The notes below the pieces were generated by a model. That model searched no databases, had not been told where the DNA came from, and worked only from the letters and a program-made list of their open reading frames with translations. Positions 1-64,000 of a stretch of DNA of 64,000 nucleotides are shown in pieces (the first letter of the stretch is position 1; every line of letters starts with the position of its first letter). Source of the DNA: Alphaproteobacteria bacterium (GTDB lineage Bacteria > Pseudomonadota > Alphaproteobacteria > RF32 > CAG-239). The stretch spans positions 4,851 to 68,850 of the forward strand of contig JAFUTN010000003.1 in the NCBI GenBank assembly GCA_017484225.1. Reading direction: 5' to 3'. The position numbers were made by a program, and so were the translations under genes.

Positions 1-70
1 TAAGATATTATCGGTTTGCTGCGCGCCTGAGGGCGGCTATTCTCTACTAAACCGAAAATAAGGTATTAAT

Positions 71-101
71 AAAAAAACTCTCCGGAAGCAAATCCGGAGA
101 G
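71..101 (-). terminator. Rho-independent terminator after ORF 130..573
   Basis: Stem CTCTCCGG (78-85) / CCGGAGAG (94-101) with an 8-nt loop. On the minus strand it is followed by T7 (A7 at 71-77), just 3' of the ORF stop. Confidence 0.6.
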
Positions 102-129
102 AAAAGGAGAAACAACGAAAATATAAACC

Positions 130-573
130 CTAAATCATTCCTTGTGAATAATCTCTCAGCTGACGAGCCATTTGCACCGGTATTCTGTTTTTTTCCGTTT
201 TATCCTCACCAAATTCTTTAGGATACGCTTTTTTGAAATCTTCCTTAAATTGTTTAGGTGTGCCGAATTTATTTTTTTGGTAAGCATTTTCAATCATCAT
301 CAGCATTTTATCGGATGAGACATCTTTACCGGCAACAGCATTCATTTCCGCTACCTTTGCCAAAAGATTAATCGCCGTAGGTTCTTCGGGAAGTTTGCGT
401 TCGGACAATGTTTGTCCGGAGTGGGAATTAAGGATTACATAACGCGCAAGCCGCAATAATCCCTCTTTATTTTGTTCGGCATCTTTAAGAAGCTCCACAA
501 ATTTTTCGCCAACGGTCATTTTTGAACTTTTATCAGTCATAACGCACCTCCCATAATTATAGTTTATATTCAC
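130..573 (-). CDS. Hypothetical protein
   Basis: 147-aa ORF with no motif I recognise. The start may be the internal Met at 540 (MTDKSSK). It has its own terminator. Confidence 0.5.
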   Translation of the reverse strand: MNINYNYGRCVMTDKSSKMTVGEKFVELLKDAEQNKEGLLRLARYVILNSHSGQTLSERKLPEEPTAINLLAKVAEMNAVAGKDVSSDKMLMMIENAYQKNKFGTPKQFKEDFKKAYPKEFGEDKTEKNRIPVQMARQLRDYSQGMI

Positions 574-672
574 ATAATAGCATATTTTAAGGGGGCAATC
601 AATACAAATTTAACAAAAAATTCATAAACTTTTCGGTTATAAATCAATAACTTCCCGAAAAAATCTTTAATT

Positions 673-1560
673 TTATTTTTTCATCTGCTTCAAATTAATC
701 GCGTAGTTCAGAATTGCCTCACTGACATCAGCGGCAACTTCGTAAAAATCTTCGCTTTTTTGCAAATTTTCTTCGTCGGCATACAATCCGCGATTTATTT
801 CCAGTTGCAACGTATACATATTACGACGAGGCTGGCAATAGTTAAAAGTAATAAAAGCTCCGGAATAAGGACAGTTAAACTCAACCGTATAATTTTTATT
901 CCAAAACTGCGTCGCCAATAAATCACTCATTTCCTGCGGGCAACTTTGGCTGAACAAATTTCCCAAACATATATCTATCCCCTTGCGGCTGTCAATAATC
1001 GTGCATATTTTTGAAGGCATGGAGTGGCAATCCAAAAGCAGACAAAAACCAAACTTTTTTACACATTTAGCAATTAATTGATTCAAGCGATTGTGATAAA
1101 CATCATACACATATTTCAGGCGACTTTCCACTTCGGCATAATCCAGCAGTCCGTCATAAATATTTTCGCGTTTATAGTTAATACGATGAACCACGCCCAA
1201 ACCGACACGGCAATGCTTGTCAAACAAAATCTCTTTATTTTCCGGATAATTATAAAACATTTGCGGATCAAGTTCCAATCTGTCGCGATTCAAATCTATA
1301 AACGTGCGTGAAACTTCCATTTTCATGGCAGTAATACCGCCATCCACCGCACCTTTTACCAATTCATCAACAAAAATATCTTCATTACGGCGCAGATTTT
1401 TTTCATCAAATTTAACATTTTGCAAAAATTCCGGCGGAAAATATGTGCCGCTATGCGGAACGGAAAGCAACAAAGGATAATTTATTTTATCGGCATTATA
1501 CTCCGTATAAATCGGCATATTTCGGTAATCAATATCAATTTTTATTTTTTTGTTTTCCAT
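673..1560 (-). CDS. N-formylglutamate amidohydrolase family protein
   Basis: 295 aa with family-typical motifs: SVPHSGTYFP near the N-terminus and LLLDCHSMPS centrally. Confidence 0.7.
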   Translation of the reverse strand: MENKKIKIDIDYRNMPIYTEYNADKINYPLLLSVPHSGTYFPPEFLQNVKFDEKNLRRNEDIFVDELVKGAVDGGITAMKMEVSRTFIDLNRDRLELDPQMFYNYPENKEILFDKHCRVGLGVVHRINYKRENIYDGLLDYAEVESRLKYVYDVYHNRLNQLIAKCVKKFGFCLLLDCHSMPSKICTIIDSRKGIDICLGNLFSQSCPQEMSDLLATQFWNKNYTVEFNCPYSGAFITFNYCQPRRNMYTLQLEINRGLYADEENLQKSEDFYEVAADVSEAILNYAINLKQMKK

Positions 1561-2197
1561 ATTTTTTGCCCTTTTGCGGCTTTTTGTTGTTTTGAGTATT
1601 TTCTTGTTTTTGCCGTGCTATTCTTTTTTTTGCGGTAGATTTTTTTTCTACCGACCAACCGAATTTACCGATTTTTTTGCCTAACGCATAATAAAATCCG
1701 TGAGCATAAGCCAAAAGCTGAGCCTTATCTAAATTCAGTTCATTTTTTTCACCGATATATTTGTCATCAACATTAACAGCCAAAACCTCGGCCAAGAACA
1801 TATCGTGAGTTCCGAAAGACGTGATATTTTTTACCCTACATTCCAAAGAAATCGGAGCTTCTTCTATTTGCGGAGCCGATATTTTCTCGCATTTTACGGC
1901 GGTTAATCCCATTTGTTTAAATTTATCAACATTGCGACCGCTTTTTACTCCGCACCAATCAACGGCTTTTGCTAATTTTACCGTGGGAACATTTATAACA
2001 AATTCTCCGCTTTTTCTTATAATTTCGTTACTGAAACGTGATGGGCGAACGGAAACATAAACCAACGTCGGTTCCGTGCAAATTATTCCGGTCCAAGCCG
2101 CTGTCATAACATTCGGATTTTCAACTGTTCCGCACGAAATAAGAGCCGGCGGAACCGGAGATAACATTGTTCCTGCTTTCCATGTAATTTTTGTCAT
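1535..2197 (-). CDS. Flavin reductase-like (FMN-binding split-barrel) protein with Lys-rich C-terminal tail
   Basis: 220 aa. The stretches NVMTAAWTG..VSVRPSRFS..GEFVINV are typical of flavin reductase-like domain proteins. The basic tail overlaps the downstream gene start by 26 nt. Confidence 0.65.
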   Translation of the reverse strand: MTKITWKAGTMLSPVPPALISCGTVENPNVMTAAWTGIICTEPTLVYVSVRPSRFSNEIIRKSGEFVINVPTVKLAKAVDWCGVKSGRNVDKFKQMGLTAVKCEKISAPQIEEAPISLECRVKNITSFGTHDMFLAEVLAVNVDDKYIGEKNELNLDKAQLLAYAHGFYYALGKKIGKFGWSVEKKSTAKKRIARQKQENTQNNKKPQKGKKYGKQKNKN

Positions 2198-2465
2198 TAT
2201 TACCGTTCCAAAATCAAACCACTCTCAGATTATATATGAACTTTGTCCATACGTCAAGACCTGCGGTTTTTATGCCGCAGGCCGTTTCAAATTAAAGGAA
2301 TAAACCATGAAAAAATTTCATAGTAACAATAATATAGCACATTTTTTGCCGGCAAAAAATAAAACAAAAGCTAAAAAACCGGTAATAAATAGTTTAATAA
2401 GTCAAAATTTTGTTTGTAATAAAAAATCCGTAATTTATACTAAATGCAGCTGACGGGAGGAAAAA

Positions 2466-2714
2466 ATGTCCGATATTAATTTAGAAAATCTTACTTTTGA
2501 AGATGCTTTGGCACAACTGGAAAATATTGTCCGCGAACTTGAAGGCGGAAGAATTAAACTTGATGATGCGGTTGAAGCTTATGAAAAAGCTTCTGCTCTG
2601 AAAAAATTTTGCGAAGAACGCCTGAAAAATGCCGAGCTTAAAATTGAAAAAATAAATATTTTGCCGGATGGAAGTATTTCTACCGAGCCTTTGGATAAAA
2701 CTGACGGAGAATAA
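2466..2714 (+). CDS. xseB: Exodeoxyribonuclease VII small subunit
   Basis: 82 aa with FEDALAQLENIVRELEGGRIKLDDAVEAYEKA, a typical XseB sequence. A GGAGG Shine-Dalgarno (SD) site lies upstream and ispA follows after 2 nt. Confidence 0.92.
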   Translation: MSDINLENLTFEDALAQLENIVRELEGGRIKLDDAVEAYEKASALKKFCEERLKNAELKIEKINILPDGSISTEPLDKTDGE

Positions 2715-2716
2715 AA

Positions 2717-3613
2717 ATGCAAAATATAAAAGTTGTTTTAGCCGAATTTTCTAGTCGCTTTAATGATGATTTGGAAAAATTTTTTCCTTGTCCGGACGGG
2801 GCAGAAAAACGTGTTATTGAGGCTATGAAATACTCCGTTATGAACGGCGGAAAAAGGTTGCGCCCTTTTTTGTTATGCGAATGTGCTTCATTATTCGGTG
2901 TTGACTATAAAACAGCTTTGCCGGCGGCAGTTTCGTTGGAAATGCTTCATTCTTATTCTTTGATACATGACGATTTGCCGGCCATGGATAATGATGACTT
3001 GCGGCGCGGCAAACCTACATGCCACAAACAATTTGATGAGGCAACCGCTATTTTGGCCGGAGACGGTCTTTTAACCGCCGCCTTTGACATTTTGTCTTCA
3101 TCTTTAATTATTAAACCGGAAATTCGTTTGACACTGGTGCAACTTCTGTCTTCTGCCGCCGGTGCTTTCGGGGGAATGGTTGCCGGACAAACATTGGATA
3201 TTTATGCACAATCAACCGGCAATAAACAAAATGATGAAAATATTATTTCCCGATTGGAAGAAATGAAAACCGGAAGATTGTTACGGTATGCCTGCGAAGC
3301 CGGTGCCGTATTGGGCAAAGCATCATTGGAAGAAAGAAACATTTTAATCGGATATTCGCGAAAAATAGGTCAGGCTTTTCAAATTGCCGACGATATTTTG
3401 GACCGCATAGGAGATCAAAAAACAGTAGGCAAAACTTTGCATAAAGACGATAAACAAAATAAATTTACCTTTGTCGGATACTACGGCATAGAACCGGCCC
3501 GCAAACTTGCCGAAAAATTAATATCTGATGCAATAAATGAAATTTCGTTTTTCGGAGATAAAGCCGAAAATTTAAAATTGATGGCTCAATACATCATAGA
3601 CCGCGAGTATTAA
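2717..3613 (+). CDS. ispA: Polyprenyl (farnesyl/geranylgeranyl) diphosphate synthase
   Basis: 298 aa with both Asp-rich motifs (LIHDDLPAMDNDDLRRGKPT and FQIADDILD). Shows the classical xseB-ispA linkage. Confidence 0.92.
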   Translation: MQNIKVVLAEFSSRFNDDLEKFFPCPDGAEKRVIEAMKYSVMNGGKRLRPFLLCECASLFGVDYKTALPAAVSLEMLHSYSLIHDDLPAMDNDDLRRGKPTCHKQFDEATAILAGDGLLTAAFDILSSSLIIKPEIRLTLVQLLSSAAGAFGGMVAGQTLDIYAQSTGNKQNDENIISRLEEMKTGRLLRYACEAGAVLGKASLEERNILIGYSRKIGQAFQIADDILDRIGDQKTVGKTLHKDDKQNKFTFVGYYGIEPARKLAEKLISDAINEISFFGDKAENLKLMAQYIIDREY

Positions 3614-3686
3614 AAAACAAAACATTCTTTACATTAACGTAAATATTTGATAACATCTTTTTCAGGATATGTAAAAGACGTATCTC

Positions 3687-3871
3687 AGGGGATTAGAAAA
3701 CCCTTAAAATAAACGCAAAACTTGTATATTCAAGTCCTTTTTTTATACCGATAAAACTCGTAAATGGGTGTGATGTCGGTGAATAAGGCTATATGCTCAA
3801 TAAACTGAGCCGTTTTTAACGTTTATTTTACGGTTTTCTAACATCCGCCCACCGATTCAGGTGGCTTTTTT
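3687..3871 (+). promoter_or_regulatory. Structured leader RNA, copy 1 (degenerate variant), ending in an intrinsic terminator
   Basis: Has the family blocks AACCCT, GATGTCGGTGAATAAGG, GAGCC, ACGGTTTTCTAACATCCGCCC. Helices are AAAATAAACG (3706-3715) / CGTTTATTTT (3820-3829) and TTAGAAAACC (3693-3702) / GGTTTTCTAA (3832-3841). Terminator is CCACC-GATTCA-GGTGG-CTTTTTT (3849-3871). Confidence 0.75.
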
Positions 3872-3895
3872 GTAAACTCTTTTGATTTTGAAAGG

Positions 3896-4621
3896 ATGTT
3901 TGAAATGAAACATTTGTTATTTATTTTTTGTTTTATCGGTGCCGGTGCTGCTTTTGCCGAAACATGGAATTGCGGACCGGCAACTGACGGGGTGTATAGT
4001 GACAGCGTTAAATGCACGTATGATGAGGCAACAAAAACGCTTACCATATCAGGCGAAGGAGAAATGGGCGATTATAATGCTATAGATATTAATGGAGAGG
4101 ACGTATCCGATACACCATGGCTAAGAAAAGATATTGTTCACGCCGTTGTGGAAAAAGGTGTAACCACAATCGGAGACAGAGTATTTAAGGCATTATACAA
4201 TTTGGAAGATGTCACCGGATTGGAAAATATAACTTCTGTCGGCATAGCTTCTTTTTCTCAGGCACATAAGCTAGAAAGTGTAGACCTTCCTAATGTGCAA
4301 AATGTAGGCAGCAGCGCTTTTTATAGAACATTGAATTTGCAGTATGCAGGAATACCGGATGGTGTTATATTTGGCTACCGACAAGATCAGCCTGATGTAT
4401 TTGAAGGTTCTATGATTCCTAATTGCAAAACCGGAGACTGCGGAAGCTGCGGAGAAAAATTCGTGCAAGCGGGAGTTGGTTGTGTAAATGATTGCTATGT
4501 CGGATATTATCCGACGAATCAAGGATACTGCAAAATAATTAAACTCCGTTACACCCTGCCGGAAGCGGATGCGGCAACAAGTAATGACAATGAAAACACG
4601 ATTGAGTGGATTTTTGAGTAA
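3896..4621 (+). CDS. Secreted BspA-type LRR / Cys-rich protein, paralog 1 (IEWIFE-tag family)
   Basis: 241 aa. Signal peptide with AFA-ETW cleavage-like site, LRR_5-like repeats (..IGDRVF..L..V.GLENITSVG..AF..), a CGSCGEKFVQAGVGC module and the C-terminal RYTLPEADAATSNDNENTIEWIFE. The true start is probably the second ATG at 3905, because the first ATG overlaps the AAAGGA SD. Confidence 0.85.
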   Translation: MFEMKHLLFIFCFIGAGAAFAETWNCGPATDGVYSDSVKCTYDEATKTLTISGEGEMGDYNAIDINGEDVSDTPWLRKDIVHAVVEKGVTTIGDRVFKALYNLEDVTGLENITSVGIASFSQAHKLESVDLPNVQNVGSSAFYRTLNLQYAGIPDGVIFGYRQDQPDVFEGSMIPNCKTGDCGSCGEKFVQAGVGCVNDCYVGYYPTNQGYCKIIKLRYTLPEADAATSNDNENTIEWIFE

Positions 4622-4711
4622 AATTTTTCTTTTGTTATCACATAAAAAATACTGTTTACATTACACTTAATACTGTTTACAGTATTCCCATGTGTAAAAA
4701 CGGAGAAAAAA

Positions 4712-6064
4712 ATGGATAAGTTTGTTCGCATAATCGGTGCCGGTTTAGCCGGATGCGAGGCTGCATGGCAGCTGGCAAAAAGAGGTATAGATGTTGAACT
4801 GGTAGAAATGAAACCGCAAAAACATTCACCGGCTCACAAAAAAAATTCTTTTGCCGAACTCGTGTGCTCAAATTCTTTTCGTGCGGATGATTTTGAGCAT
4901 AATGCCGTGGGTCTTATGCATCAGGAAATGCGTTTGTTCGGCTCACTGATAATGGATTGCGCCGACAAAACAAAAGTTCCGGCCGGAGGTGCCTTAGCTG
5001 TTGACCGTGACGGTTTTTCAAATATGGTAACGCAACGCTTAAAAGAACAAAAAAATATTCATTTTGTAACTCAAGAAATAACAGATTTTCCGGCAGAAAA
5101 TGATGCGTTAACCATTATTGCCACCGGACCGCTGACAAGCGAAAATTTCATTAAAGCGATTTTGCAGAAAACGGACAATCAGTCTCTTTCGTTTTATGAT
5201 GCCATTGCTCCGGTTGTTTTTAAGGAAAGCATAGATTTTTCAAAAGCTTGGTTTCAATCAAGATATGACAAAGGGGATAAGTTTGATTATATCAACTGCC
5301 CTCTTGGCAAAGAACAATATTACAAATTTGTGGATGAACTGTTAAAAGCAGAAAAAATGCCTTTTCATGATTTTGAAGAACCTCATTATTTTGACGGTTG
5401 TCTGCCGATTGAAGTTATGGCGGAAAGAGGAGCAGATACTCTGCTTTTCGGTCCGATGAAACCTGTCGGGCTGACAAATCCAAATTCGGCGGAAAATCCT
5501 TATGCCGTTGTGCAATTAAGACAAGACAATAAGGAAGATACTTTGCGGAATATTGTCGGATTTCAAACAAAACTCAAGCATGGTGAACAAACCAGAATAT
5601 TTAAGATGATACCGGGACTTGAAAATGCCGAGTTTGCCCGCTTGGGAGGTATTCATAAAAACACATTTATTAAAAGTCCGCTGCTCTTAGATAAATTTTT
5701 GCGCTTAAAAAAACAACCGAATGTAATGTTTGCCGGACAAATAACCGGTTGCGAGGGATATGTTGAAAGTGCAAATGTCGGAATGACTGCCGGCTATTTT
5801 GCCTCAAAACTGGTTCAAAATAAAACTCCGATTATCCCTCCCGATACCACGGCAACGGGAGCCATGCTCGGACATCTTTCGGACGCAACAGACATAGAAA
5901 ATTATCAGCCTATGAATATAAATTTTGGAATTTTTCCTTTAATTCAGGGTGAAACAACCATAAACGGAAAATTTCGCAAAATAAAAGGTGCCGAACGGAA
6001 AGCCGCTTATTGCGAGCGAGCATTAAGAGATTTTAAACAATGGCTGGAGCTGATTAATGCTTGA
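4712..6064 (+). CDS. trmFO: Methylenetetrahydrofolate--tRNA-(uracil54-C5)-methyltransferase
   Basis: 450 aa. N-terminal FAD fold IIGAGLAGCEAAWQLA and overall TrmFO/Gid-like sequence (GQITGCEGYVES). Confidence 0.9.
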   Translation: MDKFVRIIGAGLAGCEAAWQLAKRGIDVELVEMKPQKHSPAHKKNSFAELVCSNSFRADDFEHNAVGLMHQEMRLFGSLIMDCADKTKVPAGGALAVDRDGFSNMVTQRLKEQKNIHFVTQEITDFPAENDALTIIATGPLTSENFIKAILQKTDNQSLSFYDAIAPVVFKESIDFSKAWFQSRYDKGDKFDYINCPLGKEQYYKFVDELLKAEKMPFHDFEEPHYFDGCLPIEVMAERGADTLLFGPMKPVGLTNPNSAENPYAVVQLRQDNKEDTLRNIVGFQTKLKHGEQTRIFKMIPGLENAEFARLGGIHKNTFIKSPLLLDKFLRLKKQPNVMFAGQITGCEGYVESANVGMTAGYFASKLVQNKTPIIPPDTTATGAMLGHLSDATDIENYQPMNINFGIFPLIQGETTINGKFRKIKGAERKAAYCERALRDFKQWLELINA

Positions 6065-6779
6065 TTATATTGATGTATGCTCTCTGGTGCAAAAAAAACA
6101 TGAAAACCTGATAAAAAACTATTGTTCTTATTTGGATTGCGGTTGGAAACACTATCAAAACAACAAAATAGAATCTTCCGTAAGGCTGAAAAAAACAGAT
6201 TTGTTAGAAAAAGCAATTCGCAAAGAATTTCCCTTGCCTGAGAGTTTGTTGGCAAAACTTCAAAAAGATTTTGTGAAAGAAAATTTATCGCTGTATCTTT
6301 TATTGGATGTTTTGCCGGCATGGCGTTATTTGGCGGCAGATAAGTCTCCTTCTTCAGAAGAGCAGCTTTCCGAGCTTACTAATTTTGCAATTTCTCCGCT
6401 GGGAAGAATGATTTTGGCGCTGTATGACGAAAATCCGGCCGCCTATCATCCTTTAAATTCTTTATTGATAATGAATTTTTGGATGCAGTTGTTTATTTCA
6501 AAATCACCGATTGTATCTAAAGTTAAATTAAGCAAAAAGCAGAAAGAAAGCAAATTGCGCGGACTGCTTAAAAATTCCGTTGTTTTGCTCAATCTGTTGG
6601 ATTCTAAACGAACAAAATTCAGAGCGGCTGCAGCAATCAAAAAATCGGAACTTATGTTGAACAAGTTCAAAAACAATGAACAAATCAAACTGACGATTCT
6701 TGACAAGATAAGAGTTTTTTTGTATAGTTTTGCTATGTTTTTAGCCGCCGGAAAGCGGACAGTTTACAGTAAAAGGTAG
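6057..6779 (+). CDS. Hypothetical protein, possibly a divergent squalene/phytoene-synthase-like protein
   Basis: 240 aa. The start overlaps the trmFO stop (ATGCTTGA). The segment FAISPLGRMILALYDENP resembles HpnC-type proteins, but I see no Asp-rich motifs. Confidence 0.35.
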   Translation: MLDYIDVCSLVQKKHENLIKNYCSYLDCGWKHYQNNKIESSVRLKKTDLLEKAIRKEFPLPESLLAKLQKDFVKENLSLYLLLDVLPAWRYLAADKSPSSEEQLSELTNFAISPLGRMILALYDENPAAYHPLNSLLIMNFWMQLFISKSPIVSKVKLSKKQKESKLRGLLKNSVVLLNLLDSKRTKFRAAAAIKKSELMLNKFKNNEQIKLTILDKIRVFLYSFAMFLAAGKRTVYSKR

Positions 6780-6788
6780 GACTTTTTT

Positions 6789-7619
6789 ATGATTTCTCTC
6801 GGTGATGTTGTCAAAAAATCTCGTTCGTCATTGTTTTGGTGTATGCAGGGATACCCGAAAGCCAAAAGAGAGGCATTGTATACATTGTATGCTTTTTGTT
6901 GCCACATAGATGATATTGTTAATTCCTCCATGCCGTCAAAAGAAAAACAAAATCTGCTTGAAGCGTGGCGGGAAGAACTCAATAATATTTATGATAAAAA
7001 AGTTCCGGCAACAAATATCGGTCGCAAAATTTATAAAAACTGTATGCGCTTTAATCTTTCTAAATCAAAGTTCTCGGCAATTCTTGACAGTGCTTTTTTT
7101 AATGTGCCTAATCCGTTGCAAGCTCCGAAACAGGAAATTTTTGAGAAATATGTTTACGGTGTAGCTGTTGCCCCGATAGAATTGGCTCTGACCGTAATGT
7201 GCAGCGAAAAAGAAAAAATCAGAGATGAACTGGCCCGCAATTTGGGAACGGCTATTATTACAACTTTTATTCTTAAAGATATTAAAAGTGATGCAAAAAA
7301 GAATCGCTTGTATATTCCGCTTGAATTGCTGAAAAAATCAAAGGTTAAAATCGGAACACCGCTGTCCGTTATAGAGAACAAAAATATCATAAATTCCAGA
7401 GAAAATCTGTCGGAAATTGCAGAAAAAAGCTATAAACGCGCATGGCGTTTGCTGGATAAGATGAATAAAAAAGAGACATTCCCGCTGAGATTTATCGGCA
7501 GTGTAAGTGAGTGCTATTTTAATATTATGAAAAATCGCGGCTGGGAAATCATAGCACCTAAACCATATATAAGCAGTATCAAAAAAATAAAAATCGCATT
7601 TAAAACCATTTTTGATTAA
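6789..7619 (+). CDS. Squalene/phytoene synthase family protein
   Basis: 276 aa. REALYTLYAFCCHIDDIVN (first motif, partly degenerate) and DIKSDAKKNRLYIPLE (second Asp-rich / GRxYLP-like motif). Confidence 0.7.
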   Translation: MISLGDVVKKSRSSLFWCMQGYPKAKREALYTLYAFCCHIDDIVNSSMPSKEKQNLLEAWREELNNIYDKKVPATNIGRKIYKNCMRFNLSKSKFSAILDSAFFNVPNPLQAPKQEIFEKYVYGVAVAPIELALTVMCSEKEKIRDELARNLGTAIITTFILKDIKSDAKKNRLYIPLELLKKSKVKIGTPLSVIENKNIINSRENLSEIAEKSYKRAWRLLDKMNKKETFPLRFIGSVSECYFNIMKNRGWEIIAPKPYISSIKKIKIAFKTIFD

Positions 7620-9094
7620 GCAGATTCATCAATCAGTTTAAATTCAGGATATTGGAAACCTTCGGTATATTTTTTTGGAGCATCTTTTATTGCTTTCACA
7701 AAAACATCTTTTATTCGCACAATTTGATTATTTTTCATTAAAGTTTCTTTGGGAATTTTGCGCAAAACATCAAATCCTTGTTCGCCGGCAGCCACAAACG
7801 GATCAATGGCACAACTGAATGTTTCTCCAGGATTAAGCGGTTCGCCGTTTTCATCAAACAAAGGATTTCCACTGATATAAATTTGCCGCACCATTCCCCA
7901 ATTATCCTTATTTTTGTAGCAAACTACCGTTACATTTTTGGAACACTGCAAAAAGCGCACATTACCAGAACGCTGAATGTAGCGATTACGCAAGGCATTG
8001 TTAAAAATATCTTTAATATCAGCAGGACGTAACAGCATTTTTTGCAAAGCTACGGTGGCGGAAATAGCTCGCTCTAAATTATAATTTGTTAAAATTTTAT
8101 CCTTTTCATAGCGAAGAGCATGGCTGGTATATCCGGTAGAAATAACAGCCATATCGGCGTGGGCTTCACTACGCATACCATCGGCAATAAAAGTGCCGAG
8201 AGAACAAGGATCGGAATAAATTTTTTCCAGATTTACGGTGCTTTTGGCAACCGGAATATTTAAGCCTGCTTTTTTTTCATATTCTTCAATTTGCGGAACA
8301 AAAATACTGTTTATCGGCAAGCCTTTTGAATAAATTTCACCGATAAAATTAAGCAATGCACCGTTTTCACCGAAACAAAGTTCAAATTCAAGCATTGTTT
8401 TGCTAAAAGCTTGCGGATAATAAATATGCTTTGTTTCATTTGCCTCAATCGGAGAATGTTCATGCCCGCCGATTAACAAATCAATCTTTATTCCGTCTTT
8501 TGCTGCCATATCGGCTAAGTTGTAACTACTGTCTTTGAGAGCATGATTTAATACAATAAAAGCATCCGGATTAATGTGCTTTATCACTTTTTCCATTTGT
8601 TGAAAAGCATTGGGAATATCAATTAAACGCACACCGTATTTTTGCAGGCGCACCAAATTAACACAAAAAGCCGTTACCAAAATTTTTTTGTGATTTATAT
8701 CTAAAATGATATAAGGGTCAACCCAATCCGGACATTTTTCCGTGTTAACATCAATCAGATTTGCACATAACACGTTGATATTTGCATTATTAAAAACGGA
8801 AATCGTTTTTTGCAAAAATTTAAAATTTTCCAAATTAAACCCGAAATCATTATTCCCGATTGCCAGAACAATTTTTGCTTCCGGTAAAAGCGAGCGCAAT
8901 TTAAGGTATCCGTCAACGCATAAATCACGATCATAAATTCCTTTAAACAAGTCACCGCAATCACAAATCAGAGTGTTTTTCCCGTTTTTCGGAGAATTAT
9001 CGGCAATATAAGAAAACAAATTACACAACTTTCGCACTTCCTGATGGCAGTCCGTAACCGTGAAAATATTAATTTTTTTGTTATCAGTATTCAT
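7616..9094 (-). CDS. Bifunctional metallophosphatase / 5'-nucleotidase family protein
   Basis: 492 aa with calcineurin-like motifs DCHQ, GDLFKG, GNNDF and GGHEHS, plus a C-terminal 5'-nucleotidase-like domain. No obvious signal peptide. Confidence 0.75.
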   Translation of the reverse strand: MNTDNKKINIFTVTDCHQEVRKLCNLFSYIADNSPKNGKNTLICDCGDLFKGIYDRDLCVDGYLKLRSLLPEAKIVLAIGNNDFGFNLENFKFLQKTISVFNNANINVLCANLIDVNTEKCPDWVDPYIILDINHKKILVTAFCVNLVRLQKYGVRLIDIPNAFQQMEKVIKHINPDAFIVLNHALKDSSYNLADMAAKDGIKIDLLIGGHEHSPIEANETKHIYYPQAFSKTMLEFELCFGENGALLNFIGEIYSKGLPINSIFVPQIEEYEKKAGLNIPVAKSTVNLEKIYSDPCSLGTFIADGMRSEAHADMAVISTGYTSHALRYEKDKILTNYNLERAISATVALQKMLLRPADIKDIFNNALRNRYIQRSGNVRFLQCSKNVTVVCYKNKDNWGMVRQIYISGNPLFDENGEPLNPGETFSCAIDPFVAAGEQGFDVLRKIPKETLMKNNQIVRIKDVFVKAIKDAPKKYTEGFQYPEFKLIDESA

Positions 9095-9192
9095 TTTTTT
9101 TATTTTATGTCCGATATATCAACAGACTTTACAATTATTTTTTATTTTATCAATAGAAAATTAAAAAAATTTTGCTAGTTTTGTAAAAAAAT

Positions 9193-9861
9193 TTGAAGGA
9201 GAACAAAATGAAAAAGTTTTTGTGGTTGTTTGCGGTTGTTGTTTTAAGTGCCTGCGCGCAGGACCCGTATCATTTGAAAATAGAAAACACTATGGCTGAT
9301 GCCCACGGACAAAGTGTATATTATCGCAGCAGCTTACGCAGTAATTATGCCGGACAAATAAGACGTGTTTTGAGTAACAAAATGGGAGAAATAGGCTTAA
9401 AAACCGCGACATCCGCCGAGATTGCCGATTATATAGGTATTTTTGATATTGAAACATTTTATGCGCAAAGCGGCGAAAAATTTAATCCGGATGCTTTCAA
9501 ACAGACAAATGAAAACGCCTATCTGTTCAGTGATGACGAATCATCAGAATCTATGTATTTTTCCGGCAATGCCAATGTGGTTGTTGACCATGACAAAACG
9601 TGTTTTACTTTAAAAATAGGGCCGAAAGGAACATCTGTTGTCCGTTATTCATCTTCATTTTGTGCCGACGGAGTTTTAGACACGGAAGAAATGTTGCCGT
9701 TGGTTTTAGATATTTACGGCAAATATGCTAATTATCAGCAAGCAGATGTTGGTGTTCAATGTCACATGAGCGAAACAGGTGACACTTCTTGTGATGCTAT
9801 GTATGATCGCCAAAAAGCATTTATGAATAGTTGGTGGATGGATAAAGATATAGTGGACTAG
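9193..9861 (+). CDS. Hypothetical lipoprotein
   Basis: The lipobox LSAC follows a hydrophobic N-terminus. The probable start is 9208 (MKKFLWLF). Confidence 0.6.
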   Translation: MKENKMKKFLWLFAVVVLSACAQDPYHLKIENTMADAHGQSVYYRSSLRSNYAGQIRRVLSNKMGEIGLKTATSAEIADYIGIFDIETFYAQSGEKFNPDAFKQTNENAYLFSDDESSESMYFSGNANVVVDHDKTCFTLKIGPKGTSVVRYSSSFCADGVLDTEEMLPLVLDIYGKYANYQQADVGVQCHMSETGDTSCDAMYDRQKAFMNSWWMDKDIVD

Positions 9862-9927
9862 ATGCTTGTATATGTTGACAACAGATAAAATTTAAAGCAT
9901 TTTAGTCCCGTAAAAAGGGGAAAGTTT

Positions 9928-10287
9928 ATGAAAAAAATAATATTAGCTTTTTTGTGCTTCGTTACGCTGATGTTTACCGCTTGTTCCAAAAGCGAAGAAG
10001 AGAAAGAACCGGATGGAAGTAAAATCTACTTTTTTTATCAGACAACCTGCCCTCATTGCCATGATGCAGAGAAATATATTAAAGAAAATCATCCTGATTT
10101 GAAAATTGTGATGAGAGATGTTCGTTTACCGGGAAATCAAAAATTATTCAACTATGCGGTAAGAAAATATAAAATTACCGGTGCAGCCGGAACCCCGTTG
10201 ATTTGTTTTGATGATAAATACATTATGGGATGGAGCAAAGAAACGGCAAAAGAGTTTGAATATTACGTCAAACCTTATGAAAAATGA
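9928..10287 (+). CDS. Thioredoxin-fold (CxxC) lipoprotein
   Basis: 119 aa with lipobox FTAC and the redox motif TTCPHCHDAEKYI. Confidence 0.65.
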   Translation: MKKIILAFLCFVTLMFTACSKSEEEKEPDGSKIYFFYQTTCPHCHDAEKYIKENHPDLKIVMRDVRLPGNQKLFNYAVRKYKITGAAGTPLICFDDKYIMGWSKETAKEFEYYVKPYEK

Positions 10288-10297
10288 AAAATTTGAG

Positions 10298-10321
10298 CGG
10301 CGATTTTTCGCCGTTTTTTTA
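10298..10321 (+). terminator. Rho-independent terminator
   Basis: Stem CGGCGA / TCGCCG with a TTTT loop, followed by a T8 run immediately after the stop of 9928..10287. Confidence 0.8.
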
Positions 10322-10391
10322 TAAATATTGTTTCTTTACAAAAAAACTTTCTTTTGCTAAAGTAATTCTACGGTATGAAAAAACATGCCGG

Positions 10392-10559
10392 AGGGCGTCA
10401 CAACCCTAAACAGAAACGGTTGCACATATTTGCAACAACAAAATGTGCTGGTATTCGCGTTTGTGCGGATGTCAGCTGAATAAGGTTATGCCGAATAGGT
10501 TGAGCCGTCTGTTTCTGTACGGTTTGTGAACATCCGCCCGTTTTTGAACGGGATTTTTT
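10392..10559 (+). promoter_or_regulatory. Structured leader RNA, copy 2, ending in an intrinsic terminator
   Basis: Sequence AGGGCGTCACAACCCT ... GCGGATGTCAGCTGAATAAGG ... GAGCC ... ACGGTTTGTGAACATCCGCCC. Helices are ACAGAAAC/GTTTCTGT and CAC-AACC/GGTT-T-GTG. Terminator is CCCGTT-TTTG-AACGGG-ATTTTTT. Confidence 0.8.
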
Positions 10560-10585
10560 GTTAACTTTTTTAATTTAATGAAAGG

Positions 10586-11443
10586 ATGTTTGAAATGAAA
10601 CATTTAATACTTGCGGTAGCATTAACTTTTTTTGCCACACAGACGAATGCCGAAACTGCCGGAATTATCGGAACATGGCCTTGCGGTGCCGATTGCACGG
10701 CAACCCTTGATGATAAGGGAAATTTTCTGGTTGTCGGCAACGGACCAATGAATGACTATGGAACTACTCATGCATCTAATGGAGCGCCATTATTAACTAC
10801 TGCACCTTGGGCAGAACACCTTAGAGAAATTAAAAACATTGAAATAAACGGTGTCTCAAATGTTGGAAGAGATGCTTTTTTTTACAATGAAGGAGGCTCT
10901 CTAAAGCTACAATCCATAAAATTTGATGACACCGTTGAAACCATAAAAGGCGGTGCATTCCATAAAACAGAGTGTTCATATATTGAGCTGCCCGATTCTA
11001 TCAAAAAAATAGAAAGTTACGCCTTTTCAGGGCGCACAGAAATAGTTGTTCCCGATACATTAAATTCTATTACAGGAGACAGGCCTTTTGGTCAATATGC
11101 ATTAACAAATCTAAAAATTGTATGCAGAGGAAATAATTGTTTAAATGTTGAAAATTTATTTAAAAAATATACTCGCTATTTTGATGGTGCATGGATAACG
11201 GAAGATTTAAGCAATAATGTATATCTTGCCGGAGAAAATCAGTGCAATAGTGCAAAATATTATTGGACCGGCGGTTTGTGCAATAATCGCCCGACCGACG
11301 GAAGTGCAATAGAATGTGATGAAGGGTGGTATGCTACCAATAAAGATGTATGCGCAAGAATCAAGCTTCGCTATACCATACCGGAAGCCGACGAGGCAAC
11401 AAGCAACGATAACGAAAATACGATTGAGTGGATTTTTGAATGA
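10586..11443 (+). CDS. Secreted BspA-type LRR / Cys-rich protein, paralog 2
   Basis: 285 aa. Signal peptide, IIGTWPCGADCTATLDD N-terminal module, LRR-like repeats, and a C-terminal module CNSAKYYWTGGLCNNRPTDGSAIECDEGWYATNKDVCARIKLRYTIPEADEATSNDNENTIEWIFE. The likely start is the second ATG at 10595. Confidence 0.85.
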   Translation: MFEMKHLILAVALTFFATQTNAETAGIIGTWPCGADCTATLDDKGNFLVVGNGPMNDYGTTHASNGAPLLTTAPWAEHLREIKNIEINGVSNVGRDAFFYNEGGSLKLQSIKFDDTVETIKGGAFHKTECSYIELPDSIKKIESYAFSGRTEIVVPDTLNSITGDRPFGQYALTNLKIVCRGNNCLNVENLFKKYTRYFDGAWITEDLSNNVYLAGENQCNSAKYYWTGGLCNNRPTDGSAIECDEGWYATNKDVCARIKLRYTIPEADEATSNDNENTIEWIFE

Positions 11444-11460
11444 AAATGCCGCATCCTTGT

Positions 11461-11501
11461 AAAAAACCGCCGGATATTTTTTCTATGCCGGCGGTCTTTT
11501 T
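11461..11501. terminator. Bidirectional terminator between convergent genes
   Basis: Stem ACCGCCGG (11466-11473) / CCGGCGGT (11488-11495), flanked by A6 upstream and CTTTTT downstream. Confidence 0.6.
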
Positions 11502-11506
11502 CCTTT

Positions 11507-12145
11507 TTATTGAGCGTTAATCAGTGTAATTTCTACACGGCGATTTTGGGCTTTTCCTTCTTCGGTTGCATTAGATGCAATCGGATTTGCGGCACCTGCC
11601 CCATAAGTGTTCATACGAGCGCCGTTAACTCCGCGCAAAGTAAGATAATTTGCCACTGAAGCGGCACGACGTTCGGAAAGAGGGATATTTATCTTATCAT
11701 TACCGGTGCTGTCGGTATATCCGACAATTTGCAAGCGAGTTTTATCGTATTCATTAGCAACCTGAGCCACCGAATCCAAAACTGCGTTGGCAGATGTTTT
11801 CATAGCAGAATCATTTGTTTTGAATGTAATGCTGTTAGGCATAATAAGTCGGATATTGTCACCGTCACGTGCAACCTGAACTCCGGTGCCGGTTAATTTT
11901 TGACGCAATTTACTTTCTTGCACGTCCATATAACCTCCGGTTGCCGCGCCTGCAGCGCCACCTATTCCAGCCCCAATCAGTGCTCCTTTTTCACCACCGA
12001 TTAAGGCACCGACACCGGCACCTACAGCGGCACCTATACCTGTTCCCCAAGCTGTTTTAGCGACTTTGCTCTCACCGGTATAAGCATCAGTGGCACAAGC
12101 ATTTAACATACCCAATGCAACAAAACACAAAATTAATTTTTTCAT
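11507..12145 (-). CDS. OmpA-family peptidoglycan-binding lipoprotein with glycine-zipper region
   Basis: 212 aa. Lipobox LNAC, Gly-rich GAAVGAGVGALIGG, and an OmpA C-terminal motif VGYTDSTG...SERRAASVANYL...NRRVEI. Confidence 0.85.
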   Translation of the reverse strand: MKKLILCFVALGMLNACATDAYTGESKVAKTAWGTGIGAAVGAGVGALIGGEKGALIGAGIGGAAGAATGGYMDVQESKLRQKLTGTGVQVARDGDNIRLIMPNSITFKTNDSAMKTSANAVLDSVAQVANEYDKTRLQIVGYTDSTGNDKINIPLSERRAASVANYLTLRGVNGARMNTYGAGAANPIASNATEEGKAQNRRVEITLINAQ

Positions 12146-12157
12146 ATTGTAATCTCC

Positions 12158-14797
12158 TTAAAAATTGGCAATGCGCGCCAAAGCTGCTTCAACTTTTTCT
12201 TTGTTCTCCAAAGCTTCGGACTGACGGCGTTTTTCTTCTTCAACTACTGCCGCCGGTGCCTTGGCAACAAAACTTTCGTTGCTCAATTTACGGGCATAGC
12301 CTTCTAAATTTTTGTTTAATGTATCAAGTTCTTTTTGCAAACGAGAGCGTTCTGCATCAAAATCCACAATTCCTTTGAGCGGAATCAAGATAACCGCATC
12401 ACGACTCACGGTTTGCACCATATCTTTACTGATTGGCTTATCGGCAAGCAAAGACAGTTCTTCCAGACGAGCCAGATTGCAAATAAGCTTGTTTTGTTTG
12501 TTTATTATGGTTAAAGATTCCGGATTTACATCCTTAACAAAAGCGTGTAATTTGGCCCCTGCCGGCAAATTCATGCTTGAACGCAGAGAACGAACGGCTC
12601 CGATAAAATCAATAGCCCAATCAATTTCGTTCTTATCGTTTTCATTAACTCTGTCAGCCTGCGGCCAAGGTGCTTTAATCAAATCAACGTTACGAGTTGC
12701 CAAATTATTCCATAATTCCGTTGTAACAAACGGCATAAACGGATGTAAAATAACCAATATTCTATCCAAAACATAAGCAGCAGCAGCTCTTGTCTCCGTT
12801 ATCTCTTGACTATTGTCTCCGTAAAATATCGGTTTTATCAACTCAATATACCAGTCACAGAATGTTCCCCATACAAATTGATAAACAGCATTAGCGGCAT
12901 CAGAAAAACGATAATTGTTAAGATTATCGGTAACTTCTTTTGTTGCCTCGTTAACTTTTGCAATAATCCATTTGTTGATTTCAAGTTTTACGGATGAAAT
13001 ATCAAAATCTTTAACCGAATAACATTCGTTCATTTCGCAAAAACGAGAAGCATTCCACAGTTTTGTGGCAAAATTGCGGTATCCCTGAATACGAGAGTCG
13101 GACAAATTAATATCACGTCCCTGTGTTTCCGAAGCCGCCATGAAAAAGCGCAAAGCATCTGCTCCGTATTTTTCAATGGTTTCCATCGGATCCACGGTAT
13201 TGCCCTTGGATTTGCTCATTTTACGTCCTTGTTCATCACGAACCAAACCGTGAATGTAGCACTTTTTGAACGGAACACGCTTCATCATATACATGCTCAT
13301 CATCATCATGCGGGCAACCCAGAAGAAAATAATATCAAAACCGGTTACCAAAACGGACGTAGGATAAAATGTTTTTAAGGCCTCAGTATTCTCCGGCCAA
13401 CCCAGTGTTGAAAAAGCCCACAGTCCGGAAGAAAACCAAGTATCCAGAACATCTGTTTCACGGCGCAAATCAACATGTTTTCCGTAGTGTTTATCTGCTG
13501 CTTCCTGTGCTTTTTCTTCAGTTTCTTCACAGAAAATAGTTTCATCAGGACCATACCAAATCGGCATTTGATGTCCCCACCATAATTGACGGGAAATACA
13601 CCACGGTTGAATATTGTTCATCCATTCAAAATACGTTTTTTCATAAGCTTGCGGAACAAACACCATTTCTTTATCATTAACGGCTCGGCGTGCTTCTACC
13701 GCAAGTTTAGGCGCATCCACAAACCATTGGTCTGTCATGTATGGCTCAATTACCACGCCGCTTCTGTCGCCGTATGGTATCACCATCGGGTGGTCTTCTA
13801 TTTTTTCCATTAAACCGAGTCTTGTCAGTTCATCAATGGTTTTAACTCTGGCTTCTTGAGTTGTCATACCGTTATACGGCGTATTTTCGTTTAATGTGGC
13901 ATTGGGATTCAGAATGTTTATCATCGGTAAGTTGTGGCGTTTACCAACCTCAAAATCATTAAAATCGTGTGCCGGTGTAATTTTAACCGCACCGGTTCCT
14001 TTTTCCGGATCGGCATGATCGTCGGCAATAATCGGAATTTCACGGTTAATTATCGGAATAATACAGGTTTTACCGATTAAGTGAGAAAGTTTTTTATTAT
14101 CTTTAGAAACGGCAACCGCTGTATCACCAAACATTGTTTCCGGTCTGGTTGTGGCAATGTGAATAAATTCATTTTGGTTATCCTTCAAAGGGTATTTGTA
14201 ATAATACATTTTACCCAAGGTTTCTTTTTGCACAACCTCCAAATCGGAAACGGCCGTTTCCAAAGCCGGATCCCAGTTTACTAATTTTTTTGCTTTGTAA
14301 ATTAAGCCGTCTTTGTAAAGCGAAACAAAAATTTTACGCACGGCATGAGAAAGTCCTTCATCCATGGTAAAGCGTTCACGACTCCAATCGCAAGAAGCTC
14401 CCAAGCGACGGAGCTGACGGCAAATGGTGCCGCCTGATTGCTTTTTCCATTCCCAAACGCGTTCAATAAATTTTTCTCTGCCCAAATCATGGCGGGTTAA
14501 ACCTTCTTTTGCCAAATTACGCTCAACAACCATTTGTGTTGCAATTCCGGCATGGTCTGTTCCCGGTTGCCATAAAACCTTTTTACCGAGCATACGGTTA
14601 TATCTGATTAAAATATCTTGCAAAGTATTGTCAAGAGCATGTCCCATGTGCAAAACACCGGTAACGTTAGGCGGTGGAATCACAATAGAAAAAGCATCTT
14701 TGTCTGATTTCATATCCGGCTTAAAATCGCCGTTATTTTCCCATTTTTCATAAATTTTTTCTTCAAATTCTTTCGGATTATAGTTCTTTTCTAACAT
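12158..14797 (-). CDS. valS: Valine--tRNA ligase
   Basis: 879 aa. HIGH-type motif PPPNVTGVLHMGHA, KMSKS motif, and a C-terminal coiled coil. Confidence 0.97.
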   Translation of the reverse strand: MLEKNYNPKEFEEKIYEKWENNGDFKPDMKSDKDAFSIVIPPPNVTGVLHMGHALDNTLQDILIRYNRMLGKKVLWQPGTDHAGIATQMVVERNLAKEGLTRHDLGREKFIERVWEWKKQSGGTICRQLRRLGASCDWSRERFTMDEGLSHAVRKIFVSLYKDGLIYKAKKLVNWDPALETAVSDLEVVQKETLGKMYYYKYPLKDNQNEFIHIATTRPETMFGDTAVAVSKDNKKLSHLIGKTCIIPIINREIPIIADDHADPEKGTGAVKITPAHDFNDFEVGKRHNLPMINILNPNATLNENTPYNGMTTQEARVKTIDELTRLGLMEKIEDHPMVIPYGDRSGVVIEPYMTDQWFVDAPKLAVEARRAVNDKEMVFVPQAYEKTYFEWMNNIQPWCISRQLWWGHQMPIWYGPDETIFCEETEEKAQEAADKHYGKHVDLRRETDVLDTWFSSGLWAFSTLGWPENTEALKTFYPTSVLVTGFDIIFFWVARMMMMSMYMMKRVPFKKCYIHGLVRDEQGRKMSKSKGNTVDPMETIEKYGADALRFFMAASETQGRDINLSDSRIQGYRNFATKLWNASRFCEMNECYSVKDFDISSVKLEINKWIIAKVNEATKEVTDNLNNYRFSDAANAVYQFVWGTFCDWYIELIKPIFYGDNSQEITETRAAAAYVLDRILVILHPFMPFVTTELWNNLATRNVDLIKAPWPQADRVNENDKNEIDWAIDFIGAVRSLRSSMNLPAGAKLHAFVKDVNPESLTIINKQNKLICNLARLEELSLLADKPISKDMVQTVSRDAVILIPLKGIVDFDAERSRLQKELDTLNKNLEGYARKLSNESFVAKAPAAVVEEEKRRQSEALENKEKVEAALARIANF

Positions 14798-14871
14798 TTT
14801 TATTTTTCCAATTTCTGTTCAACATTAAATTCTGCAAAAAGACTTTAGGAAAGCCGGTCATAACAGCAGAC

Positions 14872-15225
14872 TCATATATTGCTTTCCTTTACGCTCACTC
14901 GTCCGAATCCGACGAGATTATGATTAGATGTGTTTTGTATTTCACACTGATTTTGCCAATGTGCCGCAAAATAAGTGCGATACTTTTTCATTATTTTTTT
15001 TGCCACATCATCAAAACTCCAAACACCAAGCTGGTATGGTATATCTTCACGATTAACCATCATATTTTGAGATAAGAGAAAAACATCTTCATCCGGCTTT
15101 GCTTTTTTCTTAGCACTTTCCGGCAAAAACTGGCGAAAATATTTTTTGCGCTCGTTGTCTATTATTGCATCACGGATATGCTGCAATATTTCGTCAACAG
15201 GCATCTCTTCGGAAAAAGTTTCCAT
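14872..15225 (-). CDS. Hypothetical protein (possibly DUF2497-like)
   Basis: 117 aa. The N-terminal PVDEILQHIRDAI and the position next to valS recall alphaproteobacterial DUF2497 proteins. This is a weak call. Confidence 0.35.
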   Translation of the reverse strand: METFSEEMPVDEILQHIRDAIIDNERKKYFRQFLPESAKKKAKPDEDVFLLSQNMMVNREDIPYQLGVWSFDDVAKKIMKKYRTYFAAHWQNQCEIQNTSNHNLVGFGRVSVKESNI

Positions 15226-15330
15226 ACAAAACTCCGTGATATTAAATTCTCTGACATATTAAATAATTTTTATCGGTCTTGCAACCATAAAAAATTTTTT
15301 AGCAAAAATAGTCTTTATTGAGTAGCCGAG

Positions 15331-15362
15331 ATTATCGGTTATTGCTTCGCAATCCCGATAAT
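15331..15362 (-). terminator. Conserved 3' hairpin downstream of LRR paralog 3
   Basis: ATTATCGG-TT-ATTGC-TTC-GCAAT-C-CCGATAAT. Nearly the same hairpin follows paralog 7 (48577-48608). It has no clear U-tract. Confidence 0.4.
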
Positions 15363-15395
15363 GACAGAAAAAAGAGTGCGGTTGATAATGACTCT

Positions 15396-16211
15396 TTACT
15401 CAAAAATCCATTCTATCGTGTTTTCAAAGTCATCAGATGTCGCCGCATCCGCTTCCGGTATAGTATAGCGGAGTTTAATGACTTCGCAATATCCCTTACT
15501 TGTCGGATAATAGCCGTCAAAACAATTACCTACACACCCCGCACCTGCTTGCACGAATTTATCCCCACAACTGCCGCAGTCTCCACCGTTGCCGCATCCG
15601 CTTACTAATGTATTTGAAAAAGCATCTTCAGCTACATTTGCATCTTCAGGTATTCCGATATATTTTAATTTATTTCCGTCAAGTCCTTTGTTACCATTAT
15701 ATCCCTTAAAAGCTCCAATTCCAATCACTTTTACGTTAGGCATATCAACACTTTCTAATACTTTTGAAAATTTAAAAGCACCATCGCCGATATTTTCCAC
15801 CAAAGGCATATAAATGGAAGTCGCCGCATAGGGGTCATAAAAAGCCAAGGTGCCTATTTTTTTTACTCCCGGCATATAAATATTTTCGGCTTTTCTGGCT
15901 CCGTTAAATGCGTTGGCTCCGATTTCATCAACACCGCTTTCTACAACGATATTTTTTATTCTATTCATATTTGCTTGTGTTCCTCCCCATGGTGCGGTTG
16001 ATACCGACAATCCACCATCAACAACACGTCCGAAATCTGCCATTTTACCGGTTCCGGAAACAGTAAAATTACCATCTTCATCCAATGTGCATTTTACGTT
16101 TGCACCATAATTACCATCAGAATCTTTTTCTCCGCAATTCCATGTTTCGGCATAAGTTTTATTCGCAAAACATATAACAATTCCCAACATCAACACAATT
16201 TTTTTCATCAT
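15396..16211 (-). CDS. Secreted BspA-type LRR / Cys-rich protein, paralog 3
   Basis: 271 aa. Signal peptide, ETWNCG, LRR_5-like repeats, CGSCGDKFVQAGAGC module, and C-terminus LRYTIPEADAATSDDFENTIEWIFE. It has its own AAAGGAG SD. Confidence 0.85.
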   Translation of the reverse strand: MMKKIVLMLGIVICFANKTYAETWNCGEKDSDGNYGANVKCTLDEDGNFTVSGTGKMADFGRVVDGGLSVSTAPWGGTQANMNRIKNIVVESGVDEIGANAFNGARKAENIYMPGVKKIGTLAFYDPYAATSIYMPLVENIGDGAFKFSKVLESVDMPNVKVIGIGAFKGYNGNKGLDGNKLKYIGIPEDANVAEDAFSNTLVSGCGNGGDCGSCGDKFVQAGAGCVGNCFDGYYPTSKGYCEVIKLRYTIPEADAATSDDFENTIEWIFE

Positions 16212-16239
16212 TTTTCTCCTTTAAGCAAAATTTTCAAAC

Positions 16240-16470
16240 AAAAAATCGCCTCATTTTCGGAGACGATCGGGGAGTTGACAAATCATGTTAAGGGTAATGA
16301 CTATTATGACCTTTAGCTTAAAAATTTAAGCTTGAACATACGCCATAATCTCCCCGACCAATGCGGGGAATAAATTCAGATACAAAAAAACAGCATCCGA
16401 CGGATACTATTTCAGTATCCCCTTAACATAGAGCCTGTCACAGCCCCGAACCTCTCGGTTCTAAAATGAA
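16240..16470 (-). promoter_or_regulatory. Second, unrelated structured leader with an intrinsic terminator (upstream of paralog 3)
   Basis: In RNA sense: GAACC-GAGA-GGTTC hairpin, a 10-bp long-range helix ATGTTAAGGG (16420-16429 rc) / CCCTTAACAT (16285-16294 rc), and nested hairpins GATACT..AGTATC, TCCCCG..CGGGGA, ATTATG..CATAAT, GCTTAAA..TTTAAGC. Terminator is TCGTCTC-CGAAAAT-GAGGCGA-TTTTTT (16240-16266). Confidence 0.6.
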
Positions 16471-16548
16471 TTTTTGTTCATTCTGCCGGAAGAATAACAT
16501 ATAAAAAAAATATTGTCAAAAAAGAAAATCTACCGCTAAAACAAAACG

Positions 16549-17787
16549 TTATTTTTTTTGAATCCACTGCCTTATTTCATCATCAGCAATATGCGAATAA
16601 ACCTCATTTAAATAGGCATCTATTAAGATTTGTTTTGCTTCATCATAAGGGATACCGCGTGATTGCATATAAAAAAGCTGGTTTTTATCTAAATCACCGC
16701 TCGTGGCTCCGTGCGAACATTTTACGTCATCTGCAAAAATTTCCAGTTCCGGTTTACAGTCAACCACTGCATCATCACTCAGCAACAAAGCTTGGTGCAA
16801 CTGGTATCCTTGAGTTTTTTGCGCATCAGGAGCAATATGAATCTGTCCCTGAAAAACACCTTTTGAATTCCCGCTCAAAACACCTTTGACCAGTTGATTT
16901 GAAACTGTATGCTCGGCTAAATGACGGATATTGGTAGTAATATCGCTATGTCCGTTATTTTGTAATTTATATACGGCATCAACCTTTGCCTCGGCACCTT
17001 CTTCCAAGAGCTTTACATAAGTTTCATTACGAGCAAAAATGCACTCATTCTGATGGCAAAAAGAGGTATATGTTCCGTTTTGTTTAACATTTACGCAATT
17101 AAGCGCGATATGGTGTGCTTTTGCAGATTCGTTTTGTTTTTTATAGTGCCGGAAATGTGCATTGCGACCAATATAAATTTCATTAACCGTATTACAAAAA
17201 TATTGCCCGTCTTTTTCGGAATTAAAGTCTTCAATAAGCACAATATTTGCATCACTTTCTACCACAAATATGTTGCGGATATTGCAAAATATATTTTTTT
17301 CGGCATGATTGTGATAGTTCAGATAAATCGGTTTATCCGCACAAAATCCACGCTCAACACACACAAATAAACCTTGCTCCAAATATGCGGTATTTAGTGC
17401 GGCAAACGGAAACAAATTCATATCAAAACTTTTGTTCAAATAATTTTTAACATCACCGTCATAAATTGCTTCCGCAAGAGATTTCACCAAAATACCTTCA
17501 GGAAAATCAAAATGATGACCGGAAACATTCCCGTTGCAAATTTTCAGCCGGTAGGCATCAAAAGGTAAATCTTGTTTTTCATGACAATGGCAATCTTCCC
17601 CGCATATATGTTCAGACACATCAGCCTGCAGAATACCCAAGTCTTCCGGCTGAAAATAAGAATATTTCCATGCTTCGGTTTTTATTGTCGGGAATCCTTG
17701 TTCGGCAAAAGAAATTTTTCCTTTGTCACGAAGTCCGGCCAACGAAGGAATATCCTCACCCCACAAATTTTTTACAAAAAAATCCAT
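16549..17787 (-). CDS. sufD: Fe-S cluster assembly protein SufD
   Basis: 412 aa. It sits after sufC, with the SufB/D-type C-terminal beta-helix sequence (..CSHGATSGDLDKNQLFYMQSRGI..). Confidence 0.9.
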   Translation of the reverse strand: MDFFVKNLWGEDIPSLAGLRDKGKISFAEQGFPTIKTEAWKYSYFQPEDLGILQADVSEHICGEDCHCHEKQDLPFDAYRLKICNGNVSGHHFDFPEGILVKSLAEAIYDGDVKNYLNKSFDMNLFPFAALNTAYLEQGLFVCVERGFCADKPIYLNYHNHAEKNIFCNIRNIFVVESDANIVLIEDFNSEKDGQYFCNTVNEIYIGRNAHFRHYKKQNESAKAHHIALNCVNVKQNGTYTSFCHQNECIFARNETYVKLLEEGAEAKVDAVYKLQNNGHSDITTNIRHLAEHTVSNQLVKGVLSGNSKGVFQGQIHIAPDAQKTQGYQLHQALLLSDDAVVDCKPELEIFADDVKCSHGATSGDLDKNQLFYMQSRGIPYDEAKQILIDAYLNEVYSHIADDEIRQWIQKK

Positions 17788-18551
17788 TATTCCACCGCCT
17801 GCAAAAATTCGCCATATCCGTTTTTTTCCACAATTTCCGCTAACTCTTTTCCTCCGGACTTGATAATACGTCCGTCTGCATAAATATGCACAAAATCAGG
17901 ATTGATGTAGTCAAGCAAATTGATATGGTGAGTTATTATCAACAGCGAATTATGTTGATTACGCAAAGAATTTACGCCTTCGGCAACCATTTTAAGAGCA
18001 TCAATATCCAATCCGGAATCAGCTTCGTCCAAAATAGCCAAACTCGGTTGCAATAAGCTCATTTGCAAAGTTTCCAAACGTTTTTTTTCACCTCCGGAAA
18101 AACCGACATTTAATTCTCGCTTCAGCATTTCCGGAGCAATGTTCAACTTTTTGGCTTCAGATTTCAAAAGTTTTAAAAATTCGGCGGCATCAAGCTCTTT
18201 TTCTCCGCGATATTTGCGAACGGCATTCACCGCATGCTTCAAAAAATTATTAACACTCACACCGGAAATTTCTACCGGATATTGCATACACAAAAAAATA
18301 CCTTCGCCGGCGCGTTCTTCAGGTTTTAACTCTAACAAATTTTTGCCTTTAAATTCTATTGTTCCACCGGTAATTTCATAACCGAATTTTCCGGTCAAAA
18401 CATTAGATAATGTGGATTTTCCGGCTCCGTTCGGTCCCATAATTGCATGGACTTCACCCTCGTTTACGGTAAGAGACAAATTTTTCAAAATTTGTTTTTC
18501 GGCAACTCCGGCACACAAATCGGTAATTTTCAGCAACTGTTCCGACATCAC
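17787..18551 (-). CDS. sufC: Fe-S cluster assembly ATPase SufC
   Basis: 254 aa. Walker A GPNGAGKST, ABC signature FSGGEKKR and Walker B AILDEADSGLD. Confidence 0.95.
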   Translation of the reverse strand: MMSEQLLKITDLCAGVAEKQILKNLSLTVNEGEVHAIMGPNGAGKSTLSNVLTGKFGYEITGGTIEFKGKNLLELKPEERAGEGIFLCMQYPVEISGVSVNNFLKHAVNAVRKYRGEKELDAAEFLKLLKSEAKKLNIAPEMLKRELNVGFSGGEKKRLETLQMSLLQPSLAILDEADSGLDIDALKMVAEGVNSLRNQHNSLLIITHHINLLDYINPDFVHIYADGRIIKSGGKELAEIVEKNGYGEFLQAVE

Positions 18552-18835
18552 TTATTCCCTTTTTCAAAATCTTCCAAACGCTTTGCAATCATTTTAATTT
18601 TCTCGGCTTTATAATCGGCAACTTTCTGCTCAATACCGTAACAACACTTAAGTTGCCCTAACATTATTTCAACATCTGCCGTTTCTTCCACCAATTCGGC
18701 AATATTTTCTTTTTTGCGGTTGATATTTTTCAAAATTTCTTTGGTCAGTTCGGCCATTTCTTCAATAACCTGCATCATTTGCGGTTCTTTTCCCCAATCT
18801 TTCAATGCACGTTTATACAATTCCTTTTCAGTCAT
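18548..18835 (-). CDS. Small MazG-like nucleotide pyrophosphohydrolase-fold protein embedded in the suf operon
   Basis: 95 aa. [10 protein letters not shown] ... [10 protein letters not shown] is the EExxE...ExxD pattern of MazG-type all-alpha NTP-PPases. It overlaps sufB and sufC by 4 nt on each side. Confidence 0.55.
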
Positions 18836-20274
18836 CCTACACTCCCTTCCAGACTGATATTTATCAGTTTTGCCGCTTCTATGGCAAATTCCATCGGCAA
18901 ATGCTGCATAACTTCTTTACAAAAACCGTTTACAATCAATCCGACGGCTTCTTCTTCCGTTAAACCGCGTTGCAAACAATAAAACAGTTGTTCTTCGCTT
19001 ATTTTAGATGTTGTGGCCTCATGCTCCAAAACAGCACTCTTATTGGCATTTTCCACATAAGGAACCGTATGAGAACCACATGAAGAACCTATCAGCAAGC
19101 TGTCACATTGCGAATAATTGCGTGCATTATCCGCACCTTTTGCCACTTTTACCAAACCACGGTATGTTTGATTTGAAAATCCGGCAGAAATCCCTTTGGA
19201 GATAATTTTGGATTTTGTATTTTTTCCCAAATGTATCATTTTTGTTCCGGTATCTGCCTGCTGATGATTATTGGTTATGGCCACGGAATAAAATTCTCCC
19301 GAAGAATTGTCTCCGGCTAAAACGCAAGACGGATATTTCCATGTCACCGCCGAACCCGTTTCCACCTGAGTCCACGAAACTTTGGCATTTTTTCCCTTGC
19401 ACAGTGCGCGTTTTGTCACAAAATTATAGACACCGCCCTTGCCTTCTTTATCTCCGGGATACCAGTTCTGCACAGTTGAATATTTTACTTCGGCATTATT
19501 CATTACAACAATTTCCACAATCGCCGCATGCAGCTGATTTTCATCTCTCTGCGGAGCCGTGCAGCCCTCTAAATAAGAAACATACGCATCATCTTCCGCA
19601 ATAATCAAAGTGCGCTCAAACTGTCCGGTATTTTTGGCATTTATCCTAAAATATGTGGAAAGTTCCATCGGACAAACAACACCTTTGGGAATATAAACAA
19701 AAGAACCATCTGTAAATACTGCCGAATTTAAGCAAGCAAAAAAATTATCGGTATACGGCACAACAGAGCCTAAATATTTTTGCACTAAATCCGGATGATT
19801 CTGCACAGCCTCGGAAACAGAACAAAAAATAACTCCTTTTTCCGCTAATTTTGCCCGATACGTAGTTGCCACCGATACACTGTCAAAAACGGCATCAACC
19901 GCTACTCCGGCCAAAACTTCCTGCTCCTTGAGGGGAATACCTAATTTATTATATGTATCTAAGAGCTTGGTATCAACTTCATCAAGGCTTTTCGGTTTTG
20001 CCTTCTGCACCGGAGCAGAATAATACTGCAAACTTTGGTAATCAACTTTGTCATACGAAAGTTTTGCCCATTCAGGCTCAACCATTGTCAGCCAGTGGCG
20101 ATAAGCTTTCAGACGCTTTTCAAGCAACCATTCCGGTTCATTTTTTTTAGCCGAAATCATGCGGATTATATCTTCATTCAATCCGCAAGGAACACTTTCC
20201 GCTTCTATATCGGTAACAAATCCGTATTTATATTTGTCACCGCCGTTATCACTTATTTCAGGTCTATCAACCAT
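18832..20274 (-). CDS. sufB: Fe-S cluster assembly scaffold SufB
   Basis: 480 aa of typical SufB sequence (..[23 protein letters not shown].., ..[11 protein letters not shown]..). Confidence 0.95.
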
Positions 20275-20331
20275 TATTTCACCTTATTTTAACTATGGCG
20301 ATATAATACATTTTCGGTGCCAAAATGCAAG

Positions 20332-20366
20332 AAAAAACCGCCGGCGGTTTTTATCCCTGCCGGCGG
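20332..20366 (-). terminator. Rho-independent terminator after tsf
   Basis: On the minus strand: CCGCCGGC ... GCCGGCGG stem followed by T6 (A6 at 20332-20337 on the + strand), 17 nt downstream of the tsf stop. Confidence 0.7.
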
Positions 20367-20382
20367 ATTTATCCGTTAGTTA

Positions 20383-21306
20383 TTATTTTCCTAATTGAGC
20401 TGCAACTTCAGAGGCAAAATCTTCCTCTTTCTTTTGCAAACCGTCACCCAATTTGAAGAAAGCATATTCAACCAATTTAATATCGGTGCCGGCATCTTTT
20501 GCGGCTTCGGCAATAACAGCCTTAACTTTTTTATCCGGATCCATAATGAAAGCTTGTTCTTCCAAAACAACTTCTTCATAAAACTTACGAACACGGCCTT
20601 CAACCATTTTTTCAATAATGTTAGCCGGTTTTCCCGATGCGGCAGCTTGCTCGGCAAAAATGCTCTTTTCGTGTTCAACAGCTTCTTTGGAAACACCTTC
20701 AATATTCAAAGCAATCGGAGCAGATGCGGCAATATGCATGGCAATATGTTTACCCAACTCTGCCAATTTTGCTTTATCCGCAGAAGATTCCAAGGCAACC
20801 AATACACCGATTTTACCCAAACCTTCACGAACTGCATTATGAATATAAGAACAAACCAAACCGTTGTTAACACTGATAACTTTTGCACGGCGCAAATTCA
20901 TATTTTCGCCGATTTTTGCAATCATATCCGTCAAGCGTTCACCAAAAGTTTTGCCGTCAGAACCTTTAACTTCTTTCATTGCTTCAACATCACCGTTTGC
21001 CTTAAGGGCAACTTTGGCGGCATCTTCAACATAAGCTTGGAAAATTTCGTTTTTAGCAACAAAGTCTGTTTCGGAATTAACTTCAACAACAGCACCTTTA
21101 TTTCCGTCTATTGCAACGGCAACCAAACCTTCAGCAGCAATACGGCTGGATTTTTTTGCAGCCGAAGCCAAACCTTTTTTGCGCAACCAGTCAACAGCTT
21201 GTTCCATATTTCCATCAGCTTCAACCAAAGCTTTTTTACAATCCAACATTCCTGCGCCGGTTGTCTCTCTTAATTCTTTCACCATAGCGGCTGTAATATT
21301 TGCCAT
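20383..21306 (-). CDS. tsf: Elongation factor Ts
   Basis: 307 aa. N-terminal ITAAMVKELRETTGAGMLDCKKAL, sitting downstream of rpsB. Confidence 0.97.
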   Translation of the reverse strand: MANITAAMVKELRETTGAGMLDCKKALVEADGNMEQAVDWLRKKGLASAAKKSSRIAAEGLVAVAIDGNKGAVVEVNSETDFVAKNEIFQAYVEDAAKVALKANGDVEAMKEVKGSDGKTFGERLTDMIAKIGENMNLRRAKVISVNNGLVCSYIHNAVREGLGKIGVLVALESSADKAKLAELGKHIAMHIAASAPIALNIEGVSKEAVEHEKSIFAEQAAASGKPANIIEKMVEGRVRKFYEEVVLEEQAFIMDPDKKVKAVIAEAAKDAGTDIKLVEYAFFKLGDGLQKKEEDFASEVAAQLGK

Positions 21307-21353
21307 CTTTAAATTTCCTCTATTTTAGATTAAAACTCTTGTTTTTTTAAGCA

Positions 21354-21371
21354 GGGCGGAAGAATCCGCCC
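21354..21371 (-). promoter_or_regulatory. Intercistronic stem-loop between rpsB and tsf
   Basis: GGGCGGA-AGAA-TCCGCCC perfect 7-bp stem. There is no U-tract in the sense (minus) orientation, so it is more likely an attenuator or processing hairpin than a full terminator. Confidence 0.4.
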
Positions 21372-21396
21372 GTTTTTATTTTTCTACAAAATCAGC

Positions 21397-22214
21397 TTAT
21401 TCGGCAGAAGCTTCTTCAGCTGTTTCTGTTTTTGCTTTGCGTCCTCTTTTTTTCGGAGCTGTTTCGGATGCGGCTTCAACAATCTCTTCTGCATCAGATA
21501 CTTCTAAACCTTTAGCAGCTATTTCAGCCTGCATACCGTCCAAAATTGCGCCGGACATCAATTCACAATAGAACTGAATGGCGCGAATGGCGTCATCATT
21601 GCCCGGAACAGGAAAATCAACTTCGTTAGGGTTTGCATTGGTATCAATAATACCAACAACAGGAATACCCAACTTTTTTGCTTCCTTAATAGCCAATGAT
21701 TCTTTCGGTGTGTCAATAACGAACAACATATCCGGTTGACCACCCATATTTTTGATACCATCCAAAGTTACAGCCAATTTCTCACGCTCTTTTTTTTCAG
21801 ATTCAAAATTTCTTTTTTTGTGTATCCTTCATAAGCGTTTTTTTCTTCCATTTCGTTAAGCTTGTTCAAACGGCTGATTGACTTATACACTGTTTTCCAG
21901 TTTGTCAACATACCGCCGAGCCAACGATAATTAACATAGTATTGACCGCATCTTTCAGCGCTTTCTTTAACAATATCCTGAGCTTGACGCTTTGTAGCAA
22001 CAAACAAAACCTTACCGCCGTTAGCTGCAACATCACGAGCAGCATTAAGTGCGTTATAAAGCATCGGGTATGTTTTTTGCAAGTCAATAATGTGAATATT
22101 GTCTTTTTTTCCGTAAATATACGGAGCCATTTGCGGATTCCAACGACGAGCGTGGTGTCCGAAGTGCACGCCAGCTTCAACCATCTGACGCAAAGTAAAT
22201 GTAGGAAGTGTCAT
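21397..22214 (-). CDS. rpsB: 30S ribosomal protein S2, reading frame broken by a 1-nt shift in an A8 run
   Basis: The N-terminal 148-aa ORF (21768-22214) and the C-terminal 126-aa ORF (21397-21777) together make a complete S2. The frames meet at coding-strand A8 (21790-21797). A9 would read ..[22 protein letters not shown].. continuously. Confidence 0.9.
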
Positions 22215-22318
22215 ATTTATATATCCTTCTTTTTTCCGGTTAAACCTCCGCAGAAACTCGGCCTTTCGGCACCGGAGCGAAAAACTTTTCAGCCTTCCGC
22301 CTGTCTGCGTGTGTAATT

Positions 22319-22344
22319 ACGAAACCGCACCATTGCGATTTCGT
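22319..22344 (-). promoter_or_regulatory. Stable hairpin at the 5' end of the rpsB leader
   Basis: RNA sense: ACGAAATCGCA-ATGG-TGCGGTTTCGT, 11 bp including one G-U pair. It lies about 10 nt downstream of a plausible TTGATT-N16/17-TAAAAA promoter and about 105 nt upstream of the rpsB ATG. Confidence 0.4.
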
Positions 22345-22403
22345 GCTAATTTTTATCATAACTTTATAAAAAATCAAGCATTTTTTTGCAAAGATTTTTT
22401 GTT

Positions 22404-23126
22404 TTATTCAAATATCCACTCAATCCAATTTTCATTGTCATCAGAAGTCAATTCATCTGCTTCTTGTATAGTGTATCTTGTTCTATATACCGGTATTTCT
22501 TTAACAAAATTTCCCATATTCAGCAACGAAGAAACATAAGTTCTACAACTATCCTCAGAACAAGAATTTATTATTTCATCTTTACAGTCCGCAGCATTTT
22601 TTTCCAAACAATAAATATTGGATTCCGGTGATATTGTTGTATTATTAAACAAATTTGCCATATAGTTTACAGCTCCGGATAAAATAATATCTCCTGAAAT
22701 GTTATTACCCTTAAACACTTCCCGATCTATTCCGTTAAGTTGTATTTGACCTTCTTTTCCTACAATATTTGCACCCAATCCCAAAAAAGCATAAGCTCCT
22801 ACGCTAAAATCACCGTCAATAACTACCGTTTTAACGGTTATTTCTCCATTTCCACTCGGAAATGTCTTTTTGCTGGTATCCGTTTGATAGGAAAACGGCA
22901 TAAATGCACCCGCTTTTATTGTTGCATTTTCTCCTGTTGCCTTAACGGTCAAGGTTTCTGTTTCCAAATCATAACTGTAAGTGCAACCTGTGCCGCAATT
23001 ATTTTCAATATCCGGTTTCCATTCATTGCACGAAACGGCATAACCGTCGTAGCATTCAACCGCCTCTGCCGTTTGAAAATTAAACATTACAAAAACAAAA
23101 AATATAAAAAACTTCATAACAAACAT
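22404..23126 (-). CDS. Secreted Cys-rich repeat protein, paralog 4 (most divergent family member)
   Basis: 240 aa. Signal peptide, divergent repeat core, and C-terminus RTRYTIQEADELTSDDNENWIEWIFE. The likely start is the second ATG at 23117. Confidence 0.8.
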   Translation of the reverse strand: MFVMKFFIFFVFVMFNFQTAEAVECYDGYAVSCNEWKPDIENNCGTGCTYSYDLETETLTVKATGENATIKAGAFMPFSYQTDTSKKTFPSGNGEITVKTVVIDGDFSVGAYAFLGLGANIVGKEGQIQLNGIDREVFKGNNISGDIILSGAVNYMANLFNNTTISPESNIYCLEKNAADCKDEIINSCSEDSCRTYVSSLLNMGNFVKEIPVYRTRYTIQEADELTSDDNENWIEWIFE

Positions 23127-23153
23127 CCTCTTTGGTTATTTTTCAAAACTATT

Positions 23154-23314
23154 AAAAAAACCACCTCAAATGGTGGGCGGATGTTAGTAAACCGTATATA
23201 CGCAAACGGCTCAACCTATTCGGTATAACCTTATTCAGCTGACATCCGCTCAAAGCAAATACCAGCAAAAAGCCGTTAAACAACGACTGCGTATATTCAG
23301 GGTTACTACGCCCT
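23154..23314 (-). promoter_or_regulatory. Structured leader RNA, copy 3 of the shared class, ending in an intrinsic terminator
   Basis: RNA sense: AGGGCGTAGTAACCCT ... GCGGATGTCAGCTGAATAAGGTTATACCGAATAGGTTGAGCC ... ACGGTTTACTAACATCCGCCC. Helices are ATATACGCA/TGCGTATAT and AGT-AACC/GGTT-T-ACT. Terminator is CCACC-ATTTGA-GGTGG-TTTTTTT. Confidence 0.8.
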
Positions 23315-23383
23315 AAAGTGGTTTTGTATCCCACTCTGCAAATATTCTAGCAAAAAAAGATTTTTTGTAAAGATTTTTTGTTT

Positions 23384-23665
23384 TCAAATTTTAATGAACT
23401 CACCGTTTTTTATCGGCGGAAAATAATTTTTGATTTCAGGTGCTTCTGTTATCTCGTCAACTCTGGCAAAAAGCGGACCGACAAAACAATAAGACTTAAA
23501 TAAATTAAGGCTGTTTTCTTCACCGCGGGCATAAATAAAAACATCTCCGGATACATCATTATGAATATATCCGAAAATACCGCCGATTTGTGCGGCTTTA
23601 TTAATAGCCCAACGACGGTATCCGACATGTTGAACACGTCCGCTTATTTTCCAGCAAACATCCAT
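23384..23665 (-). CDS. acyP: Acylphosphatase
   Basis: 93 aa with ISGRVQHVGYRRW and GYIHN..SGDV, the acylphosphatase signatures. Confidence 0.85.
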   Translation of the reverse strand: MDVCWKISGRVQHVGYRRWAINKAAQIGGIFGYIHNDVSGDVFIYARGEENSLNLFKSYCFVGPLFARVDEITEAPEIKNYFPPIKNGEFIKI

Positions 23666-24159
23666 TATTTTTTTAAGTATTCCTCTATTTCTTCAATATC
23701 TTTTTTAACCTGATTTCTGGCATAAAAAGACTTGCTTTCGGTTCCCCAAATTTCATTTTGATGAATTTCTTCCAAATAAGACAACTCAAAAGCCTCTTCC
23801 GCACTTATTTGTCCTTCTACCATAGCCAAAGCCAGAAGCGTTGATTTTAAACGAACGGAAATAAAATAAAAAGCCGTTAATTTTTTAATCGGAAGCCTGT
23901 CCATAACCGCTTCCATTTCATTGCGATATCTTTGGTTCCCCTCCGGAACGTCTAACTTATCGGTTTTTTCCAACTTAATATTAAATTTTTTGCTGAACCA
24001 AAACAAAACCGGCGCCCATTTTTCTTCTTGTATTTTTTTTATTTTGGTATCATCACTCCAAAACAAAAGAGTATCCGTAAAAGAAAAATCCACCAATTTC
24101 TGTATTACTTCTTCGCGGTTTTCCGCTATTTCTTTTTCTGCCTGTTTAAAGTCAATCAT
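23665..24159 (-). CDS. ATP12-family F1-ATPase assembly chaperone (short form)
   Basis: 164 aa. LKSTLLALAMVEGQISAEEAFELSYLEEIHQNEIWG matches the conserved C-terminal half of alphaproteobacterial ATP12 proteins. Confidence 0.55.
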   Translation of the reverse strand: MIDFKQAEKEIAENREEVIQKLVDFSFTDTLLFWSDDTKIKKIQEEKWAPVLFWFSKKFNIKLEKTDKLDVPEGNQRYRNEMEAVMDRLPIKKLTAFYFISVRLKSTLLALAMVEGQISAEEAFELSYLEEIHQNEIWGTESKSFYARNQVKKDIEEIEEYLKK

Positions 24160-24160
24160 T

Positions 24161-25990
24161 TTAATTTCCCGTCAAACCTTTTAACATTCCGCCAAGTTGA
24201 TTTTTTACGGCGTCTTTAGTATCCGTGCCTAAATTTTTAATATTTTTACCCAAGTTTTTTACGGCATCTTTGGTGTTGTTGTATTGGTCGGAAACAGTGT
24301 TTCTAACACCCTTAACCTCCGGAAAATAATTTGCGTATTCCGTTCCTTTTAATGCCGTATGACAAGGGCTTCCGTCTGCCGAAAGCATCATGTCTCCGAC
24401 ATTATACATTCCGGCTGTGGCAATAGCACCGACAACTGCTGTTGCAGTTTGTTTTTCATTTATACCAACTTTAGGATTTTGAAATGTGCCGTTTATTTTC
24501 AGCAAAGAACCTAAAATAGAAGAAATATTTGTATCGGTTATATTGCCGGAAAACGGTTGCAAACTCAAATTAATTTTATCGTTGTTCAAATTTATAGTTC
24601 CATCGGCAACCAAATAAAAGTCTTTAGCATCAACAACAATTCCTTTCGGGTATGTAACTTTTCCGCCGGCAACATCTCCGCGCATAACGGCACACTTTAA
24701 TTTCATATCGCTGTTACCTATTTTCAGCTGCAATTTATCTAAAATCTGCACAATTATATTACCGCGCAATTTATCAAGACTGGAAATTTTCATCACCGAA
24801 GAATCCGCAAGCAAAATAACCTGCCCGCTTGCATTTGAAATTAAGTGGTCTGTATCATTTCCCGAAGATTTCAAATTAAACAAAAAATTTGTTTTTCCGC
24901 CTTCTTTTATATAAAAAGACGGATTAGATGCACTGGCTATCGGAGTATAAAGTTGTTGGATAATAATATCATTACCTTTTAAATTAAGTGCTGCCGATTT
25001 TGTTGCGGCATTGGCATCTATCATACCGGAAATTTTTCCGGAACCGGCACCGATATTCTTAAAATTTACGCTCAAAACTCCGTTTTTAACCGTTATTACA
25101 CTGTCAATATCCGTCAATTTAACATCACTGTTTACAATTAACTGTTTTATTTTCAGGACAACATCTGCATTAACCATTTTCAAATAATCAAACGGAACCG
25201 GTGTATTTTTAATCAGCTCGGAAGCATCTGCTTTTGAAACTAAAGCACCGGATATGCTTGCAGACTGCTGTTCCCCGAAATCGGCAATGTTTATATTATT
25301 GCTGTTGGCACTCAGCTTAACATAAGGTATTTTGTTTGCCATACTCACATAAACATCACCGTTTATTACGTTCTTTTTATATTCTACCTTATAGTTTCCG
25401 GTTGCTTTCATATCCTTATCTAAATCAGTAATTTTTCCTTTGTAGTCAACAGTATAACCCATAGCATTGACAACTATATCTGCTTCAACTTCGCTGAAAT
25501 TACTTTCCATTAATTTTTTCAGCGAGGATATTGTTCCTTTTGCTTTAATGTTTGTGCCGGAAACATCTGTATCTATATCAACATTAATAGGCGAATCATA
25601 CGATTCCATGCTCACATCCAAATTATTGATTTCTGCATAATCCGTTGCCGAATAATATATTTTTGTATTATCAGTTTGAACGGTATCAACCACAAATTCT
25701 TTTGCCAAGAGCGGTTTAATGGAAAATTGCACCAGTGCGGCTCCGATTTGTGCAATCGGATTTTTTGTTTCTTGGTCGGAAACAGAAACGTCGGCTATTT
25801 CTATGCTCGGTTTCAGTGATATTCCTATTTTCATATCACCGTTTATTTTTGCATCAACTTTGGCATATTTTGCCACCAACTTTTCTATTTCAGGCTTGTA
25901 ATTGTTTATATCAACAAAATATATGGCGGCAATCAAAGCCACAATCGGTAAAATAATTATTACGCTTAAAACTATCAAAAATTTTTTCAT
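24161..25990 (-). CDS. AsmA family protein
   Basis: 609 aa. N-terminal anchor plus YFVDINNYKPEIEKLV, typical of AsmA, followed by a long beta-rich body. Confidence 0.75.
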   Translation of the reverse strand: MKKFLIVLSVIIILPIVALIAAIYFVDINNYKPEIEKLVAKYAKVDAKINGDMKIGISLKPSIEIADVSVSDQETKNPIAQIGAALVQFSIKPLLAKEFVVDTVQTDNTKIYYSATDYAEINNLDVSMESYDSPINVDIDTDVSGTNIKAKGTISSLKKLMESNFSEVEADIVVNAMGYTVDYKGKITDLDKDMKATGNYKVEYKKNVINGDVYVSMANKIPYVKLSANSNNINIADFGEQQSASISGALVSKADASELIKNTPVPFDYLKMVNADVVLKIKQLIVNSDVKLTDIDSVITVKNGVLSVNFKNIGAGSGKISGMIDANAATKSAALNLKGNDIIIQQLYTPIASASNPSFYIKEGGKTNFLFNLKSSGNDTDHLISNASGQVILLADSSVMKISSLDKLRGNIIVQILDKLQLKIGNSDMKLKCAVMRGDVAGGKVTYPKGIVVDAKDFYLVADGTINLNNDKINLSLQPFSGNITDTNISSILGSLLKINGTFQNPKVGINEKQTATAVVGAIATAGMYNVGDMMLSADGSPCHTALKGTEYANYFPEVKGVRNTVSDQYNNTKDAVKNLGKNIKNLGTDTKDAVKNQLGGMLKGLTGN

Positions 25991-26916
25991 TTTTTTATCT
26001 CCATTCCCAAAAAATCACATGCCTCGGCAAAATGCTTAGGCAATTTTGCGGTGATAACCGTTTTTTTATTATATATATCACTTAAATCTATTTTGTAAGC
26101 ATGTAAATACAATTTATCCGAAATTTCTTTTACATGCAGTCTTTCCGAACCAAAATATTTGTCATCCCCCAAAATAGGTGTTCCCAAGGCCTCCAGATGT
26201 GCTCTTATTTGATGGGTGCGTCCGGTTAAAGGTGATGCTTCAATAAGTGCAAATTTTTTACCCGCGGTATCTATAACTTTATATAGTGTATGTGCCTTTT
26301 TTCCGTCTTTTACCACTTGCATTTTTTCATCAATCTTTTCAAGAGGTAGTTTTATTTCTCCCTCTGAAAGCTTAGGGCATCCGCGCACTATTGCCAAATA
26401 TGTTTTTTGCAAACCATGTTCTCTGAAAGCCTTTGTAAGTATTTCGGCATTTTTTCTGTCTCGTGCCAACACAAGCAAACCGCTGGTATCTTTATCTATA
26501 CGGTGAACAAGTTTAGGTTTTTCTTCTTTTTCAAACTTGAGAGCCTCCAGCATTCCGTCAATATGTTTAGATGTATTTGTTCCTCCCTGAACGGCAAGAC
26601 CGGAAGGCTTATTGAGAACTATAATTCTTTCATCTTTGTAAATTATCATTGACTGAATATATTCGGCATCTTTAGCATTTACTTCGTTATCCGTTTTTTT
26701 TGCTTTTTCATTATCAAGCGGAGGGATTCTCAGTTCTTGTCCGGCACAAAGTCTGGTTGAACTTTCAGCTTTTTTACCGTCAACTTTTATTTGTTTTGTG
26801 CGTAAAAGTTTTTGCAATCTTCCCAAACTCAAAGACGGATATTCACGCAAAAACCAACGATTTAAGCGTATTCCGTCATCTTCAGGTTTTATTTTGGTAA
26901 TTTTCACACCGGACAT
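25987..26916 (-). CDS. RluA-family 23S rRNA pseudouridine synthase (RluC/D-like)
   Basis: 309 aa. N-terminal S4-like domain, catalytic motif HRIDKDTSGLLVLAR, and C-terminal GRTHQIRAH. Confidence 0.88.
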   Translation of the reverse strand: MSGVKITKIKPEDDGIRLNRWFLREYPSLSLGRLQKLLRTKQIKVDGKKAESSTRLCAGQELRIPPLDNEKAKKTDNEVNAKDAEYIQSMIIYKDERIIVLNKPSGLAVQGGTNTSKHIDGMLEALKFEKEEKPKLVHRIDKDTSGLLVLARDRKNAEILTKAFREHGLQKTYLAIVRGCPKLSEGEIKLPLEKIDEKMQVVKDGKKAHTLYKVIDTAGKKFALIEASPLTGRTHQIRAHLEALGTPILGDDKYFGSERLHVKEISDKLYLHAYKIDLSDIYNKKTVITAKLPKHFAEACDFLGMEIKK

Positions 26917-27282
26917 TTATCTTCCGCCTTTCTTTTTGGTATTAAAATTTCTATTTATTATATTTTTCGGACAATAAGGTCTTAAATTTTTTTTATGTTT
27001 TTCCTTAAATACTTGCTTAGTCTCTTTTATTTCAATAACCGGAGGTAAATCAAAAATCTTTTCTGTTGCAACTCTTTCTACTTTCAATGGAACTAATTCC
27101 GTTCTGTTAAAACCTTCCAATTCTTTCTTTTCTTCGGCGCTTAATTTTTCATAAGTTTCATTTTTTATGCTTATTAAAAATCCGACCTGCTCGCTATCAC
27201 TATCCAAAATGCTTTGTTTTTGTTTTTCAGATAAACGCTTAAAGTCATCATAAAGAATTATGATTTTAACTATTGGTTCCAT
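26917..27282 (-). CDS. Hypothetical protein
   Basis: 121-aa ORF tightly packed between rarA and the pseudouridine synthase. No recognisable motif; basic C-terminus. Confidence 0.45.
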   Translation of the reverse strand: MEPIVKIIILYDDFKRLSEKQKQSILDSDSEQVGFLISIKNETYEKLSAEEKKELEGFNRTELVPLKVERVATEKIFDLPPVIEIKETKQVFKEKHKKNLRPYCPKNIINRNFNTKKKGGR

Positions 27283-28601
27283 TATTTTTCATCCTTTTTC
27301 ATTTTTGCCTGTTTTTCGCGGCGAAGATTATCAAAATATTCAATACGTTTTTTGATTTCGCGCTCAAATCCGCGATCTACCGGATAATAAAATTTTTGCC
27401 GTCTCATTCCTTCAGGAAAATAATCCTGTCCCGAAAAACCGTCTTCCAAATCCTGATCATAAATATATCCGTCGCTGTAACCCAAATTTTTCATTAATTT
27501 AGTGGGAGCATTCAAAATGTGCTTCGGCGGCATTAATGAACCGGTCTTTTTTGCCGCATCATACGCTGCATACATTGCTTTATATACACCTGCTGATTTC
27601 GGAGCCGTAGCCAAATATGCCGTCAACTGTAAAACCGCCAAATCTCCTTCAGGAGAACCAAGTCTTTCATAAGTTTCACAACAGGCAACGGCTTGATTTA
27701 CGGCATTCGGGTCCGCAAGCGAAACATCTTCTATTGAAAATCTCAACAACCGACGCAAAATATAACGCGGATCTTCTCCGGAAACTAACATTCGCGAAAC
27801 CCAATAAAGCGCAGCATCAACATCCGAACCGCGCATAGATTTATGCACGGCAGAAATAAGATTATAATGTCCGTCTCTTCCTTTATCATAAACAGGTGCT
27901 CTTGAGCGAATTATTTTGATGATGTCTTCTTTATTAAAAATTTCGCCGGATTTTGCGTATGCCCATATATTTTCGGCAATATTTAATATATATCTGCCAT
28001 CGCCGTCAGCTATTTCTTTGATAAATGTTCTGGCTTCATCATCTATCGGAAGTTTATGTCCTTCTTGTTTTTCCGCTCGCTGTAACAGCTCTTCAAAATT
28101 ATCCGGTGTTAAACGATTAAGCACAAAAACCTGACACCGCGAAAGCAAAGCGGAATTAAGTTCAAATGACGGATTTTCTGTGGTTGCACCTACTAATATA
28201 ACGGTTCCGTTTTCAACATAAGGCAAAAAACCGTCTTGCTGCGATTTATTAAATCTGTGAATTTCATCAACAAATAAGAGTGTTCCCTTTCCTTGATTTT
28301 TCCGCCTTTCTTCGGCATATTGAAAAACACGTTTTAAATCAGCAACACCGGAAAATACGGCAGAAATTTGTTCAAAGTAAAGATTTGTGTGTTCAGCCAT
28401 AAGTCTGGCTATTGTTGTTTTACCGCACCCCGGAGGTCCCCATAAAATAAATGATGTTATTTTACCGGATTCCAACATTCTTCCTAAAGGAGCATCTTTG
28501 CCGACAATATGGTCTTGTCCGACAACATCACCAAGTTTCGTCGGACGAAGCCTGTCGGCTAAAGGACGTTTAATATTAGAGGAAAAAAGTGTTTCTTCCA
28601 T
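27282..28601 (-). CDS. rarA: Replication-associated recombination protein A (AAA+ ATPase)
   Basis: 439 aa. Walker A GPPGCGKTT, LFVDEIHRFNK, and a MgsA-type C-terminal domain (HYNLISAVHKSMRGSDVDAALYW). Confidence 0.93.
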   Translation of the reverse strand: MEETLFSSNIKRPLADRLRPTKLGDVVGQDHIVGKDAPLGRMLESGKITSFILWGPPGCGKTTIARLMAEHTNLYFEQISAVFSGVADLKRVFQYAEERRKNQGKGTLLFVDEIHRFNKSQQDGFLPYVENGTVILVGATTENPSFELNSALLSRCQVFVLNRLTPDNFEELLQRAEKQEGHKLPIDDEARTFIKEIADGDGRYILNIAENIWAYAKSGEIFNKEDIIKIIRSRAPVYDKGRDGHYNLISAVHKSMRGSDVDAALYWVSRMLVSGEDPRYILRRLLRFSIEDVSLADPNAVNQAVACCETYERLGSPEGDLAVLQLTAYLATAPKSAGVYKAMYAAYDAAKKTGSLMPPKHILNAPTKLMKNLGYSDGYIYDQDLEDGFSGQDYFPEGMRRQKFYYPVDRGFEREIKKRIEYFDNLRREKQAKMKKDEK

Positions 28602-28602
28602 T

Positions 28603-29691
28603 TTATCTCTCGTATCCCCCGCCCCTTGTATTTTGATTTATCGGTTGATGATGCTGTTTTTCTTCTTTAGTTTCTTTCATTTTTTGATCTAAAAATTCCT
28701 GTTTGCGCTTTTCTATTACTTTTCGCAAATCATCAACATTACTTTCCTGAGGCTCTTCATTTGTTTTTTGAGAATGTTTTTCATTAAATTTTTCCATTAT
28801 TCTTTTATCAGAATCTTCACGTTTAAAACTGTCTATTATTTCTTTTCCTTTTTTAAACATGGTTTTAAAATCAGTTCCTCCTTTGGTTGTATCCCAGTCA
28901 AATCCTCCGCGGCTATGGAAAAATTCAGAAAAATCAATTCCTTTCATTTTACGTTTAGGTTTTTGTTTTTTAGGAGCTAAAATTTTTTGCAGCTCAAGCG
29001 GTGTCGGTTTATGACCTATTGCCTGTTCAATTTGCGCCGGAGATATTATGCACTCACTCAAATCAAGTTCATAAATATTAACACCGGTAAAATCACAACC
29101 GGTAAAGTCCACCCCTTTTAAATTAACATTTGTTAAATCTATTCGCTTTAAATCAAGCATTGTTAAGTTTATGCGGCTTAAATTCAGTTTGTGCGGATAA
29201 TAGGCTGCCAGATACTCTATAAGTTCCTGCAAATCGGCAAGAGATATGTCATCAATATCTATTCCCAACAAAATTGCGTCTTGTATATCTGCATCAATAA
29301 GGCGCACATTTTTCATTTTTGCGCCGGTAAAATTAGTTCCGATTAATTTTGCGCCGGTAAATACTGCTCCGTCTAATACTGCCTCACTCAAATCGGCTCC
29401 GCTTAAATCGGCACCGGTAAAATTTACATTTTTAAGGTTTGCTTTAGTTAAGTTTACTTCTTGAAGGTTACTTCCGCTAAAATCGGCATTGGCAAAATTT
29501 TCGCCGCTGAAATTGCCGCCTTGTAATATTTTTCCGGTAAAAACTATATCTTTTGATATTTTTTCACCGGCATCAATTTGTTTTGATATTGCTTGCCATG
29601 AATAACTGTTTGACAATATATCGTCAACCGACGAATCTTTATTTTCGTTTTTTTGATGATTATCAGGATTTATTTTTTCATCATCAATCAT
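28603..29691 (-). CDS. Pentapeptide-repeat protein with charged N- and C-terminal extensions
   Basis: 362 aa. Long runs of A(D/N)LxG-type pentapeptides (ANADFSGSNLQEVNLTKANLKNVNFTGADLSGADLSEAVL..). Confidence 0.85.
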   Translation of the reverse strand: MIDDEKINPDNHQKNENKDSSVDDILSNSYSWQAISKQIDAGEKISKDIVFTGKILQGGNFSGENFANADFSGSNLQEVNLTKANLKNVNFTGADLSGADLSEAVLDGAVFTGAKLIGTNFTGAKMKNVRLIDADIQDAILLGIDIDDISLADLQELIEYLAAYYPHKLNLSRINLTMLDLKRIDLTNVNLKGVDFTGCDFTGVNIYELDLSECIISPAQIEQAIGHKPTPLELQKILAPKKQKPKRKMKGIDFSEFFHSRGGFDWDTTKGGTDFKTMFKKGKEIIDSFKREDSDKRIMEKFNEKHSQKTNEEPQESNVDDLRKVIEKRKQEFLDQKMKETKEEKQHHQPINQNTRGGGYER

Positions 29692-29756
29692 TTTTATGCT
29701 TTCTCTAAAAAAAATAAACTAACTTGTATGATATATTACATTTTTATTTTTTACAA

Positions 29757-31028
29757 TTATTTTTTATCCTTTTTGGAATAAAACAAAACTATTATTATAC
29801 AAGGTATACTGGCAAAGCTTAATAAACCGCTTATTATAAAAAACCATTTCCAGCCGACAGCTTGTGCAACAATGCCGCTGCTGGCGCAATAAACATCTCT
29901 GGAAACACTCATTACCGAAGAAAGCAGTGAATATTGAGTTGCAGTATATAATTTATTACACAATGAAGAAATATATGCCACTAAAGCAGTTGTTGCCAAT
30001 CCGGAAATAAAATTTTCAACCGTAACAACTACAATAAACAACGGTATATTATGTCCGTAAATTGCCTGAACCGAAAAAAGCATGGTAGAAAAACACTGTA
30101 AAATAACAAAATAAAGTAACCCTTTTCTTAATCCTATTTTATTAATAATCAAACCTCCGACAATACCGCCGCTGATTGCGGCAATCATTCCGTAAAGTTT
30201 CATCACATTGGCAACCTCAATTTTTGTAAATCCCATATCATCATAAAAAGGATTTATTACCGGATTAAAATAAGCATTACTTAAATGATATGTAAAAATA
30301 AGAAAAAGTATCCATATCCAGTTTTCATGTTTCATAAAATCCTTAAACGGATCAACAACAGATGTATAAAAAAATTCTTTTAATTCTGTCTTTTTCTTTT
30401 TATATTCGTAAGCAACCGCTTCCGATGAAAAAATAATGGCGGCAAGTCCTATAAAAATACCGCAAGCCATAATTTTATATGCCGTATTCCACCCGTAAAA
30501 AGAAGCTGCATAAAGAGCGCCGGCTCCGGAATAAATCAAACCTAAGCGATATCCTAAAACAAAAACAGCAACACCTGATGCCTGCTTTTGCGGTTCATTT
30601 TCAAAACATTCAACTCTGTATGCATCCAAAACAATATCCTGTGATGCCGATAAAAAAGCAGTAAAAACCGCCAAAAATGCCATCACTGATGTTTTTTCAG
30701 CCGGATTAAAACAAGACATTGTAAATATGGATAAAAACAATAAAATCTGAATTAAAACCGCCCAAGAACGTCTTCTCCCCAAAAAAGATATTATCGGAAG
30801 TTTTGTGTTATCTATTATCGGAGACCACAACCATTTTAATGAATAAGGTATTTTTACCAAAGAAAAACTTCCTATCAGAGCCAAAGTTAAACCGGCCTCT
30901 TTAAACCAATATGTTAATGTTCCGAACGTGAGCAAAAAAGGAAATCCGCTGGAAAAACCCAATGCCAACATTTTCAACATTAATCTGCTGCAATAAGTTT
31001 CTTTTACATATTTTAAATAGCTTATCAT
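29757..31028 (-). CDS. ampG: AmpG-family muropeptide MFS permease
   Basis: 423 aa, polytopic. The N-terminus LALGFSSGFPFLLTFGTLTYWFKEAG is typical of AmpG. Confidence 0.8.
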   Translation of the reverse strand: MISYLKYVKETYCSRLMLKMLALGFSSGFPFLLTFGTLTYWFKEAGLTLALIGSFSLVKIPYSLKWLWSPIIDNTKLPIISFLGRRRSWAVLIQILLFLSIFTMSCFNPAEKTSVMAFLAVFTAFLSASQDIVLDAYRVECFENEPQKQASGVAVFVLGYRLGLIYSGAGALYAASFYGWNTAYKIMACGIFIGLAAIIFSSEAVAYEYKKKKTELKEFFYTSVVDPFKDFMKHENWIWILFLIFTYHLSNAYFNPVINPFYDDMGFTKIEVANVMKLYGMIAAISGGIVGGLIINKIGLRKGLLYFVILQCFSTMLFSVQAIYGHNIPLFIVVVTVENFISGLATTALVAYISSLCNKLYTATQYSLLSSVMSVSRDVYCASSGIVAQAVGWKWFFIISGLLSFASIPCIIIVLFYSKKDKK

Positions 31029-31030
31029 CC

Positions 31031-31717
31031 TTATTTATTCCAAATAGCATCTTTTATTTTTGTATCAATAAAATTTTTGTGTTGCTCCAATTCTTCAGCT
31101 GATAAAGAAAAATTTCTGGATTTTAATATTCTGCTTTTATCAAAAACAACGTTTTCGTTTGTCTGATTATTTTTTTCCTCACTCATAAAATTTATACTCG
31201 GTTCATCAATACCCAACAGTTGTAAATAAACTTCTGATAAAAGCTGGGCATCAAGCAAAGCACCGTGAAAAGTTCTGGCAGAATTATCAATATTAAATCG
31301 TTTACAAAGAGCATCCAAATTGTTTCTTGCTCCGGGAAATTGATTTCTTGCTATAGCCAAAGTATCAACAACTCTGTCCCATTCATAGGTTTCATAACCG
31401 AGTTTTTTCAATTCAAAATTTATAAAACGCATATCAAACTCTGCGTTATGTGCTACAAAAATTCCGTCTTCACCAATAAAATCTATCCATTCTTGTGCAA
31501 TATCGGCAAAAACAGGTTTATCTGCCAAAAATTCATTCGTAAGTCCGTGAATTTTAACAACTTCTTCCGGTACATCTCTTTGAGGATTTATATATTTATG
31601 AAAAATTTTTCCCGTAGGTAAGTGATTTATCAGCTCAACAGCACCTATTTCCACAAGTCTGTCACCATTTTCCGGATAAATCCCGGTTGTTTCCGTATCA
31701 AAACAAATTTCGCGCAT
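31031..31717 (-). CDS. dnaQ: DNA polymerase III epsilon subunit (3'-5' exonuclease)
   Basis: 228 aa. Exo motifs FDTETTG, HNAEFD and HGALLDAQLLSEVY. Confidence 0.93.
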   Translation of the reverse strand: MREICFDTETTGIYPENGDRLVEIGAVELINHLPTGKIFHKYINPQRDVPEEVVKIHGLTNEFLADKPVFADIAQEWIDFIGEDGIFVAHNAEFDMRFINFELKKLGYETYEWDRVVDTLAIARNQFPGARNNLDALCKRFNIDNSARTFHGALLDAQLLSEVYLQLLGIDEPSINFMSEEKNNQTNENVVFDKSRILKSRNFSLSAEELEQHKNFIDTKIKDAIWNK

Positions 31718-32298
31718 CAGCTAATGTCTTTCAAAAAATCAATGAGTTTTAATTTTATTATTCCTTCAGAATAGCCGGTGTTTATAATAACATCAACCAT
31801 ATTCTTTTTTAAATCATTATTTATTTGCAATTCATATATTTTTTTAAAATCTTCTTCAGTTATGTTATCTCTTTTAATTACTCTCTGTTTTTGGATATTT
31901 TTATCAACATCAGCCAATATAACATAATCACAATAAATATCCCAATTCATTTCATAAAGCAAAGCTGCATCTAAAAATAAAAAATCAGATGTTTTGCATT
32001 TTTTTCTGATTTTTTTCTTCAAATTATCTTTAAGTAACGGATGTATTAAATTTTCAAGTTCTTTCAGTTTATTTTTATTTCCGAAAACAATATTGCGCAA
32101 TTTTCTTTTTACAAAAACACCTTTTTCATCAAAACTTTCCGGAAATTTATGCTTTATAATGTTAATAAACTTTTTATTATAATAAAAGTATTTAACCGTT
32201 TTATCGGCATCAAAAATATCATATCCCATACTTTTTAGTATATTTGCTATAAACGTTTTTCCACATCCTATAGAACCGGTAATGGCAATAATTTTCAT
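31717..32298 (-). CDS. coaE: Dephospho-CoA kinase
   Basis: 193 aa. P-loop ITGSIGCGKT and the coaE-dnaQ linkage typical of alphaproteobacteria. Confidence 0.88.
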   Translation of the reverse strand: MKIIAITGSIGCGKTFIANILKSMGYDIFDADKTVKYFYYNKKFINIIKHKFPESFDEKGVFVKRKLRNIVFGNKNKLKELENLIHPLLKDNLKKKIRKKCKTSDFLFLDAALLYEMNWDIYCDYVILADVDKNIQKQRVIKRDNITEEDFKKIYELQINNDLKKNMVDVIINTGYSEGIIKLKLIDFLKDIS

Positions 32299-32722
32299 TT
32301 TTTTCTCTCAAAACAAAAAGTTATAAATGTTATCAACAGACAACATAAAATCTGTGCATAAATAGAGACACCTTGAAATTTTTAACAAACTATATACATT
32401 TTGTAAAAATCTTAAAATAACTTATTAACATTAAAAAAATTTATACAGACATGTTTATAATTTTGTTAATAATTTATTAACCTTTTGAAATATTAACTAA
32501 ATATTAATAAATAAAAATAAACGGCTTGTATATAAACCTGTGCATAACAAATTATGCACAATATGAACAAGGATAAACAATAACTAAAAAAAATATTTAA
32601 AATATATAATGTGAATTTTTTTTGTTAATAATTATTGACATTAAAATCTTTATTATATATAAATCCATCATAAACATTAATGTTTATATCTTAATAATCT
32701 AATCATAAAATAAAAGGCTGAT
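32299..32722. other. Very AT-rich 424-bp divergent intergenic region with DnaA-box-like 9-mers (oriC candidate and/or rho promoter-leader)
   Basis: TTATCAACA (32330-32338), TGTGCATAA (32353-32361), and the inverted pair TGTGCATAA (32539-32547) / TTATGCACA (32552-32560). Two TTAA-N7-TTAA sites lie at 32466-32480 and 32493-32507. Confidence 0.35.
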
Positions 32723-33976
32723 ATGCATTTAAAAGAATTGAAGGACAAATCTCCTACCGAGTTATTGACTCAGGCTGAAGATTTAGGTGTAGAAGACGCA
32801 TCTTCCATGCGTGTTCAGGACTTAATATTTGCAATAATGAAAAAACTTTCAGAAGATGATACTGTTATAAACGGTGATGGTGTTATTGAAGTTTTGCAAG
32901 ACGGATTCGGATTTTTACGTTCATCACAATCAAACTATTTGGCCAGCGCTGATGATATATATGTATCTCCGCAACATGTTAAAAAATACGGATTGAGAAC
33001 CGGTGATACCGTAGAAGGTGAAATAAGAGCTCCTAAAGATAATGAACGTTATTTTGCTCTGACAAAAATAAATACTATAAATTTTGATGATCCGGAAAAA
33101 TCAAAATTGAGAGTTAATTTTGATAATTTAACTCCTCTTTACCCGACGGAAAAATTGAATTTTGATATAATTTGCGGTGAAAAAGATTATACAACCAGAG
33201 TTATAGATCTTATTTCTCCTCAAGGTAAAGGACAACGCGGTTTGATAGTTGCTCCCCCGCGCACGGGTAAAACGGTTATGCTGCAAAATATTGCTCATGC
33301 AATATCAACCAATCATCCGGAAGTATATCTTATGGTATTGCTTATAGATGAGCGTCCTGAAGAAGTTACGGATATGACTCGTTCTGTTAAAGGTGAAGTT
33401 ATATCTTCTACTTTTGATGAACCTGCAACCCGCCATGTTCAGGTGGCTGAAATGTGTATTGAAAAAGCAAAACGATTGGTAGAAAACAAAAAAGATGTTG
33501 TTATTTTGCTTGATTCCATCACTCGTTTGGGAAGAGCTTATAATGCTGTTGTTCCTTCTTCCGGAAAAGTTTTAACCGGCGGTGTTGACGCAAACGCATT
33601 GCAGCGTCCTAAAAGATTACTCGGTGCCGCCAGAAATGTTGAAGAAGGGGGTTCTTTAACAATTATCGCTACCGCATTGATTGACACCGGATCCCGTATG
33701 GACGAAGTTATTTTTGAAGAATTTAAAGGAACCGGTAATTCTGAAATAATACTTGATAGAAAATTGACAGATAAACGCTTATTCCCGACTATTGATATAA
33801 CTCGTTCAGGAACAAGAAAAGAAGAATTATTGGTTGATAAAAATACACTTTCAAAAATGTGGGTTTTGCGTCGTATATTAATGCAAATGGGTATGACGGA
33901 CGGTATGGAATTTTTGCTTGATAAACTGAGACAAACAAAGGATAATCAAGACTTTTTTCAAAACATGAATTCTTAA
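32723..33976 (+). CDS. rho: Transcription termination factor Rho
   Basis: 417 aa. N-terminal [15 protein letters not shown], an RNA-binding domain, and Walker A PPRTGKT. Confidence 0.97.
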
Positions 33977-34041
33977 ATCTGTTGACATAAAGCAAAAATT
34001 TAATGTATATTAATACGTGTAACAAAGAGAGGTAAAATAAA

Positions 34042-34524
34042 ATGGTTGAAAGAAAATCTTTAAGAGGAAGAATGGCTAATAACGAGCCTAATCCGGTAGA
34101 TGTTCATGTTGGAAACAGAATAAGATTACGCAGAACTGTTTTGAAAATTACTCAGCAACAGTTAGCAAAAATGCTCGGTCTTACTTTCCAGCAAATACAA
34201 AAATACGAAAAAGGAATGAACAGAGTTGGTGCAAGCCGATTGTGGGATATAAGCAGAGTTTTAGATGTTTCTATGGATTTCTTTTTTGAAGATATGGATG
34301 CACAAGTTATTAATAACAGTCCGAGAATGCTTAATACCCATGTTAATATGGTTGAAGAAAGAAGTTATTCTTTTGATGATGACCCTATGAGCAGAAAAGA
34401 AACTTTAGAGTTGGTTCGCGCTTATTACAAGATTCCAAACAGAAAAATTGCCGGTCAAATTTTTGATTTAACGGTTTCTTTGTCAAAATCAAGCAGTGCT
34501 TTTCCTATGCAAAGTGATGACTGA
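34042..34524 (+). CDS. XRE-family helix-turn-helix transcriptional regulator
   Basis: 160 aa. The HTH is VGNRIRLRRTVLKITQQQLAKMLGLTFQQIQKYEKGMNRV. Confidence 0.8.
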   Translation: MVERKSLRGRMANNEPNPVDVHVGNRIRLRRTVLKITQQQLAKMLGLTFQQIQKYEKGMNRVGASRLWDISRVLDVSMDFFFEDMDAQVINNSPRMLNTHVNMVEERSYSFDDDPMSRKETLELVRAYYKIPNRKIAGQIFDLTVSLSKSSSAFPMQSDD

Positions 34525-35251
34525 TATTGCAGAAAAAATAAAATTTTTCGGAAGAAGAAAAGGCAGAACAATCAGAAAGGCAAAGAGTTATCTTTTAGAT
34601 AACTTTTTGCCTGATGTTTTATTTAAGCCTGAAAAGGATAAAAAAATTGAACAATATTTTCCGGAAAAGAAAAATAAATATTATTTGGAAATCGGTTTTG
34701 GTGACGGTGAACATATAGCGGAATTAGCTAAAAAAAATCCGGATACAGGGTTTATAGGTGTTGAGGTTTATAAAAACGGAGTAGCTAATCTCCTATCGCT
34801 GATAACGGGAATAAAAGACGGAAATGATGAAATATTGTCTCATAAAATTTGTATAAGCAACGACAGAACAGACAATATCAGAATTTATGATGATGATGTC
34901 AGGCTCATGTTCTCCTTAATACCTGATAATTCTTTTGATAAGGTTTTTTTACTTTTTCCTGATCCGTGGCCTAAAACTAAACATTCGGGAAGAAGATTTA
35001 TTAATGAAAGAAATATAAAAGAATTGGCGCGCATAATTAAAAAAGACGGTATTTTGCAAGTAGCAACTGATCATTATGTATATAAGCGCTGGACATTGGA
35101 GCAAATGCGCAATAATGAATATTTTGTATGGACGGCAAAAACATCTGACGATTGGCGCAATCCTCCGGCTGATTGGTGTGAAACAAAATATCAAAGAAAA
35201 GCAATAAGAGAAGGTAGAAAACCGGTATTCTTTGAGTATAAAAGAATTTAA
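34496..35251 (+). CDS. trmB: tRNA (guanine46-N7)-methyltransferase
   Basis: SAM motif LEIGFGDGEH and LFPDPWPKTKH. The probable start is 34517 (MTDIAEK). Confidence 0.88.
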   Translation: MLFLCKVMTDIAEKIKFFGRRKGRTIRKAKSYLLDNFLPDVLFKPEKDKKIEQYFPEKKNKYYLEIGFGDGEHIAELAKKNPDTGFIGVEVYKNGVANLLSLITGIKDGNDEILSHKICISNDRTDNIRIYDDDVRLMFSLIPDNSFDKVFLLFPDPWPKTKHSGRRFINERNIKELARIIKKDGILQVATDHYVYKRWTLEQMRNNEYFVWTAKTSDDWRNPPADWCETKYQRKAIREGRKPVFFEYKRI

Positions 35252-35301
35252 TGTTTTTATAATAAATTTGTGCTAAATTCCGGTAAAAGAAGAGGTGATG
35301 T

Positions 35302-36105
35302 ATGAATATACTTGCTTTTGATATAGGCGGAACAAAAATAGCATATGGATTAATGAATGAAAAAGGTTGTTTGTTATCTGAAATAACCAAAGTAAAAACT
35401 CCTGATTCTGCCGATAAAATAACCGATTTATTAAAAAAAGCCGTAAATGAGTATGAATTTGACGGATTAGCTGTTTGCACTGCCGGTATAGTAAATGACG
35501 GTAAAGTGGTTTCAAAGCCTCTTAATTTGCCGGAAGGGTATGAAAAAATAGATTTTAAATCATTAAAAAATGTTCCGTTCGTTATAGAAAATGATGCAAA
35601 TGCAGCTGCATGGTGCGAATATAAAATAGGAGCGGCAAAGAAAAATAATAATGCCATAATTTTAGCCATCGGGACAGGTGTAGGGTGTGGAATAATTTGT
35701 GATAATAAACTGCTTAAAGGCAAAAACGGAGCCGCCGGAGAAGTTTCTTTTCCTATAAGCGGAAAAGATTTTATAAAAATAGCACAAAAAAACGGTGTTA
35801 ATGAACAAGATTGTTTTGTTATAAAAAAAATGGCCGAAAATAATAATGAAAAAGCAAAAAATGTAATGAAAGAATGGTATGATAATCTGGTTGGTTCTTT
35901 GGTTGTTTTGAGTAATTTATTTGATACCGAAACTATTGTTATGACCGGTAGTCTGGCAAAACTTATTGATTATCAAAAAATTAATGAAGATATAAAAAAT
36001 AAGTGTATTGGTATTCCTCCGAAAATATTATCGGCAAAGTTTGAAAATAATGCCGGTTTGAGTGGAATAGCCTTGCTTTGTGCGGAGAAGAATAATAATA
36101 CTTAA
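35302..36105 (+). CDS. ROK-family sugar kinase/regulator-like protein
   Basis: 267 aa. LAFDIGGTKIAYGL and ENDANAAAWCE are ROK/glucokinase signatures. Confidence 0.8.
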   Translation: MNILAFDIGGTKIAYGLMNEKGCLLSEITKVKTPDSADKITDLLKKAVNEYEFDGLAVCTAGIVNDGKVVSKPLNLPEGYEKIDFKSLKNVPFVIENDANAAAWCEYKIGAAKKNNNAIILAIGTGVGCGIICDNKLLKGKNGAAGEVSFPISGKDFIKIAQKNGVNEQDCFVIKKMAENNNEKAKNVMKEWYDNLVGSLVVLSNLFDTETIVMTGSLAKLIDYQKINEDIKNKCIGIPPKILSAKFENNAGLSGIALLCAEKNNNT

Positions 36106-36164
36106 AAACGGCTTGTTTTATTTTGAATTATGTTATAGCCTTAAATATATGAGGGGGACTTGAA

Positions 36165-36605
36165 ATGTTAAAAAATTTATTTTTTGTATTTGTTTTGTTT
36201 TTTTCTTTTTCGGCAAAATCACAAATGGCTGATACCATTGGAGCGATGGGAATTCAAGGTGAGCTTACAACAGAAGGTTATGAAGCCATAAATCAAGGGC
36301 AGCAGGCTTTTTCACGAATGAAATTTCAGCAGGATTTAGGTGAAGTTGTTGCCGAAATTCAAACAACCTATTTCGGAAATTATGGCGGAATAAATAAATC
36401 GGCAATAATGTATGATGGTTTCAGAGGTATGGTTTGGGATGTAAAAGAAGACGGAGAGGGTGGTTTTTTTCTTGAGTTTAACGGGCTTGACGGACCGACA
36501 TGCTTTATAACAAAATCAAATCCGGCCGGAGCTAAAAAAACGGAAATAAATTCCGGCGCTGATTGTATGGCAAGCGGAAATAATGTAAAAATATTTTATA
36601 ATTAG
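36165..36605 (+). CDS. Hypothetical secreted protein
   Basis: 146 aa with a hydrophobic signal peptide. No recognisable domain. Its stop overlaps the fmt stop (convergent). Confidence 0.5.
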   Translation: MLKNLFFVFVLFFSFSAKSQMADTIGAMGIQGELTTEGYEAINQGQQAFSRMKFQQDLGEVVAEIQTTYFGNYGGINKSAIMYDGFRGMVWDVKEDGEGGFFLEFNGLDGPTCFITKSNPAGAKKTEINSGADCMASGNNVKIFYN

Positions 36606-37513
36606 GCAATAATATAACCGGATTCAAAAGAAAAACCTTTTAACAGTTCTTCTGTATCCATGGCTTTTTTGCCTTGTCGTTGCATTTTTTTAACCTCTAA
36701 TGAGCCGTTTTCACAACCGATAAATAATTTATCATCTTCTTGCATAATTTGTCCTACGGCAAGTTTTTTTGAGCTTTCTATAGCATATAAAATTTTAAAT
36801 CTTTCTTTGTTGTATTCAAAATAAACTGCCGGATAGGGGTTAAAAGCTCTTATTTTATTGCATAAATCATAAGAAGAAGCGGCAAAGTTTATTTTACATT
36901 CCGACTTATCAATTTTTTGTGCGTAACAAGATAAAGAATCGTCTTGTTTAATCGGCGGATATTTTTTGATATCGGCTAAAACTTTTGATATTAAATCAGC
37001 TCCGGCTAAAGAAAGTTTATCGTGCAAAAGTTCACCGGTAGTGTCTTGTTTTATTTCAACAACCGTTTTTGCCAACATATCTCCGGTATCAAGTCCTTCG
37101 GCCATTTGCATAACCGTAACGCCGCTTTCTTTATCACCGGCTTCTATTGCTCTTTGAATTGGAGCGGCACCGCGCCAACGCGGTAGTAAGGAAGCATGAA
37201 TATTAACACATCCGAAAGGGAAAGCTTCAAGAATTTCTTTTGGTAAAATAAGTCCGTATGCCGCAACTACGGCAATATCGGCATTTAAATCAGCAAATTT
37301 TTTTTGCTCATCAATATTTTTCAGCGTTTTTGGTGTTCTTACCTCAATCCCTGATTGTTCGGCAAACAAGTGAACCGGTGTTTTTGACAATAAATTTCCT
37401 CGTCCGGCTACTTTCGGTTCACGAGTATATACGCAAACAACATCATGTTCTTGTGTTAACCGCTGCAAAGCCGGAACGGAAAAATCCGGCGTCCCCATAA
37501 AAACAATTTTCAT
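36602..37513 (-). CDS. fmt: Methionyl-tRNA formyltransferase
   Basis: 303 aa with MKIVFMGTPDFSVPAL and HASLLPRWRGAAPIQRAI. Confidence 0.95.
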   Translation of the reverse strand: MKIVFMGTPDFSVPALQRLTQEHDVVCVYTREPKVAGRGNLLSKTPVHLFAEQSGIEVRTPKTLKNIDEQKKFADLNADIAVVAAYGLILPKEILEAFPFGCVNIHASLLPRWRGAAPIQRAIEAGDKESGVTVMQMAEGLDTGDMLAKTVVEIKQDTTGELLHDKLSLAGADLISKVLADIKKYPPIKQDDSLSCYAQKIDKSECKINFAASSYDLCNKIRAFNPYPAVYFEYNKERFKILYAIESSKKLAVGQIMQEDDKLFIGCENGSLEVKKMQRQGKKAMDTEELLKGFSFESGYIIA

Positions 37514-39399
37514 TAATCTGTTAATCCTGCACGATTATAATTAACTTCCACCTTGTAACTTTCGGCAAAATTTTTAAGCAAAGCATCAGACATTATTTCT
37601 GCCGCATTGGCCTTAAGATTTTCGGTAAGAGTATTTATATCGGACTCTTTTAATGAAGAAGAATCATCATAAATATCTGAAGTTAAAGCAACCACAAAAT
37701 CATCACCGTTTTTAATCACCAACTTTTCGTTTTTAGGTTGTGCAAACAGGGATAAAATATCTGATGTTTGCAGATTATCAAAATTTTCGCCGCGAGATAT
37801 AGGCATGGTTTTTTTCAAAGCCAATCCGTAACGATTTGCCACATCATTGATTGTGTCTCCGGCATCCAAGTCATGTTCAATATTGTCAACAAGCTCTTGG
37901 ACAATAGATGATTTTTCGTTTTCAATCCATATTTGTTTGATTTTGTCGCTGACTTGTTCTTTCGGAGCAACATGGGATTCATTTATTTTATTGATTTTAA
38001 CAACAACAATACCCATATCATCTTCAACCGTTTGACTTGTTTCACCTTCGCTGTATGAGAATATTGCATCAATAATATCACCGTTGCCTAATAATTGTGC
38101 AACATTTAAATTTTTACTCTCGGATGTTCCGTCCTCAGTAACACCTTTAACATCTATCAAAGGAATATTATAACTTTCGGCAATACTCTCCAAAGAAGTT
38201 TCTGCTCCCAATTTATCTTCTATATCGGAAACAATTTCATAACTTCCGTCATAGGCTTTTTCTTCTTTAAGATTAGCAACAATCTGTTGGTTTGCAATTT
38301 GTCTGTCCGTTTTACTTGCCGGTTTTACCGATAAAACTTTAACAATTTGCCATTCTTCATTAATTTCTATAGGTTCGGAAAAAGAACCGTTTTCCATTGA
38401 AAATACCTGTTCTGACAAATCAGACATTAATTGGTCTGCAGAAACAAGCCCGAGGTCAATATCTTTTTGTTCAAATTTTGCGGCAACATCTGCAAATTCT
38501 TCACCGTTTTGAAGCATGGAATAAGCCTCATCTGCCTGCTCTTTGGATGTGAAAAGCATTTGTTGAACACTGCGCTGTTCCGGTTGTTCAAATTCATCAA
38601 TATGTTCTTTGTAATAAGCTTCAATTTCTTCATCACTGATTTGAGTATTTGCGGCAATATCATCAAGAGAAACATATAACATGGTAATATCTCTTTTTTC
38701 CGGAACGGTAAATTCTTCACTGAAATCGTCATAATATTGATTCAATTCCTCCTCAGAAGGCTGACGATCAATTTTTGCTTCGTCTTTTTTGATGTCAATA
38801 TACTTGAAAATACGGCGTTGTCCGGCAACTTTTTTCATTTGATTTATTTCAATTTGCGGAACTTTAGCACCGGCAACCTGAGATTCTAAAATAACTTTAC
38901 GAGCCAAATTTCTCTTAATTTCAGTAACAAATTCTCTTTCACTCATTCCGGTTTTTTGCAAATACCATTTGAATGCTTCTTTATCAAATTTCCCGTTATC
39001 GGAAAATTGCGGATTAAGCAAAATAACGTTACGAACCAAGTTTTCACTGAAATCAATGCCGAATTTATTCATAGTGTTATCAATAATAGCACCGTTGAGT
39101 TTTGATTTTAACAACTCGTTAGCCAATTCGTTTTTAATATTATTATCTTCGGAATCAATATTTGCACCGAGAATTGCGCGTAATTTAGCCAATTCTCTTT
39201 GCAACGCAAAATTGAACTCACTTTGGCTTATTTCAACATTATCAACTTTTATAACCGTTTTATTGTTGTTTGCGGTTGTAATATAGCCGGAAACACCGAA
39301 TAAAGAAACAAAACTCAAGGCCGTAACGGTTAAAATTAATTTTGTAAAAATGCTGTTACGCATATTAGAAAGCTTACCTATCATTACTTTTAATCCCAT
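37513..39399 (-). CDS. PpiD-like periplasmic chaperone / peptidyl-prolyl isomerase (SurA N-terminal domain protein)
   Basis: 628 aa. N-terminal TM anchor, a SurA_N-like region, and a central parvulin-like region (..RSVQQMLFTSKEQADEA..). Confidence 0.7.
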   Translation of the reverse strand: MGLKVMIGKLSNMRNSIFTKLILTVTALSFVSLFGVSGYITTANNNKTVIKVDNVEISQSEFNFALQRELAKLRAILGANIDSEDNNIKNELANELLKSKLNGAIIDNTMNKFGIDFSENLVRNVILLNPQFSDNGKFDKEAFKWYLQKTGMSEREFVTEIKRNLARKVILESQVAGAKVPQIEINQMKKVAGQRRIFKYIDIKKDEAKIDRQPSEEELNQYYDDFSEEFTVPEKRDITMLYVSLDDIAANTQISDEEIEAYYKEHIDEFEQPEQRSVQQMLFTSKEQADEAYSMLQNGEEFADVAAKFEQKDIDLGLVSADQLMSDLSEQVFSMENGSFSEPIEINEEWQIVKVLSVKPASKTDRQIANQQIVANLKEEKAYDGSYEIVSDIEDKLGAETSLESIAESYNIPLIDVKGVTEDGTSESKNLNVAQLLGNGDIIDAIFSYSEGETSQTVEDDMGIVVVKINKINESHVAPKEQVSDKIKQIWIENEKSSIVQELVDNIEHDLDAGDTINDVANRYGLALKKTMPISRGENFDNLQTSDILSLFAQPKNEKLVIKNGDDFVVALTSDIYDDSSSLKESDINTLTENLKANAAEIMSDALLKNFAESYKVEVNYNRAGLTD

Positions 39400-39495
39400 A
39401 AAAACAATAAAATTTTTTGCTATTATTTGCTATTATAAGATATTAAATAATTAATGCAAATCATAAATTAAATTATGCAATCAAAATTAAAGGAT

Positions 39496-40317
39496 TTAAA
39501 ATTTTATTTCCCAAATTCCGTAATCGTTTAAGAGTAACAGTGTTCCGAGAAAAATACGATAAATTACAAATGGTAAAAAACTCCATTTTTTCAGCCAAAT
39601 CATTAAAATATAGATTGCCATAACAGAAAACAAAAAAGAGTAAGTAACTGCATCATAGTAAGTCAGCAGCGATTGCAAACCTTCGTTTTTCCAAATTTCT
39701 ACACAAGTTAAAATACCGGCACACAAAATAACGGGAATGGCTAACAGCATGGAAAATTTTGCGGCTTCACGTCGTTCCATACCTAAAAATCTGCACATTG
39801 TGATTGTTGTTCCGGAACGGCTTGTTCCCGGAAAAAGAGCTATACACTGTGCAAAACCGATAAGAAGCGCATCCTTAATTCTTAAATTTTTTATTTTAAG
39901 AACAGTTAGTGAAAAGTGGTCAAAAATCCATAATAAAATGCCGAAAATGATTAAATTCCATCCGATAAGTTTTGTATTGCGCAAAAATTCAAGTCCGTGA
40001 AATTTAAGTAATGCACCGACAAAAAGCGCCGGTATGGTTGCTATTATCAAAAGATAAAATAACTTTGTCCCTTCATCACTGAAAACAGGTTTCAGTTTGT
40101 TTTTCCATAAACTTTTGCCGATTTTAATAATGTCTTCGGCAAAATAAATAATAACAGCCAAAACAGAACCGATATGCAAAGCAACATCCATTGCATTGCC
40201 CTGATCCGGAAAATCGGTCAATTTTGAAAACAAAATTAAATGGCCGGAAGAGCTGACCGGTAAAAATTCGGTAATTCCCTGCAATAGCGAAAGAAGAATG
40301 ATATTAAGCGTAGTCAT
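39496..40317 (-). CDS. uppP: Undecaprenyl-diphosphate phosphatase
   Basis: 273 aa. QGITEFLPVSSSGHL and PGTSRSGTTI are BacA/UppP signatures. Confidence 0.93.
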   Translation of the reverse strand: MTTLNIILLSLLQGITEFLPVSSSGHLILFSKLTDFPDQGNAMDVALHIGSVLAVIIYFAEDIIKIGKSLWKNKLKPVFSDEGTKLFYLLIIATIPALFVGALLKFHGLEFLRNTKLIGWNLIIFGILLWIFDHFSLTVLKIKNLRIKDALLIGFAQCIALFPGTSRSGTTITMCRFLGMERREAAKFSMLLAIPVILCAGILTCVEIWKNEGLQSLLTYYDAVTYSFLFSVMAIYILMIWLKKWSFLPFVIYRIFLGTLLLLNDYGIWEIKF

Positions 40318-40327
40318 TTTTTATCCC

Positions 40328-41677
40328 TTAAGAAAATAAATCCAGTTGCCGTGTCCTGTTTTCACCATCAATTTTTACGGTTATACAGTCATCAGCAAAT
40401 TGAATTTTTAATGTTCCCGATTTTTTTGCCTGCTCTGAGTTGTAAACTGTTTTGTTTTTATGGTCTTTAACCCAAGAAAATCCACGTTTCAGAACAGATT
40501 CCACCGAAACGCTTTCCATCCGCAAACCCAGATTTTGTAATGCATCTGTTTTTGTTTTTACTAAATTTTGAATCAGTTGAGAACGAAAATTGCACAACAT
40601 CACCTGATTTTTTTTGTCTTTTACCAAGTTTAGAAAAGATAATTTCAGTCTTTCTGCCCGTTCATCAAGCTTCTGCCTGCTTTCCATCACTATTTGGTCA
40701 AGCGAAGGTATCCCCCGTTTAATATCCTGCAACCTTTGCTTGCGCTCGCTGAAATAACGATAAACAGATGTTTTCATCCGCAAATCCATATTGATTAAAG
40801 AATTAAAAAGTTCATTTTTAACCGGAACGGCAAATTCGGCAGCACCGGTAGGAGTAGGAGCCCGCACATCTGCGGCGTAATCAATCAGCATTGTGTCAGT
40901 TTCGTGTCCGACGGCAGAAATCAACGGAATTTGGGAATTATATACGGCGCGAACCACTAATTCGTCGTTAAACGGCCATAAATCTTCCAGACTTCCTCCT
41001 CCTCTGGCAACAATCAAGACATCCGGACGCAAACCGGATTGCTCGGAAAGAGAGTTAAAACCGTTTATTGCTTGAGCAATCTTTTCGGCAGATCCTTCTC
41101 CTTGCACTGCCGTGGGCCAAACAATAATTCTGCAGGGAAATCTGTCGGTTATACGGTGAATAATATCACGAATTACCGCACCGGTGGGGCTTGTTACTAC
41201 GCCGATAGTTTTTGGGAGATAAGGAATTTTTTGCTTGTGAGAAGAATCAAAAAGTCCTTCAGCCAAAAATTTTTGCTTGCGTTCTTCCAAAAGTTTCAGC
41301 AAGGCACCAACGCCGGCAATTTCCAAATGTTCTATAACAAGTTGATAAGAGGAGCGCCCGTTAAAAGTGGTTATTTTTCCGGTTGCCACAACTTCAACTC
41401 CATCTTCTATTTTTACCGGTAAATTGTTGGCAACTCCGCGCCAACATACGGCAGAAAGCAAAGAATTTTCATCCTTAAGGGACAGATACCAATGTCCGGA
41501 ATCAGCCCTTTTAGCACCGAAAATTTCTCCCTTAACCCGCACATAAGCAAAAGAATTTTCCACCAACCGCTTAATTTCAGCCGAAATTTCGCTGACGGTA
41601 TATTCTTTTTGTATACGCGACAATATTTCATCACTCATATCTATCATATGGCCACAATAGCAATTAAATATGAACAA
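40328..41677 (-). CDS. xseA: Exodeoxyribonuclease VII large subunit
   Basis: 449 aa. OB fold (VRVKGEI..SGHWYLSLKD), catalytic core (ARGGGSLEDLWPFNDE) and a coiled-coil tail. The true start is probably an internal Met near 41638-41647. Confidence 0.92.
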   Translation of the reverse strand: MFIFNCYCGHMIDMSDEILSRIQKEYTVSEISAEIKRLVENSFAYVRVKGEIFGAKRADSGHWYLSLKDENSLLSAVCWRGVANNLPVKIEDGVEVVATGKITTFNGRSSYQLVIEHLEIAGVGALLKLLEERKQKFLAEGLFDSSHKQKIPYLPKTIGVVTSPTGAVIRDIIHRITDRFPCRIIVWPTAVQGEGSAEKIAQAINGFNSLSEQSGLRPDVLIVARGGGSLEDLWPFNDELVVRAVYNSQIPLISAVGHETDTMLIDYAADVRAPTPTGAAEFAVPVKNELFNSLINMDLRMKTSVYRYFSERKQRLQDIKRGIPSLDQIVMESRQKLDERAERLKLSFLNLVKDKKNQVMLCNFRSQLIQNLVKTKTDALQNLGLRMESVSVESVLKRGFSWVKDHKNKTVYNSEQAKKSGTLKIQFADDCITVKIDGENRTRQLDLFS

Positions 41678-41709
41678 TAAATTAATTAACCGTCACAAAA
41701 GAAAAAATT

Positions 41710-42414
41710 TCACTCAAAAATCCATTCTATCGTGTTTTCGTTGTCATCACTTGTTGCCGCATCTGCTTCCGGCAATGTGTAACGTGTGCGCGTGCAAAAC
41801 CCGTAATATGAAGTATATCCTTCAGGACACGAAGAAACACAACCAACTCCCGCTTGCACGAATTTTTCTCCGCAACTCCAACATTCTCCGGTTTTATGAC
41901 AATTCGGAATTTTTGAATTTTGAAAAGGTGTTTCTCCCCCACCAAATTCATCTTCCGAAAAAACAACATCTTCCGGAAGTTCAATATATTCCAATAATCT
42001 GGTACCCTTAAATGCTCTGCTTCCGATTTCCTGCACATTAGGCAAAAAAAGATTTTTTAAACTGTAAGTATAGGCAAAAGCAGAGTTTCCGATTTTTGTG
42101 ATATTTTCAAGTCCTGAAACATCACTAAGATTATGTAAATTATGAAAGACTCTGTTTCCAATGCTTGTAACATTACCTTCAACCACGGCGTGCCTTATAT
42201 CTTTTCCTTGCCATGGTGTGTATATATCTTTTACATAATCCCCCATTTCGCCTTCACCGGAAATTGTTAAAGTTTTACTTATCTCATTATACGTGCATTT
42301 AACGCTGTCACTATATACACCATTAGTTGCAGGTCCGCAGTTCCATGTTTCGGCAAAAGCAGCACCGGCACCGATAAAACAAAAAATAAATAACAAATGT
42401 TTCATTTCAAACAT
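41710..42414 (-). CDS. Secreted BspA-type LRR / Cys-rich protein, paralog 5
   Basis: Starts at MFEMKHLL (42414; the second ATG at 42405 is more likely). The first ~45 codons are nearly identical in nucleotide sequence to paralog 1. C-terminus is CGEKFVQAGVGCVSSCPEGYTSYYGFCTRTRYTLPEADAATSDDNENTIEWIFE. The track ORF extension to 42543 runs through the leader RNA. Confidence 0.85.
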   Translation of the reverse strand: MFEMKHLLFIFCFIGAGAAFAETWNCGPATNGVYSDSVKCTYNEISKTLTISGEGEMGDYVKDIYTPWQGKDIRHAVVEGNVTSIGNRVFHNLHNLSDVSGLENITKIGNSAFAYTYSLKNLFLPNVQEIGSRAFKGTRLLEYIELPEDVVFSEDEFGGGETPFQNSKIPNCHKTGECWSCGEKFVQAGVGCVSSCPEGYTSYYGFCTRTRYTLPEADAATSDDNENTIEWIFE

Positions 42415-42438
42415 CCTTTCAAAATCAAAAGAGTTTAC

Positions 42439-42624
42439 AAAAAAGCCACCTGAATCGGTGGGCGGATGTTCAGAAACCATACAAGTATTAAGATGGCTCG
42501 GCGTTTTCGCGCAAAAAGCCTTATTGCACCGACATCCGCTCAAAACAGAATGAACGAATTATCGGTTTAAACCTCAAAAAATCACAAACTTGTGACTAAT
42601 ACTTGTAAAGGGTTCTGACGCCCT
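42439..42624 (-). promoter_or_regulatory. Structured leader RNA, copy 4 of the shared class, ending in an intrinsic terminator
   Basis: RNA sense: AGGGCGTCAGAACCCT ... GCGGATGTCGGTGCAATAAGGC ... CGCCGAGCC ... TGGTTTCTGAACATCCGCCC. Helices are TACAAGTATTA/TAATACTTGTA and CAG-AACC/GGTT-T-CTG. Terminator is CCACC-GATTCA-GGTGG-CTTTTTT. Confidence 0.8.
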
Positions 42625-42749
42625 GAAGTGCGCTTATTTCACACTCTGTTCTTCATAATAGCAAATAATTTTTCTTTTGCAATTAAAAAAGTGTGGTGTT
42701 TTATTAAGCCTTTTTTAAAAAGAATTGATGTAAAATCAGGCCAAGTTTT

Positions 42750-43664
42750 GTGTTTTTAAGGAAAATAAGCGTGCTGAAACTTTATAAATTTTTATTGCCT
42801 TGTTTTTGTTGCTTTGTTTTTTATTCTCAGCAGGCAACAGCTCAAACTGTGGTGAAACAAGAACAAAACAACTCGGCAAATGTAACGCAGTCTACATCCC
42901 TTACCGGATATGTGAAGGGTGAAGAAACAGCCAATCAGCCTGTTACTGATGAAAAAAAAGATGATGACCAAACTTGGGTAGGCTCGCTGGTTGATAAAGT
43001 TACGCAGAAAGGAGCGGATATAATATCTCCTAATGTTGCGCAAAATAATCAAAACAAAAAGCGTTCAAATGCTTCGGTTTTTGATATCTCCGGCGTAATG
43101 CTGAGGATGAGTTATAAGCAGGCAGCAGATGCTTTAACAAAACGCGGATACAAGATTACTTCGGCAAAGTATGAAATTCCGAATTTTATTCGCTGGAGGT
43201 ATGAGGAAATGTGCCGCAACCAAGGTGTTGTGGGCTATGAGCGTTTGGCTTCTTGTGTTACCCGCTTGGCGAAAAAAAATAACTATCAATATGTGTATGA
43301 AGCAAAATTTGATAATTTTAAAACCAAAGAAACAGTCAGCTTTTTTCTGACCAGTAATTTTACCGGAAATAAAGTTTTTAAGATTATTTATCAATCAGAA
43401 GCGGCAAATATCAGAGGCAGCGGACCGAAAGCGGATTATTTGCGCAATATCAAAATTTATGATTTTTGGAAAAAAATAAATCAAAAATACGGTTATCCGG
43501 ACAATCAGGAACAAGTTATTTGGGGAATGGGTGAAAATAAGCCGTTTTTACAGGCGGCAACCGGTAGACTTCTGCTTTATGATAAGATGTTGCAGGACTT
43601 GGATTATACCAGAATGTCACGCGAAGACCAAAAATTTATGAATACCGCCGTTTATACTTTTTAA
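42750..43664 (+). CDS. Hypothetical secreted protein
   Basis: 304 aa, with a non-ATG start in the track. Signal-peptide-like N-terminus ending QQATAQ. No recognised domain. Confidence 0.5.
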   Translation: MFLRKISVLKLYKFLLPCFCCFVFYSQQATAQTVVKQEQNNSANVTQSTSLTGYVKGEETANQPVTDEKKDDDQTWVGSLVDKVTQKGADIISPNVAQNNQNKKRSNASVFDISGVMLRMSYKQAADALTKRGYKITSAKYEIPNFIRWRYEEMCRNQGVVGYERLASCVTRLAKKNNYQYVYEAKFDNFKTKETVSFFLTSNFTGNKVFKIIYQSEAANIRGSGPKADYLRNIKIYDFWKKINQKYGYPDNQEQVIWGMGENKPFLQAATGRLLLYDKMLQDLDYTRMSREDQKFMNTAVYTF

Positions 43665-43674
43665 GGAGATTTCT

Positions 43675-44280
43675 ATGTTATACTCATCAACGGAAGTAAC
43701 AGAGCTGGTTTGCACACGTATCAGCCATGATTTAATCGGAAATATAGGAGCAATGTCCAACGGCTTGGAAATTTTAGGCGGCGAAGGTGAAGTTATTGAT
43801 GATGAAACAAAAAATATTTTGCAAACAGCTGTTGACATTCTTAAATACCGGCAAAAATTTTTCCGTATGGCTTTCGGTGTTCCTTCATACCAAACAAAGG
43901 CCGAGGAAGTTTTACAAGTGTGCAATGATTATGTTTCCACCATCGGGAGCAAATCTTATTCCATAAATGTAAAAATTTCGCAATTTGCTTCGGAGATAGC
44001 TCGCTATATTTGCCTTTGTGTAATGATTGCCGCAGATGTGTGTGTGCGCGGTGGAAACATTGAATTTTCCGCAAATAATAAACATTTGTGTGTAACAGTT
44101 TCGTCTGATTACGATTTATCCGCCGCTAAAATAGAAAAATATGAGAGCATAATTAAAAATGTTCAACAGGATAAAGATTCTCAGTATGCTCCTTTGATTT
44201 ATCTGCAAGCATTGCTGGGGGAAAACGTTCCGCTTGTTTTGGAAAAACAAGATAAAAAAATGTCACTGACCATCGGATAA
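43675..44280 (+). CDS. chpT: Histidine phosphotransferase ChpT
   Basis: 201 aa. ELVCTRISHDLIGNIGAMSNGLEIL matches the ChpT phosphorylatable-His helix (CckA-ChpT-CtrA relay of alphaproteobacteria). Confidence 0.8.
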   Translation: MLYSSTEVTELVCTRISHDLIGNIGAMSNGLEILGGEGEVIDDETKNILQTAVDILKYRQKFFRMAFGVPSYQTKAEEVLQVCNDYVSTIGSKSYSINVKISQFASEIARYICLCVMIAADVCVRGGNIEFSANNKHLCVTVSSDYDLSAAKIEKYESIIKNVQQDKDSQYAPLIYLQALLGENVPLVLEKQDKKMSLTIG

Positions 44281-45510
44281 TTATTTTTTTATCAGAACAC
44301 AAACAAAAAAATCGTCCGTATGTGTGCTGAGCGGTGAGCATTTGAGATATCTGTTTTCCGTAAACGGATACGGCAATTCCAATTTTCTCTCCCACAAATT
44401 TTGCATATTCATGGTTGTCATATCCGAATGTTTTTGTAAAAAGTTTTCTATTCTCATTTCATTTTCTTCCGGCAGCACCGAACACGTCATATATATAATG
44501 CGCCCATTATCCGTAATGTGATTGTATGCCGTTTCCAAAATTTCTTCTTGAGCGGTTTCAATAGCTTTTAATTGCTTTGGTGTAAGGCGATATTTGGCGT
44601 CGGGAGAACGTCGCCATGTTCCGCTTCCGGAGCAGGGTGCATCAACCACAAAACGATCAAATTTGTCGGATTGCTTCAGTTCAGAGATAATTTGAATATT
44701 TTTTATGCCCAATCTGTCAGCGCGTTCTCCGAGTTTTGCCATACGGTTTATATTTTTGTCGTGAGCATATATTTTGCCGTCATTTTTCAACAACATTCCC
44801 AAAAGCAAACTTTTGCCGCCTCCTCCGCAGCAATAATCAATAATTTTGGTATCTTTGCGAACATCACACAAAATTGCCCCGAGCTGAGAGGCTTCATCCT
44901 GCACCTCTATTTCACCGTTTTGGTAGGCTATACAGTTTTGCAGATTAACCCTTTCCGAGGAACGCAAACCATAAGGAGAATAAGGTGTAAACGAAAAAAA
45001 CAATCCTTCTTTTTGCAATTTGTTTTTTGCATCTTCTCTGCTTATAAAATTAGCTCTGATATCAGCCGAAGCTTTGTCATTCAAACTTTCAACCAATGCC
45101 GGATTATTTATTTTTTCATACAGCCATTTCGGGCATTCTTTTTCAACATATTCCGGATATACATCTTGGCTTAAGTTCGCCAGTTTTTCCTTTTCTTTTT
45201 TTGATACGCAAGCCATTCCGTATTGCGAACCGTCGGCAACAATATCCAAGTCTTCATCTTTAAGATAAGACAGCAAAATCATTCTGGTGTCGCAAACCTT
45301 GTTTTGTCCGTAAAATCCGCAGTCAAACTCCAATCTGCTCCGATGGCGAATAATATCCCAAACGGTTTCGGTGATAAATTTGCGGTCTTTAGAACCTATA
45401 TATTTACGGTTTCTGAGATATTCTTTTATGATGTTGTCTGCCGGATATTGGTCTTGAAAAATTTTTTCCAATATTTCCAAAACAGCTTGATATTTTGCGC
45501 TTATCTGCAT
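44281..45510 (-). CDS. rsmB: RsmB/NOP-family 16S rRNA m5C methyltransferase
   Basis: 409 aa. SAM site DYCCGGGGKS, catalytic DAPCSGSGTWRR, and MTCS. Confidence 0.85.
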   Translation of the reverse strand: MQISAKYQAVLEILEKIFQDQYPADNIIKEYLRNRKYIGSKDRKFITETVWDIIRHRSRLEFDCGFYGQNKVCDTRMILLSYLKDEDLDIVADGSQYGMACVSKKEKEKLANLSQDVYPEYVEKECPKWLYEKINNPALVESLNDKASADIRANFISREDAKNKLQKEGLFFSFTPYSPYGLRSSERVNLQNCIAYQNGEIEVQDEASQLGAILCDVRKDTKIIDYCCGGGGKSLLLGMLLKNDGKIYAHDKNINRMAKLGERADRLGIKNIQIISELKQSDKFDRFVVDAPCSGSGTWRRSPDAKYRLTPKQLKAIETAQEEILETAYNHITDNGRIIYMTCSVLPEENEMRIENFLQKHSDMTTMNMQNLWERKLELPYPFTENRYLKCSPLSTHTDDFFVCVLIKK

Positions 45511-45519
45511 AACAAATCC

Positions 45520-46305
45520 TTATTTTGCAACAATTTGAGTAATTTTTTCGGCTAAACCGGTTTTATCATTTGTTTCCACTAAAATTCCGTATAGCGTTCC
45601 CTCTCCCGTTGCCGGTATAAGTCTGTCGGCAACGTAGTGACGGCGCAAACGATTTATCGGAGCTTCAGGCATAAACCCGAGAACAGAGTTATAATCTCCG
45701 CACATTCCCACATCTGTAATATAAGCCGTTCCTTTCGGTAAAACTCTCGCATCTGCCGTCGGAACGTGAGTATGTGTGCCGGCAACACATGAAACTTTAC
45801 CGTCCAAATAATATCCCAAAGACAATTTTTCTGATGTTGCTTCGGCATGAATATCCACAAATACGGCGGAGCAATTTTTTCCCAAAGCGTATTGCTGCAA
45901 AATTTTATCTATTGCCTGAACCGGACAATCAACAGCTTCCATATATAAGCGGCCGAGAACCTGAATAACCGCTATCTTTCTTCCGTCTGCCAATTCATAA
46001 CACAAAAACCCGCGGCCGGCATTATCGGTCGGAATATTCAATGGCCGTATTATATTTTTACAATCATCTAAATACGGGATAATATCGCGCTGATTTAAAA
46101 AATGATTACCCGTGAGCAAAATATCTGCTCCTTTGGCAAAAAATTCTCGGCACATACCCGGAGTCACACCAAAACCGTGAGCGGCATTTTCAACATTAAC
46201 CATCATCACATCAATTTTATATTCATCTTTCAGGCGTTGCATATTATTATACACAACTTCTCGCCCGGATCTGGCGACAACATCACCGCAGTAAAAAATT
46301 TTCAT
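45520..46305 (-). CDS. YmdB-like metallophosphoesterase (TIGR00282 type)
   Basis: 261 aa with KIFYCGDVVARSGR, VNVENAAHGFG, DIHAEATSEK and GTHTHVPTAD. Confidence 0.85.
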   Translation of the reverse strand: MKIFYCGDVVARSGREVVYNNMQRLKDEYKIDVMMVNVENAAHGFGVTPGMCREFFAKGADILLTGNHFLNQRDIIPYLDDCKNIIRPLNIPTDNAGRGFLCYELADGRKIAVIQVLGRLYMEAVDCPVQAIDKILQQYALGKNCSAVFVDIHAEATSEKLSLGYYLDGKVSCVAGTHTHVPTADARVLPKGTAYITDVGMCGDYNSVLGFMPEAPINRLRRHYVADRLIPATGEGTLYGILVETNDKTGLAEKITQIVAK

Positions 46306-46424
46306 CTTATCTCCGTTTCTTTTTTGGCGATTATAACATTTGGAAGCCGTTATGCAATATTTTTGTTTGCACTGAAAAAAATATGTATTAAACTATGCGA
46401 TATCATATATCAAAGGAGTTTGTC

Positions 46425-46808
46425 ATGAAATTTTATTTTTTTGCTTTTTATCTTGTTTTATTTGCATTTTCCGCACAGGCAAAATCTCTTGATGACGAAG
46501 CGGCATACCCCAAAGAATATATGGAAATTAATTGGGAAAAAGAATTAAAGTTGAACCCGTTTCAAAGCGAAAAAATTAATACCATAAATCAAAAAACAAA
46601 AGAGCAAATGAACATTTTGCAAATGCAAATAGAAACGCTGCAATATGAAATGCTGGCTCTTACCGAAAATAACAACAAGCAAATTCGTGAAATTTTGGAT
46701 GGCAAACAAAAAGTTTTGTTTGATAAAATGCGGATAAAATACAATAAAGAGCATCATATAAATGAAGAAATCGCGAGACCGAGCCGTAAAAAAATGAATT
46801 TGCAATAA
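46425..46808 (+). CDS. Hypothetical periplasmic protein (Spy/CpxP LTxxQ-like?)
   Basis: The start at 46425 has an AAAGGAG SD 7 nt upstream. Signal peptide present. The helical, Q/K-rich LNPFQSEKINTINQKTKEQM resembles LTxxQ chaperones. This is a weak call. Confidence 0.45.
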   Translation: MKFYFFAFYLVLFAFSAQAKSLDDEAAYPKEYMEINWEKELKLNPFQSEKINTINQKTKEQMNILQMQIETLQYEMLALTENNNKQIREILDGKQKVLFDKMRIKYNKEHHINEEIARPSRKKMNLQ

Positions 46809-46868
46809 TTGAAATTTTGTTTTTGCGGCATATATTTCTCCTTGCTTTAATATTTTAGGAGATTAAAA

Positions 46869-47243
46869 ATGAAAAGTAAAATTATGTGGACTTTATCGTT
46901 GGTTGCCGCCTTGTTTTTAGGTTTTTCCGCCAATGCGGGGAGCGGCAAAACTATCAGCAAACCGGTAACTCATGCCGCAGATGCCCAAAATTTACCTGAA
47001 GACTCGGTTGTCTATATGCAAGGAACTCTAACCCAAAATTTGGGTGATGAAATGTATATTTTTACTGATGCTTCCGGTAATATTGATGTTGAAATTGATG
47101 ATTCCCTTATGCAAGGACAAAACTTTACTCCGAACATGGAAGTTATTATTACGGCAACTGTTGATAAAGACGGAAATGTTACATCTTTAGATGTTGCCGA
47201 AATTGAATTTGTTAATTCCAAACAAATGAGCAGTGCAAACTAA
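46869..47243 (+). CDS. YgiW/YdeI-family OB-fold stress protein
   Basis: 124 aa. Signal peptide and VYMQGTLTQNLGDEMYIFTDASGNIDVEIDD, typical of the BOF/YgiW family. Confidence 0.75.
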   Translation: MKSKIMWTLSLVAALFLGFSANAGSGKTISKPVTHAADAQNLPEDSVVYMQGTLTQNLGDEMYIFTDASGNIDVEIDDSLMQGQNFTPNMEVIITATVDKDGNVTSLDVAEIEFVNSKQMSSAN

Positions 47244-47254
47244 AAGAATTTTTA

Positions 47255-47284
47255 AGGCGGTGGCAAAAAACACCGCCTGTTTTG
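47255..47284 (+). terminator. Rho-independent terminator after the ygiW-like gene
   Basis: AGGCGGTG-GCAAAAAA-CACCGCCT followed by GTTTTG. Confidence 0.65.
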
Positions 47285-47370
47285 CTGCATTTTAAGTTAC
47301 GGAATTAAAATCTTTACAAACATAAACTTTTTTGATAACCTTTTGACGAAGTATGTAAAAAACCTACTTT

Positions 47371-47544
47371 AGGGCGTAGCAACCCTTTGAAAAAATCTGT
47401 CGTTTTATGACGATATGTATGCCGATTTCGCATGTATTGATGTGCGGATGTCGGTGTTATAAGGCTTAAAGCACGAAATCGCCGAGCCGATTTGATTTTT
47501 TCACGGTTTGCTAACATCCGCCCACCATTTAAGGTGGCTTTTTT
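47371..47544 (+). promoter_or_regulatory. Structured leader RNA, copy 5 of the shared class, ending in an intrinsic terminator
   Basis: AGGGCGTAGCAACCCT ... GCGGATGTCGGTGTTATAAGGC ... CGCCGAGCC ... ACGGTTTGCTAACATCCGCCC. Helices are GAAAAAATC (47389-47397) / GATTTTTTC (47494-47502) and AGC-AACC/GGTT-T-GCT. Terminator is CCACC-ATTTAA-GGTGG-CTTTTTT. Confidence 0.8.
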
Positions 47545-47571
47545 ATTAATTTTTTTAACTTTAATGAAAGG

Positions 47572-48387
47572 ATGTTTGTAATGAAAAAAGTTAGCTTAAT
47601 TTGCTTTTTTATTCTTTTATCACTAAATGCGAAAGCAAAAATTATCGGCACATGGCCATGCGGAGATGATTGCACGGCAACTCTTGATGACAGCGGGCAT
47701 TTCAAGGTTACCGGAACCGGTGCTACACTGACCTATGGTCATTATTCGCAACCATGGAGCGATAAACTTTCACAGATAACTTCGGTGGAAATAGAAGGTT
47801 TAACGACTATAAACACCAATCTGACTTATTTTTCTCCGATTACGGAATTGAAATTAAGTGATTCCGTTAAGAATATTCTCGGTGGATTTGAAGGTAATCA
47901 CTTGCAAAAGCTGGAACTTCCCGACTCTGTGGAAAGAATTTCAAATTATGCCTTGGCAAGCTCTTCTCTTGTTGAAATTATTGTTCCGGATTCTATTTTA
48001 TCGTTTGGTGGACCGAATAGTTTGGGAGGGCTTGGGCAAATACAAGATAAAAACATCATTTGTCGCGGAGATAATTGCGATAAAGTATCAGATTTGCTCA
48101 AAAATTACATAATCACATACAAAATTAACGGAGAATATCATACAGCCGATGTCAGCGACAGGATGTCATTAGCCGGGGAAAATCAGTGCAACAGTGCAAA
48201 ATATTATTGGACCGGCGGTTTGTGTAATAATCGCCCGACCGACGGAAGTGCAATAGAATGTGACGAAGGGTGGTATGCTACCAATAAAGATGTGTGTGCC
48301 AGAATTAAAATACGTTACACCATTCCGGAAGCAGATGAATTAACCTCAAATGACAACGAAAATATGATTGAGTGGATTTTTGAGTAA
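47572..48387 (+). CDS. Secreted LRR / Cys-rich protein, paralog 6
   Basis: 271 aa. Has the IIGTWPCGDDCTATLDD N-terminal module, like paralog 2. Its C-terminal ~60 aa are almost identical to paralog 2 and it ends IRYTIPEADELTSNDNENMIEWIFE. The likely start is 47581. Confidence 0.85.
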   Translation: MFVMKKVSLICFFILLSLNAKAKIIGTWPCGDDCTATLDDSGHFKVTGTGATLTYGHYSQPWSDKLSQITSVEIEGLTTINTNLTYFSPITELKLSDSVKNILGGFEGNHLQKLELPDSVERISNYALASSSLVEIIVPDSILSFGGPNSLGGLGQIQDKNIICRGDNCDKVSDLLKNYIITYKINGEYHTADVSDRMSLAGENQCNSAKYYWTGGLCNNRPTDGSAIECDEGWYATNKDVCARIKIRYTIPEADELTSNDNENMIEWIFE

Positions 48388-48400
48388 AAAAATATCCGCA

Positions 48401-48554
48401 GTCATCTTGAACCCCGAGCGATAGCGAGTGGGTGTAAAGATCTCACGTTTCAGGAACGGAGTTTATTGTTACGCACTGCATAACAACAAACACTTTCTTG
48501 CTTTAAAAAGATCTTTACGGGGATTTCGCTTATCGCTCAACCCCTCAAGATGAC
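48401..48554. repeat. MITE-like long imperfect inverted repeat between convergent paralogs 6 and 7
   Basis: The left arm (48401-48443) and right arm (48509-48554) share the blocks GTCATCTTGA, GAGCGATA, GCGA and TAAAGATCT in inverted orientation around a ~65-bp core. Each arm also folds on itself (ACCC..GGGT / GGGG..CCCC). Confidence 0.5.
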
Positions 48555-48576
48555 AGTGAAATATTAAATTGCGGAG

Positions 48577-48608
48577 ATTATCGGTTATTGCCTTGCAATC
48601 CCGATAAT
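48577..48608 (-). terminator. Conserved 3' hairpin downstream of LRR paralog 7
   Basis: ATTATCGG-TT-ATTGC-CTT-GCAAT-C-CCGATAAT. It is the same element as 15331-15362. Confidence 0.4.
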
Positions 48609-48614
48609 GACTCT

Positions 48615-49358
48615 TTATTCAAAAATCCATTCAATCATATTTTCGTTATCATTACTTGTCGCCGCATCAGCTTCCGGTAAGGTATAGCGTTTGCGCGTGC
48701 AAAACCCATAATATGAAGTATATCCTGTATAACAACTACTTACACACCCAACTCCCGCTTGCACAAATTTTTCTCCGCAACTTCCGCATTCTCCGGTTTT
48801 TCGGCAGTTTGATAATTTTGAACCACCAAAAGTCTCTCTATTACTGGCTGCAACCGTATCCGGACCATAGATAACGCCATCCGGAATACCGACATATTCC
48901 AGGCTACTTGTTCCATAAAAAGCGATACCACCTATTTCCTGCACATTAGGTAAATCTATGCTTATCAAAGAAGCGGCTCCATAAAAGGCAGTATCTCCGA
49001 CAGAAACTATATTTTCTGTGCCTTCAATATCTTGCAAATTACGAGCATTCTTAAAAGTTCTGGCTCCGATACTGGTTACATTGCCTTCCACAACTGCATG
49101 AACGATATCTTTACCAAACCATGGGGCAGTAGATCCGTCTTTTCCATTCACACTAGCATAAGGATAATCACCCATTTCTCCCTCGCCGGAAATTGTTAAA
49201 GTTTTTGTTGCCTCATCATAGGTGCATTTCACGCTGTCACTGTATACCCCGTCGGTTGCCGGCCCGCAGTTCCATGTTTCGGCTCTTGCTTTATTTACCA
49301 AAACAAAAATTAAAGAAAATATAAGTCCTAAAAATCCAAAACGTTTCATTTCAAACAT
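48615..49358 (-). CDS. Secreted BspA-type LRR / Cys-rich protein, paralog 7
   Basis: 247 aa. ETWNCGPATDGVYSDSVKCTYDEATKTLTISGEGEMGDY is identical to paralog 1. Has LRR_5-like repeats and the C-terminus GYTSYYGFCTRKRYTLPEADAATSNDNENMIEWIFE. The likely start is 49349. Confidence 0.85.
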   Translation of the reverse strand: MFEMKRFGFLGLIFSLIFVLVNKARAETWNCGPATDGVYSDSVKCTYDEATKTLTISGEGEMGDYPYASVNGKDGSTAPWFGKDIVHAVVEGNVTSIGARTFKNARNLQDIEGTENIVSVGDTAFYGAASLISIDLPNVQEIGGIAFYGTSSLEYVGIPDGVIYGPDTVAASNRETFGGSKLSNCRKTGECGSCGEKFVQAGVGCVSSCYTGYTSYYGFCTRKRYTLPEADAATSNDNENMIEWIFE

Positions 49359-49385
49359 CCTTTCATTAAATTAAAAAAAGTTAAC

Positions 49386-49572
49386 AAAAAAACCCGCTTC
49401 AAAAAGACGGGCGGATGTTAGCAAACCGTATTCTATCAACCGGCTCGGCGTTTTCGCGCTTTTTATAAGAGCCTTATTACACCGACATCCGCTCCACAAA
49501 AAAGAACGAAGTCGGTAAACACCAACAAATCGCAATAAATGCGACCGATAGAATAAAGGGTTGCTACGCCCT
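49386..49572 (-). promoter_or_regulatory. Structured leader RNA, copy 6 of the shared class, ending in an intrinsic terminator
   Basis: RNA sense: AGGGCGTAGCAACCCT ... GCGGATGTCGGTGTAATAAGGC ... CGCCGAGCC ... ACGGTTTGCTAACATCCGCCC. Helices are ATTCTATC/GATAGAAT and AGC-AACC/GGTT-T-GCT. Terminator is CCCGTCTT..GAAGCGGG-TTTTTTT. Confidence 0.8.
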
Positions 49573-49651
49573 GAAGTGTACTTATCTCACACTCCGGAGT
49601 TGATTTTAACAGAAGTAATAAAAATTGTAAAGTCCGAAATATATGCTGATT

Positions 49652-50608
49652 TCAATCTTGTTTTTTACGGACAGTTGTTTTTCTTTTTGTTTTTTGTGAC
49701 GTTTTCTTGTTGACAGAACGCTTTTTCTTGTTTGCTTCTGCCGGCTTTGCCTTAATTATTTCAGCAACATTGTTTTCTGCAGCCTGATTTTCTGTTTTCG
49801 GATTTGATACGGTGTCTAAAATTTTGTATTGCGCGCAGCAAAAAGCTGCAAAAATACCGGCGAGTATCAGTTTAATGTAATTGCCGACAAACTCACCGCA
49901 TACAGCAACGATAAATAAAGGATATTTGAGAGTGAAGTATTTGATAACAAATGAAAAATTAACAAATAACATCATCATTAAAAATAAAACAAGGCAGAAA
50001 CATATTAAAACAATATATCCTTTTCCTGATGTTTGCTTAAGTAATGCTAAAATTTTCGGATATTTATTTTCCTGCAAAAATCCGCCTATAAGCGCAGAAA
50101 GTTTTAGGGATATTAAAAACATTACACCCGTTGAAAATACAAATAAGAATTTGAGTGCCTCAATATGCCAATCCGGATTTGCAGGAGAGTTGATGAACCA
50201 TAAACTGATAATGAAAGAAAAAATCATTCCGAAAAAGAAGAAAATTCCGCTCAACACAAATTTTGTTTTCGGGCGGGAAAAAGAAAAAATATTTCGGGCG
50301 GAGAAATAGTTATTTTTATATGAAACAGCATATAAATCATACATAAACGCAAAAATCAGACCGATAAATGCCGCAAAATAAAACAGCATTACGGCAAAAC
50401 CTTTATATGGATTTTTTGTAATTTCATGGCACCACCAAAAGTTGTCCAAACTTCCGCAAGAGTATGACCAATTTCCGATGACGGATGTCAATACTGTTAA
50501 AACAACGGCATAATATCCGGTAACTTTCCACTGCCCTAAAAAATTCCAAAAGGATGAAAATGTTGCCGCTAATATATTTAAGATGGAAAATTTGTTTAAT
50601 TTCAACAT
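49652..50608 (-). CDS. Hypothetical polytopic membrane protein with Lys/Arg-rich C-terminal tail
   Basis: 318 aa with multiple hydrophobic segments. No recognised family. Confidence 0.55.
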   Translation of the reverse strand: MLKLNKFSILNILAATFSSFWNFLGQWKVTGYYAVVLTVLTSVIGNWSYSCGSLDNFWWCHEITKNPYKGFAVMLFYFAAFIGLIFAFMYDLYAVSYKNNYFSARNIFSFSRPKTKFVLSGIFFFFGMIFSFIISLWFINSPANPDWHIEALKFLFVFSTGVMFLISLKLSALIGGFLQENKYPKILALLKQTSGKGYIVLICFCLVLFLMMMLFVNFSFVIKYFTLKYPLFIVAVCGEFVGNYIKLILAGIFAAFCCAQYKILDTVSNPKTENQAAENNVAEIIKAKPAEANKKKRSVNKKTSQKTKRKTTVRKKQD

Positions 50609-50609
50609 A

Positions 50610-53600
50610 CTAAATCTCCTTTACCAAAGTAACGCCGTTAATTGCGCGGATATTTGAAATCGCCGTTCCGTCTGCCAAGGTATACCCGTTTTTGAGTTCT
50701 ATCCGGACATCCCAATCATCAAGCTCCGGTTTTATGTAAACTTTATTTGTTCCGAAATGTTCCTTCATTAAAGCTTCGCGAATCGGCTTAATTGCTTCGG
50801 TATTGTTTACATATATAATCAAACCTTTTGAATTTTCCGCAATGGCATCATCAAGTGTTTTGATTATATTATAACGAATGCGAGGCGGAATATCTTCGGA
50901 TTGTTTTTCAATAATAACTTGTGCAAATAAAGGAAGTCCGCTTTTCAAGGCATCCTCATATTTAGCCATATCATCTCCAAAAACAAACCCCTCAAACTCG
51001 CCGGTTGCGTCCGACATCTTAACAATTCCGTAAGGTTTGCCGTTTTTGCTGATTTTGCGCTGAAAATTTTGCAAACATCCGGCCAAATTTACTTGCAATT
51101 TGTCTCCGACTTTGATGTTTTTTATGGCATCAACAGATTTTTGTATACCCAAACGTTCCATGCTGTCCGAGTAGTTGTCCAAAGGGTGAGACGAAAGATA
51201 AAATCCGATAGCCTCCGCCTCATTTTGCAGGCGTTCAAGGTTAGGCCAGTCGGCTTTATCTTGTAATTTTACTTCGGAAGCAAGTTCCTGCGCACCGAAA
51301 AGAGATGTTTGTGAACTGGTTTTCAGTTCTGCCGACGAGGCTATGTGCCGCATGATGTTATCAATATTGGCGAATAGTTTTGCCCGATTGGAATCCAAAC
51401 AATCAAAAGCCCCTGCTTTTATGAGCTGCTCAATTTGTTTGCGGTTGATTTGTTTTATATCCACGCGGTGAATGAAATCGGACATATTTTTGAATTTACC
51501 GTTTTTTTTGCGCTCATCAACAATGGCCTGCATATTTGCTTCACCAACTCCCTTTATGCCGGCTAAAGCAAAACGAATATTGCCGTTTTCTACGGTGAAC
51601 AAAGCCTCAGATTCATTAATATTCGGCACTAAAACGTCAAAGCCCATTTTTTTGACTTCTTCGCGGTAAAAAGAAATTTTGTCGGTATTTGTTATATCAA
51701 AATCCATGATTGCGCACATAAATTCTACCGGATAATGTGCTTTTAAATATGCGGTTTGGTATGAAATTAAGGAATAAGCGGCTGCGTGAGACTTATTAAA
51801 TCCGTATTCGGCAAATTTTGCCATCTGGTCAAAAATTGCACCGGATACATCTGTCGGAATCCCTTTTTTTGTTGCTCCCTCCATGAACATTTCACGTTGG
51901 TGAGGGATTTCGTCTACCATTTTTTTACCCATAACTTTACGCAGCTTATCTGCACCGCCTAAAGTATATCCGCCGAGAACTTGGGCAATTTTCATAACTT
52001 GTTCCTGATATACCATGATGCCGTATGTTTCATCAAGTATGGGGGCTAAATCGGGGTGCAGGTATTCTATTTTTTCTATGCCGTGTTTGCGGTTGATAAA
52101 TGTCGGAATATTTCCCATCGGTCCCGGACGATATAGCGAAATTACGGCAATAAGATCTTCAAAACGGTCGGGTTTTATTTGCTGAATAACATCACGCATT
52201 CCCGCTGATTCAAACTGAAAAACAGCACTGGTGTATCCGTCTTGCAAAAGTTTATAAGTATCTTTGTCATCAAGCGGAACCGAAGCCATATCCAGCTCTA
52301 TGCCGTGAATTCTTTTTACCCAGTCCACGGCTCGCTTGATAACGGTTAAGGTTTTTAATCCTAAAAAGTCAAATTTAATTAAGCCGGTTTCTTCAACAAA
52401 CTTCATGTCGTATTGGGTTACCGGCATATCGGCTCGCGGGTCTTTATAAAGCGGAACAAGCTGGTCAAGAGGTCTGTCTCCGATAACAACTCCGGCAGCG
52501 TGCATTCCGGAGTTACGATAAAGTCCCTCAAGTTTTATGGCTATATCAAAAAGCTTGTTTATTTGCGGATCTTTAACTCGCATTTCTTCCATTTCCGGAA
52601 CTTGTTCCAAAGCTTCCGGAAGTGTCGGATTTTTACCGCCCTGTCCTTTCGGAATCATTTTGGAAATGCGGTCTGCCTGAGTGTAAGGCATTTGTAAAAC
52701 GCGAGCAACATCACGTATAACGGCCTTTGATTGCAATTTGCCGTAAGTTATGATTTGTGCCACGTGGTCAAATCCATATTTCTTTTGCACGTATTCTATT
52801 GTTTTATAACGATTTTCCTGACACAAGTCTACGTCAAAATCCGGCATGTTTACACGCTCCGGATTCAAAAATCTTTCAAACAGCAAATCTAAGCGAATCG
52901 GATCCAAATCCGTGATTTTTAATGCCCATGCCACAATGGAACCTGCGCCGGATCCTCTTCCGGGGCCGATTGGAACACCATGAGTTTTGGACCAGCGGAT
53001 AAAGTCTGACACAATTAAAAAGTATCCGGGAAAGCCCATTTTTTTGATAACGCACAACTCATAATCAAGGCGCTCATAGTATATTCTGTCGGTTTTTTGC
53101 TTTTCTTCTTCCGTCATTTCCGGTGTATACACCTGAAGCATCATTCTCTCGTGCAGACCTTTATATGCTTCGTTGGTAATAAATTCGTCCTGCGTCATTC
53201 CGTCAGGACAAATAAAAATAGGCAAAAGAGGTTCTTTTTTTTGCGAAAGAAAGTTGCAGCGTTTTGCTATGTTTACCGTGTTTTGCAAGGCTTCGGGAAT
53301 GTCGCTGAACAACTCCTGCATTTCGCTTTCGCTGCGCCAACGATTAGTCGGTAAATAGCGGCGACGATTTTCGTTTGCAACATATTCTCCCTGAGCAATA
53401 CAAACGAGTGCGTCATGCGCTTCATACATGTCAGTATCAAAAAAATAAACATCATTGGTGGCCACAAGAGGAATATCGTATTTGTAAGCCATGTCAATGA
53501 AGGCACTTTCCGTGCGTTTTTCTTCGTCATAACCGACACGAGAAATTTCTATGTATAAATTATCTTTGAAGATATCTTTCAATTCCAGCAGCTTTTTTTC

Positions 53601-54083
53601 CGCTTCTTGGCGGCGGTTTTGAAGAATAAGCCTGCCGATTGGTCCGTCATATCCTCCGGTAAGACAGATTAATCCGTCGTGAAAATCTTGCAAATTTTGC
53701 ATGTTAATCTGCGGTATATCGCTGTGTTCCGTGTTGTCCATGTAGTAACGGCGAAAAAGCTTCATCAGAGAAGCGTAACCGTTTTCGTTTTTAACAAGTA
53801 TGATTATTCTGTCGGGATCCTGTTCTCTGCCTTTTGAGAGTAAAATATTGTCCGAATCGTCATTGTGCAAGCACAATTCCGAGCCGAGAATCGGCTTTAT
53901 GCCGGCATCAGATGCATATTTTGAAAAGGCTTTGCCCCCAAACAAGTTTCCGCGATCTGTTATTGCGCAAGCCGGAACATTCAGAGCCTTGAGTTTTTTT
54001 GTGAGTGCAGGAACGGTTGTTGCTCCCAGAGAAAGGGAGTAAGCGGTATGGACACGCAGGTTGATAAACTTAGGCTCAGGCAT
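50610..54083 (-). CDS. dnaE: DNA polymerase III alpha subunit
   Basis: 1157 aa. N-terminal PHP domain (FINLRVHTAYSL), the polymerase core (PDFDVDLCQ, GMHAAGVVI) and an OB domain. Confidence 0.97.
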   Translation of the reverse strand: MPEPKFINLRVHTAYSLSLGATTVPALTKKLKALNVPACAITDRGNLFGGKAFSKYASDAGIKPILGSELCLHNDDSDNILLSKGREQDPDRIIILVKNENGYASLMKLFRRYYMDNTEHSDIPQINMQNLQDFHDGLICLTGGYDGPIGRLILQNRRQEAEKKLLELKDIFKDNLYIEISRVGYDEEKRTESAFIDMAYKYDIPLVATNDVYFFDTDMYEAHDALVCIAQGEYVANENRRRYLPTNRWRSESEMQELFSDIPEALQNTVNIAKRCNFLSQKKEPLLPIFICPDGMTQDEFITNEAYKGLHERMMLQVYTPEMTEEEKQKTDRIYYERLDYELCVIKKMGFPGYFLIVSDFIRWSKTHGVPIGPGRGSGAGSIVAWALKITDLDPIRLDLLFERFLNPERVNMPDFDVDLCQENRYKTIEYVQKKYGFDHVAQIITYGKLQSKAVIRDVARVLQMPYTQADRISKMIPKGQGGKNPTLPEALEQVPEMEEMRVKDPQINKLFDIAIKLEGLYRNSGMHAAGVVIGDRPLDQLVPLYKDPRADMPVTQYDMKFVEETGLIKFDFLGLKTLTVIKRAVDWVKRIHGIELDMASVPLDDKDTYKLLQDGYTSAVFQFESAGMRDVIQQIKPDRFEDLIAVISLYRPGPMGNIPTFINRKHGIEKIEYLHPDLAPILDETYGIMVYQEQVMKIAQVLGGYTLGGADKLRKVMGKKMVDEIPHQREMFMEGATKKGIPTDVSGAIFDQMAKFAEYGFNKSHAAAYSLISYQTAYLKAHYPVEFMCAIMDFDITNTDKISFYREEVKKMGFDVLVPNINESEALFTVENGNIRFALAGIKGVGEANMQAIVDERKKNGKFKNMSDFIHRVDIKQINRKQIEQLIKAGAFDCLDSNRAKLFANIDNIMRHIASSAELKTSSQTSLFGAQELASEVKLQDKADWPNLERLQNEAEAIGFYLSSHPLDNYSDSMERLGIQKSVDAIKNIKVGDKLQVNLAGCLQNFQRKISKNGKPYGIVKMSDATGEFEGFVFGDDMAKYEDALKSGLPLFAQVIIEKQSEDIPPRIRYNIIKTLDDAIAENSKGLIIYVNNTEAIKPIREALMKEHFGTNKVYIKPELDDWDVRIELKNGYTLADGTAISNIRAINGVTLVKEI

Positions 54084-54109
54084 TTATTTCTCCGCCGGAG
54101 GAAAATCGG

Positions 54110-54349
54110 TTATTCCGGTTTTGCTTTTTGGTAGCAGCGACAGTGACAAATACCATCACGCTCAATGTCACTTTGACACAATGGAGAAATGCAAAAACGT
54201 TTTTCGTTTGTTCCGTCGCAAGGACAACGCTGCCACTCACTGTCTCCGAACATCATGTTTTTTGCGCGGGCGATTTTTTCAATATTTGCGGTCGGATAAT
54301 ATCCTGCTTTAGAGCATTTTTCTTTCATTTTTTCTAAAATATCGGTCAT
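54110..54349 (-). CDS. Small Cys-rich protein, ferredoxin:thioredoxin-reductase catalytic-subunit-like
   Basis: 79 aa. The Cys pattern CPC-x9-C-x4-C-x9-CHC-x-C and the preceding region resemble the FTR catalytic domain, but the spacing is not canonical. Confidence 0.4.
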   Translation of the reverse strand: MTDILEKMKEKCSKAGYYPTANIEKIARAKNMMFGDSEWQRCPCDGTNEKRFCISPLCQSDIERDGICHCRCYQKAKPE

Positions 54350-54362
54350 TTCAGTTCCTTTC

Positions 54363-55253
54363 TTATCGTTGTTCCAATATATCTAATATTCGGCTTAATT
54401 CGGCCGGATTTTCATAGTGCAATGTTACACTACCATTTCCCTTTTTTCCAGCACTAATTTTGACTTTCAAACGCAATTTTTGATTAAGCTCAAACTCAAT
54501 ATTCTTCAGTTCGGCATCTGTCTGAATTTTTTTAGGCTGTTTTTTCTTTCTTGCGGTGGAAGCAAGTTCTTCCGTATCGCGGACATTCAGTTCTTTTTCA
54601 ATTATTTTTTGCGCTAATTCTGCTGCGTTTGGCAAACCGACAAGTGCTCGTGCATGTCCGGCGGAAAGCTTATTTTCGGCAACCATTGCCTGCACTTCTG
54701 CGGGTAAATTTAAAAGACGCAAAGTGTTTGCTATGTAACTTCTTGATTTACTGATGATTTTCCCTATTGCTTCCTGAGTATAGCTGTAATCTGATATAAG
54801 TTTGCTTAGACCTTTTGCTTCTTCTATCGGCGACAAATTTTCCCTTTGGATGTTTTCTATCAAAGCAATTTCCAGTGTTTCTCTATTATTCAAATTTTTT
54901 ATTATTACCGGCACTTGAGTCAGTCCGGCTAACTTTGCCGCGCGCCATCTGCGCTCACCGGCAATTATTTCATATTTTTCTGCTTTTTGGCGCACCAGAA
55001 TAGGTTGAAGAATCCCTTTCTCTTTAATTGATTCACTCAAATCTTTCAGATTTTCCTCATTAAACTCGGTTCGCGGCTGAAAAGAACACCGTTCAATCTG
55101 CTCAATGTTTATTTTTAAGGTGTCTTCAGTTTTAAATACACTGTTTTTTGCCGGTGTAAATTCTTCAGTGTCGGCTTCAAAATCATAAGTGTCATTTCCC
55201 AAAAGGGCTTCAAGTCCTCTTCCGAGCGGATTTTTTTTGTTTGAACCACTCAT
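54363..55253 (-). CDS. parB: Chromosome partitioning protein ParB
   Basis: 296 aa with LSESIKEKGILQPILVR and IIAGERRWRAAKLAGL. Confidence 0.95.
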   Translation of the reverse strand: MSGSNKKNPLGRGLEALLGNDTYDFEADTEEFTPAKNSVFKTEDTLKINIEQIERCSFQPRTEFNEENLKDLSESIKEKGILQPILVRQKAEKYEIIAGERRWRAAKLAGLTQVPVIIKNLNNRETLEIALIENIQRENLSPIEEAKGLSKLISDYSYTQEAIGKIISKSRSYIANTLRLLNLPAEVQAMVAENKLSAGHARALVGLPNAAELAQKIIEKELNVRDTEELASTARKKKQPKKIQTDAELKNIEFELNQKLRLKVKISAGKKGNGSVTLHYENPAELSRILDILEQR

Positions 55254-56021
55254 TTAAATCTCCTTTTCTCTTTGTAATACTTCTTTAGCCAGATTGATGT
55301 ATGCTTGAGCACCGACACTTTTAAAATCGTATATAAGAATCGGTTTGCCGTGTGAAGGTGCTTCCGCAATGCGAACACTGCGAGGAATTACCGTGTTATA
55401 AACTTTGTCGCCGAAGTATTTTCTGACATTTTCTTCTATCATTTTACTTAAGTTATTTTGACGGCTGAACATGGTCAATACAATTCCTTGGAGTATCAGG
55501 TTATGATTAAAATTTCTTTTGATTGCATTAAGATTTTTCATTAAATCGGCGAGACCTTCCAAAGCCAAAAATTCGCATTGTAACGGAACCAAAACGGAAT
55601 TAGACGCAACCAGTGCGTTTATGGTAATCAAATTAAGTGACGGCGGACAGTCTATTATTGCGTAATCATATTCGGATTCCATATCTTTGAGTGTGTTTTT
55701 GAGTATATATTCGCGCTTATCCATATCAACCAGTTCTATTTCTGCAGCAGCCAAATCCGGTGATGAAGGCAATATATCAAAATTCGGCACACCGGTATGT
55801 ATTACGGCCTGATTTGCTTTACATTCTCCTATCAAAATTTCGTAGGTTGATTTTTGATGCTTTTCTTTTTTTATGCCCATTGATGTTGTGGCATTTCCTT
55901 GCGGATCCAAATCAATAACAACAACCTTTTTTTCTATTGCGGCGAGCGCCGTGGCAATATTTATGGCTGTTGTTGTTTTTCCGACACCGCCTTTTCTGTT
56001 GGCAACTGAAATTACTTTCAT
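55254..56021 (-). CDS. parA: Chromosome partitioning ATPase ParA
   Basis: 255 aa with the deviant Walker A NRKGGVGKTTTAINI. Confidence 0.95.
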   Translation of the reverse strand: MKVISVANRKGGVGKTTTAINIATALAAIEKKVVVIDLDPQGNATTSMGIKKEKHQKSTYEILIGECKANQAVIHTGVPNFDILPSSPDLAAAEIELVDMDKREYILKNTLKDMESEYDYAIIDCPPSLNLITINALVASNSVLVPLQCEFLALEGLADLMKNLNAIKRNFNHNLILQGIVLTMFSRQNNLSKMIEENVRKYFGDKVYNTVIPRSVRIAEAPSHGKPILIYDFKSVGAQAYINLAKEVLQREKEI

Positions 56022-56644
56022 TTTTTCTTCCTTACCTCGGTAATTTGTAAAATTATTCCGTTTTCGGCGTATTTGTTTGGAGTTTCTCTGAGTTTAAAAT
56101 GCCAATTTTTTTCGGCACAAACCAACTCTTCTTTGTATTTTTCTCCTTTAAGATACAGCCCGATAGTTTTTTCATCTCCTATTTTGTTCTGATAAAGCAT
56201 CAGTGTATTTAAGTCTGTTACTGCTCGTGCCGTAATCACTGAAACATTTTTAAATACACCGTTTTCAACTCGTAAATTCATAACAGAAGCATTGGCTAAA
56301 CCAAGTTTTTGAATCACATCATTTAAATACACCGTTTTTTTGGTTATGCTTTCAACCAAAGTTATTTTTGCCTGCGGCAATAGTTCTTGCATAAGAATGG
56401 CCAAACAAATTCCCGGAAATCCTGAACCGCTGCCGATATCTACCAGATGAGTCGTTTTTTGCGGAAGATACTTTATTAATTGAACAGAGTCTAAAACGTG
56501 ACGAACCCAAACGTCTTTGATAGAGTTTTTGCTTACTAAATTTATTTTACTGTTCCATTCTTGTAAAATGGTTACAAAGTCTTTTATTTTTTGTAATGTT
56601 TCACGTGAAACACCATAATTTAAAATTTCTTGCTCAATATCCAT
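56018..56644 (-). CDS. rsmG: 16S rRNA (guanine527-N7)-methyltransferase
   Basis: 208 aa with YGVSRETLQKI and DIGSGSGFPGI. Confidence 0.93.
   Translation of the reverse strand: MDIEQEILNYGVSRETLQKIKDFVTILQEWNSKINLVSKNSIKDVWVRHVLDSVQLIKYLPQKTTHLVDIGSGSGFPGICLAILMQELLPQAKITLVESITKKTVYLNDVIQKLGLANASVMNLRVENGVFKNVSVITARAVTDLNTLMLYQNKIGDEKTIGLYLKGEKYKEELVCAEKNWHFKLRETPNKYAENGIILQITEVRKKK
56597..56612. other. parS centromere site 1 (inside rsmG)
   Basis: Perfect 16-bp palindrome TGTTTCACGTGAAACA, the canonical chromosomal parS consensus. Confidence 0.85.
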
Positions 56645-56733
56645 ATTTTACTCCCATGAGTCAAAAGTATGTTATATTGATATTTTTTGCAAGGCAATAT
56701 CTGGGTTATTAACTTGTTTTTTTTAACAAGATG

Positions 56734-57573
56734 TTATTCGGTTATCCTGTTGATTATACCATATTTTTGCAGTTCTTGTTCGGCTTTGTCAAAATCGTAT
56801 CCTAGTTCTGTAGTGCGGTGTGCGTCATCACTGATTATCACTTTTACGCCTTCTGCGGCAATTTGCCGTAAAATTTCCGGTGCCGGATAATAATCACCTA
56901 TTTTTCTCAGTCCCTTTGTGCTTATTTCCGTTCCGGTGTTATTTTCTTTAAGCGATTTTATCAGTGCTGCTTTTTCACCCGCAAAGTCATGGGGTTGACA
57001 GTATTGATTACCCATTTTACGAACATAATCTATATGTGCAACAAACTTAAATAACCCGCTTTCGGCAGATTTTTTTATTGTTTTGAAATGATTGGAAACC
57101 AGATTTTTTATTTGCTCATTATCGGCGAAATCAGCAATGTTCTTATGAATATTGTAAATAATTTCACAATTATCGGTAAATAAAAAGTGGTTTCCGCTGA
57201 TTAAATAGTCATAGTCCAAATGGGATAAAAATTCCTTCATTTCATCAAGCCATCCGTCGTAAGTGAAAAAATCCACTTCAAAGCCGATTAAAATTTTGAA
57301 TTTTGCTTTTTCTGAAAAATTTCGCAATTCATCACAGTGTTTTTGAAATTCCGGCAAGGCAGATTTAAAATCTTTTTTATATATGTGGGCATCAGGTTTT
57401 GATGACATCATTTCCCACGACGGGCTTTTATCAATGTTTTTGTGAATAATCAGGTGATCGCTGATACCTATTTTTGAAAAGCCGATTTTTTTTGCCTGTT
57501 CTACCATTTCCGACAAACTTGATTTTCCGTCTGAAAATGTTGTGTGGCTGTGCATTGTAAAATTTTGTGTCAT
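56734..57573 (-). CDS. PHP-domain histidinol-phosphatase (HisJ) family protein
   Basis: 279 aa. MHSHTTFSDGK, ISDHL and later His/Asp motifs of the PHP fold. It overlaps the mnmG stop by 4 nt. Confidence 0.75.
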   Translation of the reverse strand: MTQNFTMHSHTTFSDGKSSLSEMVEQAKKIGFSKIGISDHLIIHKNIDKSPSWEMMSSKPDAHIYKKDFKSALPEFQKHCDELRNFSEKAKFKILIGFEVDFFTYDGWLDEMKEFLSHLDYDYLISGNHFLFTDNCEIIYNIHKNIADFADNEQIKNLVSNHFKTIKKSAESGLFKFVAHIDYVRKMGNQYCQPHDFAGEKAALIKSLKENNTGTEISTKGLRKIGDYYPAPEILRQIAAEGVKVIISDDAHRTTELGYDFDKAEQELQKYGIINRITE

Positions 57574-59423
57574 TTTTTTAAGTGTCCTAGAATTGCGGTG
57601 ACTGCTGCCGGCGTAACCCCGATTATTCTGGAGGCTTCGCCGATTGTTTTCGGCTTTACTTTGGTAAAGCGCTGAACCATTTCGGTTGATAGTCCCCCGA
57701 TTTTACTGTAATCAATATCTTCTCGTATTTTTAAGTTCTCATCTCTTTTGAAAACAGCAATGTCTTCATATTCGCGTTTTAAATATCCCGAATATTTTGC
57801 TTCAATTTCAACTTGTTCAAATGTTACTTCGTCAACATTTTTTGATTTTTCGTCAAGGCGGTTGATTGTTTCACGTGAAACATCAGGGTAACTCATTAAA
57901 TCTTTAAGAGTTTTCTTTCCGGTGTGCTTTACGGATATTCCGGCATTTTCAATTTCCGGATATGAGACGATTTTACTTGAACAGTATGTGTTATATTCTT
58001 GAATTTTGCTCATTTTCTGTTTAAATACACTGTATCTCTCATCACTTACGCAGCCGATTTCATAGCCTAAATCCGTCAGTCTGGCATCTGCATTGTCGGC
58101 ACGCAAAACAAGGCGGTATTCTGAACGAGATGTAAACATTCGGTATGGCTCATCAACACCTTTGGTGATTAAGTCATCAATCATCACACCAATATAACCC
58201 TGACTGCGATCTATATAAAACTCTTTACCTGTTTTGAGAGCAAATAACGCAGCATTAACACCGGCGACCAGTCCTTGAGCGCCGGCCTCTTCATAACCGG
58301 TTGTTCCGTTTATTTGACCGGCCAGGTATAATCCTTGAGCTTTTTTCACGCCCAAACAATGGTTTAACTCTTGCGGGTTTACGTAATCATATTCAATGGC
58401 GTAGGCATATCTGAGTATTTCAACGTTTTCAAGACCTTTCATGGTGTGAATAAATTCATCTTGAATATCTGCCGGCAGTGATGTAGATATTCCGTTCGGA
58501 TAAACTACATTTGTTTCATATCCCTCCGGTTCAAGAAAAATCTGGTGGGATGTTCTGTCGGCAAACCTTACCAATTTATCCTCAATACTCGGACAATATC
58601 GCGGGCCCACACCGGTAATCAGTCCGGAAAACAGTGCGCATTTTGAAAAGTTATCGCGGATAATTTTATGAGTTTTTTCATTTGTGTTGGTTATACCGCA
58701 ATCAATCTGCCTGTTGGTTATTTTTTCGGTTAAAAATGAAAATGCTTTTGGGTTTATATCACCTGATTGCCTGTCCAAAATATTCCAATTTATGGAATCG
58801 CCGTTCAGCCTAGCAGGAGTGCCGGTTTTCAGGCGACCTAAATTTAGTCCCAAATCTTTTAAAAACGGTGTTATCCCGACACAAGATACGTCTCCTACCC
58901 GACCTCCGATTGATGTTTGATGACCGGTGAACATAATTCCGTTTAAAAAAGTTCCGGTTGTTAAAACAACGGCGTTTGACTGTATGGTTTTTCCGTCAGA
59001 TAAAACTACACCGCAAACAGTATGGTTTTTTACAATTAACCCTTCAACGGATGCTTCTTTTATTTCCAGATTTTTTGTGTTTTTCAGTTCTTCCGACATA
59101 TACATTTTATACAATGTGCGGTCTGCCTGCGCGCGAGGACCGCGGACGGCAGGGCCCTTGGAAAGGTTAAGCATTCTGAACTGGATGCCAGCCTTGTCTA
59201 TTACTCGCGCCATTAAGCCGTCAAGTGCATCTATTTCGCGAACAAGATGTCCTTTGCCGAGACCGCCTATCGCCGGATTGCACGACATTTCTCCTATTGT
59301 GCTGATTTTGTGGGTAACAAGCAATGTTTTTGCGCCGGTTCTTGCGGCTGCGGCACAAGCTTCACAGCCGGCATGGCCTCCGCCGACAACAATAACGTCG
59401 TATATGTCTTTATCTTGAATCAT
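57570..59423 (-). CDS. mnmG: tRNA uridine-5-carboxymethylaminomethyl synthesis enzyme MnmG (GidA)
   Basis: 617 aa with YDVIVVGGGHAGCEA and the typical GidA sequence throughout. Confidence 0.97.
   Translation of the reverse strand: MIQDKDIYDVIVVGGGHAGCEACAAAARTGAKTLLVTHKISTIGEMSCNPAIGGLGKGHLVREIDALDGLMARVIDKAGIQFRMLNLSKGPAVRGPRAQADRTLYKMYMSEELKNTKNLEIKEASVEGLIVKNHTVCGVVLSDGKTIQSNAVVLTTGTFLNGIMFTGHQTSIGGRVGDVSCVGITPFLKDLGLNLGRLKTGTPARLNGDSINWNILDRQSGDINPKAFSFLTEKITNRQIDCGITNTNEKTHKIIRDNFSKCALFSGLITGVGPRYCPSIEDKLVRFADRTSHQIFLEPEGYETNVVYPNGISTSLPADIQDEFIHTMKGLENVEILRYAYAIEYDYVNPQELNHCLGVKKAQGLYLAGQINGTTGYEEAGAQGLVAGVNAALFALKTGKEFYIDRSQGYIGVMIDDLITKGVDEPYRMFTSRSEYRLVLRADNADARLTDLGYEIGCVSDERYSVFKQKMSKIQEYNTYCSSKIVSYPEIENAGISVKHTGKKTLKDLMSYPDVSRETINRLDEKSKNVDEVTFEQVEIEAKYSGYLKREYEDIAVFKRDENLKIREDIDYSKIGGLSTEMVQRFTKVKPKTIGEASRIIGVTPAAVTAILGHLKK
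57867..57882. other. parS centromere site 2 (inside mnmG)
   Basis: Perfect TGTTTCACGTGAAACA, encoding ..VSRET.. Confidence 0.85.
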
Positions 59424-59579
59424 TTTAACCTCTTATCGGCTGTATATAAAGCACAAAATTAAGTTGATTGCAAACAAAAAGAAAAAAATTCTTACCGGAA
59501 AAATTTAAATACAGTGTTTTGTTAACTTGCTTTGGTAAAATTTTGTATTTAAAGAAGATTTTTGATTTTAAATACAGTG

Positions 59580-60947
59580 TTATTTTCCAATACAAAAGTT
59601 GCCGAAAATTTTATCCAGTATTTCACTAACTTCTACTTGGCCGGTAATCTTTCCGATGGCGCGGCAGGCAAGACGGATATCTTCGGCAGCCAACTCTATG
59701 TTTTTCTGCAAATTAAAATTATCAAGATTTCGGATGCAGTCTGTCAGACATTCTTTGTATCGGTGTCTTGTAATTAAATGTGCTTTGTTTACGTCATAGC
59801 GATTGCTCAAAAATTCGGCGATTGTATCAGTTAAATTTTGCAGCCCGATATTATTTTTGGCAGAAATAAGCGTTATTCCTTCTTTTTTGTATTTGCGCTT
59901 TTGTTCTTCGCTTAACTTATCACATTTATTTGCGACCAATAAGCAGTTGTTATCAGATTCTTTTATTGATTCTGAAAATATATCCGGAGAGTCTGTTTGC
60001 GGATCAAACATAAAGATATTAAAATCAGCACCAGCTATTTTTTGTTTGGCAATTTCTATTCCGATTTTTTCTATTTCATCTTTTGCATCCCGTAAGCCTG
60101 CGGTATCGGAAAAAATTACCGGATATCCTTTTATATCTATATAACATTCTATGGCATCACGGGTTGTTCCGGCAATATCGGATACTATGGCAACATTTCT
60201 TTTTGCAAGTGCATTAATCAGGCTTGATTTTCCGGCATTTGTCGGTCCGGAAATAACAACCTTAAAGCCGTTGCGCATTTTTTCATCTAAAGAATTATCT
60301 TTTATGTGAGATTTTATGGCAGAGGATAATTTAAATACACTGTTTTGTAATTTAAAAACAATGTTTTGAGGAATATCTTCATCCGGAAAATCTATATAGG
60401 CTTCAACGTATGAAAGAATATTTAATAAGTCTTCTCGCCATTTTGCATATAAATTGAACAGTGTTCCGCCCATTTGTTGCAAAGCAATTTTTTGCTGCAG
60501 TGCGGTTTCTGCGTCAATCAAATCAGCCAAACCGTCTGCTTCGGTCAAATCCATTTTTCCGTTATAAAACGAACGGCGGGAAAATTCTCCGGCTTCGGCC
60601 ATACGAAAATCCGTTATTTCGGATAAAGCTTCTAAAATGCTTTTTATAACGGCTTTTGAGCCGTGACAATTTATTTCAACCGTGTCTTCGCCGGTAAAAG
60701 AATTAGGAGATTTAAAACCAACCACCAGGCAATTATCAAGTGTTTCACGTGAAACAGGATTAAAAATTTTTGTATAATACATTTTTCTGCTTTGTAAAAT
60801 ATCTACCGGTATATCTGTCATTTTCTCAAAAACAGAAAAAGCTTTGCTGCCGGAAATACGGATTATTGCAACTCCTGATTTTCCCGCAACAGTTGAAAGT
60901 GCATAAATTGTTTTACTATCCATCTTGTCCTCAAAAGTAAATCTCAT
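59580..60947 (-). CDS. mnmE: tRNA modification GTPase MnmE
   Basis: 455 aa. G-domain GPTNAGKSSL, DTAGLR, and the C-terminal FCIGK. The probable start is the internal Met at 60923. Confidence 0.95.
   Translation of the reverse strand: MRFTFEDKMDSKTIYALSTVAGKSGVAIIRISGSKAFSVFEKMTDIPVDILQSRKMYYTKIFNPVSRETLDNCLVVGFKSPNSFTGEDTVEINCHGSKAVIKSILEALSEITDFRMAEAGEFSRRSFYNGKMDLTEADGLADLIDAETALQQKIALQQMGGTLFNLYAKWREDLLNILSYVEAYIDFPDEDIPQNIVFKLQNSVFKLSSAIKSHIKDNSLDEKMRNGFKVVISGPTNAGKSSLINALAKRNVAIVSDIAGTTRDAIECYIDIKGYPVIFSDTAGLRDAKDEIEKIGIEIAKQKIAGADFNIFMFDPQTDSPDIFSESIKESDNNCLLVANKCDKLSEEQKRKYKKEGITLISAKNNIGLQNLTDTIAEFLSNRYDVNKAHLITRHRYKECLTDCIRNLDNFNLQKNIELAAEDIRLACRAIGKITGQVEVSEILDKIFGNFCIGK
60741..60756. 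other. parS centromere site 3 (inside mnmE)
   Basis: Perfect TGTTTCACGTGAAACA, encoding ..VSRET.. Confidence 0.85.
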
Positions 60948-61058
60948 AAAATGCGCTTTTTTTGACTCTGGAGGCGCATTTTTGGTTAAGGTAAGTAATA
61001 TTTCATTTTTTTGCCGATTACCAGCTAAAAAACGATTTAACGGAGAAAATTTTTTTTA

Positions 61059-63014
61059 CTATCTGGAGTAACCTTGCGGCCTTTGCATATTATACTGTGT
61101 TCGGGTGGCCGAATTTCCCGCACTATTGTTTCTGCGGTTTATTATCTGCGCAAATTTTTCTCTTTCTGCCTGAGGAATTTCCCGCATATTGGCGACACGT
61201 CCCAAATTTGTCGGTATTTCTCCTTTAGTTTTGCGTCCGGAGTTAATGCAGGCAACGTAAAGCAATAATTTTTGCTCTTCGTTTAAGGTTGGTAAAAAGT
61301 TGACCGGATTATACTTGTTTGTCGGCTCTTCAAGCAATTTTACGAATGTAGAATATTTGCATTTTTTTGAGAGCGAAACATCTCGGGGTGAAGTGTATTT
61401 TACCGTGTCATTTCCGACCTTAAATTTATATTCGTTGTTATTTTTGCAAATTTCGGAATATCCGCCGATACCTTGCCAATATTCTTTAAGGCAATCACTC
61501 CATTCAGCATGGTTATCCGGCGAGTTTTCTTGACTTTCTTCGTCGTAAAGAGAATTAATGTTAAACGTTTGCACGTCTGATACAATAACCGGTTTTTTGA
61601 TGCCGTCACGCTGCATTTTGCGCGCTTTATCCAACAAATCGGTATCAATATTTTCGCTTTGTGCTTCCTGATTGTATTTGTCTTTTCTTTGTTGCAATTT
61701 TTGTCGGCACGGCTCTATAATTTCTGCGCGGTTTTGGTTAGAAACAACAATTTCATTTTCCGGTTTTATATATTGAGCAAGGTTTATAACTTCCGTTCTT
61801 CCGGTTTGAGGGTTCAAGACACTCATGCTGTAATAGCTGCGGCGCAACAAATCATATTGGCGGTGATCTGTGTCCTCCGGAACATCCATCGGAGCATTTG
61901 CGGCTATATCCGAAACATAATTTTTGAAGTGGCCGGCATCATAGTTTGCGCGATCGGTTGCTTCAAAAAATTTGAGTGAGCCGTTGACTATTTTATCCAT
62001 ATCCGAGACATAGGAAATTCGTTGATTTTCCGGCAATGCAAGCAATTCTGTTTTTAGCCATTGCGATTTATTGTCAAACATTGAGAAGTCATTTAAATCG
62101 CCTTTTTTGAGGTATGTATTGATGGCATAAATTGTTCCCGCCAAATAAGCGCTTCGCTCATTTTCAACCGATATTTTGTAAGTATCCTCGGCTGTCAGAC
62201 GTTTTGCATCTTTTTTGTAATACATACCGTCTAAAATCATCCTGTTTTTTATGTGGTGAGTTTCGTGGGCAACGTAGCTTTCCAGCAGGGATGAAAACTT
62301 TTGCTCTTGAGCATAAATATCAAAAAGTTTTCTTTCGTATGCATCGGGAATCGTTAAGGTATAGTCAAGAATATCCAAATGCGGGTCGCGCATTTTGGCA
62401 ATTTCAAATTTCTGAATTCTGCTTTTAAGACGGTTATAATCATCCGGCTTAAATCTGTAGTGATTGCAGAAAAAGGTTATTACTCGTGCCGGAGTATCTA
62501 CTTCGGCTGCACGGGTATTCAAAATGTCATTGTTTAAATCGGTTATATCAAAAACTTCGTCTTTTGGGACAATCTTAAAACCGAGCTGGCGCACAAATTC
62601 CGGCACACAATCTTCAGAAATGTTATAGTTAAAATGAATGGTGTATTCTTTGTCGGCAAAAGAAGGGATTGCCGGCGGATTCATTTTGTTTTCGTAACTT
62701 TCACGCTGTTTGCGGTAATTAAAAGGCTTGATATAAGTCATCAAAAATTTTGAATTTTCAGCATCTATTTTTTCAATAAATTTTTTGTCTGCAGCAGAAA
62801 TTAAGGAAATATTATCGTAAGCTGCCGATAATTCGTCATAATTTTTTTGTGAAAAGTAATAGCGAAATTTTTCCAGCTCAATGTTGCGTTGGCTTTCGGA
62901 AATTGCATCAACGTCAATATCTGCTGCGATTGTGTAACCGTCCTTAGTAAAAAATAAAATTTTTTTCAGCGCCATTGTTTTGCCTTTTGTTAAACTATGT
63001 CTGAATGGTAGCAT
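61059..63014 (-). CDS. Large hypothetical protein with a single HExxH motif
   Basis: 651-aa ORF. HETHH is encoded at 62253-62267, with a downstream ENERSAY. No signal peptide and no family I recognise. Confidence 0.55.
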   Translation of the reverse strand: MLPFRHSLTKGKTMALKKILFFTKDGYTIAADIDVDAISESQRNIELEKFRYYFSQKNYDELSAAYDNISLISAADKKFIEKIDAENSKFLMTYIKPFNYRKQRESYENKMNPPAIPSFADKEYTIHFNYNISEDCVPEFVRQLGFKIVPKDEVFDITDLNNDILNTRAAEVDTPARVITFFCNHYRFKPDDYNRLKSRIQKFEIAKMRDPHLDILDYTLTIPDAYERKLFDIYAQEQKFSSLLESYVAHETHHIKNRMILDGMYYKKDAKRLTAEDTYKISVENERSAYLAGTIYAINTYLKKGDLNDFSMFDNKSQWLKTELLALPENQRISYVSDMDKIVNGSLKFFEATDRANYDAGHFKNYVSDIAANAPMDVPEDTDHRQYDLLRRSYYSMSVLNPQTGRTEVINLAQYIKPENEIVVSNQNRAEIIEPCRQKLQQRKDKYNQEAQSENIDTDLLDKARKMQRDGIKKPVIVSDVQTFNINSLYDEESQENSPDNHAEWSDCLKEYWQGIGGYSEICKNNNEYKFKVGNDTVKYTSPRDVSLSKKCKYSTFVKLLEEPTNKYNPVNFLPTLNEEQKLLLYVACINSGRKTKGEIPTNLGRVANMREIPQAEREKFAQIINRRNNSAGNSATRTQYNMQRPQGYSR

Positions 63015-63115
63015 AAATTTGACAAATTATCAACAAAAAATAATCCGGAAAAGAATCTTTACAAATAATCAAAATTTTGATAGGTTACAAACAGAATACG
63101 AAATCAGCGTATTTC

Positions 63116-63291
63116 AGGGCGTGACAACCCTTTGTAAAACTCTGTCGCAATACTTTGCGAACAAATTACCGATAGTTCGTTCTTGTAATGAGCGGATGTC
63201 GGTGTTATAAGGCTTTAGCACGAAATCGCCGAGCCGTTTTGAGTTTTACACGGTTTGTCAACATCCGCCCACCAATTCAGGTGGCTTTTTT
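63116..63291 (+). promoter_or_regulatory. Structured leader RNA, copy 7 of the shared class, ending in an intrinsic terminator
   Basis: AGGGCGTGACAACCCT ... GCGGATGTCGGTGTTATAAGGC ... CGCCGAGCC ... ACGGTTTGTCAACATCCGCCC. Helices are GTAAAACTC/GAGTTTTAC and GAC-AACC/GGTT-T-GTC. Terminator is CCACC-AATTCA-GGTGG-CTTTTTT. Confidence 0.8.
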
Positions 63292-63314
63292 ATTAACTTT
63301 TTTAGATTAAGAGG

Positions 63315-64000
63315 ATGTTTGATATGAAATATTTAGCATTTACTTTTTGTTTTATCGGTGCAGGTGTTGCCTTTGCCGAAACATGGAATTGCGGACCGGC
63401 AACCGACGGGGTATACAGCGACAGTGTTAAATGCACGTATGATGAGGAAAGTAAGACTTTAACCATTTCCGGCGAAGGACCAATGGGGAATTATGCTTCA
63501 ATAAATAATAACTCCACGGCTCCGTGGTATGGCAAAGATATTGTTCATGCCGTTATAGAAGGAAATGTAACAAGTATCGGAGACAGGGTATTTAAGCACG
63601 CTGAGAATTTAACAGATATTGTCGGGTTAGAAAATATAACACACCTTGGTTATGCCTCATTCAGTGGAGCCTCTTCACTGGTTAGTATTGATTTACCTAA
63701 TGTGCAGGAAATAGGCGGCGTTGCTTTTCATTATACATCAAGTCTTGAGTATGCCGGTATTCCGGATGATGTTACTTATGGTTCGGACCCTTTATCACGC
63801 GATAATTTTGAGGGTTCAAAATTATCAAATTGCCGAAAAACCGGAGAATGCGGCAGCTGCGGAGATAAATTTGTGCAAGCGGGAGTTGGGTGTGTTTCTT
63901 CGTGTCCTGAAGGATATACTTCATATTATGGGTTTTGCACGCGCACACGTTACACTCTGCCGGAAGCCGACGAGGCAACAAGTAATGATAACGAAAACAC
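63315..64000 (+). CDS. Secreted BspA-type LRR / Cys-rich protein, paralog 8 (3' end runs off the window)
   Basis: Not in the ORF track because no stop is reached. My own translation gives M(FDM)KYLAFTFCFIGAGVAFAETWNCGPATDGVYSDSVKCTYDEESKTLTISGEGPMGNY ... CGDKFVQAGVGCVSSCPEGYTSYYGFCTRTRYTLPEADEATSNDNEN. The likely start is 63324. Confidence 0.85.
   Translation, partial: MFDMKYLAFTFCFIGAGVAFAETWNCGPATDGVYSDSVKCTYDEESKTLTISGEGPMGNYASINNNSTAPWYGKDIVHAVIEGNVTSIGDRVFKHAENLTDIVGLENITHLGYASFSGASSLVSIDLPNVQEIGGVAFHYTSSLEYAGIPDDVTYGSDPLSRDNFEGSKLSNCRKTGECGSCGDKFVQAGVGCVSSCPEGYTSYYGFCTRTRYTLPEADEATSNDNEN

Follow-up and report, generated by a model that had tools for sequence, protein, structure and literature searches.

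What does a short, repeated strand do upstream of a gene when it could pair with several partners in one transcript? The window, a 64,000-nt stretch of an Alphaproteobacteria contig (JAFUTN010000003.1), contains seven exact matches to the block AACATCCGCCC, at 3840+, 10529+, 23185-, 42470-, 47513+, 49419- and 63260+. A preliminary description, made from the letters of the sequence, had proposed that the block acts by mutually exclusive pairings, as in the expression platform of a riboswitch or attenuator. The mutually exclusive helices are borne out by our analysis, and no sign of a metabolite riboswitch was found. With up to one mismatch allowed, about 0.84 matches are expected and 8 were found, a number reached in 0 of 100 shuffles; the single inexact match, at 51074, lies within an ORF and is read as a chance occurrence. 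A search with a model of the structured core added no diverged copies in the window beyond the seven.

Every exact copy sits inside a unit of ~240 nt that runs from a promoter through a structured leader and a short terminator to a AGGATGTT ribosome-binding site (RBS), followed by a gene for a secreted BspA-type leucine-rich-repeat (LRR) protein. The units in the window are as follows.

3628 to 3907, + strand: copy 1 (the 3840 copy), from promoter to start codon; its parts are itemised separately.
10363-10597, + strand: copy 2, whole unit, with a1 at 10398-10403, b1 at 10410-10417, the P1 3' strand at 10530-10539, RBS at 10583-10590 and ATG at 10595; core model 77.4 bits.
23115-23343, - strand: copy 3, with the P1 3' strand at 23175-23184, RBS at 23122-23129 and ATG at 23115-23117; core model 81.6 bits.
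42403-42653, - strand: copy 4, with the P1 3' strand at 42460-42469 and RBS at 42410-42417; core model 78.9 bits.
47342-47583, + strand: copy 5, with the P1 3' strand at 47514-47523 and RBS at 47569-47576; core model 74.5 bits, Rfam C4 25.8 bits.
49347-49601, - strand: copy 6, with the P1 3' strand at 49409-49418 and RBS at 49354-49361; core model 70.1 bits.
63087-63326, + strand: copy 7, with the P1 3' strand at 63261-63270 and RBS at 63312-63319; core model 77.9 bits, Rfam C4 29.5 bits.

The wider family comprises more than 180 copies in uncultured gut Alphaproteobacteria, always 5' of genes for exported proteins. These are diverse (LRR_5, lipoprotein-like, PEGA and prepilin-like proteins) and share no common metabolic theme. 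In all seven window copies and the family members examined, a co-oriented ORF starts no more than ~150 nt past the element. None of 30 pattern matches in IMG/VR was a family member, all being chance matches in ORFs, so a phage origin of the subfamily found no support there.

Taking the 3840 copy as reference, the promoter and leader contain the following features.

3628-3656, + strand: promoter-like site (TTTACA, 17 nt, TG-n-TAACAT), read from the sequence, with a predicted transcription start near 3663.
3664-3686, + strand: H0, a 5'-terminal hairpin that differs in sequence in each copy but keeps its stem, and is present in all minimum-free-energy (MFE) folds.
3687-3704, + strand: hairpin Ha (AGGG..CCCT), with address a1 (TAGAAA, 3694-3699) in its loop and a closing pair that covaries.
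3705-3715, + strand: address b1 (TAAAATAAACG), complementary without mismatch to the P3 loop (3820-3830).
3720-3735, + strand: hairpin Hb (ACTTG..CAAGT here, AGTCG..CGACT in most family members), in which 5 of 5 pairs covary and 97.6% of cells are paired.
3747-3752, + strand: seg3 (ACCGAT here, GCCGAYTTCTGTCC in most members), a decoy strand on the upstream side, forming a helix with the P1-5'/P2-5' strand.

An TCTTTACA..N17..TAAAAT-like promoter arrangement also lies 5' of other family members, and a promoter scan called the 49419 and 42470 copies. The closing pair of Ha changes from A:U to U:A, G:C or C:G in 11 sequences, and the seg3 helix is 98.6% paired, with double changes at three pairs.

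Downstream of the leader lies a compact core of three helices.

3766-3776, + strand: P1 5' strand (GGGTG-T-GATGT here, GAGCGGATGT or GTGCGGATGT in other copies), the partner of ACATCCGCCC.
3777-3807, + strand: P2 arm, with conserved unpaired GAATAAGG and AATAA; 12 double changes, 95% paired.
3809-3834, + strand: P3 hairpin (GCCG..CGGT), whose stem covaries and whose loop contains address b' (3820-3830).
3835-3840, + strand: address a' (TTTCTA), in the single-stranded P3-P1 joint and complementary to a1.
3841-3850, + strand: P1 3' strand ACATCCGCCC, the shared strand; the AACATCCGCCC block itself spans 3840-3850.

The P1/P2/P3 junction was predicted by RNAalifold from 51 isolated cores without guidance. 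Double changes number 15 in P3 (15 sequences have A:U in place of G:C there, with 100% of cells paired), 12 in P2 and 2-4 in P1, and 93% of core cells are paired, versus 35-45% when the partner is slid. Conserved nucleotides that remain unpaired are GAAUAAGG, AAUAAG and GAGCC. In having GGUUU-NNN-AAC at the joint and R-C-C at the 3' tail, the core resembles the C4 consensus; R-C-C/T follows P1 in 48 of the 51 cores. No tRNA or tmRNA was detected in the window by ARAGORN.

We conclude that the core is a three-helix RNA resembling the C4 antisense RNA, at scores below the Rfam thresholds. The best match to the Rfam C4 model (RF01695, clan CL00128) scored 29.5 bits at 63184-63276, followed by 25.8 bits at 47436-47529, against a gathering threshold of 45; sRNA-Xcc1 (RF02221) scored 25-27.5 bits at four window copies, against a threshold of 53. 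For four of the seven copies the C4 and sRNA-Xcc1 alignments nevertheless ran over the full length of the model (1-87/87), at 25-29.5 bits. In the converse comparison our core model gave phage P1 c4 only 8.7 bits, yet this was the best match in that region. The GenBank annotation of phage P1 puts b' (CACTAAC) in the loop of P3 and a' (CTGTCAA) ahead of the P1 3' strand, and terms a1 (48255-48261) and b1 (48269-48276) 'putative' C4 target sites; the a1/b1 leader corresponds to the 'c4-a1b1' motif of Weinberg et al. 2010 (PMC2864571). The RNAs studied here share with P1 and P7 C4 the three-helix fold with a long closing helix, and with P1 C4 the placing of the two core addresses (b' in the loop of P3, a' in the single-stranded joint that leads into the P1 3' strand), the order of a1 and then b1 upstream in the same transcript, the regulated gene downstream and the R-C-C tail after P1. 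As in P1/P7 heteroimmunity, specificity lies in short a/b differences. They differ in having a P1 helix of 10 bp rather than 17 bp, a predicted intrinsic terminator directly 3' of the core, no b2 and a rudimentary a2, with an RBS that is instead complementary to the P1 3' strand itself, and in being chromosomal, present in many copies in Alphaproteobacteria and associated with exported-protein genes rather than the icd/ant immunity context.

A close chromosomal parallel is the Group 1 C4-like sRNAs of Acinetobacter baumannii (Weiss et al. 2016, PMC5320573), which are likewise C4-shaped and multi-copy with variable a'/b', the core apparently being processed from an extended 5' region. Those RNAs and sRNA-Xcc1 are described as stand-alone and come from other taxa, and the sections consulted mention neither a fixed gene downstream nor an anti-RBS strand, nor a matched a1/b1 pair in cis.

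The P1 3' strand is where the alternatives converge: either the P1 5' strand or the RBS can be its partner, and the terminator stem begins with its final C residues. The elements downstream of the core are these.

3848-3871, + strand: hairpin resembling an intrinsic terminator (CCACC-GATTCA-GGTGG followed by T6), -8.5 kcal/mol, overlapping P1 by 2-3 nt.
3893-3900, + strand: RBS AGGATGTT, complementary to AACATCC and followed by ATG at 3905-3907; ATGs occur at 3896 and 3905.
3905-4621, + strand: ORF of the 3840 copy from its likely start, encoding a signal-peptide LRR_5 protein.

Pairing of the block with an internal GGATGT strand, which corresponds to P1, had been proposed and is backed by covariation. 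The match had been called perfect in every copy. It holds as 8 bp (GCGGATGT:ACATCCGC), with the first A of the block opposite a C, and it does not hold for the very copy cited, at 3840, where the strand is GGGTGTGATGT and the helix has 10 bp with a bulged T. That copy also has GGGGA in place of the 5' GGGCG with which Ha begins in the other six window copies. Pairing of GGGCG with CGCCC is possible and appears in MFE folds, but there are zero double changes and no covariation, and the GGG of GGGCG belongs to the local Ha hairpin, which does covary. The preliminary description overlooked a fifth partner strand upstream, seg3, as well as the C4-like nature of the core.

Because the P1 3' strand is very conserved, its covariation comes from one lineage of two sequences, L115 and L139. 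These read AAAATCC, GGATTT and, at the RBS, AGGATTTCAGAAATG: seg3, both strands of P1 and the RBS have all changed together, and the P1 helix has gone from G:C to U:A. This concerted variant underpins the proposed pairing of AACATCC with the RBS, as do two further lines of evidence. All seven exact occurrences of AGGATGTT in the window are at an RBS behind an element (2.15 expected; 0 of 100 shuffles reached 7), and across 1.375 Mb of family loci 95 of 129 occurrences are associated with an element, compared with 1.15 expected, an 80-fold enrichment. Duplexes of the P1 3' strand with its own RBS average -12.6 kcal/mol, versus -7.7 kcal/mol at 662 control gene starts (p = 1e-37). The suggestion that translation starts at the second ATG is likewise favoured, as the first is missing in L115 and L139 and meets a stop in another member, L010.

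The terminator stems are as had been claimed: five copies have CCACC/GGTGG, the one at 10537 has CCCGTT/AACGGG and the 49.4-kb copy has a bulged CCCGTCTT/GAAGCGGG. Predicted energies in the window range from -6.4 to -8.5 kcal/mol, and a consensus terminator scan called the identical sites of the 42470 and 47513 copies. A G+C-rich hairpin followed by a U-tract is predicted in 147 of 150 units (mean -10.1 kcal/mol), and use of the block's last C residues in this stem extends to the whole family, with all three terminal C employed in 140 of 147 members. We considered P1 as a strong antiterminator in the window copies and rejected it: an A·C or U·C mismatch in GAGCGG/GTGCGG weakens the helix. With the outer pairs of P1 mismatched and an overlap of only 2 nt, control of termination by P1 should be weak in these copies.

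The core is hypervariable only in the P3 loop and the P3-P1 joint, that is, in b' and a'. These elements, one flanking AACATCC and the other in the P3 loop, had gone unnoticed, as had their leader partners a1 and b1. Each copy's a' and b' match the a1 and b1 of its own leader. Every one of 102 units has the reverse complement of the a' pattern TTNNNA in its own leader; among leaders with a different a' the figure is 2.7%. Double changes at the addresses run into the hundreds. The a1:a' columns, 99% paired, have 41, 62 and 70 of them; of the aligned b1:b' pairs, 7/7 covary, and the longest exact b1:b' complement averages 9.1 nt in the own leader versus 5.5 nt in other leaders across the family. 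A seven-by-seven matrix of duplexes between window leaders and cores gave a mean of -22.0 kcal/mol for own pairs versus -7.7 kcal/mol for the others. Among close relatives, differences per column are 7-9 times more frequent in the addresses than elsewhere. A downstream b2 was not found, since b' matched its own downstream region over 5.59 nt and those of other units over 5.48 nt. For a2, a match to a' occurred downstream in 15.7% of own versus 11.1% of other regions, and the RBS match extends weakly into a' (permutation p 0.018 / 0.0008), consistent with a weak, copy-specific a2.

Folding predictions place these addresses in competition with the C4-like fold. The MFE structure of the full transcript was the leader-bound fold in 7/7 window copies. 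In 145 of 147 members this fold is more stable than the nested C4 fold, the difference being 17.5 kcal/mol, and the seg3 hairpin takes the place of P1 in the MFE of 107/147. With seg3 attached, the predicted ground state is not the C4 fold. When a1/b1 were masked, the strand formed by a' and the P1 3' strand shifted onto the SD..AUG region in 11 of 12 transcripts, versus 2 of 12 unmasked.

We propose that the leader is a C4-like four-strand switch, hubbed on AACATCCGCCC, with gene-specific autoregulation through the a1/b1 addresses; we put the probability of this reading at about 0.55. The helices, their covariation, their mutual exclusivity and the copy-specificity of the a/b pairs are observed; the regulatory steps are inferred, with trans action, cleavage by RNase P and the ON/OFF polarity drawn from thermodynamic models. 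Each unit would have its own promoter and be transcribed as the leader of a gene for an exported protein. Strand 2 (GGgCGGATGT) can be held by strand 1 (seg3) or strand 3 (ACATCCGCCC). Strand 3, together with the adjacent a', can instead hold strand 4, the RBS AGGATGTT, and its last CCC begins the predicted terminator stem. When a1/b1 hold a'/b' in cis, in a pairing that GGGCG:CGCCC may lengthen, the 5' strand of the terminator and the anti-RBS strand would be occupied; the terminator would then be weak, transcription would read through and the RBS would be open. Should a1/b1 become unavailable, strand 3 would be freed, the terminator would form and the RBS of any read-through mRNA would be sequestered. 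The likeliest cause would be that a further transcript from this locus binds a1/b1 in trans through its core; that transcript may be terminated and perhaps processed by RNase P like C4. Autoregulation would be gene-specific as in P1, but exerted through the leader address instead of a2/b2 at the RBS.

In this logic the proposed switch resembles four-strand attenuators and riboswitch platforms, such as the trp leader with its 1:2, 2:3 and 3:4 pairings, in that overlapping alternative helices decide terminator formation and RBS access; it differs in having no leader peptide and no recognisable aptamer, the input apparently being RNA-RNA address pairing. The use of a leader's short terminated product as a regulator is also reminiscent of Listeria SreA and SreB, terminated riboswitch transcripts with an sRNA function in trans. 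In the present case the target would be the leader of the RNA itself, and the trans action is conjectural. If correct, our reading would convert a phage immunity device into a general chromosomal leader controlling secreted and surface proteins in abundant but uncultured gut Alphaproteobacteria, and it gives the a1/b1 sites a testable role. The family would also supply a natural set of RNA address pairs, orthogonal to one another and carried on an unchanging scaffold, that may be useful in designing parallel RNA regulators, and trans feedback, if real, would allow compact, independent regulation of many paralogous surface-protein genes.

A more speculative extension, which we think unlikely, is that each exported-protein gene carries a bistable self-addressed switch. 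Cis-paired transcripts would read through, be translated and offer no free address, while trans-captured transcripts would terminate, expose a'/b' and capture the following nascent leader from their own gene alone. Such a switch would amount to a heritable ON/OFF state made of RNA only, a phase variation without DNA change, with dozens of surface proteins per cell set independently by orthogonal a/b addresses.

Alternatively, the same pairings might serve a purely cis-acting attenuator, in which a1/b1 and a'/b' pair only within one molecule, no trans RNA takes part and the choice of fold is set by folding kinetics, temperature, translation or an RNase that removes the leader, whereupon P1 forms and frees the RBS. 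All partners lie within one transcript, the leader-core fold is the predicted ground state, and without seg3 and the leader the C4 fold would be the sole option. Pairing within one molecule has the kinetic advantage, and an intramolecular partner normally wins over one in trans. We regard this attenuator as possible but doubtful: it does not account for a/b diverging 7-9 times faster than other parts of the RNA, for paralogues of a single genome being orthogonal to one another, or for a1 sitting in a hairpin loop beside single-stranded b1, like an antisense target site. Autoregulation through the addresses is the reading we prefer.

The platform-like layout of terminator and anti-RBS strand, together with a highly conserved core bearing conserved unpaired nucleotides, would also suit a metabolite- or ion-sensing riboswitch, with the core as aptamer and AACATCCGCCC as the switching strand. 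Yet the window matched no riboswitch family in Rfam, at gathering score or at E up to 10 (the only hit at gathering score being an rpsB leader elsewhere), and the regulated genes are heterogeneous, belonging to no pathway and suggesting no particular ligand; on these grounds we reject a metabolite riboswitch. Many copies per genome, each with its own address, would moreover be useless to a ligand sensor, and we consider any sensing riboswitch highly improbable. Somewhat less remote, though still improbable, is a free-standing, trans-acting C4-like sRNA gene with targets elsewhere in the genome, its position beside exported-protein genes being incidental or reflecting a shared promoter region. 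Every unit does have its own predicted promoter and terminator, and the A. baumannii sRNAs set a precedent for chromosomal multi-copy C4-like sRNAs with variable loops (PMC5320573). Against it, the co-oriented ORF starts so close to the element, within ~150 nt, that a second promoter would not fit, and the downstream RBS is specifically complementary to the core strand and covaries with it. A search of the window for trans targets of the P3 loops gave no other good a/b target pairs, only AT-rich matches at chance level and one 14-mer. The latter, a point in favour of an sRNA, lies at 37425-37438 within an unrelated ORF and copies one P3 loop sequence.

The window contains the 3' conserved block, AACATCCGCCC, exactly seven times, at 3840 (+), 10529 (+), 23185 (-), 42470 (-), 47513 (+), 49419 (-) and 63260 (+), and the copies are named by these positions. 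With up to one mismatch allowed there were eight matches against ~0.84 expected, a number reached in none of 100 shuffles. The eighth, AACATCCGGCC at 51074-51084, differs from the block by one mismatch. It falls within ORF 50610-54083 (opposite coding strand), has nothing else in common with the elements and was rejected as a chance match. Around each block, a unit of ~240 nt comprises, in order:

Promoter-like site of the TTTACA-N17-TAAAAT type (two called by promoter scan)
5' hairpin H0
Hairpin Ha (AGGG-loop-CCCT)
Variable stretch
Hairpin Hb
Strand seg3
Conserved core of ~85 nt, whose 3' end is AACATCCGCCC
Short hairpin and T-tract
Spacer of 20-35 nt, leading to AGGATGTT and then ATG

For copy 3840, the sequence confirmed the layout given in the preliminary description: the block at 3840-3850, the hairpin CCACC-GATTCA-GGTGG with T6 at 3848-3871, AGGATGTT at 3893-3900, and ATGs at 3896 and 3905. 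Across copies, all three of the terminator variants in that description were recovered as well. AGGATGTT is found seven times in the window (2.15 expected), solely at the RBS of the seven elements. The earlier proposal that the second ATG is the start is supported: this ATG is always present in the family, whereas the first is absent in two metagenomic loci (L115, L139) and in another (L010) has an in-frame stop behind it. All seven window ORFs begin with a signal-peptide-like N-terminus, and six match LRR_5 (BspA-type leucine-rich repeats). Between copies 3840 and 42470, identity reaches 100% only over the stretch from terminator to signal peptide (3851-3950 versus 42360-42459) and is 55-80% on either side, a sequence pattern suggesting that these paralogous cassettes have recombined or undergone gene conversion. 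Directly 3' of the ORF served by copy 23185 is an rpsB leader (RF01815; 22222-22313, minus strand; 41.9 bits against a gathering score of 40).

Scanning one genome per species with a sequence pattern yielded more than 108 loci among the matches listed, nearly all of these in uncultured gut Alphaproteobacteria MAGs (human, ruminant and other hosts); a single MAG often holds several. A second scan covered metagenomes with the 3' strand of the core's closing helix, P1, left free in the pattern; pooled, the scans gave at least 189 elements in at least 178 loci, from which 147 non-redundant sequences were aligned. None of 30 pattern matches in IMG/VR was a family member. The downstream genes encode exported proteins of many kinds: 97/177 have a signal-peptide or lipobox-like start, at least 20/177 carry a prepilin-like GRSMIE motif, and the protein downstream of one locus (L022, one tested example) matched a PEGA domain. 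A prepilin-like N-terminus (MYKNFEKGRSMIEMLGVLAII...) stands behind about one-fifth of family members (e.g., L004, L007, L013, L024, L033); a Pfam search of one such example returned nothing at E 0.01. Two metagenomic copies, L195 (minus strand, ~615 on the reverse complement) and L228 (~4641), are intact as far as AACATCCG and then give way to unrelated AT-rich DNA, which in L228 holds a serine-recombinase-like ORF and a 471-aa ATPase-like ORF; an island may have inserted there at the 3' end of a tRNA-like helix.

Searched against Rfam in E-value mode, the element was aligned only by the C4 antisense RNA and sRNA-Xcc1 models, over one common stretch and at full model length in 4/7 window copies (25-29.5 bits); these scores fall under the gathering scores of 45 and 53 bits, and by that criterion the element is not a member. 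RNAalifold of 51 isolated cores gave the closing helix P1 (CGGATGT:ACATCCG) and helices P2 and P3. Across the 147 sequences 93.2% of cells pair in this structure, versus 35-45% with partners slid, and double changes occur in P3 (G:C to A:U in 15 sequences), P2 (12) and P1 (2-4). The tail 3' of P1 is R-C-C/T in 48/51 cores and resembles the C4 consensus CCaCC. Run on the window, our own core model recovers the seven copies and nothing else, at 70-82 bits. The reverse test was weak: the model gives phage P1 c4 8.7 bits only, yet c4 is its best match in that region. We conclude that the core is either distantly related to C4 or a close structural analogue of it. The most degenerate copy is 3840 (3687-3807), with a bulged P1 and a 4-bp P2 containing a G·U pair, and it still scores 72.5 bits.

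The core is hypervariable only in the P3 loop (b') and in three bases of the P3-P1 joint GGTTT-NNN-AAC (a'), and both parts have complements in the leader, in the order a1 then b1. All 102 units examined carry the complement of a' in their own leader, compared with 2.7% of leaders with a differing a', and the longest exact b1:b' match averages 9.1 nt in own and 5.5 nt in foreign leaders. In the alignment, the three variable a1:a' pairs are 99% paired, with 41, 62 and 70 double changes. Covariation is also seen in each of the seven aligned b1:b' pairs, and because MAFFT aligned the variable b segments imperfectly (80% paired), double-change counts there are conservative. A matrix of leader-by-core duplex energies for the window shows a sharp diagonal (own pairs -20.5 to -23.5 kcal/mol; other pairs mean -7.7, best -13.6). 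In 55 unit pairs differing by no more than 5% elsewhere, divergence per column was 0.225 for a and 0.178 for b, against 0.024 for the rest. Comparison of own with other downstream regions gave no b2, and a2 was no more than faint. One P3-loop sequence, the 14-nt GTTTGCGTATATAC of copy 23185, has a second exact occurrence at 37425-37438 on the minus strand, ~75 nt inside ORF 36602-37513 (composition-corrected chance ~1e-3, a rough hand estimate), where the rest of the element is absent.

The block had been described as an expression-platform strand with four alternative partners. Its complementarity to the RBS was borne out: GGTTTNNNAACATCCGCC and its own RBS window average -12.6 kcal/mol, versus -7.7 for 662 other ORF starts from the same family loci (p = 1e-37). 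AGGATGTT occurs 129 times in 1.375 Mb of these loci, 95 of them within 130 nt downstream of an element (1.15 expected). Prepilin-type members have the RBS GGAG(G)TT(T)AGAAATATG, still complementary with one mismatch. In L115 and L139, AAAATCC replaces AACATCC, GGATTT forms the P1 5' strand, and A stands at the partner position in seg3; their RBS, AGGATTTCAGAAATG, pairs over 12 bp with the altered strand together with a'. These four concerted sequence changes would be expected if seg3:P1-5', P1-5':P1-3' and P1-3':RBS were all real helices, one lineage being a small sample. The P1 3' strand is otherwise near-invariant (75 of ~85 true matches among those listed, though the pattern left it free), and support for its pairings therefore consists of that lineage and the enrichment statistics.

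As a correction to that description, the internal strand is complementary to the block over 8 bp (GCGGATGT:ACATCCGC), and not in every copy: the cited copy 3840 has GGGTG-T-GATGT and a bulged helix. Most family members have GGgCGGATGT as the P1 5' strand, giving up to 10 bp with the block, and the window copies GAGCGG or GTGCGG, giving 8 bp plus a mismatch. The block's last C residues do open the terminator stem: all three are used in 140/147 units with a T-tract (mean hairpin energy -10.1 kcal/mol), and two in five window copies. GGGCG is not universal, copy 3840 carrying GGGGA; its pairing with CGCCC is possible in 96% of cells and present in MFE folds, but no pair shows a double change. The GGG is part of hairpin Ha, in which the closing pair covaries, and a GGGCG:CGCCC helix would explain the C and G conserved within the Ha loop. 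The strand seg3, upstream of the core, is a further partner in this network that the preliminary description missed. In most members it reads GCCGAYTTCTGTCC and folds with the P1 5' and P2 5' strands into a local hairpin of ~14 bp, 98.6% paired over the six seg3 pairs counted, three with double changes; in MFE folds of the seg3-to-P1-3' segments this hairpin displaces P1 in 107/147 members.

By these computational analyses, the RNA has at least two incompatible helix sets, each covarying, and the block at 3840-3850 is the strand for which both compete. In computed folds, with constrained-fold energies that ignore pseudoknots, the full-transcript model prefers the leader-bound fold in 7/7 copies (a1:a', b1:b', seg3:P1-5' and often GGGCG:CGCCC), and in 145/147 members the nested C4 fold is the less stable of the two, by 17.5 kcal/mol on average. 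The modelled block leaves the RBS free in 9-10/12 leader-bound transcripts; with a1 and b1 masked, block and a' shift to SD..AUG in 11/12, and CCC is likewise freed for the terminator. Pairing of the addresses in cis would give read-through and an open RBS, and its loss termination and RBS sequestration. The most economical candidate for an agent taking a1/b1 away is the core of another transcript from the same locus. Capture of this kind would amount to gene-specific autoregulation, as in phage P1, and would account for addresses that are orthogonal and evolve fast, and for a1 being presented in a hairpin loop. We favor it as the more probable reading; a purely cis mechanism, working without a trans-acting RNA, is a less likely possibility.

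The phage P1 record runs promoter, a1 (TTGACAG), b1 (GTTAGTGC), 77-nt c4 RNA, a2, b2, icd. In that c4, the P3 loop holds b' and the single-stranded joint immediately 5' of the P1 3' strand holds a', and the element described here has matching anatomy. The nearest known systems are the P1/P7 c4-a1b1-c4-a2b2 module, both motifs being listed in Weinberg et al. 2010 (PMC2864571), and the Acinetobacter Group 1 C4-like sRNAs, which are multi-copy and reported to be processed from a longer transcript and variable in their a' loops (PMC5320573). Compared with these systems as described, the present element is found in another taxon, is fixed as the leader of exported-protein genes, has a predicted intrinsic terminator directly adjoining the P1 helix, uses the closing-helix strand itself as anti-RBS, has the decoy strand seg3, and is without b2. 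A literature search found no account of this arrangement of C4-like leader, terminator and anti-RBS strand. In phage P1 (L109, 48326-48356), ACGCCC stands in the leader just 5' of c4; it is complementary to GGGCGT of the P1 5' strand of c4 and, by eye, a possible seg3-like decoy.

Follow-up and report, generated by a model that had tools for sequence, protein, structure and literature searches.

What does a nearly invariant C-terminal tail do on a set of otherwise variable exported proteins, and what is the long leader that precedes each of their genes? Both questions are raised by the window, i.e. the whole stretch of 64,000 nucleotides analysed here, which comes from an uncultured, host-associated clade of Alphaproteobacteria for which we know of no described surface biology. 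New secretion or anchoring machines, exosortase, rhombosortase and T9SS among them, have repeatedly come to light through families of exported proteins with a common terminal tag. All eight single-gene cassettes of the initial annotation were found as ORFs, on the strands and at the positions listed here (evidence: translation, Pfam, and signal peptide and Cys content, together with the ORF for p1 to p7).

3896..4621, + strand: p1, exported LRR_5 and Cys-rich protein with the C-terminal tag (Pfam LRR_5 E 5.5e-10; AF2 pLDDT 85.5; 8 Cys)
10586..11443, + strand: p2, LRR_5 and Cys-rich protein with the tag
15396..16211, - strand: p3, LRR_5 and Cys-rich protein with the tag
22404..23126, - strand: p4, exported Cys-containing protein with the tag, no LRR_5 match
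41710..42414, - strand: p5, LRR_5 and Cys-rich protein with the tag
47572..48387, + strand: p6, LRR_5 and Cys-rich protein with the tag
48615..49358, - strand: p7, LRR_5 and Cys-rich protein with the tag
63315..64000, + strand: p8, LRR_5 and Cys-rich protein, the window ending inside the tag

Translation of the cassette genes probably starts at the second ATG (MKH...) and not at the first, because the homologues in databases begin there and the first ATG appears to lie inside the conserved SD-region sequence AAAGGATGT; for p1, the probable true start is 3905. The housekeeping genes reported around the cassettes could be verified in the first ~22 kb, where the precomputed Pfam assignments of an identical contig of the same study comprise polyprenyl_synt, GIDA/TrmFO, OmpA, valS, SufBD, EF-Ts and S2. 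In none of the about 55 relatives fetched via TrmFO does ispA lie beside trmFO, so that cassette insertion is not comparable at this site. The further claim that every cassette has its own 3' hairpin or terminator holds for p2, whose terminator is canonical; p3 and p7 have a repeated 3' hairpin in common, p6 and p7 a REP-like hairpin pair, and the hairpins of the remaining cassettes are weak.

All eight genes are members of a lineage-specific family of very large size, whose products are exported, rich in disulfides and for the most part LRR proteins of the BspA type. Signal peptides, as had been proposed, are present in all eight products; they are of the Sec type, with a K/R n-region, an h-region of 10-15 residues and AxA-like cleavage sites (AFA/E, TNA/E, TYA/E, AEA/V, AKA/K and ARA/E, the slash marking cleavage). 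The hydrophobic stretch is followed by eight Cys residues in seven of the proteins and by nine in p2. Judging from the signal peptides and the cysteine content, export of the tagged proteins is likely. LRR_5 repeats had been assigned to the whole set; they are significant in Pfam in seven of the eight proteins (PF13306; 30.8-51.2 bits, cut-off 27.7; E-values 3e-7 to 1.5e-13), where the solenoid forms the N-terminal 60%, while p4 gave no match. AF2 models residues ~21-150 at a pLDDT of >95 as a right-handed LRR solenoid like those of solved BspA-type proteins (Foldseek match to 4h09: E 6e-7, prob 1.0), and a PDB profile search gave matches to 6e-37, which end at about residue 161.

Across the family alignment the mean column identity is 29%, and the tag is nearly invariant. 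Seven ORFs, in agreement with the initial annotation, end in RYT[LI][PQ]EAD..TS.D.EN.IEWIFE, i.e. 24 residues placed directly before the stop codon, and p8 is cut inside the tag:

4547..4618, + strand: tag of p1, RYTLPEADAATSNDNENTIEWIFE (no Pfam, NCBIfam or PDB match)
11369..11440, + strand: tag of p2, RYTIPEADEATSNDNENTIEWIFE
15399..15470, - strand: tag of p3, RYTIPEADAATSDDFENTIEWIFE
22407..22478, - strand: tag of p4, RYTIQEADELTSDDNENWIEWIFE
41713..41784, - strand: tag of p5, RYTLPEADAATSDDNENTIEWIFE
48313..48384, + strand: tag of p6, RYTIPEADELTSNDNENMIEWIFE
48618..48689, - strand: tag of p7, RYTLPEADAATSNDNENMIEWIFE
63948..63998, + strand: partial tag of p8, RYTLPEADEATSNDNEN (from the translation)

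A degenerate DNA pattern for the tag matched six times in the window and not once in 100 shuffles, and a search of all frames of the window revealed neither further tags nor pseudogene copies. The conservation of the tag is at the protein, not the DNA, level: third codon positions vary (identity 58.7%, versus 87.5% at positions 1 and 2) and invariant residues use several codons, with both Ser families represented (AGT, AGC, TCT, TCA), which argues for selection on the peptide. These values bear directly on the idea that the conserved 3' ends have a nucleic-acid function, either as a site of recombination or gene conversion through which cassettes are exchanged, or as a 3' regulatory RNA. The conserved cassette ends (leader and signal peptide; tag) enclosing a variable middle would be reminiscent of recombining variable surface genes, and the convergent tags of p6 and p7 form a 37-nt inverted repeat. 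Against this, third positions are only 59% identical, codon choice varies even for invariant residues, and the related tails described below hold the amino-acid pattern on unrelated DNA. On this synonymous variation, DNA-level conservation was rejected; the explanation is largely refuted and in our view extremely improbable.

Comparison of tails indicates that the tag of the window is one flavour of a wider superfamily, a scope absent from the initial annotation, with the motif [KR]-x-[RI]-[YW]-T-x-x-E-A-x(7-9)-N-x-[VIF]-x-[IWL]-x-[FY]-charged-COOH. Exhaustive HMMER searches against 1.84e9 representatives yielded 248 clusters at E<=1e-3. In the 150 of these that were listed, the tag lies at most two residues from the C-terminus in all but one (P0202, a spurious case of 1653 aa with internal partial matches), and wherever its position could be assessed it is always C-terminal. 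In 354 distinct tails E-A and N are invariant, T is near-invariant and there is a terminal F or Y, although these invariances are partly built in, since the pattern used for anchoring the tails demanded E/K-A/E, N and F/Y. Profile searches with the tail alone in a word-indexed database of 5.8e9 entries returned short fragments only, or two matches.

At least five flavours can be distinguished by their endings (IEWIFE, ITFKK in two of them, IRYR and LRYK). The window carries flavour A (IEWIFE), which is acidic, and flavours B to E are basic. All carriers are rumen/gut alphaproteobacterial MAGs: flavours B and C account for 39 genes in one MAG, flavour D was found in 98 stretches and only in two MAGs, and flavour E and others occur in further MAGs. 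One genome has at least 39 tag genes, and two others have 89 between them. The exact DNA pattern of flavour A, which works in the window, had 0 matches in 185k species representatives; the species of the window, or flavour A itself, is simply not among them, and flavours B to E came up in its place. Within one genome the tag is near-invariant, and between lineages it differs. Since LRR proteins of the AETWNCG type carry flavour A, B or C, flavour follows the genome and not the protein subfamily. The fusion partners comprise LRR_5, Ephrin_rec_like/TNFR Cys-rich domains and small Cys-only proteins, and the tag thus appears portable across unrelated N-terminal domains.

Is the tail an intrinsic functional module of the mature proteins that bear it, e.g. 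an oligomerisation or capping strand, a ligand-binding peptide directed at host or prey, or else a metal-binding loop (D/N-x-N-x-N)? Its conserved helix-turn-strand with invariant E-A and N would suit such a role, as would its placement in LRR proteins, always after the Cys-rich hairpin or a similar module; on inspection, the Asn/Asp-rich turn also resembles Ca-binding loops. However, the tail is fused to unrelated N-terminal architectures, some without nearby Cys, it is strictly terminal and conserved far beyond the attached domains, and its flavour tracks the genome rather than the subfamily. By the same kind of inspection, the EF-hand register is unfit for flavours B to E, which have Lys at the position of the bidentate Glu. 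We consider an intrinsic role rather unlikely.

The tag is hydrophilic and without a hydrophobic run (e.g. SNDNENTIEWIFE), and in AF2 models of proteins of flavours A and C a single helix is followed by an unpacked terminal segment of the last ~14 residues, the pLDDT of the tail dropping from 68 to 53 in flavour A and from 83 to 73 in flavour C, although AF2 disorder at a terminal peptide is weak evidence. One candidate reader of the tail is a periplasmic protease or quality-control system (a tail-specific protease of the Prc/CtpA type, or the PDZ domains of DegS/DegP) that would govern the turnover or activation of the family. The strict dependence of the tag on a free C-terminus would suit such a system, the amphipathic terminal strand with its aromatic residue would be an apt ligand, and a gene for an HtrA-type Trypsin-PDZ protease, though a housekeeping one, lies on a related contig. 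The tails, however, end in charged residues (E, KK, R or K), whereas PDZ domains of this kind favour a hydrophobic or aromatic COOH, and a conserved module of 25 residues exceeds the length that such motifs need; we regard a protease recognition motif as quite improbable.

A second candidate, which we prefer and to which we would give an even chance, is that the tail acts as a sorting or retention/anchoring signal read in trans. The initial annotation had suggested a sorting, secretion or anchoring signal: in support of this, the tag is terminal, portable, multi-copy, near-invariant within a genome yet different between lineages, not packed in cis by AF2 and without a known model, while the sorting function itself, like the recognition in trans, is what we infer. 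The module would comprise a short R-Y/W-T strand, a single helix (P-x-E-A-x-x-x), a turn rich in Asn and, at the end, an amphipathic strand that finishes with an aromatic residue and one or two charged ones. Once the proteins have passed through Sec and formed their disulfides, the tag may be recognised by a cognate component of the envelope, one in each genome, probably through beta-strand augmentation with the free last strand, and this component would send the proteins onto the outer membrane or through it. Several observations count against the sorting signal: no cognate machinery was found at the loci around tag genes, the tail has neither a transmembrane segment nor a beta-sandwich, which makes it mechanistically unlike established sorting signals, and the acidic nature of flavour A as opposed to the basic flavours B to E is hard to fit with a generic interaction with membrane or LPS.

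The second shared feature of the cassettes is the leader. That each cassette has its own was understated in the initial annotation: leaders are indeed present at eight of eight genes, and all of them represent one conserved structured RNA family. The leader is ~210 nt long and falls into three sequence classes, of which class I occurs at seven genes of the window and class II at p3:

3662..3871, + strand: leader of p1, class I (CM R1 132 bits; nhmmer)
10367..10559, + strand: leader of p2, class I (CM R1 146.9 bits)
16228..16473, - strand: leader of p3, class II (nhmmer with the class II HMM, 204.6 bits)
23154..23339, - strand: leader of p4, class I (CM R1 167.9 bits; sub-threshold Rfam sRNA-Xcc1, 26.5 bits)
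42439..42649, - strand: leader of p5, class I (CM R1 188.8 bits)
47346..47544, + strand: leader of p6, class I (CM R1 184.8 bits; Rfam C4 25.8 bits, below threshold)
47522-47537, + strand: end of the p6 leader, terminator-like hairpin CCACC/GGTGG with a U-tract
49387..49597, - strand: leader of p7, class I (CM R1 175.2 bits)
49631-49603, - strand: promoter of p7, TTTACA-17-TAAAAT, TG-extended (promoter scan 10/12)
63091..63291, + strand: leader of p8, class I (CM R1 180 bits; fold z-score -4.0; Rfam C4 29.5 bits and sRNA-Xcc1 27.5 bits, both below gathering)

In outline, a cassette would run from a sigma-70 promoter through this structured leader and a hairpin with a U-tract to the SD and the gene. 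The leader has two mutually exclusive folds, both with covariation support: helices P1, H1 and P3 covary, and 27 of 31 pairs are compensatory. A helix of 9-14 bp is different in every copy examined. Paired cells amount to 96.4%, the corresponding values being 69.5% for shuffles and 33-42% for slid controls, and the long-range fold is the thermodynamic ground state by 5-18 kcal/mol. Because the leader can take two exclusive folds, the expression of each paralog would probably be set after initiation, at the RNA level, a regulatory output that we infer. A simple terminator/antiterminator logic was rejected, as sequence inspection gave no single rule and the overlap of alternative helix and terminator differs between the leader classes.

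About 45 of the 47 assessable leaders (window, L001/L002 and JAZSBR01 loci) precede tag genes, as do 35-36 of 41 in two further genomes; class II has 45 copies in loci of two MAGs, and at least 30 copies were found in loci of a third. Genes without the tag have the leader as well, namely those for type IVb pilins, for an autotransporter, for glycosyl- and acyl-transferases and for small HTH proteins. The pilin genes (Pfam PilS/Bundlin; N-terminal motif G/RSM[IV]EMLGVLAIIGVLS) share the leader of the tag genes repeatedly, in at least four genomes, and are single-gene cassettes of the same design. Conceivably, the tail serves as a signal for docking to or secretion by a type IVb pilus system, the proteins being exported or displayed by binding to a (minor) pilin, for which the free terminal strand would be fit through beta-augmentation. 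Precedents reportedly exist in TcpF and CofJ, which carry short linear signals for the type IVb pili TCP and CFA/III; these known signals are N-terminal, whereas the tag is C-terminal. Moreover, the presence of the leader at the other non-tag genes means that it is not pilin-specific, and no pilus assembly genes were found beside the tag genes. We hold docking to a pilus to be unlikely. The same distribution weakens one argument for the sorting signal, as co-regulation by a leader that also precedes non-tag genes says little about the tag.

Both elements can be brought into a single scheme, which we put forward tentatively and judge doubtful as a whole: the clade would possess a new sorting or anchoring pathway, and a cis-encoded riboregulator of a new class, derived from or convergent with the C4 antisense RNAs of phages, would stand before each surface gene. 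In this scheme a helix-turn-strand signal of ~25 residues might co-evolve with its receptor, giving rise to flavours A to E, and the copy-specific a/b 'barcode' helices of the RNA might render each cassette orthogonal and individually switchable. If this were true, a surface repertoire of at least 39 members could undergo phase variation at the RNA level without DNA rearrangement. The sorting signal by itself, if confirmed, would define hundreds of substrates and provide a handle on the machine through the covariation of flavour and partner. The leader RNA matters independently of the tag, being highly multi-copy and not in Rfam; it marks an envelope-gene regulon of tagged proteins, type IVb pilins, the autotransporter and O-antigen-type transferases. 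Together, tag and leader look like a new signal for protein sorting combined with a new RNA element that controls surface genes.

How do these elements compare with known systems? With BspA-type LRR surface proteins (4h09, 4gt6, 4fs7, T. pallidum TpLRR 6mlx) the cassette proteins have in common the LRR_5 solenoid and the nature of secreted or surface proteins of gut bacteria. However, none of these relatives, solved or modelled, combines a Cys-rich hairpin module with this tail. For their anchoring, known BspA proteins rely on T9SS CTDs, lipidation, choline-binding or LPXTG, and the cassette proteins have none of these anchors.

The tag has the genomic signature of a sorting signal and none of the known architectures. 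Like the T9SS CTD, PEP-CTERM/exosortase, GlyGly-CTERM/rhombosortase and LPXTG/sortase signals, it is a homology region that occurs strictly at the C-terminus of exported proteins with no other relationship, dozens of them in each genome; its copies in one genome are near-identical, and its flavours are lineage-specific. Unlike the PEP, GlyGly and LPXTG signals, it is missing the hydrophobic transmembrane helix and basic cluster, and its conserved region is merely ~25 aa, in contrast to the T9SS beta-sandwich of 70-100 aa; T9SS CTD models (TIGR04183, TIGR04131 and Pfam; Por_Secre_tail and CHU_C types) gave no tail match at E<=1. The statement that the tag is unlike any described sorting domain was borne out: tails of flavours A, B and C had no match in Pfam or NCBIfam (the latter search taking in TIGRFAM-derived sorting-signal models) and the tail had none in the PDB, on which grounds a known sorting domain was rejected as its identity. 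A literature search on this protein family or tag returned nothing, and no sortase-like partner, dedicated Omp85, secretin or partner protein was found at the loci around tag genes.

The beta-signal of OMPs, which is read by BamA and ends in Phe, is comparable in that the last 6-7 residues of the tag likewise alternate between hydrophobic and polar and include an aromatic one close to the terminus (e.g. V-T-I-T-F, F-R-L-R-Y and I-E-W-I-F); an autotransporter of the same clade ends in ...LNAKYKF. In the beta-signal, however, the aromatic residue is at the C-terminus, whereas in the tag it is followed by one or two charged residues, and the beta-signal has no counterpart to the upstream conserved helix and Asn turn. 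Nor are the cassette proteins beta-barrels: they are small soluble solenoids (solenoid and hairpins in AF2) without a match to Autotransporter or OMP domains in Pfam.

The leader, finally, invites comparison with the immI C4 antisense RNA of phages P1 and P7 (RF01695, in one clan with sRNA-Xcc1). In the whole window, cmscan with Rfam 15 found only the rpsB leader (22222-22313) at gathering score; sub-threshold matches to C4 or sRNA-Xcc1 occur at only three of the eight leaders, with C4 scores of 25.8-29.5 bits (threshold 45) and a best sRNA-Xcc1 score of 27.5 bits (threshold 53), and leader model R1 run on the P1 c4 region scored 2.5 bits, which is not significant. Downstream targets over the RBS resembling a2/b2 did not rise above the cross-copy background (self 7.7 bp, cross 8.0 bp). 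Unlike P1 C4, the leader RNA is followed by an intrinsic-terminator-like hairpin, and its context is that of chromosomal surface-protein genes as opposed to prophage immunity. The class II motif had 0 matches in IMG/VR; the lone match of the class I seed, lying within a phage structural gene and not confirmed by CM, was taken as chance, and a phage origin was rejected. In its layout, nevertheless, the leader mirrors the element order of C4: a promoter, a1, b1 and a spacer (~66 nt in P1, roughly 50-70 nt in the leader) are followed by a structured RNA with an outer stem, hairpin 1, hairpin 2 with the b' loop, a single-stranded a' junction (CUGUCAA in P1, UUU-NNN-AA in the leader) and 3' ...CCACC, and in both cases the regulated genes lie downstream on the same transcript. 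The pairing partners of the a1-like and b1-like segments of the leader are the junction and the loop of hairpin 2, through copy-specific sequences showing strong covariation; P1 and P7 likewise differ in a'/b'. Because the layout is so P1-C4-like, our analysis suggests that the design of a phage immunity RNA may have been reused for the control of chromosomal surface genes.

All eight open reading frames described by the initial annotation (p1 to p8, in order of position) were recovered with exactly the boundaries proposed there, in a window of 37% GC, and the shared ending was found as claimed: RYT[LI][PQ]EAD[AE][AL]TS[ND]D[NF]EN[TMW]IEWIFE directly precedes the stop codon in seven of them, and the eighth leaves the window inside this tag. 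A degenerate back-translated tag pattern gave six matches in the window and none in 100 shuffles. The signal peptides attributed to the proteins are of the classical Sec type in all eight; past the hydrophobic stretch, seven proteins contain eight cysteines and p2 nine. LRR_5-like repeats, said to occur throughout, are significant (Pfam LRR_5) in seven, p4 being devoid of any Pfam domain, and the housekeeping neighbours reported for p1-p3 were confirmed. The first in-frame ATG (MFEM...) falls within the conserved Shine-Dalgarno region (AAAGGATGT) and database homologues begin at MKH..., so that the second ATG is probably the true start of these genes.

A conserved terminal sequence might reflect a function of the DNA itself. 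This explanation is contradicted by the 24 tag codons of seven paralogs, in which positions 1 and 2 are 87.5% identical and position 3 only 58.7%, and by the varied codons used for invariant residues (e.g. AGT, AGC, TCT and TCA for Ser), and it is essentially excluded. Judging from its codons, selection has acted on the encoded peptide. Since p6 and p7 are convergent and both encode the tag, their 3' coding ends (48352-48388 and 48614-48650) form a 37-nt inverted repeat of 92% complementarity, which could pair in RNA or DNA. The 3' intergenic space between these two genes (~48395-48610) is filled by a pair of REP-like hairpin elements, GTCATCTTGAACCCCGAGCGATAGCGAGTGGGTGTAAAGATCTCA plus an inverted relative, with further relatives in the metagenome-assembled genome (MAG) JAZSBR01.

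The window tag is, on the sequences compared, one flavour (A) of a clade-wide superfamily with lineage-specific flavours. Close p1 homologues, annotated solely as 'MAG: Alphaproteobacteria bacterium, leucine-rich repeat protein', carry it almost unchanged; two others end in RIRWTPAEAAKVLHDDNTNSVTITFKK and KKRWTPAEANEWLHDGNDNFVVLTFKK. A tail-profile HMMER search, run exhaustively over 1.84e9 cluster representatives, returned 248 clusters at E<=1e-3, and among the 150 listed the match lies at most 2 residues from the C-terminus in all but one spurious 1653-aa protein. The N-terminal partners of the tail include LRR_5 repeats, Ephrin-receptor-like/TNFR Cys-rich repeats and small Cys-only proteins. 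When one genome per GTDB species was scanned with DNA patterns, flavours B and C appeared as 39 genes of the single MAG JAZSBR01, flavour D (KRIYTIDEAN.VAG..N...I[RK]YR) as 98 stretches confined to two rumen MAGs, and flavour E (KRIYTVEEAS.LSKPTGNTF.LRYK) with other variants in further MAGs. The core common to 354 distinct tails is [KR]-x-[RI]-[YW]-T-x-x-E-A-x(7-9)-N-x-[VIF]-x-[IWL]-x-[FY]-(E|K|R|KK)-COOH, its invariance being partly built in because the anchoring pattern demanded parts of it. By TrmFO, the window organism groups with ~55 species-level MAGs from rumen, gut and faeces, with which it shares 67-80% identity; Micavibrio, Rhizomicrobium and Bartonella come next, at 60% or less. An identical contig derives from ruminant gastrointestinal metagenomes.

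Signal peptides of the B/C-flavour genomes close on a recurrent ..[IV]SES[RWSL]A|E (P0056, P0069 and many JAZSBR01 proteins, e.g. at loci L022, L014 and L029), a conserved c-region that is unusual for Sec signals. Many JAZSBR01 tag genes also carry a 150-300 nt repeated sequence in frame between the post-leader ATG and the signal peptide (L025, L026, L020, L031, L035, L007, L010, L011, L017, L028), translated as ..NEKNKSAVILNPERSEWVSRSH.. or ..KSSENCDKFSKSVSYET.. with the frame open throughout, which leaves two readings, an internal signal peptide or initiation at an internal start.

In agreement with the initial annotation, which recognised no described sorting domain, the tail has no match in Pfam-A or NCBIfam r20, which cover curated sorting-signal models, in the eight window proteins and ten further flavour A, B or C proteins. 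Whole-family profiles matched PDB entries in the LRR part only, and the tail profile matched none. AlphaFold2 predicts the same architecture for one protein of flavour A (pLDDT 85.5) and one of flavour C (pLDDT 80.7): an LRR solenoid, Cys-rich beta-hairpins, a short helix on P-x-E-A-x-x-x and an unpacked terminal segment.

C-terminal sorting signals have been recognised before by a signature of five properties, all of which recur here: the tag is strictly terminal, portable across domain architectures, present in dozens of copies per genome, near-identical within a genome with distinct flavours between lineages, and predicted to form an unpacked amphipathic terminal strand. Taken together, they favour a model in which each genome has a single co-evolving partner that recognises the tag in trans. 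The cautious earlier reading (sorting, secretion or anchoring) stands after every refutation test run; we infer this function, and give a sorting or anchoring signal about an even chance of being the right description. That the tag is an intrinsic functional module, or a protease-recognition motif, remain as alternatives. The features that define T9SS CTDs, the PEP-CTERM, GlyGly-CTERM and LPXTG signals, and OMP beta-signals are all absent from the tag.

The finding exceeds the first description in that the tag superfamily is coupled to a structured leader RNA of C4-like, two-state design. Upstream alignment revealed a conserved promoter (TTTACA-17-TGnTAnnnT) followed by a ~210-nt leader, which ends in a short GC hairpin and U-tract directly ahead of the Shine-Dalgarno sequence and is present 5' of all eight window genes.

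RNA and repeat elements of the window
3662-3871 (+), leader RNA of p1
10367-10559 (+), leader RNA of p2
16228-16473 (-), leader RNA of p3
23154-23339 (-), leader RNA of p4
42439-42649 (-), leader RNA of p5
47346-47544 (+), leader RNA of p6
49387-49597 (-), leader RNA of p7
63091-63291 (+), leader RNA of p8
~15325-15395 and ~48572-48614 (both -), small repeated element, 3' hairpin shared by p3 and p7
22222-22313 (-), rpsB leader (RF01815) upstream of rpsB, 41.9 bits against a gathering score of 40

The near-identical p3/p7 hairpin (GTCATTATCGGGATTGC.A.GCAATAACCGATAAT) lies immediately past the stop codon. The rpsB leader is the only Rfam family at threshold in the window; Rfam 15 has no family for the tag-gene leader at gathering thresholds, and three leaders gave sub-threshold matches to C4 antisense RNA and sRNA-Xcc1. 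The leader falls into three sequence classes with a single architecture: a covariance model of 14 class I copies recovers class III (E 1e-5 to 1e-11) and two class II copies (E 6e-5 and 3e-4) at full length. By these comparisons it is an undescribed structured RNA.

Two folds, mutually exclusive because they share strands, can be drawn. In fold 1, a 5' segment, GGGCG-U-NNN-AACC, and GGUU-NNN-A...CGCCC close to the 3' end form a helix that extends into a 9-14 bp 'barcode' helix, whose sequence is particular to each of the 14 class I copies compared; copies are self-complementary over 10.9 bp on average, against 5.0 bp in cross-copy controls. In an alignment of 32 leaders (three genomes), pairing holds for 96.4% of cells, against 69.5% when shuffled and 33-42% with slid partners, and 27 of 31 pairs show compensatory changes, counts that lean towards the model's structure because the alignment was fitted to it. 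When 13 class I leaders were evaluated thermodynamically at full length, fold 1 came out as the ground state, by a margin of 5-18 kcal/mol. In fold 2, an internal segment takes over as the partner of the 3' strand, and the resulting stem P1 closes a domain of hairpins H1 and P3; here too there are compensatory changes, mostly between classes (pairs 120/284: GC13, CG10, UA5; 162/278: AU15, UA14; 244/267: CG16, UA15). While the barcode helix changes from copy to copy, stem P1 is constant across the class I set with the single exception of p1 (13 of 14 identical). This contrast could reflect selection for copy-specific (orthogonal) recognition, as between phages P1 and P7, or equally relaxed sequence constraint.

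A tag gene follows ~45 of 47 assessable leaders in the window (8/8), L001/L002 and JAZSBR01 loci, 35-36 of 41 with complete downstream ORFs in two flavour-D MAGs, and, for the class II motif in about 20 MAGs, ~26 of 44 among the matches listed. The remaining leaders precede other, mostly envelope-related genes, including type IVb pilins (Pfam PilS/Bundlin), small HTH proteins and those below.

Non-tag genes behind the leader in related MAGs
L005 6877-7497 (+), type IVb pilin
L136 810-1466 (+), type IVb pilin
L161 5363-5980 (+), type IVb pilin
L195 212-790 (-), type IVb pilin
L237, L252, L278, L223, further type IVb pilins
L236, L268, autotransporter (class II leader)
L234, L281, L242, GT2 glycosyltransferase (class II leader)
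L253, Acyl_transf_3 protein (class II leader)
L254, L255, L273, 73-aa HTH protein (class II leader)

The regulon marked by the leader therefore consists mostly of envelope and surface genes, and the leader is not tag-specific. The pilins (N-terminus ..G|RSM[IV]EMLGVLAIIGVLS) are single-gene cassettes in several related MAGs, and their sharing of the leader RNA may connect the tag family with a type IVb pilus; that the tag is a docking variant for such a pilus remains a further alternative to sorting or anchoring.

The closest comparison for the leader is C4, the immI antisense RNA of phage P1, with which the resemblance is architectural only. The leader does not reach the C4 Rfam threshold, its covariance model does not detect P1 c4, no a2/b2-like downstream targets were found at the leaders, and no copies on viral contigs. 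The phage record runs promoter P1c4, a1, b1, 66 nt, C4 RNA, a2, b2, icd/ant. Within C4, the hairpin 2 loop contains b', a 7-nt junction leading into the outer stem's 3' strand contains a', and the RNA has ...CCACC at its end. The leader has the same element order and topology, its a1-like and b1-like segments pairing with the junction (UUU-NNN-AA) and the hairpin-2 loop, and ...CCACC also occurs past stem P1 in five of the seven window class I leaders. On this comparison, fold 1 would be the equivalent of the precursor with a1/b1 paired, and fold 2 that of mature C4.

Follow-up and report, generated by a model that had tools for sequence, protein, structure and literature searches.

The window, i.e., the whole stretch of 64,000 nucleotides which was analysed, contains eight genes, p1 through p8, built from shared modules in differing combinations. 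Most probably, they belong to a dispersed, intact family of about 90 members coding for secreted BspA-type LRR or Cys-rich proteins, each with its own promoter, which evolves by gene conversion of segments from copy to copy. Individual copies are joined by near-identical tracts whose edges are sharp, synonymous divergence is unequal across modules, the phylogenies of different gene parts conflict, and patches of orthologs are replaced between strains, some with exact donors among the paralogs. The first-pass annotation had ascribed the patchwork to segmental gene conversion as it occurs in antigenic or adhesin variation families. Segmental conversion is borne out by unequal synonymous divergence, by breakpoints and by strain patches. 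As to antigenic variation, the data describe conversion over evolutionary time among intact, individually promoted genes. Gene conversion is a well-known route by which bacterial surface-protein families diversify; its scale is unusually large here. For a bacterial surface-protein family of very large size, concerted evolution and segmental conversion can here be followed cleanly and in numbers.

A large family of intact genes

The window proteins are small (230-285 aa) and carry family-specific Cys-rich N- and C-modules and a tail ending in ...IEWIFE. Seven of them (p1, p2, p3, p5, p6, p7, p8) score 30.8-51.2 bits with Pfam LRR_5 (PF13306), i.e., above the gathering threshold of 27.7 bits (for p1, E = 5.5e-10). 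The LRR_5 profile search gave no match for p4, though the family ends are present. The positions of all features are compiled in Table 1. The open reading frame of p1 begins at 3896; the second ATG is the likelier start, and gene callers take the MKH start.

Table 1. Genes, leaders, shared tracts and flanking element in the window
Feature	Position	Strand	Remarks
p1	3905..4621	+	signal peptide, ETWNCGPAT N-module, BspA-type LRR, CGSCGEKFVQAG...GYYPTNQGYC Cys-module, tail RYTLPEADAATSNDNENTIEWIFE
p2	10595..11443 (ORF 10586-11443)	+	IIGTWPCG N-module, LRR_5, NRPTDG-type Cys-module, tail
p3	15396..16208	-	ETWNCGEKDS N-module and GYYPTSKGYC C-module
p4	22404..23117	-	unrelated core without Pfam LRR match; family tail kept; leader subtype as in p2
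p5	41710..42405	-	ETWNCGPAT N-module and SSCPEGYTSYYGFC C-module
p6	47581..48387 (ORF 47572-48387)	+	IIGTWPCG N-module and NRPTDG-type C-module
p7	48615..49349	-	interior replaced between strains
p8	63324..64000	+	extends past the window end; complete in the genome at C47:68174-68872
p2 tract matching p6	11234..11355	+	122 nt, 5 synonymous differences, sharp edges on both sides
p6 tract matching p2	48178..48299	+	122 nt
p5 C-module stretch	41783..41868	-	86 nt, exact copy inside p7 of strain C
p7 segment with p5-type sequence in strain C	48637..48765 (CDS nt 585-713)	-	19/20 informative sites as in p5_C
Leader subtype 1 core, p2	10472-10506	+	TCAGCTGAATAAGGTTAT.CCGAATAGGTTGAGCC
Leader subtype 1 core, p4	23208-23242	-	TCAGCTGAATAAGGTTAT.CCGAATAGGTTGAGCC
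Leader subtype 2 core, p5	42495-42532	-
Leader subtype 2 core, p6	47451-47488	+
Leader subtype 2 core, p7	49442-49485	-
Leader subtype 2 core, p8	63199-63235	+
Subtype 2 leader variant, p1	3776-3811
130-nt stretch of p1	3840..3969	+	spans the 3' part of the leader, the terminator, RBS and signal peptide; matches 42341-42470 exactly when reverse-complemented
130-nt partner stretch, p5 5' end	42341..42470	-	identical to p1 3840-3969
Palindromic repeat element	48388..48614		between convergent p6 and p7; multi-copy 3' flank block common to many family members

The modular make-up which the first-pass annotation had described was confirmed in the sequences: an N-module ETWNCGPAT.GVYSDSVKCTY is common to p1, p5, p7 and p8, a C-module GYYPT..GYC..IKLRYT to p1 and p3, and a C-module SSC..GYTSYYGFCTR.RYT to p5, p7 and p8. 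The leader subtypes were likewise located as annotated. The TCAGCTGAATAAGGTTAT.CCGAATAGGTTGAGCC leader is found ahead of p2 and p4 only, and TCGGTG..ATAAGGC..CGAAA.CGCCGAGCC lies upstream of p5, p6, p7 and p8. Each of the eight copies is preceded by a promoter-like site and a leader, of one type in seven copies and of a separate type in p3, and has an RBS as well as a signal peptide. A search of the leaders against Rfam at gathering thresholds returned no match. Both the leader RNA and the C-terminal tag of the family genes are undescribed.

Genome-wide, about 90 full-length copies are dispersed over 1.48 Mb. The family takes up roughly 6-7% of the reduced genome (~1.5 Mb) of an uncultured ruminant-gut alphaproteobacterium. 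The copies are full-length open reading frames, most with a signal-peptide-like start, and only two contain in-frame stops.

The tract shared by p2 and p6

As claimed beforehand, p2 and p6 are only loosely similar outside a short tract, with an overall protein identity of 51%. Within this tract exactly 5 of 122 nt differ (offsets 14, 47, 86, 116 and 119); each difference is synonymous and falls on a third codon position. Across codons 215-245 of p2 the nucleotide identity to p6 climbs from about 0.5 to 0.96-0.98; in the tail it drops to 0.64-0.8 while protein identity stays at 87-93%. At identical residues with degenerate codons, p2 and p6 use the same codon in 32 of 37 cases in the block, in 13 of 29 in the adjoining tail and in 35 of 75 in the N/LRR part (Fisher P = 4.6e-4 for block versus tail, 3.9e-5 for block versus N/LRR). 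Among the 11 genes with an NRPTDG-type C-module the distances in block and tail are uncorrelated (rho 0.02), and in the pair p2-p6 the smallest block distance (6/123) goes with the largest tail distance (20/81). Clearly, synonymous divergence is unequal across modules, in codon use as well as in block and tail distances, and the likeness of the block exceeds chance or protein-level constraint.

Could old paralogs under uniform purifying selection, or under a nucleotide-level constraint on conserved modules, look like this without any recombination? Throughout the family, high-identity tracts do concentrate in the N-module, the C-module and the tail, i.e., in the modules most conserved as protein, as such an explanation would have it. 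Yet selection fails to explain the p2/p6 block because the adjoining tail is equally conserved as protein and has lost its synonymous identity. The uncorrelated block and tail distances speak against it as well, and we give this possibility next to no credence. The invariance of the tail as protein, and not as DNA, is a built-in control by which recombination can be separated from selection.

All genomes used are short-read metagenome assemblies, at least ten contigs end inside family genes, and Logan unitigs break off where leader and tail segments are multi-copy. One may therefore ask whether assemblers jumped between paralogs or strains at repeats and so produced chimeric genes. This is extremely improbable. 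The longest exact run in the p2/p6 tract, 38 nt, is shorter than the k-mers usual in final assembly, the patches are shorter than one read, and p2 and p6 are located deep within a 90-kb contig with unique flanks. Further, identical mosaics were recovered from samples and assemblies which are independent as judged by their record names (scaffold_130, k87_9300816); the p2 allele, for example, recurs unchanged in the independent assembly L001. The p2/p6 tract also occurs in strains B and C. With 4-5% synonymous difference and this distribution the tract is not very recent.

Patch replacement between strains

Strains B and C were compared with the window at syntenic loci fetched by exact protein look-up; their gene copies are marked by the strain letter. 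Relative to the window, flanks diverge by about 1-2% and leaders by 1.4%; the figures for N-module plus LRR, C-module and tail are 8.6%, 7.3% and 11.6%, respectively. For strains with 1-2% divergence in the flanks, 2-16 of the 78 nt of orthologous tails differ, another result at odds with purifying selection as the sole cause. The replaced parts have a dS of 0.3-1.4 at a dN/dS below 1, which indicates imported DNA and not positive selection on point mutations.

Orthologous loci show replaced patches, some of which have exact donors among the paralogs. The C-module of p7_C has 0 mismatches to p5, located 7 kb away, and 9-12 to its ortholog. In a triplet test 19 of 20 informative sites in the segment agree with p5_C, compared to 21 of 325 elsewhere (P = 3e-19). 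Judged from this match, the p5 C-module stretch probably represents the donor of the p7_C patch or the donor's sister copy. The p7_C allele was found again in a second assembly (the coding sequences of L025 and L026 are identical). A patch in the N-module of p5_B matches p1 (0 mismatches versus 5-6), and the tail of p2_C is nearest to the copy C50_199p (1 mismatch versus 11-14). Altogether, for 101 of 132 divergent 45-nt windows a non-orthologous paralog is a closer match than the ortholog. The C-module of p8 differs between strains A and C. The tails of p5_C and p8_C differ at 4 positions from each other and at 7 and 12 from their own orthologs, a case of concerted evolution inside one strain.

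A different origin of the mosaics has to be weighed at this point, namely allelic recombination, mainly with DNA of other strains or species and through conserved flanks, in place of conversion between paralogs. In p7 the N-module plus LRR part has a dS of 0.47-1.03 between strains, and leader, signal peptide and 3' flank are about 99% identical, i.e., the edges of the replacement coincide with strain-conserved sequence. No convincing donor for the replaced p7 LRR core of strains B and C was found among the 90 copies of this genome; for most 60-nt windows the best donor matched at 31-45 of 60 positions. As many replaced windows, those of the p7 LRR core above all, are without a good donor, part of the variation may stem from other strains or from donors which were lost or are unassembled. 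As the main source of the mosaics allelic recombination is nevertheless unlikely. Exact or near-exact donors reside in the same genome or strain (p5 for p7_C, p1-type sequence in p5_B, the tails of p5_C and p8_C), near-identical tracts join paralogs inside this one genome, and tracts are enriched among genes of the same contig (see below). Further, 12 other species of the genus yielded almost no matches to tail DNA or to p7-type protein, so that donors from outside would have to belong to the same species.

Across samples the alleles are stable: over 6.8 kb, L001 and the window have 100% identity, L005 agrees with L006, and L025 with L026. This bears on the possibility of programmed antigenic variation, i.e., dedicated high-frequency switching of the vlsE/tprK/pilE/msp2 kind by which expressed genes are rewritten within a population. 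Such systems share the molecular signature seen here, in that short patches of surface-protein genes are converted between conserved flanks of homology (PMC4534519). However, we regard programmed switching as very unlikely: alleles persist unchanged across samples, an expression site with silent cassettes is absent, every window copy has its own set of expression signals, and the roughly 90 copies are full-length. Neither a reverse transcriptase (the genome, 95.7% complete, has no match to RVT_1) nor phase-variation repeats (both the 5' ends and the signal-peptide alignment are free of short-unit tandem arrays) were found. A target of a diversity-generating retroelement and phase variation by short-sequence repeats were ruled out on these same grounds.

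Genome-wide tracts and recombination tests

At least one common tract (>=50 nt, >=93% identity) connects 527 of 4,005 gene pairs. The likeness of a pair never extends beyond 53% of the locus, and no identical gene pairs exist within the genome. Tracts which are this frequent and never exceed 53% of a locus are partial tracts and not remnants of recent whole-gene duplications. Longer tracts (>=100 nt at >=95%) are present in 5.8% of same-contig pairs and 1.9% of all others, an enrichment of about 3-fold (P = 0.006). As a further example of mosaic structure, p3 is 92% identical to the copy C34_16703m across 775 nt, yet their signal peptides differ.

Formal tests were carried out on the ETWNCG subgroup (22 members), in which the nearest neighbour switches between modules. 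In AU tests none of three gene partitions accepted a tree built from either of the others (delta lnL 104-344, P <= 1.6e-5); such conflict between partition trees again speaks against a history free of recombination. PHI was significant for all sites (P = 0.001) and not for third positions only (P = 0.69); we consider the latter result uninformative, since synonymous sites have reached saturation in most comparisons of paralogs. When third positions were put to a GENECONV-like test, which may be inflated by regional conservation of C-module and tail, 30 of 231 pairs had P < 0.01 where 2.3 were expected; six were globally significant. Significant breakpoints thus emerge from the AU partition tests, the GENECONV-like test and the triplet test alike.

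Conserved ends and a proposed mechanism

The conserved ends of the genes, leader and C-terminal tag, are at least in part kept alike by conversion and likely act as homology anchors. Of the identical 130-nt stretches at the 5' ends of p1 and p5, the one in p1 has an abrupt left edge at AACATCCGCCC. At the 3' side, the palindromic element between p6 and p7 (MFE -78.5 kcal/mol) corresponds to 57 BLAST pieces in the genome, lies within 300 nt of the stop in 32 of 90 family genes, and reaches a depth up to about 80-fold that of its flanks in Logan contigs.

We propose homologous, presumably RecA-dependent, conversion between family copies. RecA and MutS are encoded in the genome; the dependence on RecA, like the direction of each event, is our inference. 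Anchors would be provided at one end by RBS, signal peptide and the 3' portion of the leader, inside the gene by the N-module and the Cys-rich module, and at the other end by the invariant tail plus 3' flank, and patches of roughly 50-450 nt would move non-reciprocally from paralog to paralog. On the one hand this would homogenise the conserved modules; on the other it would give rise to genes in which signal peptide, N-module, LRR core, C-module and tail are newly combined. The biological gain may be a diverse repertoire of cell-surface or secreted binding proteins in the ruminant gut.

One may speculate further, with little confidence, about a cassette exchange in which all loci are expression sites. 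About 90 independently switchable genes would reside behind structured leader RNAs, and portable arms (leader 3' end plus signal peptide; tail plus palindromic 3' element) would allow any LRR/Cys head to enter any locus. Conversion would be frequent in the host-associated population and act together with the leader switch for combinatorial surface variation, in a system apparently arisen in one species of the genus. If true, such a design departs from the classical scheme, in which many silent cassettes serve a single expression site.

For users of metagenome-assembled genomes of this group there is a practical warning: between strains these loci vary 4-8 times more than the sequence around them, and they are points at which short-read assemblies break.

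Comparison with known systems

The matches to LRR_5 place seven of the eight window proteins with the BspA-type LRR proteins, from which they differ by their small size, their own Cys-rich modules and the ...IEWIFE tail. Literature searches retrieved no description of this LRR/Cys family, nor of conversion in bacterial BspA-type LRR families.

Gene conversion between LRR genes is known from eukaryotes, in plant NLR clusters such as RPP8 (PMC6771003) and in mammalian TLR1/TLR6 (PMC2077338). There, as here, LRR paralogs swap segments, and conserved parts are homogenised while ligand-binding repeats stay diverse. In contrast, the present family is bacterial, dispersed and not tandem, of the BspA/LRR_5 subtype, and without meiosis.

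Antigenic variation by segmental conversion is represented by Borrelia vlsE, vmp of relapsing-fever Borrelia, Treponema tprK and Anaplasma msp2 (PMC4534519). Short, non-reciprocal patches between members and mosaic products are common to these systems and ours, and vmp shares conserved 5' and 3' homology blocks around a variable part (UHS and DHS in vmp). Unlike them, the present family has no single expression site or array of promoterless cassettes, essentially every copy being complete; its alleles are stable across samples, and its host is of a gut commensal type and not a blood or tissue pathogen.

The opa genes of Neisseria consist of 9-12 complete, dispersed expression loci which exchange SV, HV1 and HV2 segments (PMC13183285, PMC2265424). 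Here too, many complete, individually expressed loci are scattered over the chromosome, conserved ends enclose variable mosaic regions, and the repertoire differs between close strains. In both, locus diversity lies far above the genome background, by a factor of 74 in opa (PMC13183285) and of about 4-8 here (two strain pairs). The differences are considerable: about 90 loci as opposed to about 11; secreted LRR_5/Cys-rich proteins with a C-terminal tag as opposed to eight-stranded beta-barrels; a structured, terminator-containing leader ahead of the gene and no pentamer coding repeats; and no identical gene pairs, of which almost all gonococci carry at least one (PMC13183285). The proteins are unrelated, and a grouping with opa would be one of functional analogy. 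The process is ordinary segmental gene conversion, presumably of the RecA type, unusual in its scale, and nearer to Neisseria opa than to the systems with a single expression site and silent cassettes.

Modular organization of the family

BLASTP with the p2 and p6 proteins against all ORFs of the window recovers eight paralogs, p1 to p8, of the secreted LRR surface-protein family. All eight translations end in RYT.PEAD..TS.D.EN.IEWIFE, and 7/8 pass the Pfam LRR_5 (BspA-type) threshold, p4 being the exception.

Family genes and associated features in the window
Feature	Positions	Strand	Basis or remark
p1 ORF	3896-4621	+	BLASTP
p2 ORF	10586-11443	+	BLASTP
p3 ORF	15396-16211	-	BLASTP
p4 ORF	22404-23126	-	BLASTP
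p5 ORF	41710-42414	-	BLASTP
p6 ORF	47572-48387	+	BLASTP
p7 ORF	48615-49358	-	BLASTP
p8 ORF	63315 to past window end	+	BLASTP
122-nt block in p2	11234-11355		
122-nt block in p6	48178-48299		
130-nt stretch at p1	3840-3969		identical to reverse complement of p5 stretch
130-nt stretch at p5	42341-42470		
Palindromic repeat, roughly 160-230 nt	48388-48614		fills gap between convergent genes p6 and p7
rpsB sRNA/leader, RF01815	22222-22313	-	41.9 bits; just downstream of p4; sole Rfam match of the window at gathering threshold

The first-pass annotation had described shuffled modules, and the translations bear this out. The N-module ETWNCGPAT.GVYSDSVKCTY is common to p1, p5, p7 and p8. The C-module GYYPT..GYC..IKLRYT is common to p1 and p3, and SSC..GYTSYYGFCTR.RYT to p5, p7 and p8. 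The leaders are likewise independent of protein subtype: one core motif is confined to the leaders of p2 and p4, two proteins with unrelated cores, and a second sits before p5 to p8. The closest protein pair, p2/p6, has unlike leader subtypes, and the p3 leader is of a different type altogether.

The family ORFs (3896-3907, 10586-10597, 47572-47583 and others) begin with ATGTTTGA(A/T)ATGAAA. The first ATG overlaps a Shine-Dalgarno-like AAAGGATG; public gene callers mostly choose the second ATG (MKH.../MKK...), which is probably the real start.

The genome assembly comprises 1.48 Mb in 57 contigs (39% GC, estimated 95.7% complete; the window is C47:4851-68850). It contains 92 ORFs with an ...IEWIFE-type tail, 90 of them full-length. 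A further two copies outside the window, C7:22662-23378 and C44:12120-12800, carry a single in-frame stop each (TAG and TAA); of about 92 copies, no others are evident pseudogenes. At least ten contigs (C10, C11, C16, C33, C39, C41, C50, C52, C54, C57) have an end inside a family gene or at most a few hundred bases from one. Hence the genome probably has more than 90 copies. Family genes are a main cause of breaks in the assembly.

One relative lies in GCA_017528285.1, and the samples come from ruminant and other gut metagenomes. In 12 other species of the genus (G001-G012) tail DNA and the p7 protein are essentially unmatched, within a sensitivity that the first-look filter may limit; the exception is one genome with three weak p7-protein matches. 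Subject to the sensitivity of this filter, the expansion to about 90 copies looks species-specific. Literature searches found no description of the family.

Selection or copying in the p2/p6 block

As noted at first reading, the 122-nt block common to p2 and p6 differs at 5/122 positions, all of them third codon positions and all synonymous. Overall the two proteins are 51% identical. A codon-aware sliding window yields a nucleotide identity of about 0.4-0.6 with low protein identity over most of the gene, 0.96-0.98 with 100% protein identity at p2 codons 215-245, and 0.64-0.80 with 87-93% protein identity in the tail immediately 3' of the block. Selection as the cause of the block is ruled out because the conserved tail shares far fewer codons. 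Identical residues with degenerate codons use the same codon in 32/37 cases in the block, in 13/29 in the tail (Fisher P = 4.6e-4 versus block) and in 35/75 in the N/LRR part (P = 3.9e-5). The invariant tail thus serves as an internal control: in this family, conservation of the protein does not by itself preserve codon likeness. Synonymous divergence is unequal across modules.

Diverged sequence lies on both sides of the tract, thus information was copied, i.e., conversion took place; a single reciprocal crossover would not give diverged sequence at both edges. Among 11 genes with the p2/p6 type of C-module, block and tail distances are uncorrelated (Spearman 0.02) although the regions adjoin, and of all pairs p2-p6 is the closest in the block (6/123) and the farthest apart in the tail (20/81). 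Strain A, i.e., the window genome, and two other strains, B and C, all carry the tract, in which 4-5% synonymous change has built up. Consequently, it is older than the split of these strains.

Shared tracts and recombination tests

Stringent all-against-all BLASTN of 90 loci (330 nt upstream, CDS and 150 nt downstream) detects a tract of at least 50 nt at ≥93% identity in 527 of 4,005 pairs. The largest share of a locus common to any pair is 53%. Family likeness consists of partial tracts only, and recent whole-gene duplicates are absent among the 90 loci. The tracts lie in the tail (192), 3' flank (166), leader (158), N/LRR part (34), C-module (31) and signal peptide (16). The 130-nt stretch shared by p1 and p5 covers the leader 3' end, terminator, RBS and signal peptide; its left edge is abrupt, at AACATCCGCCC. 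Tracts of ≥100 nt at ≥95% identity occur in 5.8% of same-contig pairs versus 1.9% (about threefold, Fisher P = 0.006), a proximity effect as is expected of intragenomic ectopic recombination.

Formal tests used the 22 members with an ETWNCG N-module, which are alignable over their whole length. The nearest relative switches between modules. For example, the signal peptide of the family gene C34_16703m is 99% identical to that of C33_25090m, and all its other modules are 91-96% identical to p3. Maximum-likelihood trees came from three partitions (signal peptide plus N-module; LRR; C-module plus tail), and the data of any one partition reject the trees of the remaining two (delta lnL 104-344; AU P between 1.6e-5 and less than 1e-100). 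Polymorphic third positions also give a significant result in a GENECONV-like permutation test, with 30/231 pairs at P < 0.01 (2.3 expected) and six pairs beyond the 95th percentile of the permuted global maximum; regional conservation of C-module and tail can inflate this test. PHI gives P = 0.001 with all informative sites and is not significant with third positions alone (P = 0.69), which we attribute to saturation. Tract edges cluster at the N-module and at C-module plus tail, conserved stretches which can serve as homology.

Patches replaced at orthologous loci

The most direct evidence comes from other strains. Exact-protein look-ups in other assemblies gave loci in synteny, flanked by the same housekeeping genes as in the window. 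Of these, L001 matches the window exactly; L002, L003, L005, L006, L023 and L024 stand for strain B, and L004, L007, L021 and L022 (scaffold_130 of ERZ1667813) for strain C. Divergence from the window is about 1-2% in flanking non-family DNA, 1.4% in the leader, 2.4% in the signal peptide, 8.6% in N+LRR, 7.3% in the C-module, 11.6% in the tail and 21% in the 3' flank (indels included). Positive selection on point mutations does not explain the replaced parts, as dS is high (0.3-1.4) and dN/dS below 1; the excess is imported DNA which had diverged beforehand. The unreplaced N+LRR part of p2 has a dS of about 0.01. Between strain C (L022) and C47:66174-70872 the non-family DNA flanking p8 diverges by 7.6%, as against about 1-2% at other loci, a hint that another segment downstream of p8 has been replaced or rearranged between strains A and C.

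Patches are replaced at orthologous loci, some with exact paralog donors. The C-module of p7 in strain C is identical to window p5 (41783-41868) and has 9-12/45 mismatches to its ortholog. Triplet analysis shows that at nt 585-713 of this CDS 19/20 informative sites match same-strain p5, elsewhere 21/325 (Fisher P = 3e-19; Bonferroni 2e-14). Strain B p5 carries the N-module patch of p1 (0 versus 5-6 mismatches), and the strain C p2 tail matches that of the family gene C50_199p (1 versus 11-14). In all, 101/132 divergent 45-nt windows are nearer to a non-orthologous paralog of the window genome than to the ortholog. Orthologous tails differ between strains at 2-16/78 nt, and for 7/14 tails the nearest is a non-ortholog. 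The p5 and p8 tails of strain C have 4 differences from each other versus 7 and 12 from their own orthologs, a signature of concerted evolution within a strain. Such events (p7 C-module of strain C, tails) are younger than the A/B/C split. Some replacements, above all that of the p7 LRR core, have no donor in the window genome, and other strains of the species are probably a further source of exchanged DNA.

An assembly artefact is a very unlikely source of the patches. In Logan contigs of gut metagenomes (goat, sheep and others), leader 3' end and tail/3' flank reach 20-80x the depth of unique flanks, and unitigs break at these segments. This explains the fragmented assembly, yet it does not produce patches shorter than a read. 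No exact run in the p2/p6 block exceeds 38 nt, and the two genes lie well within a 90-kb contig. The p2 allele of the window is found again, 100% identical over 6.8 kb, in the assembly of another sample. Two samples, L005 and L006, have concordant strain B alleles, and two separate assembly records, L025 and L026, give one and the same mosaic p7 for strain C, as a CDS check showed.

Mechanism and known systems

Tract, tree, strain and donor evidence jointly support the initial reading of segmental gene conversion. The genome encodes RecA and a MutS1-type protein. The likeliest mechanism is general homologous recombination, in which conserved stretches would anchor the conversion of short patches, make gene ends alike and shuffle modules into new combinations. 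Switching frequency, direction of transfer and RecA dependence are points which we infer.

A DGR is excluded since the genome has no reverse transcriptase. Phase-variation-type tandem repeats are absent from family 5' ends. Nor is there one expression site fed by silent cassettes, because each of the eight genes in the window comes with a promoter-like site, leader, RBS and signal peptide, and the genomic copies are full-length ORFs. Programmed antigenic variation finds no support in the present data.

The palindromic repeat between p6 and p7 has a predicted hairpin of -78.5 kcal/mol (MFE) and 57 BLAST pieces in the genome; in 32/90 family genes it lies ≤300 nt from the stop codon. Its presence varies by strain (143/217 differences in the p6 3' flank versus strain B). 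It looks MITE- or REP-like and could be a terminator or downstream homology.

The family is a new, very large case of an already known evolutionary process. It is set apart from Neisseria opa and Borrelia vmp by the LRR_5/Cys-rich protein type with its C-terminal tag, the scale of about 90 copies, the lack of coding repeats and of identical gene pairs, and a structured leader before each gene. The opa genes form many complete dispersed loci with mosaic variable regions and much more diversity than the genome background (PMC13183285, PMC2265424), and in these properties they are the closest functional analogue. The conserved 5' and 3' homology blocks of the family, in turn, resemble the upstream and downstream homology sequences of vmp conversion in relapsing-fever Borrelia (PMC4534519).
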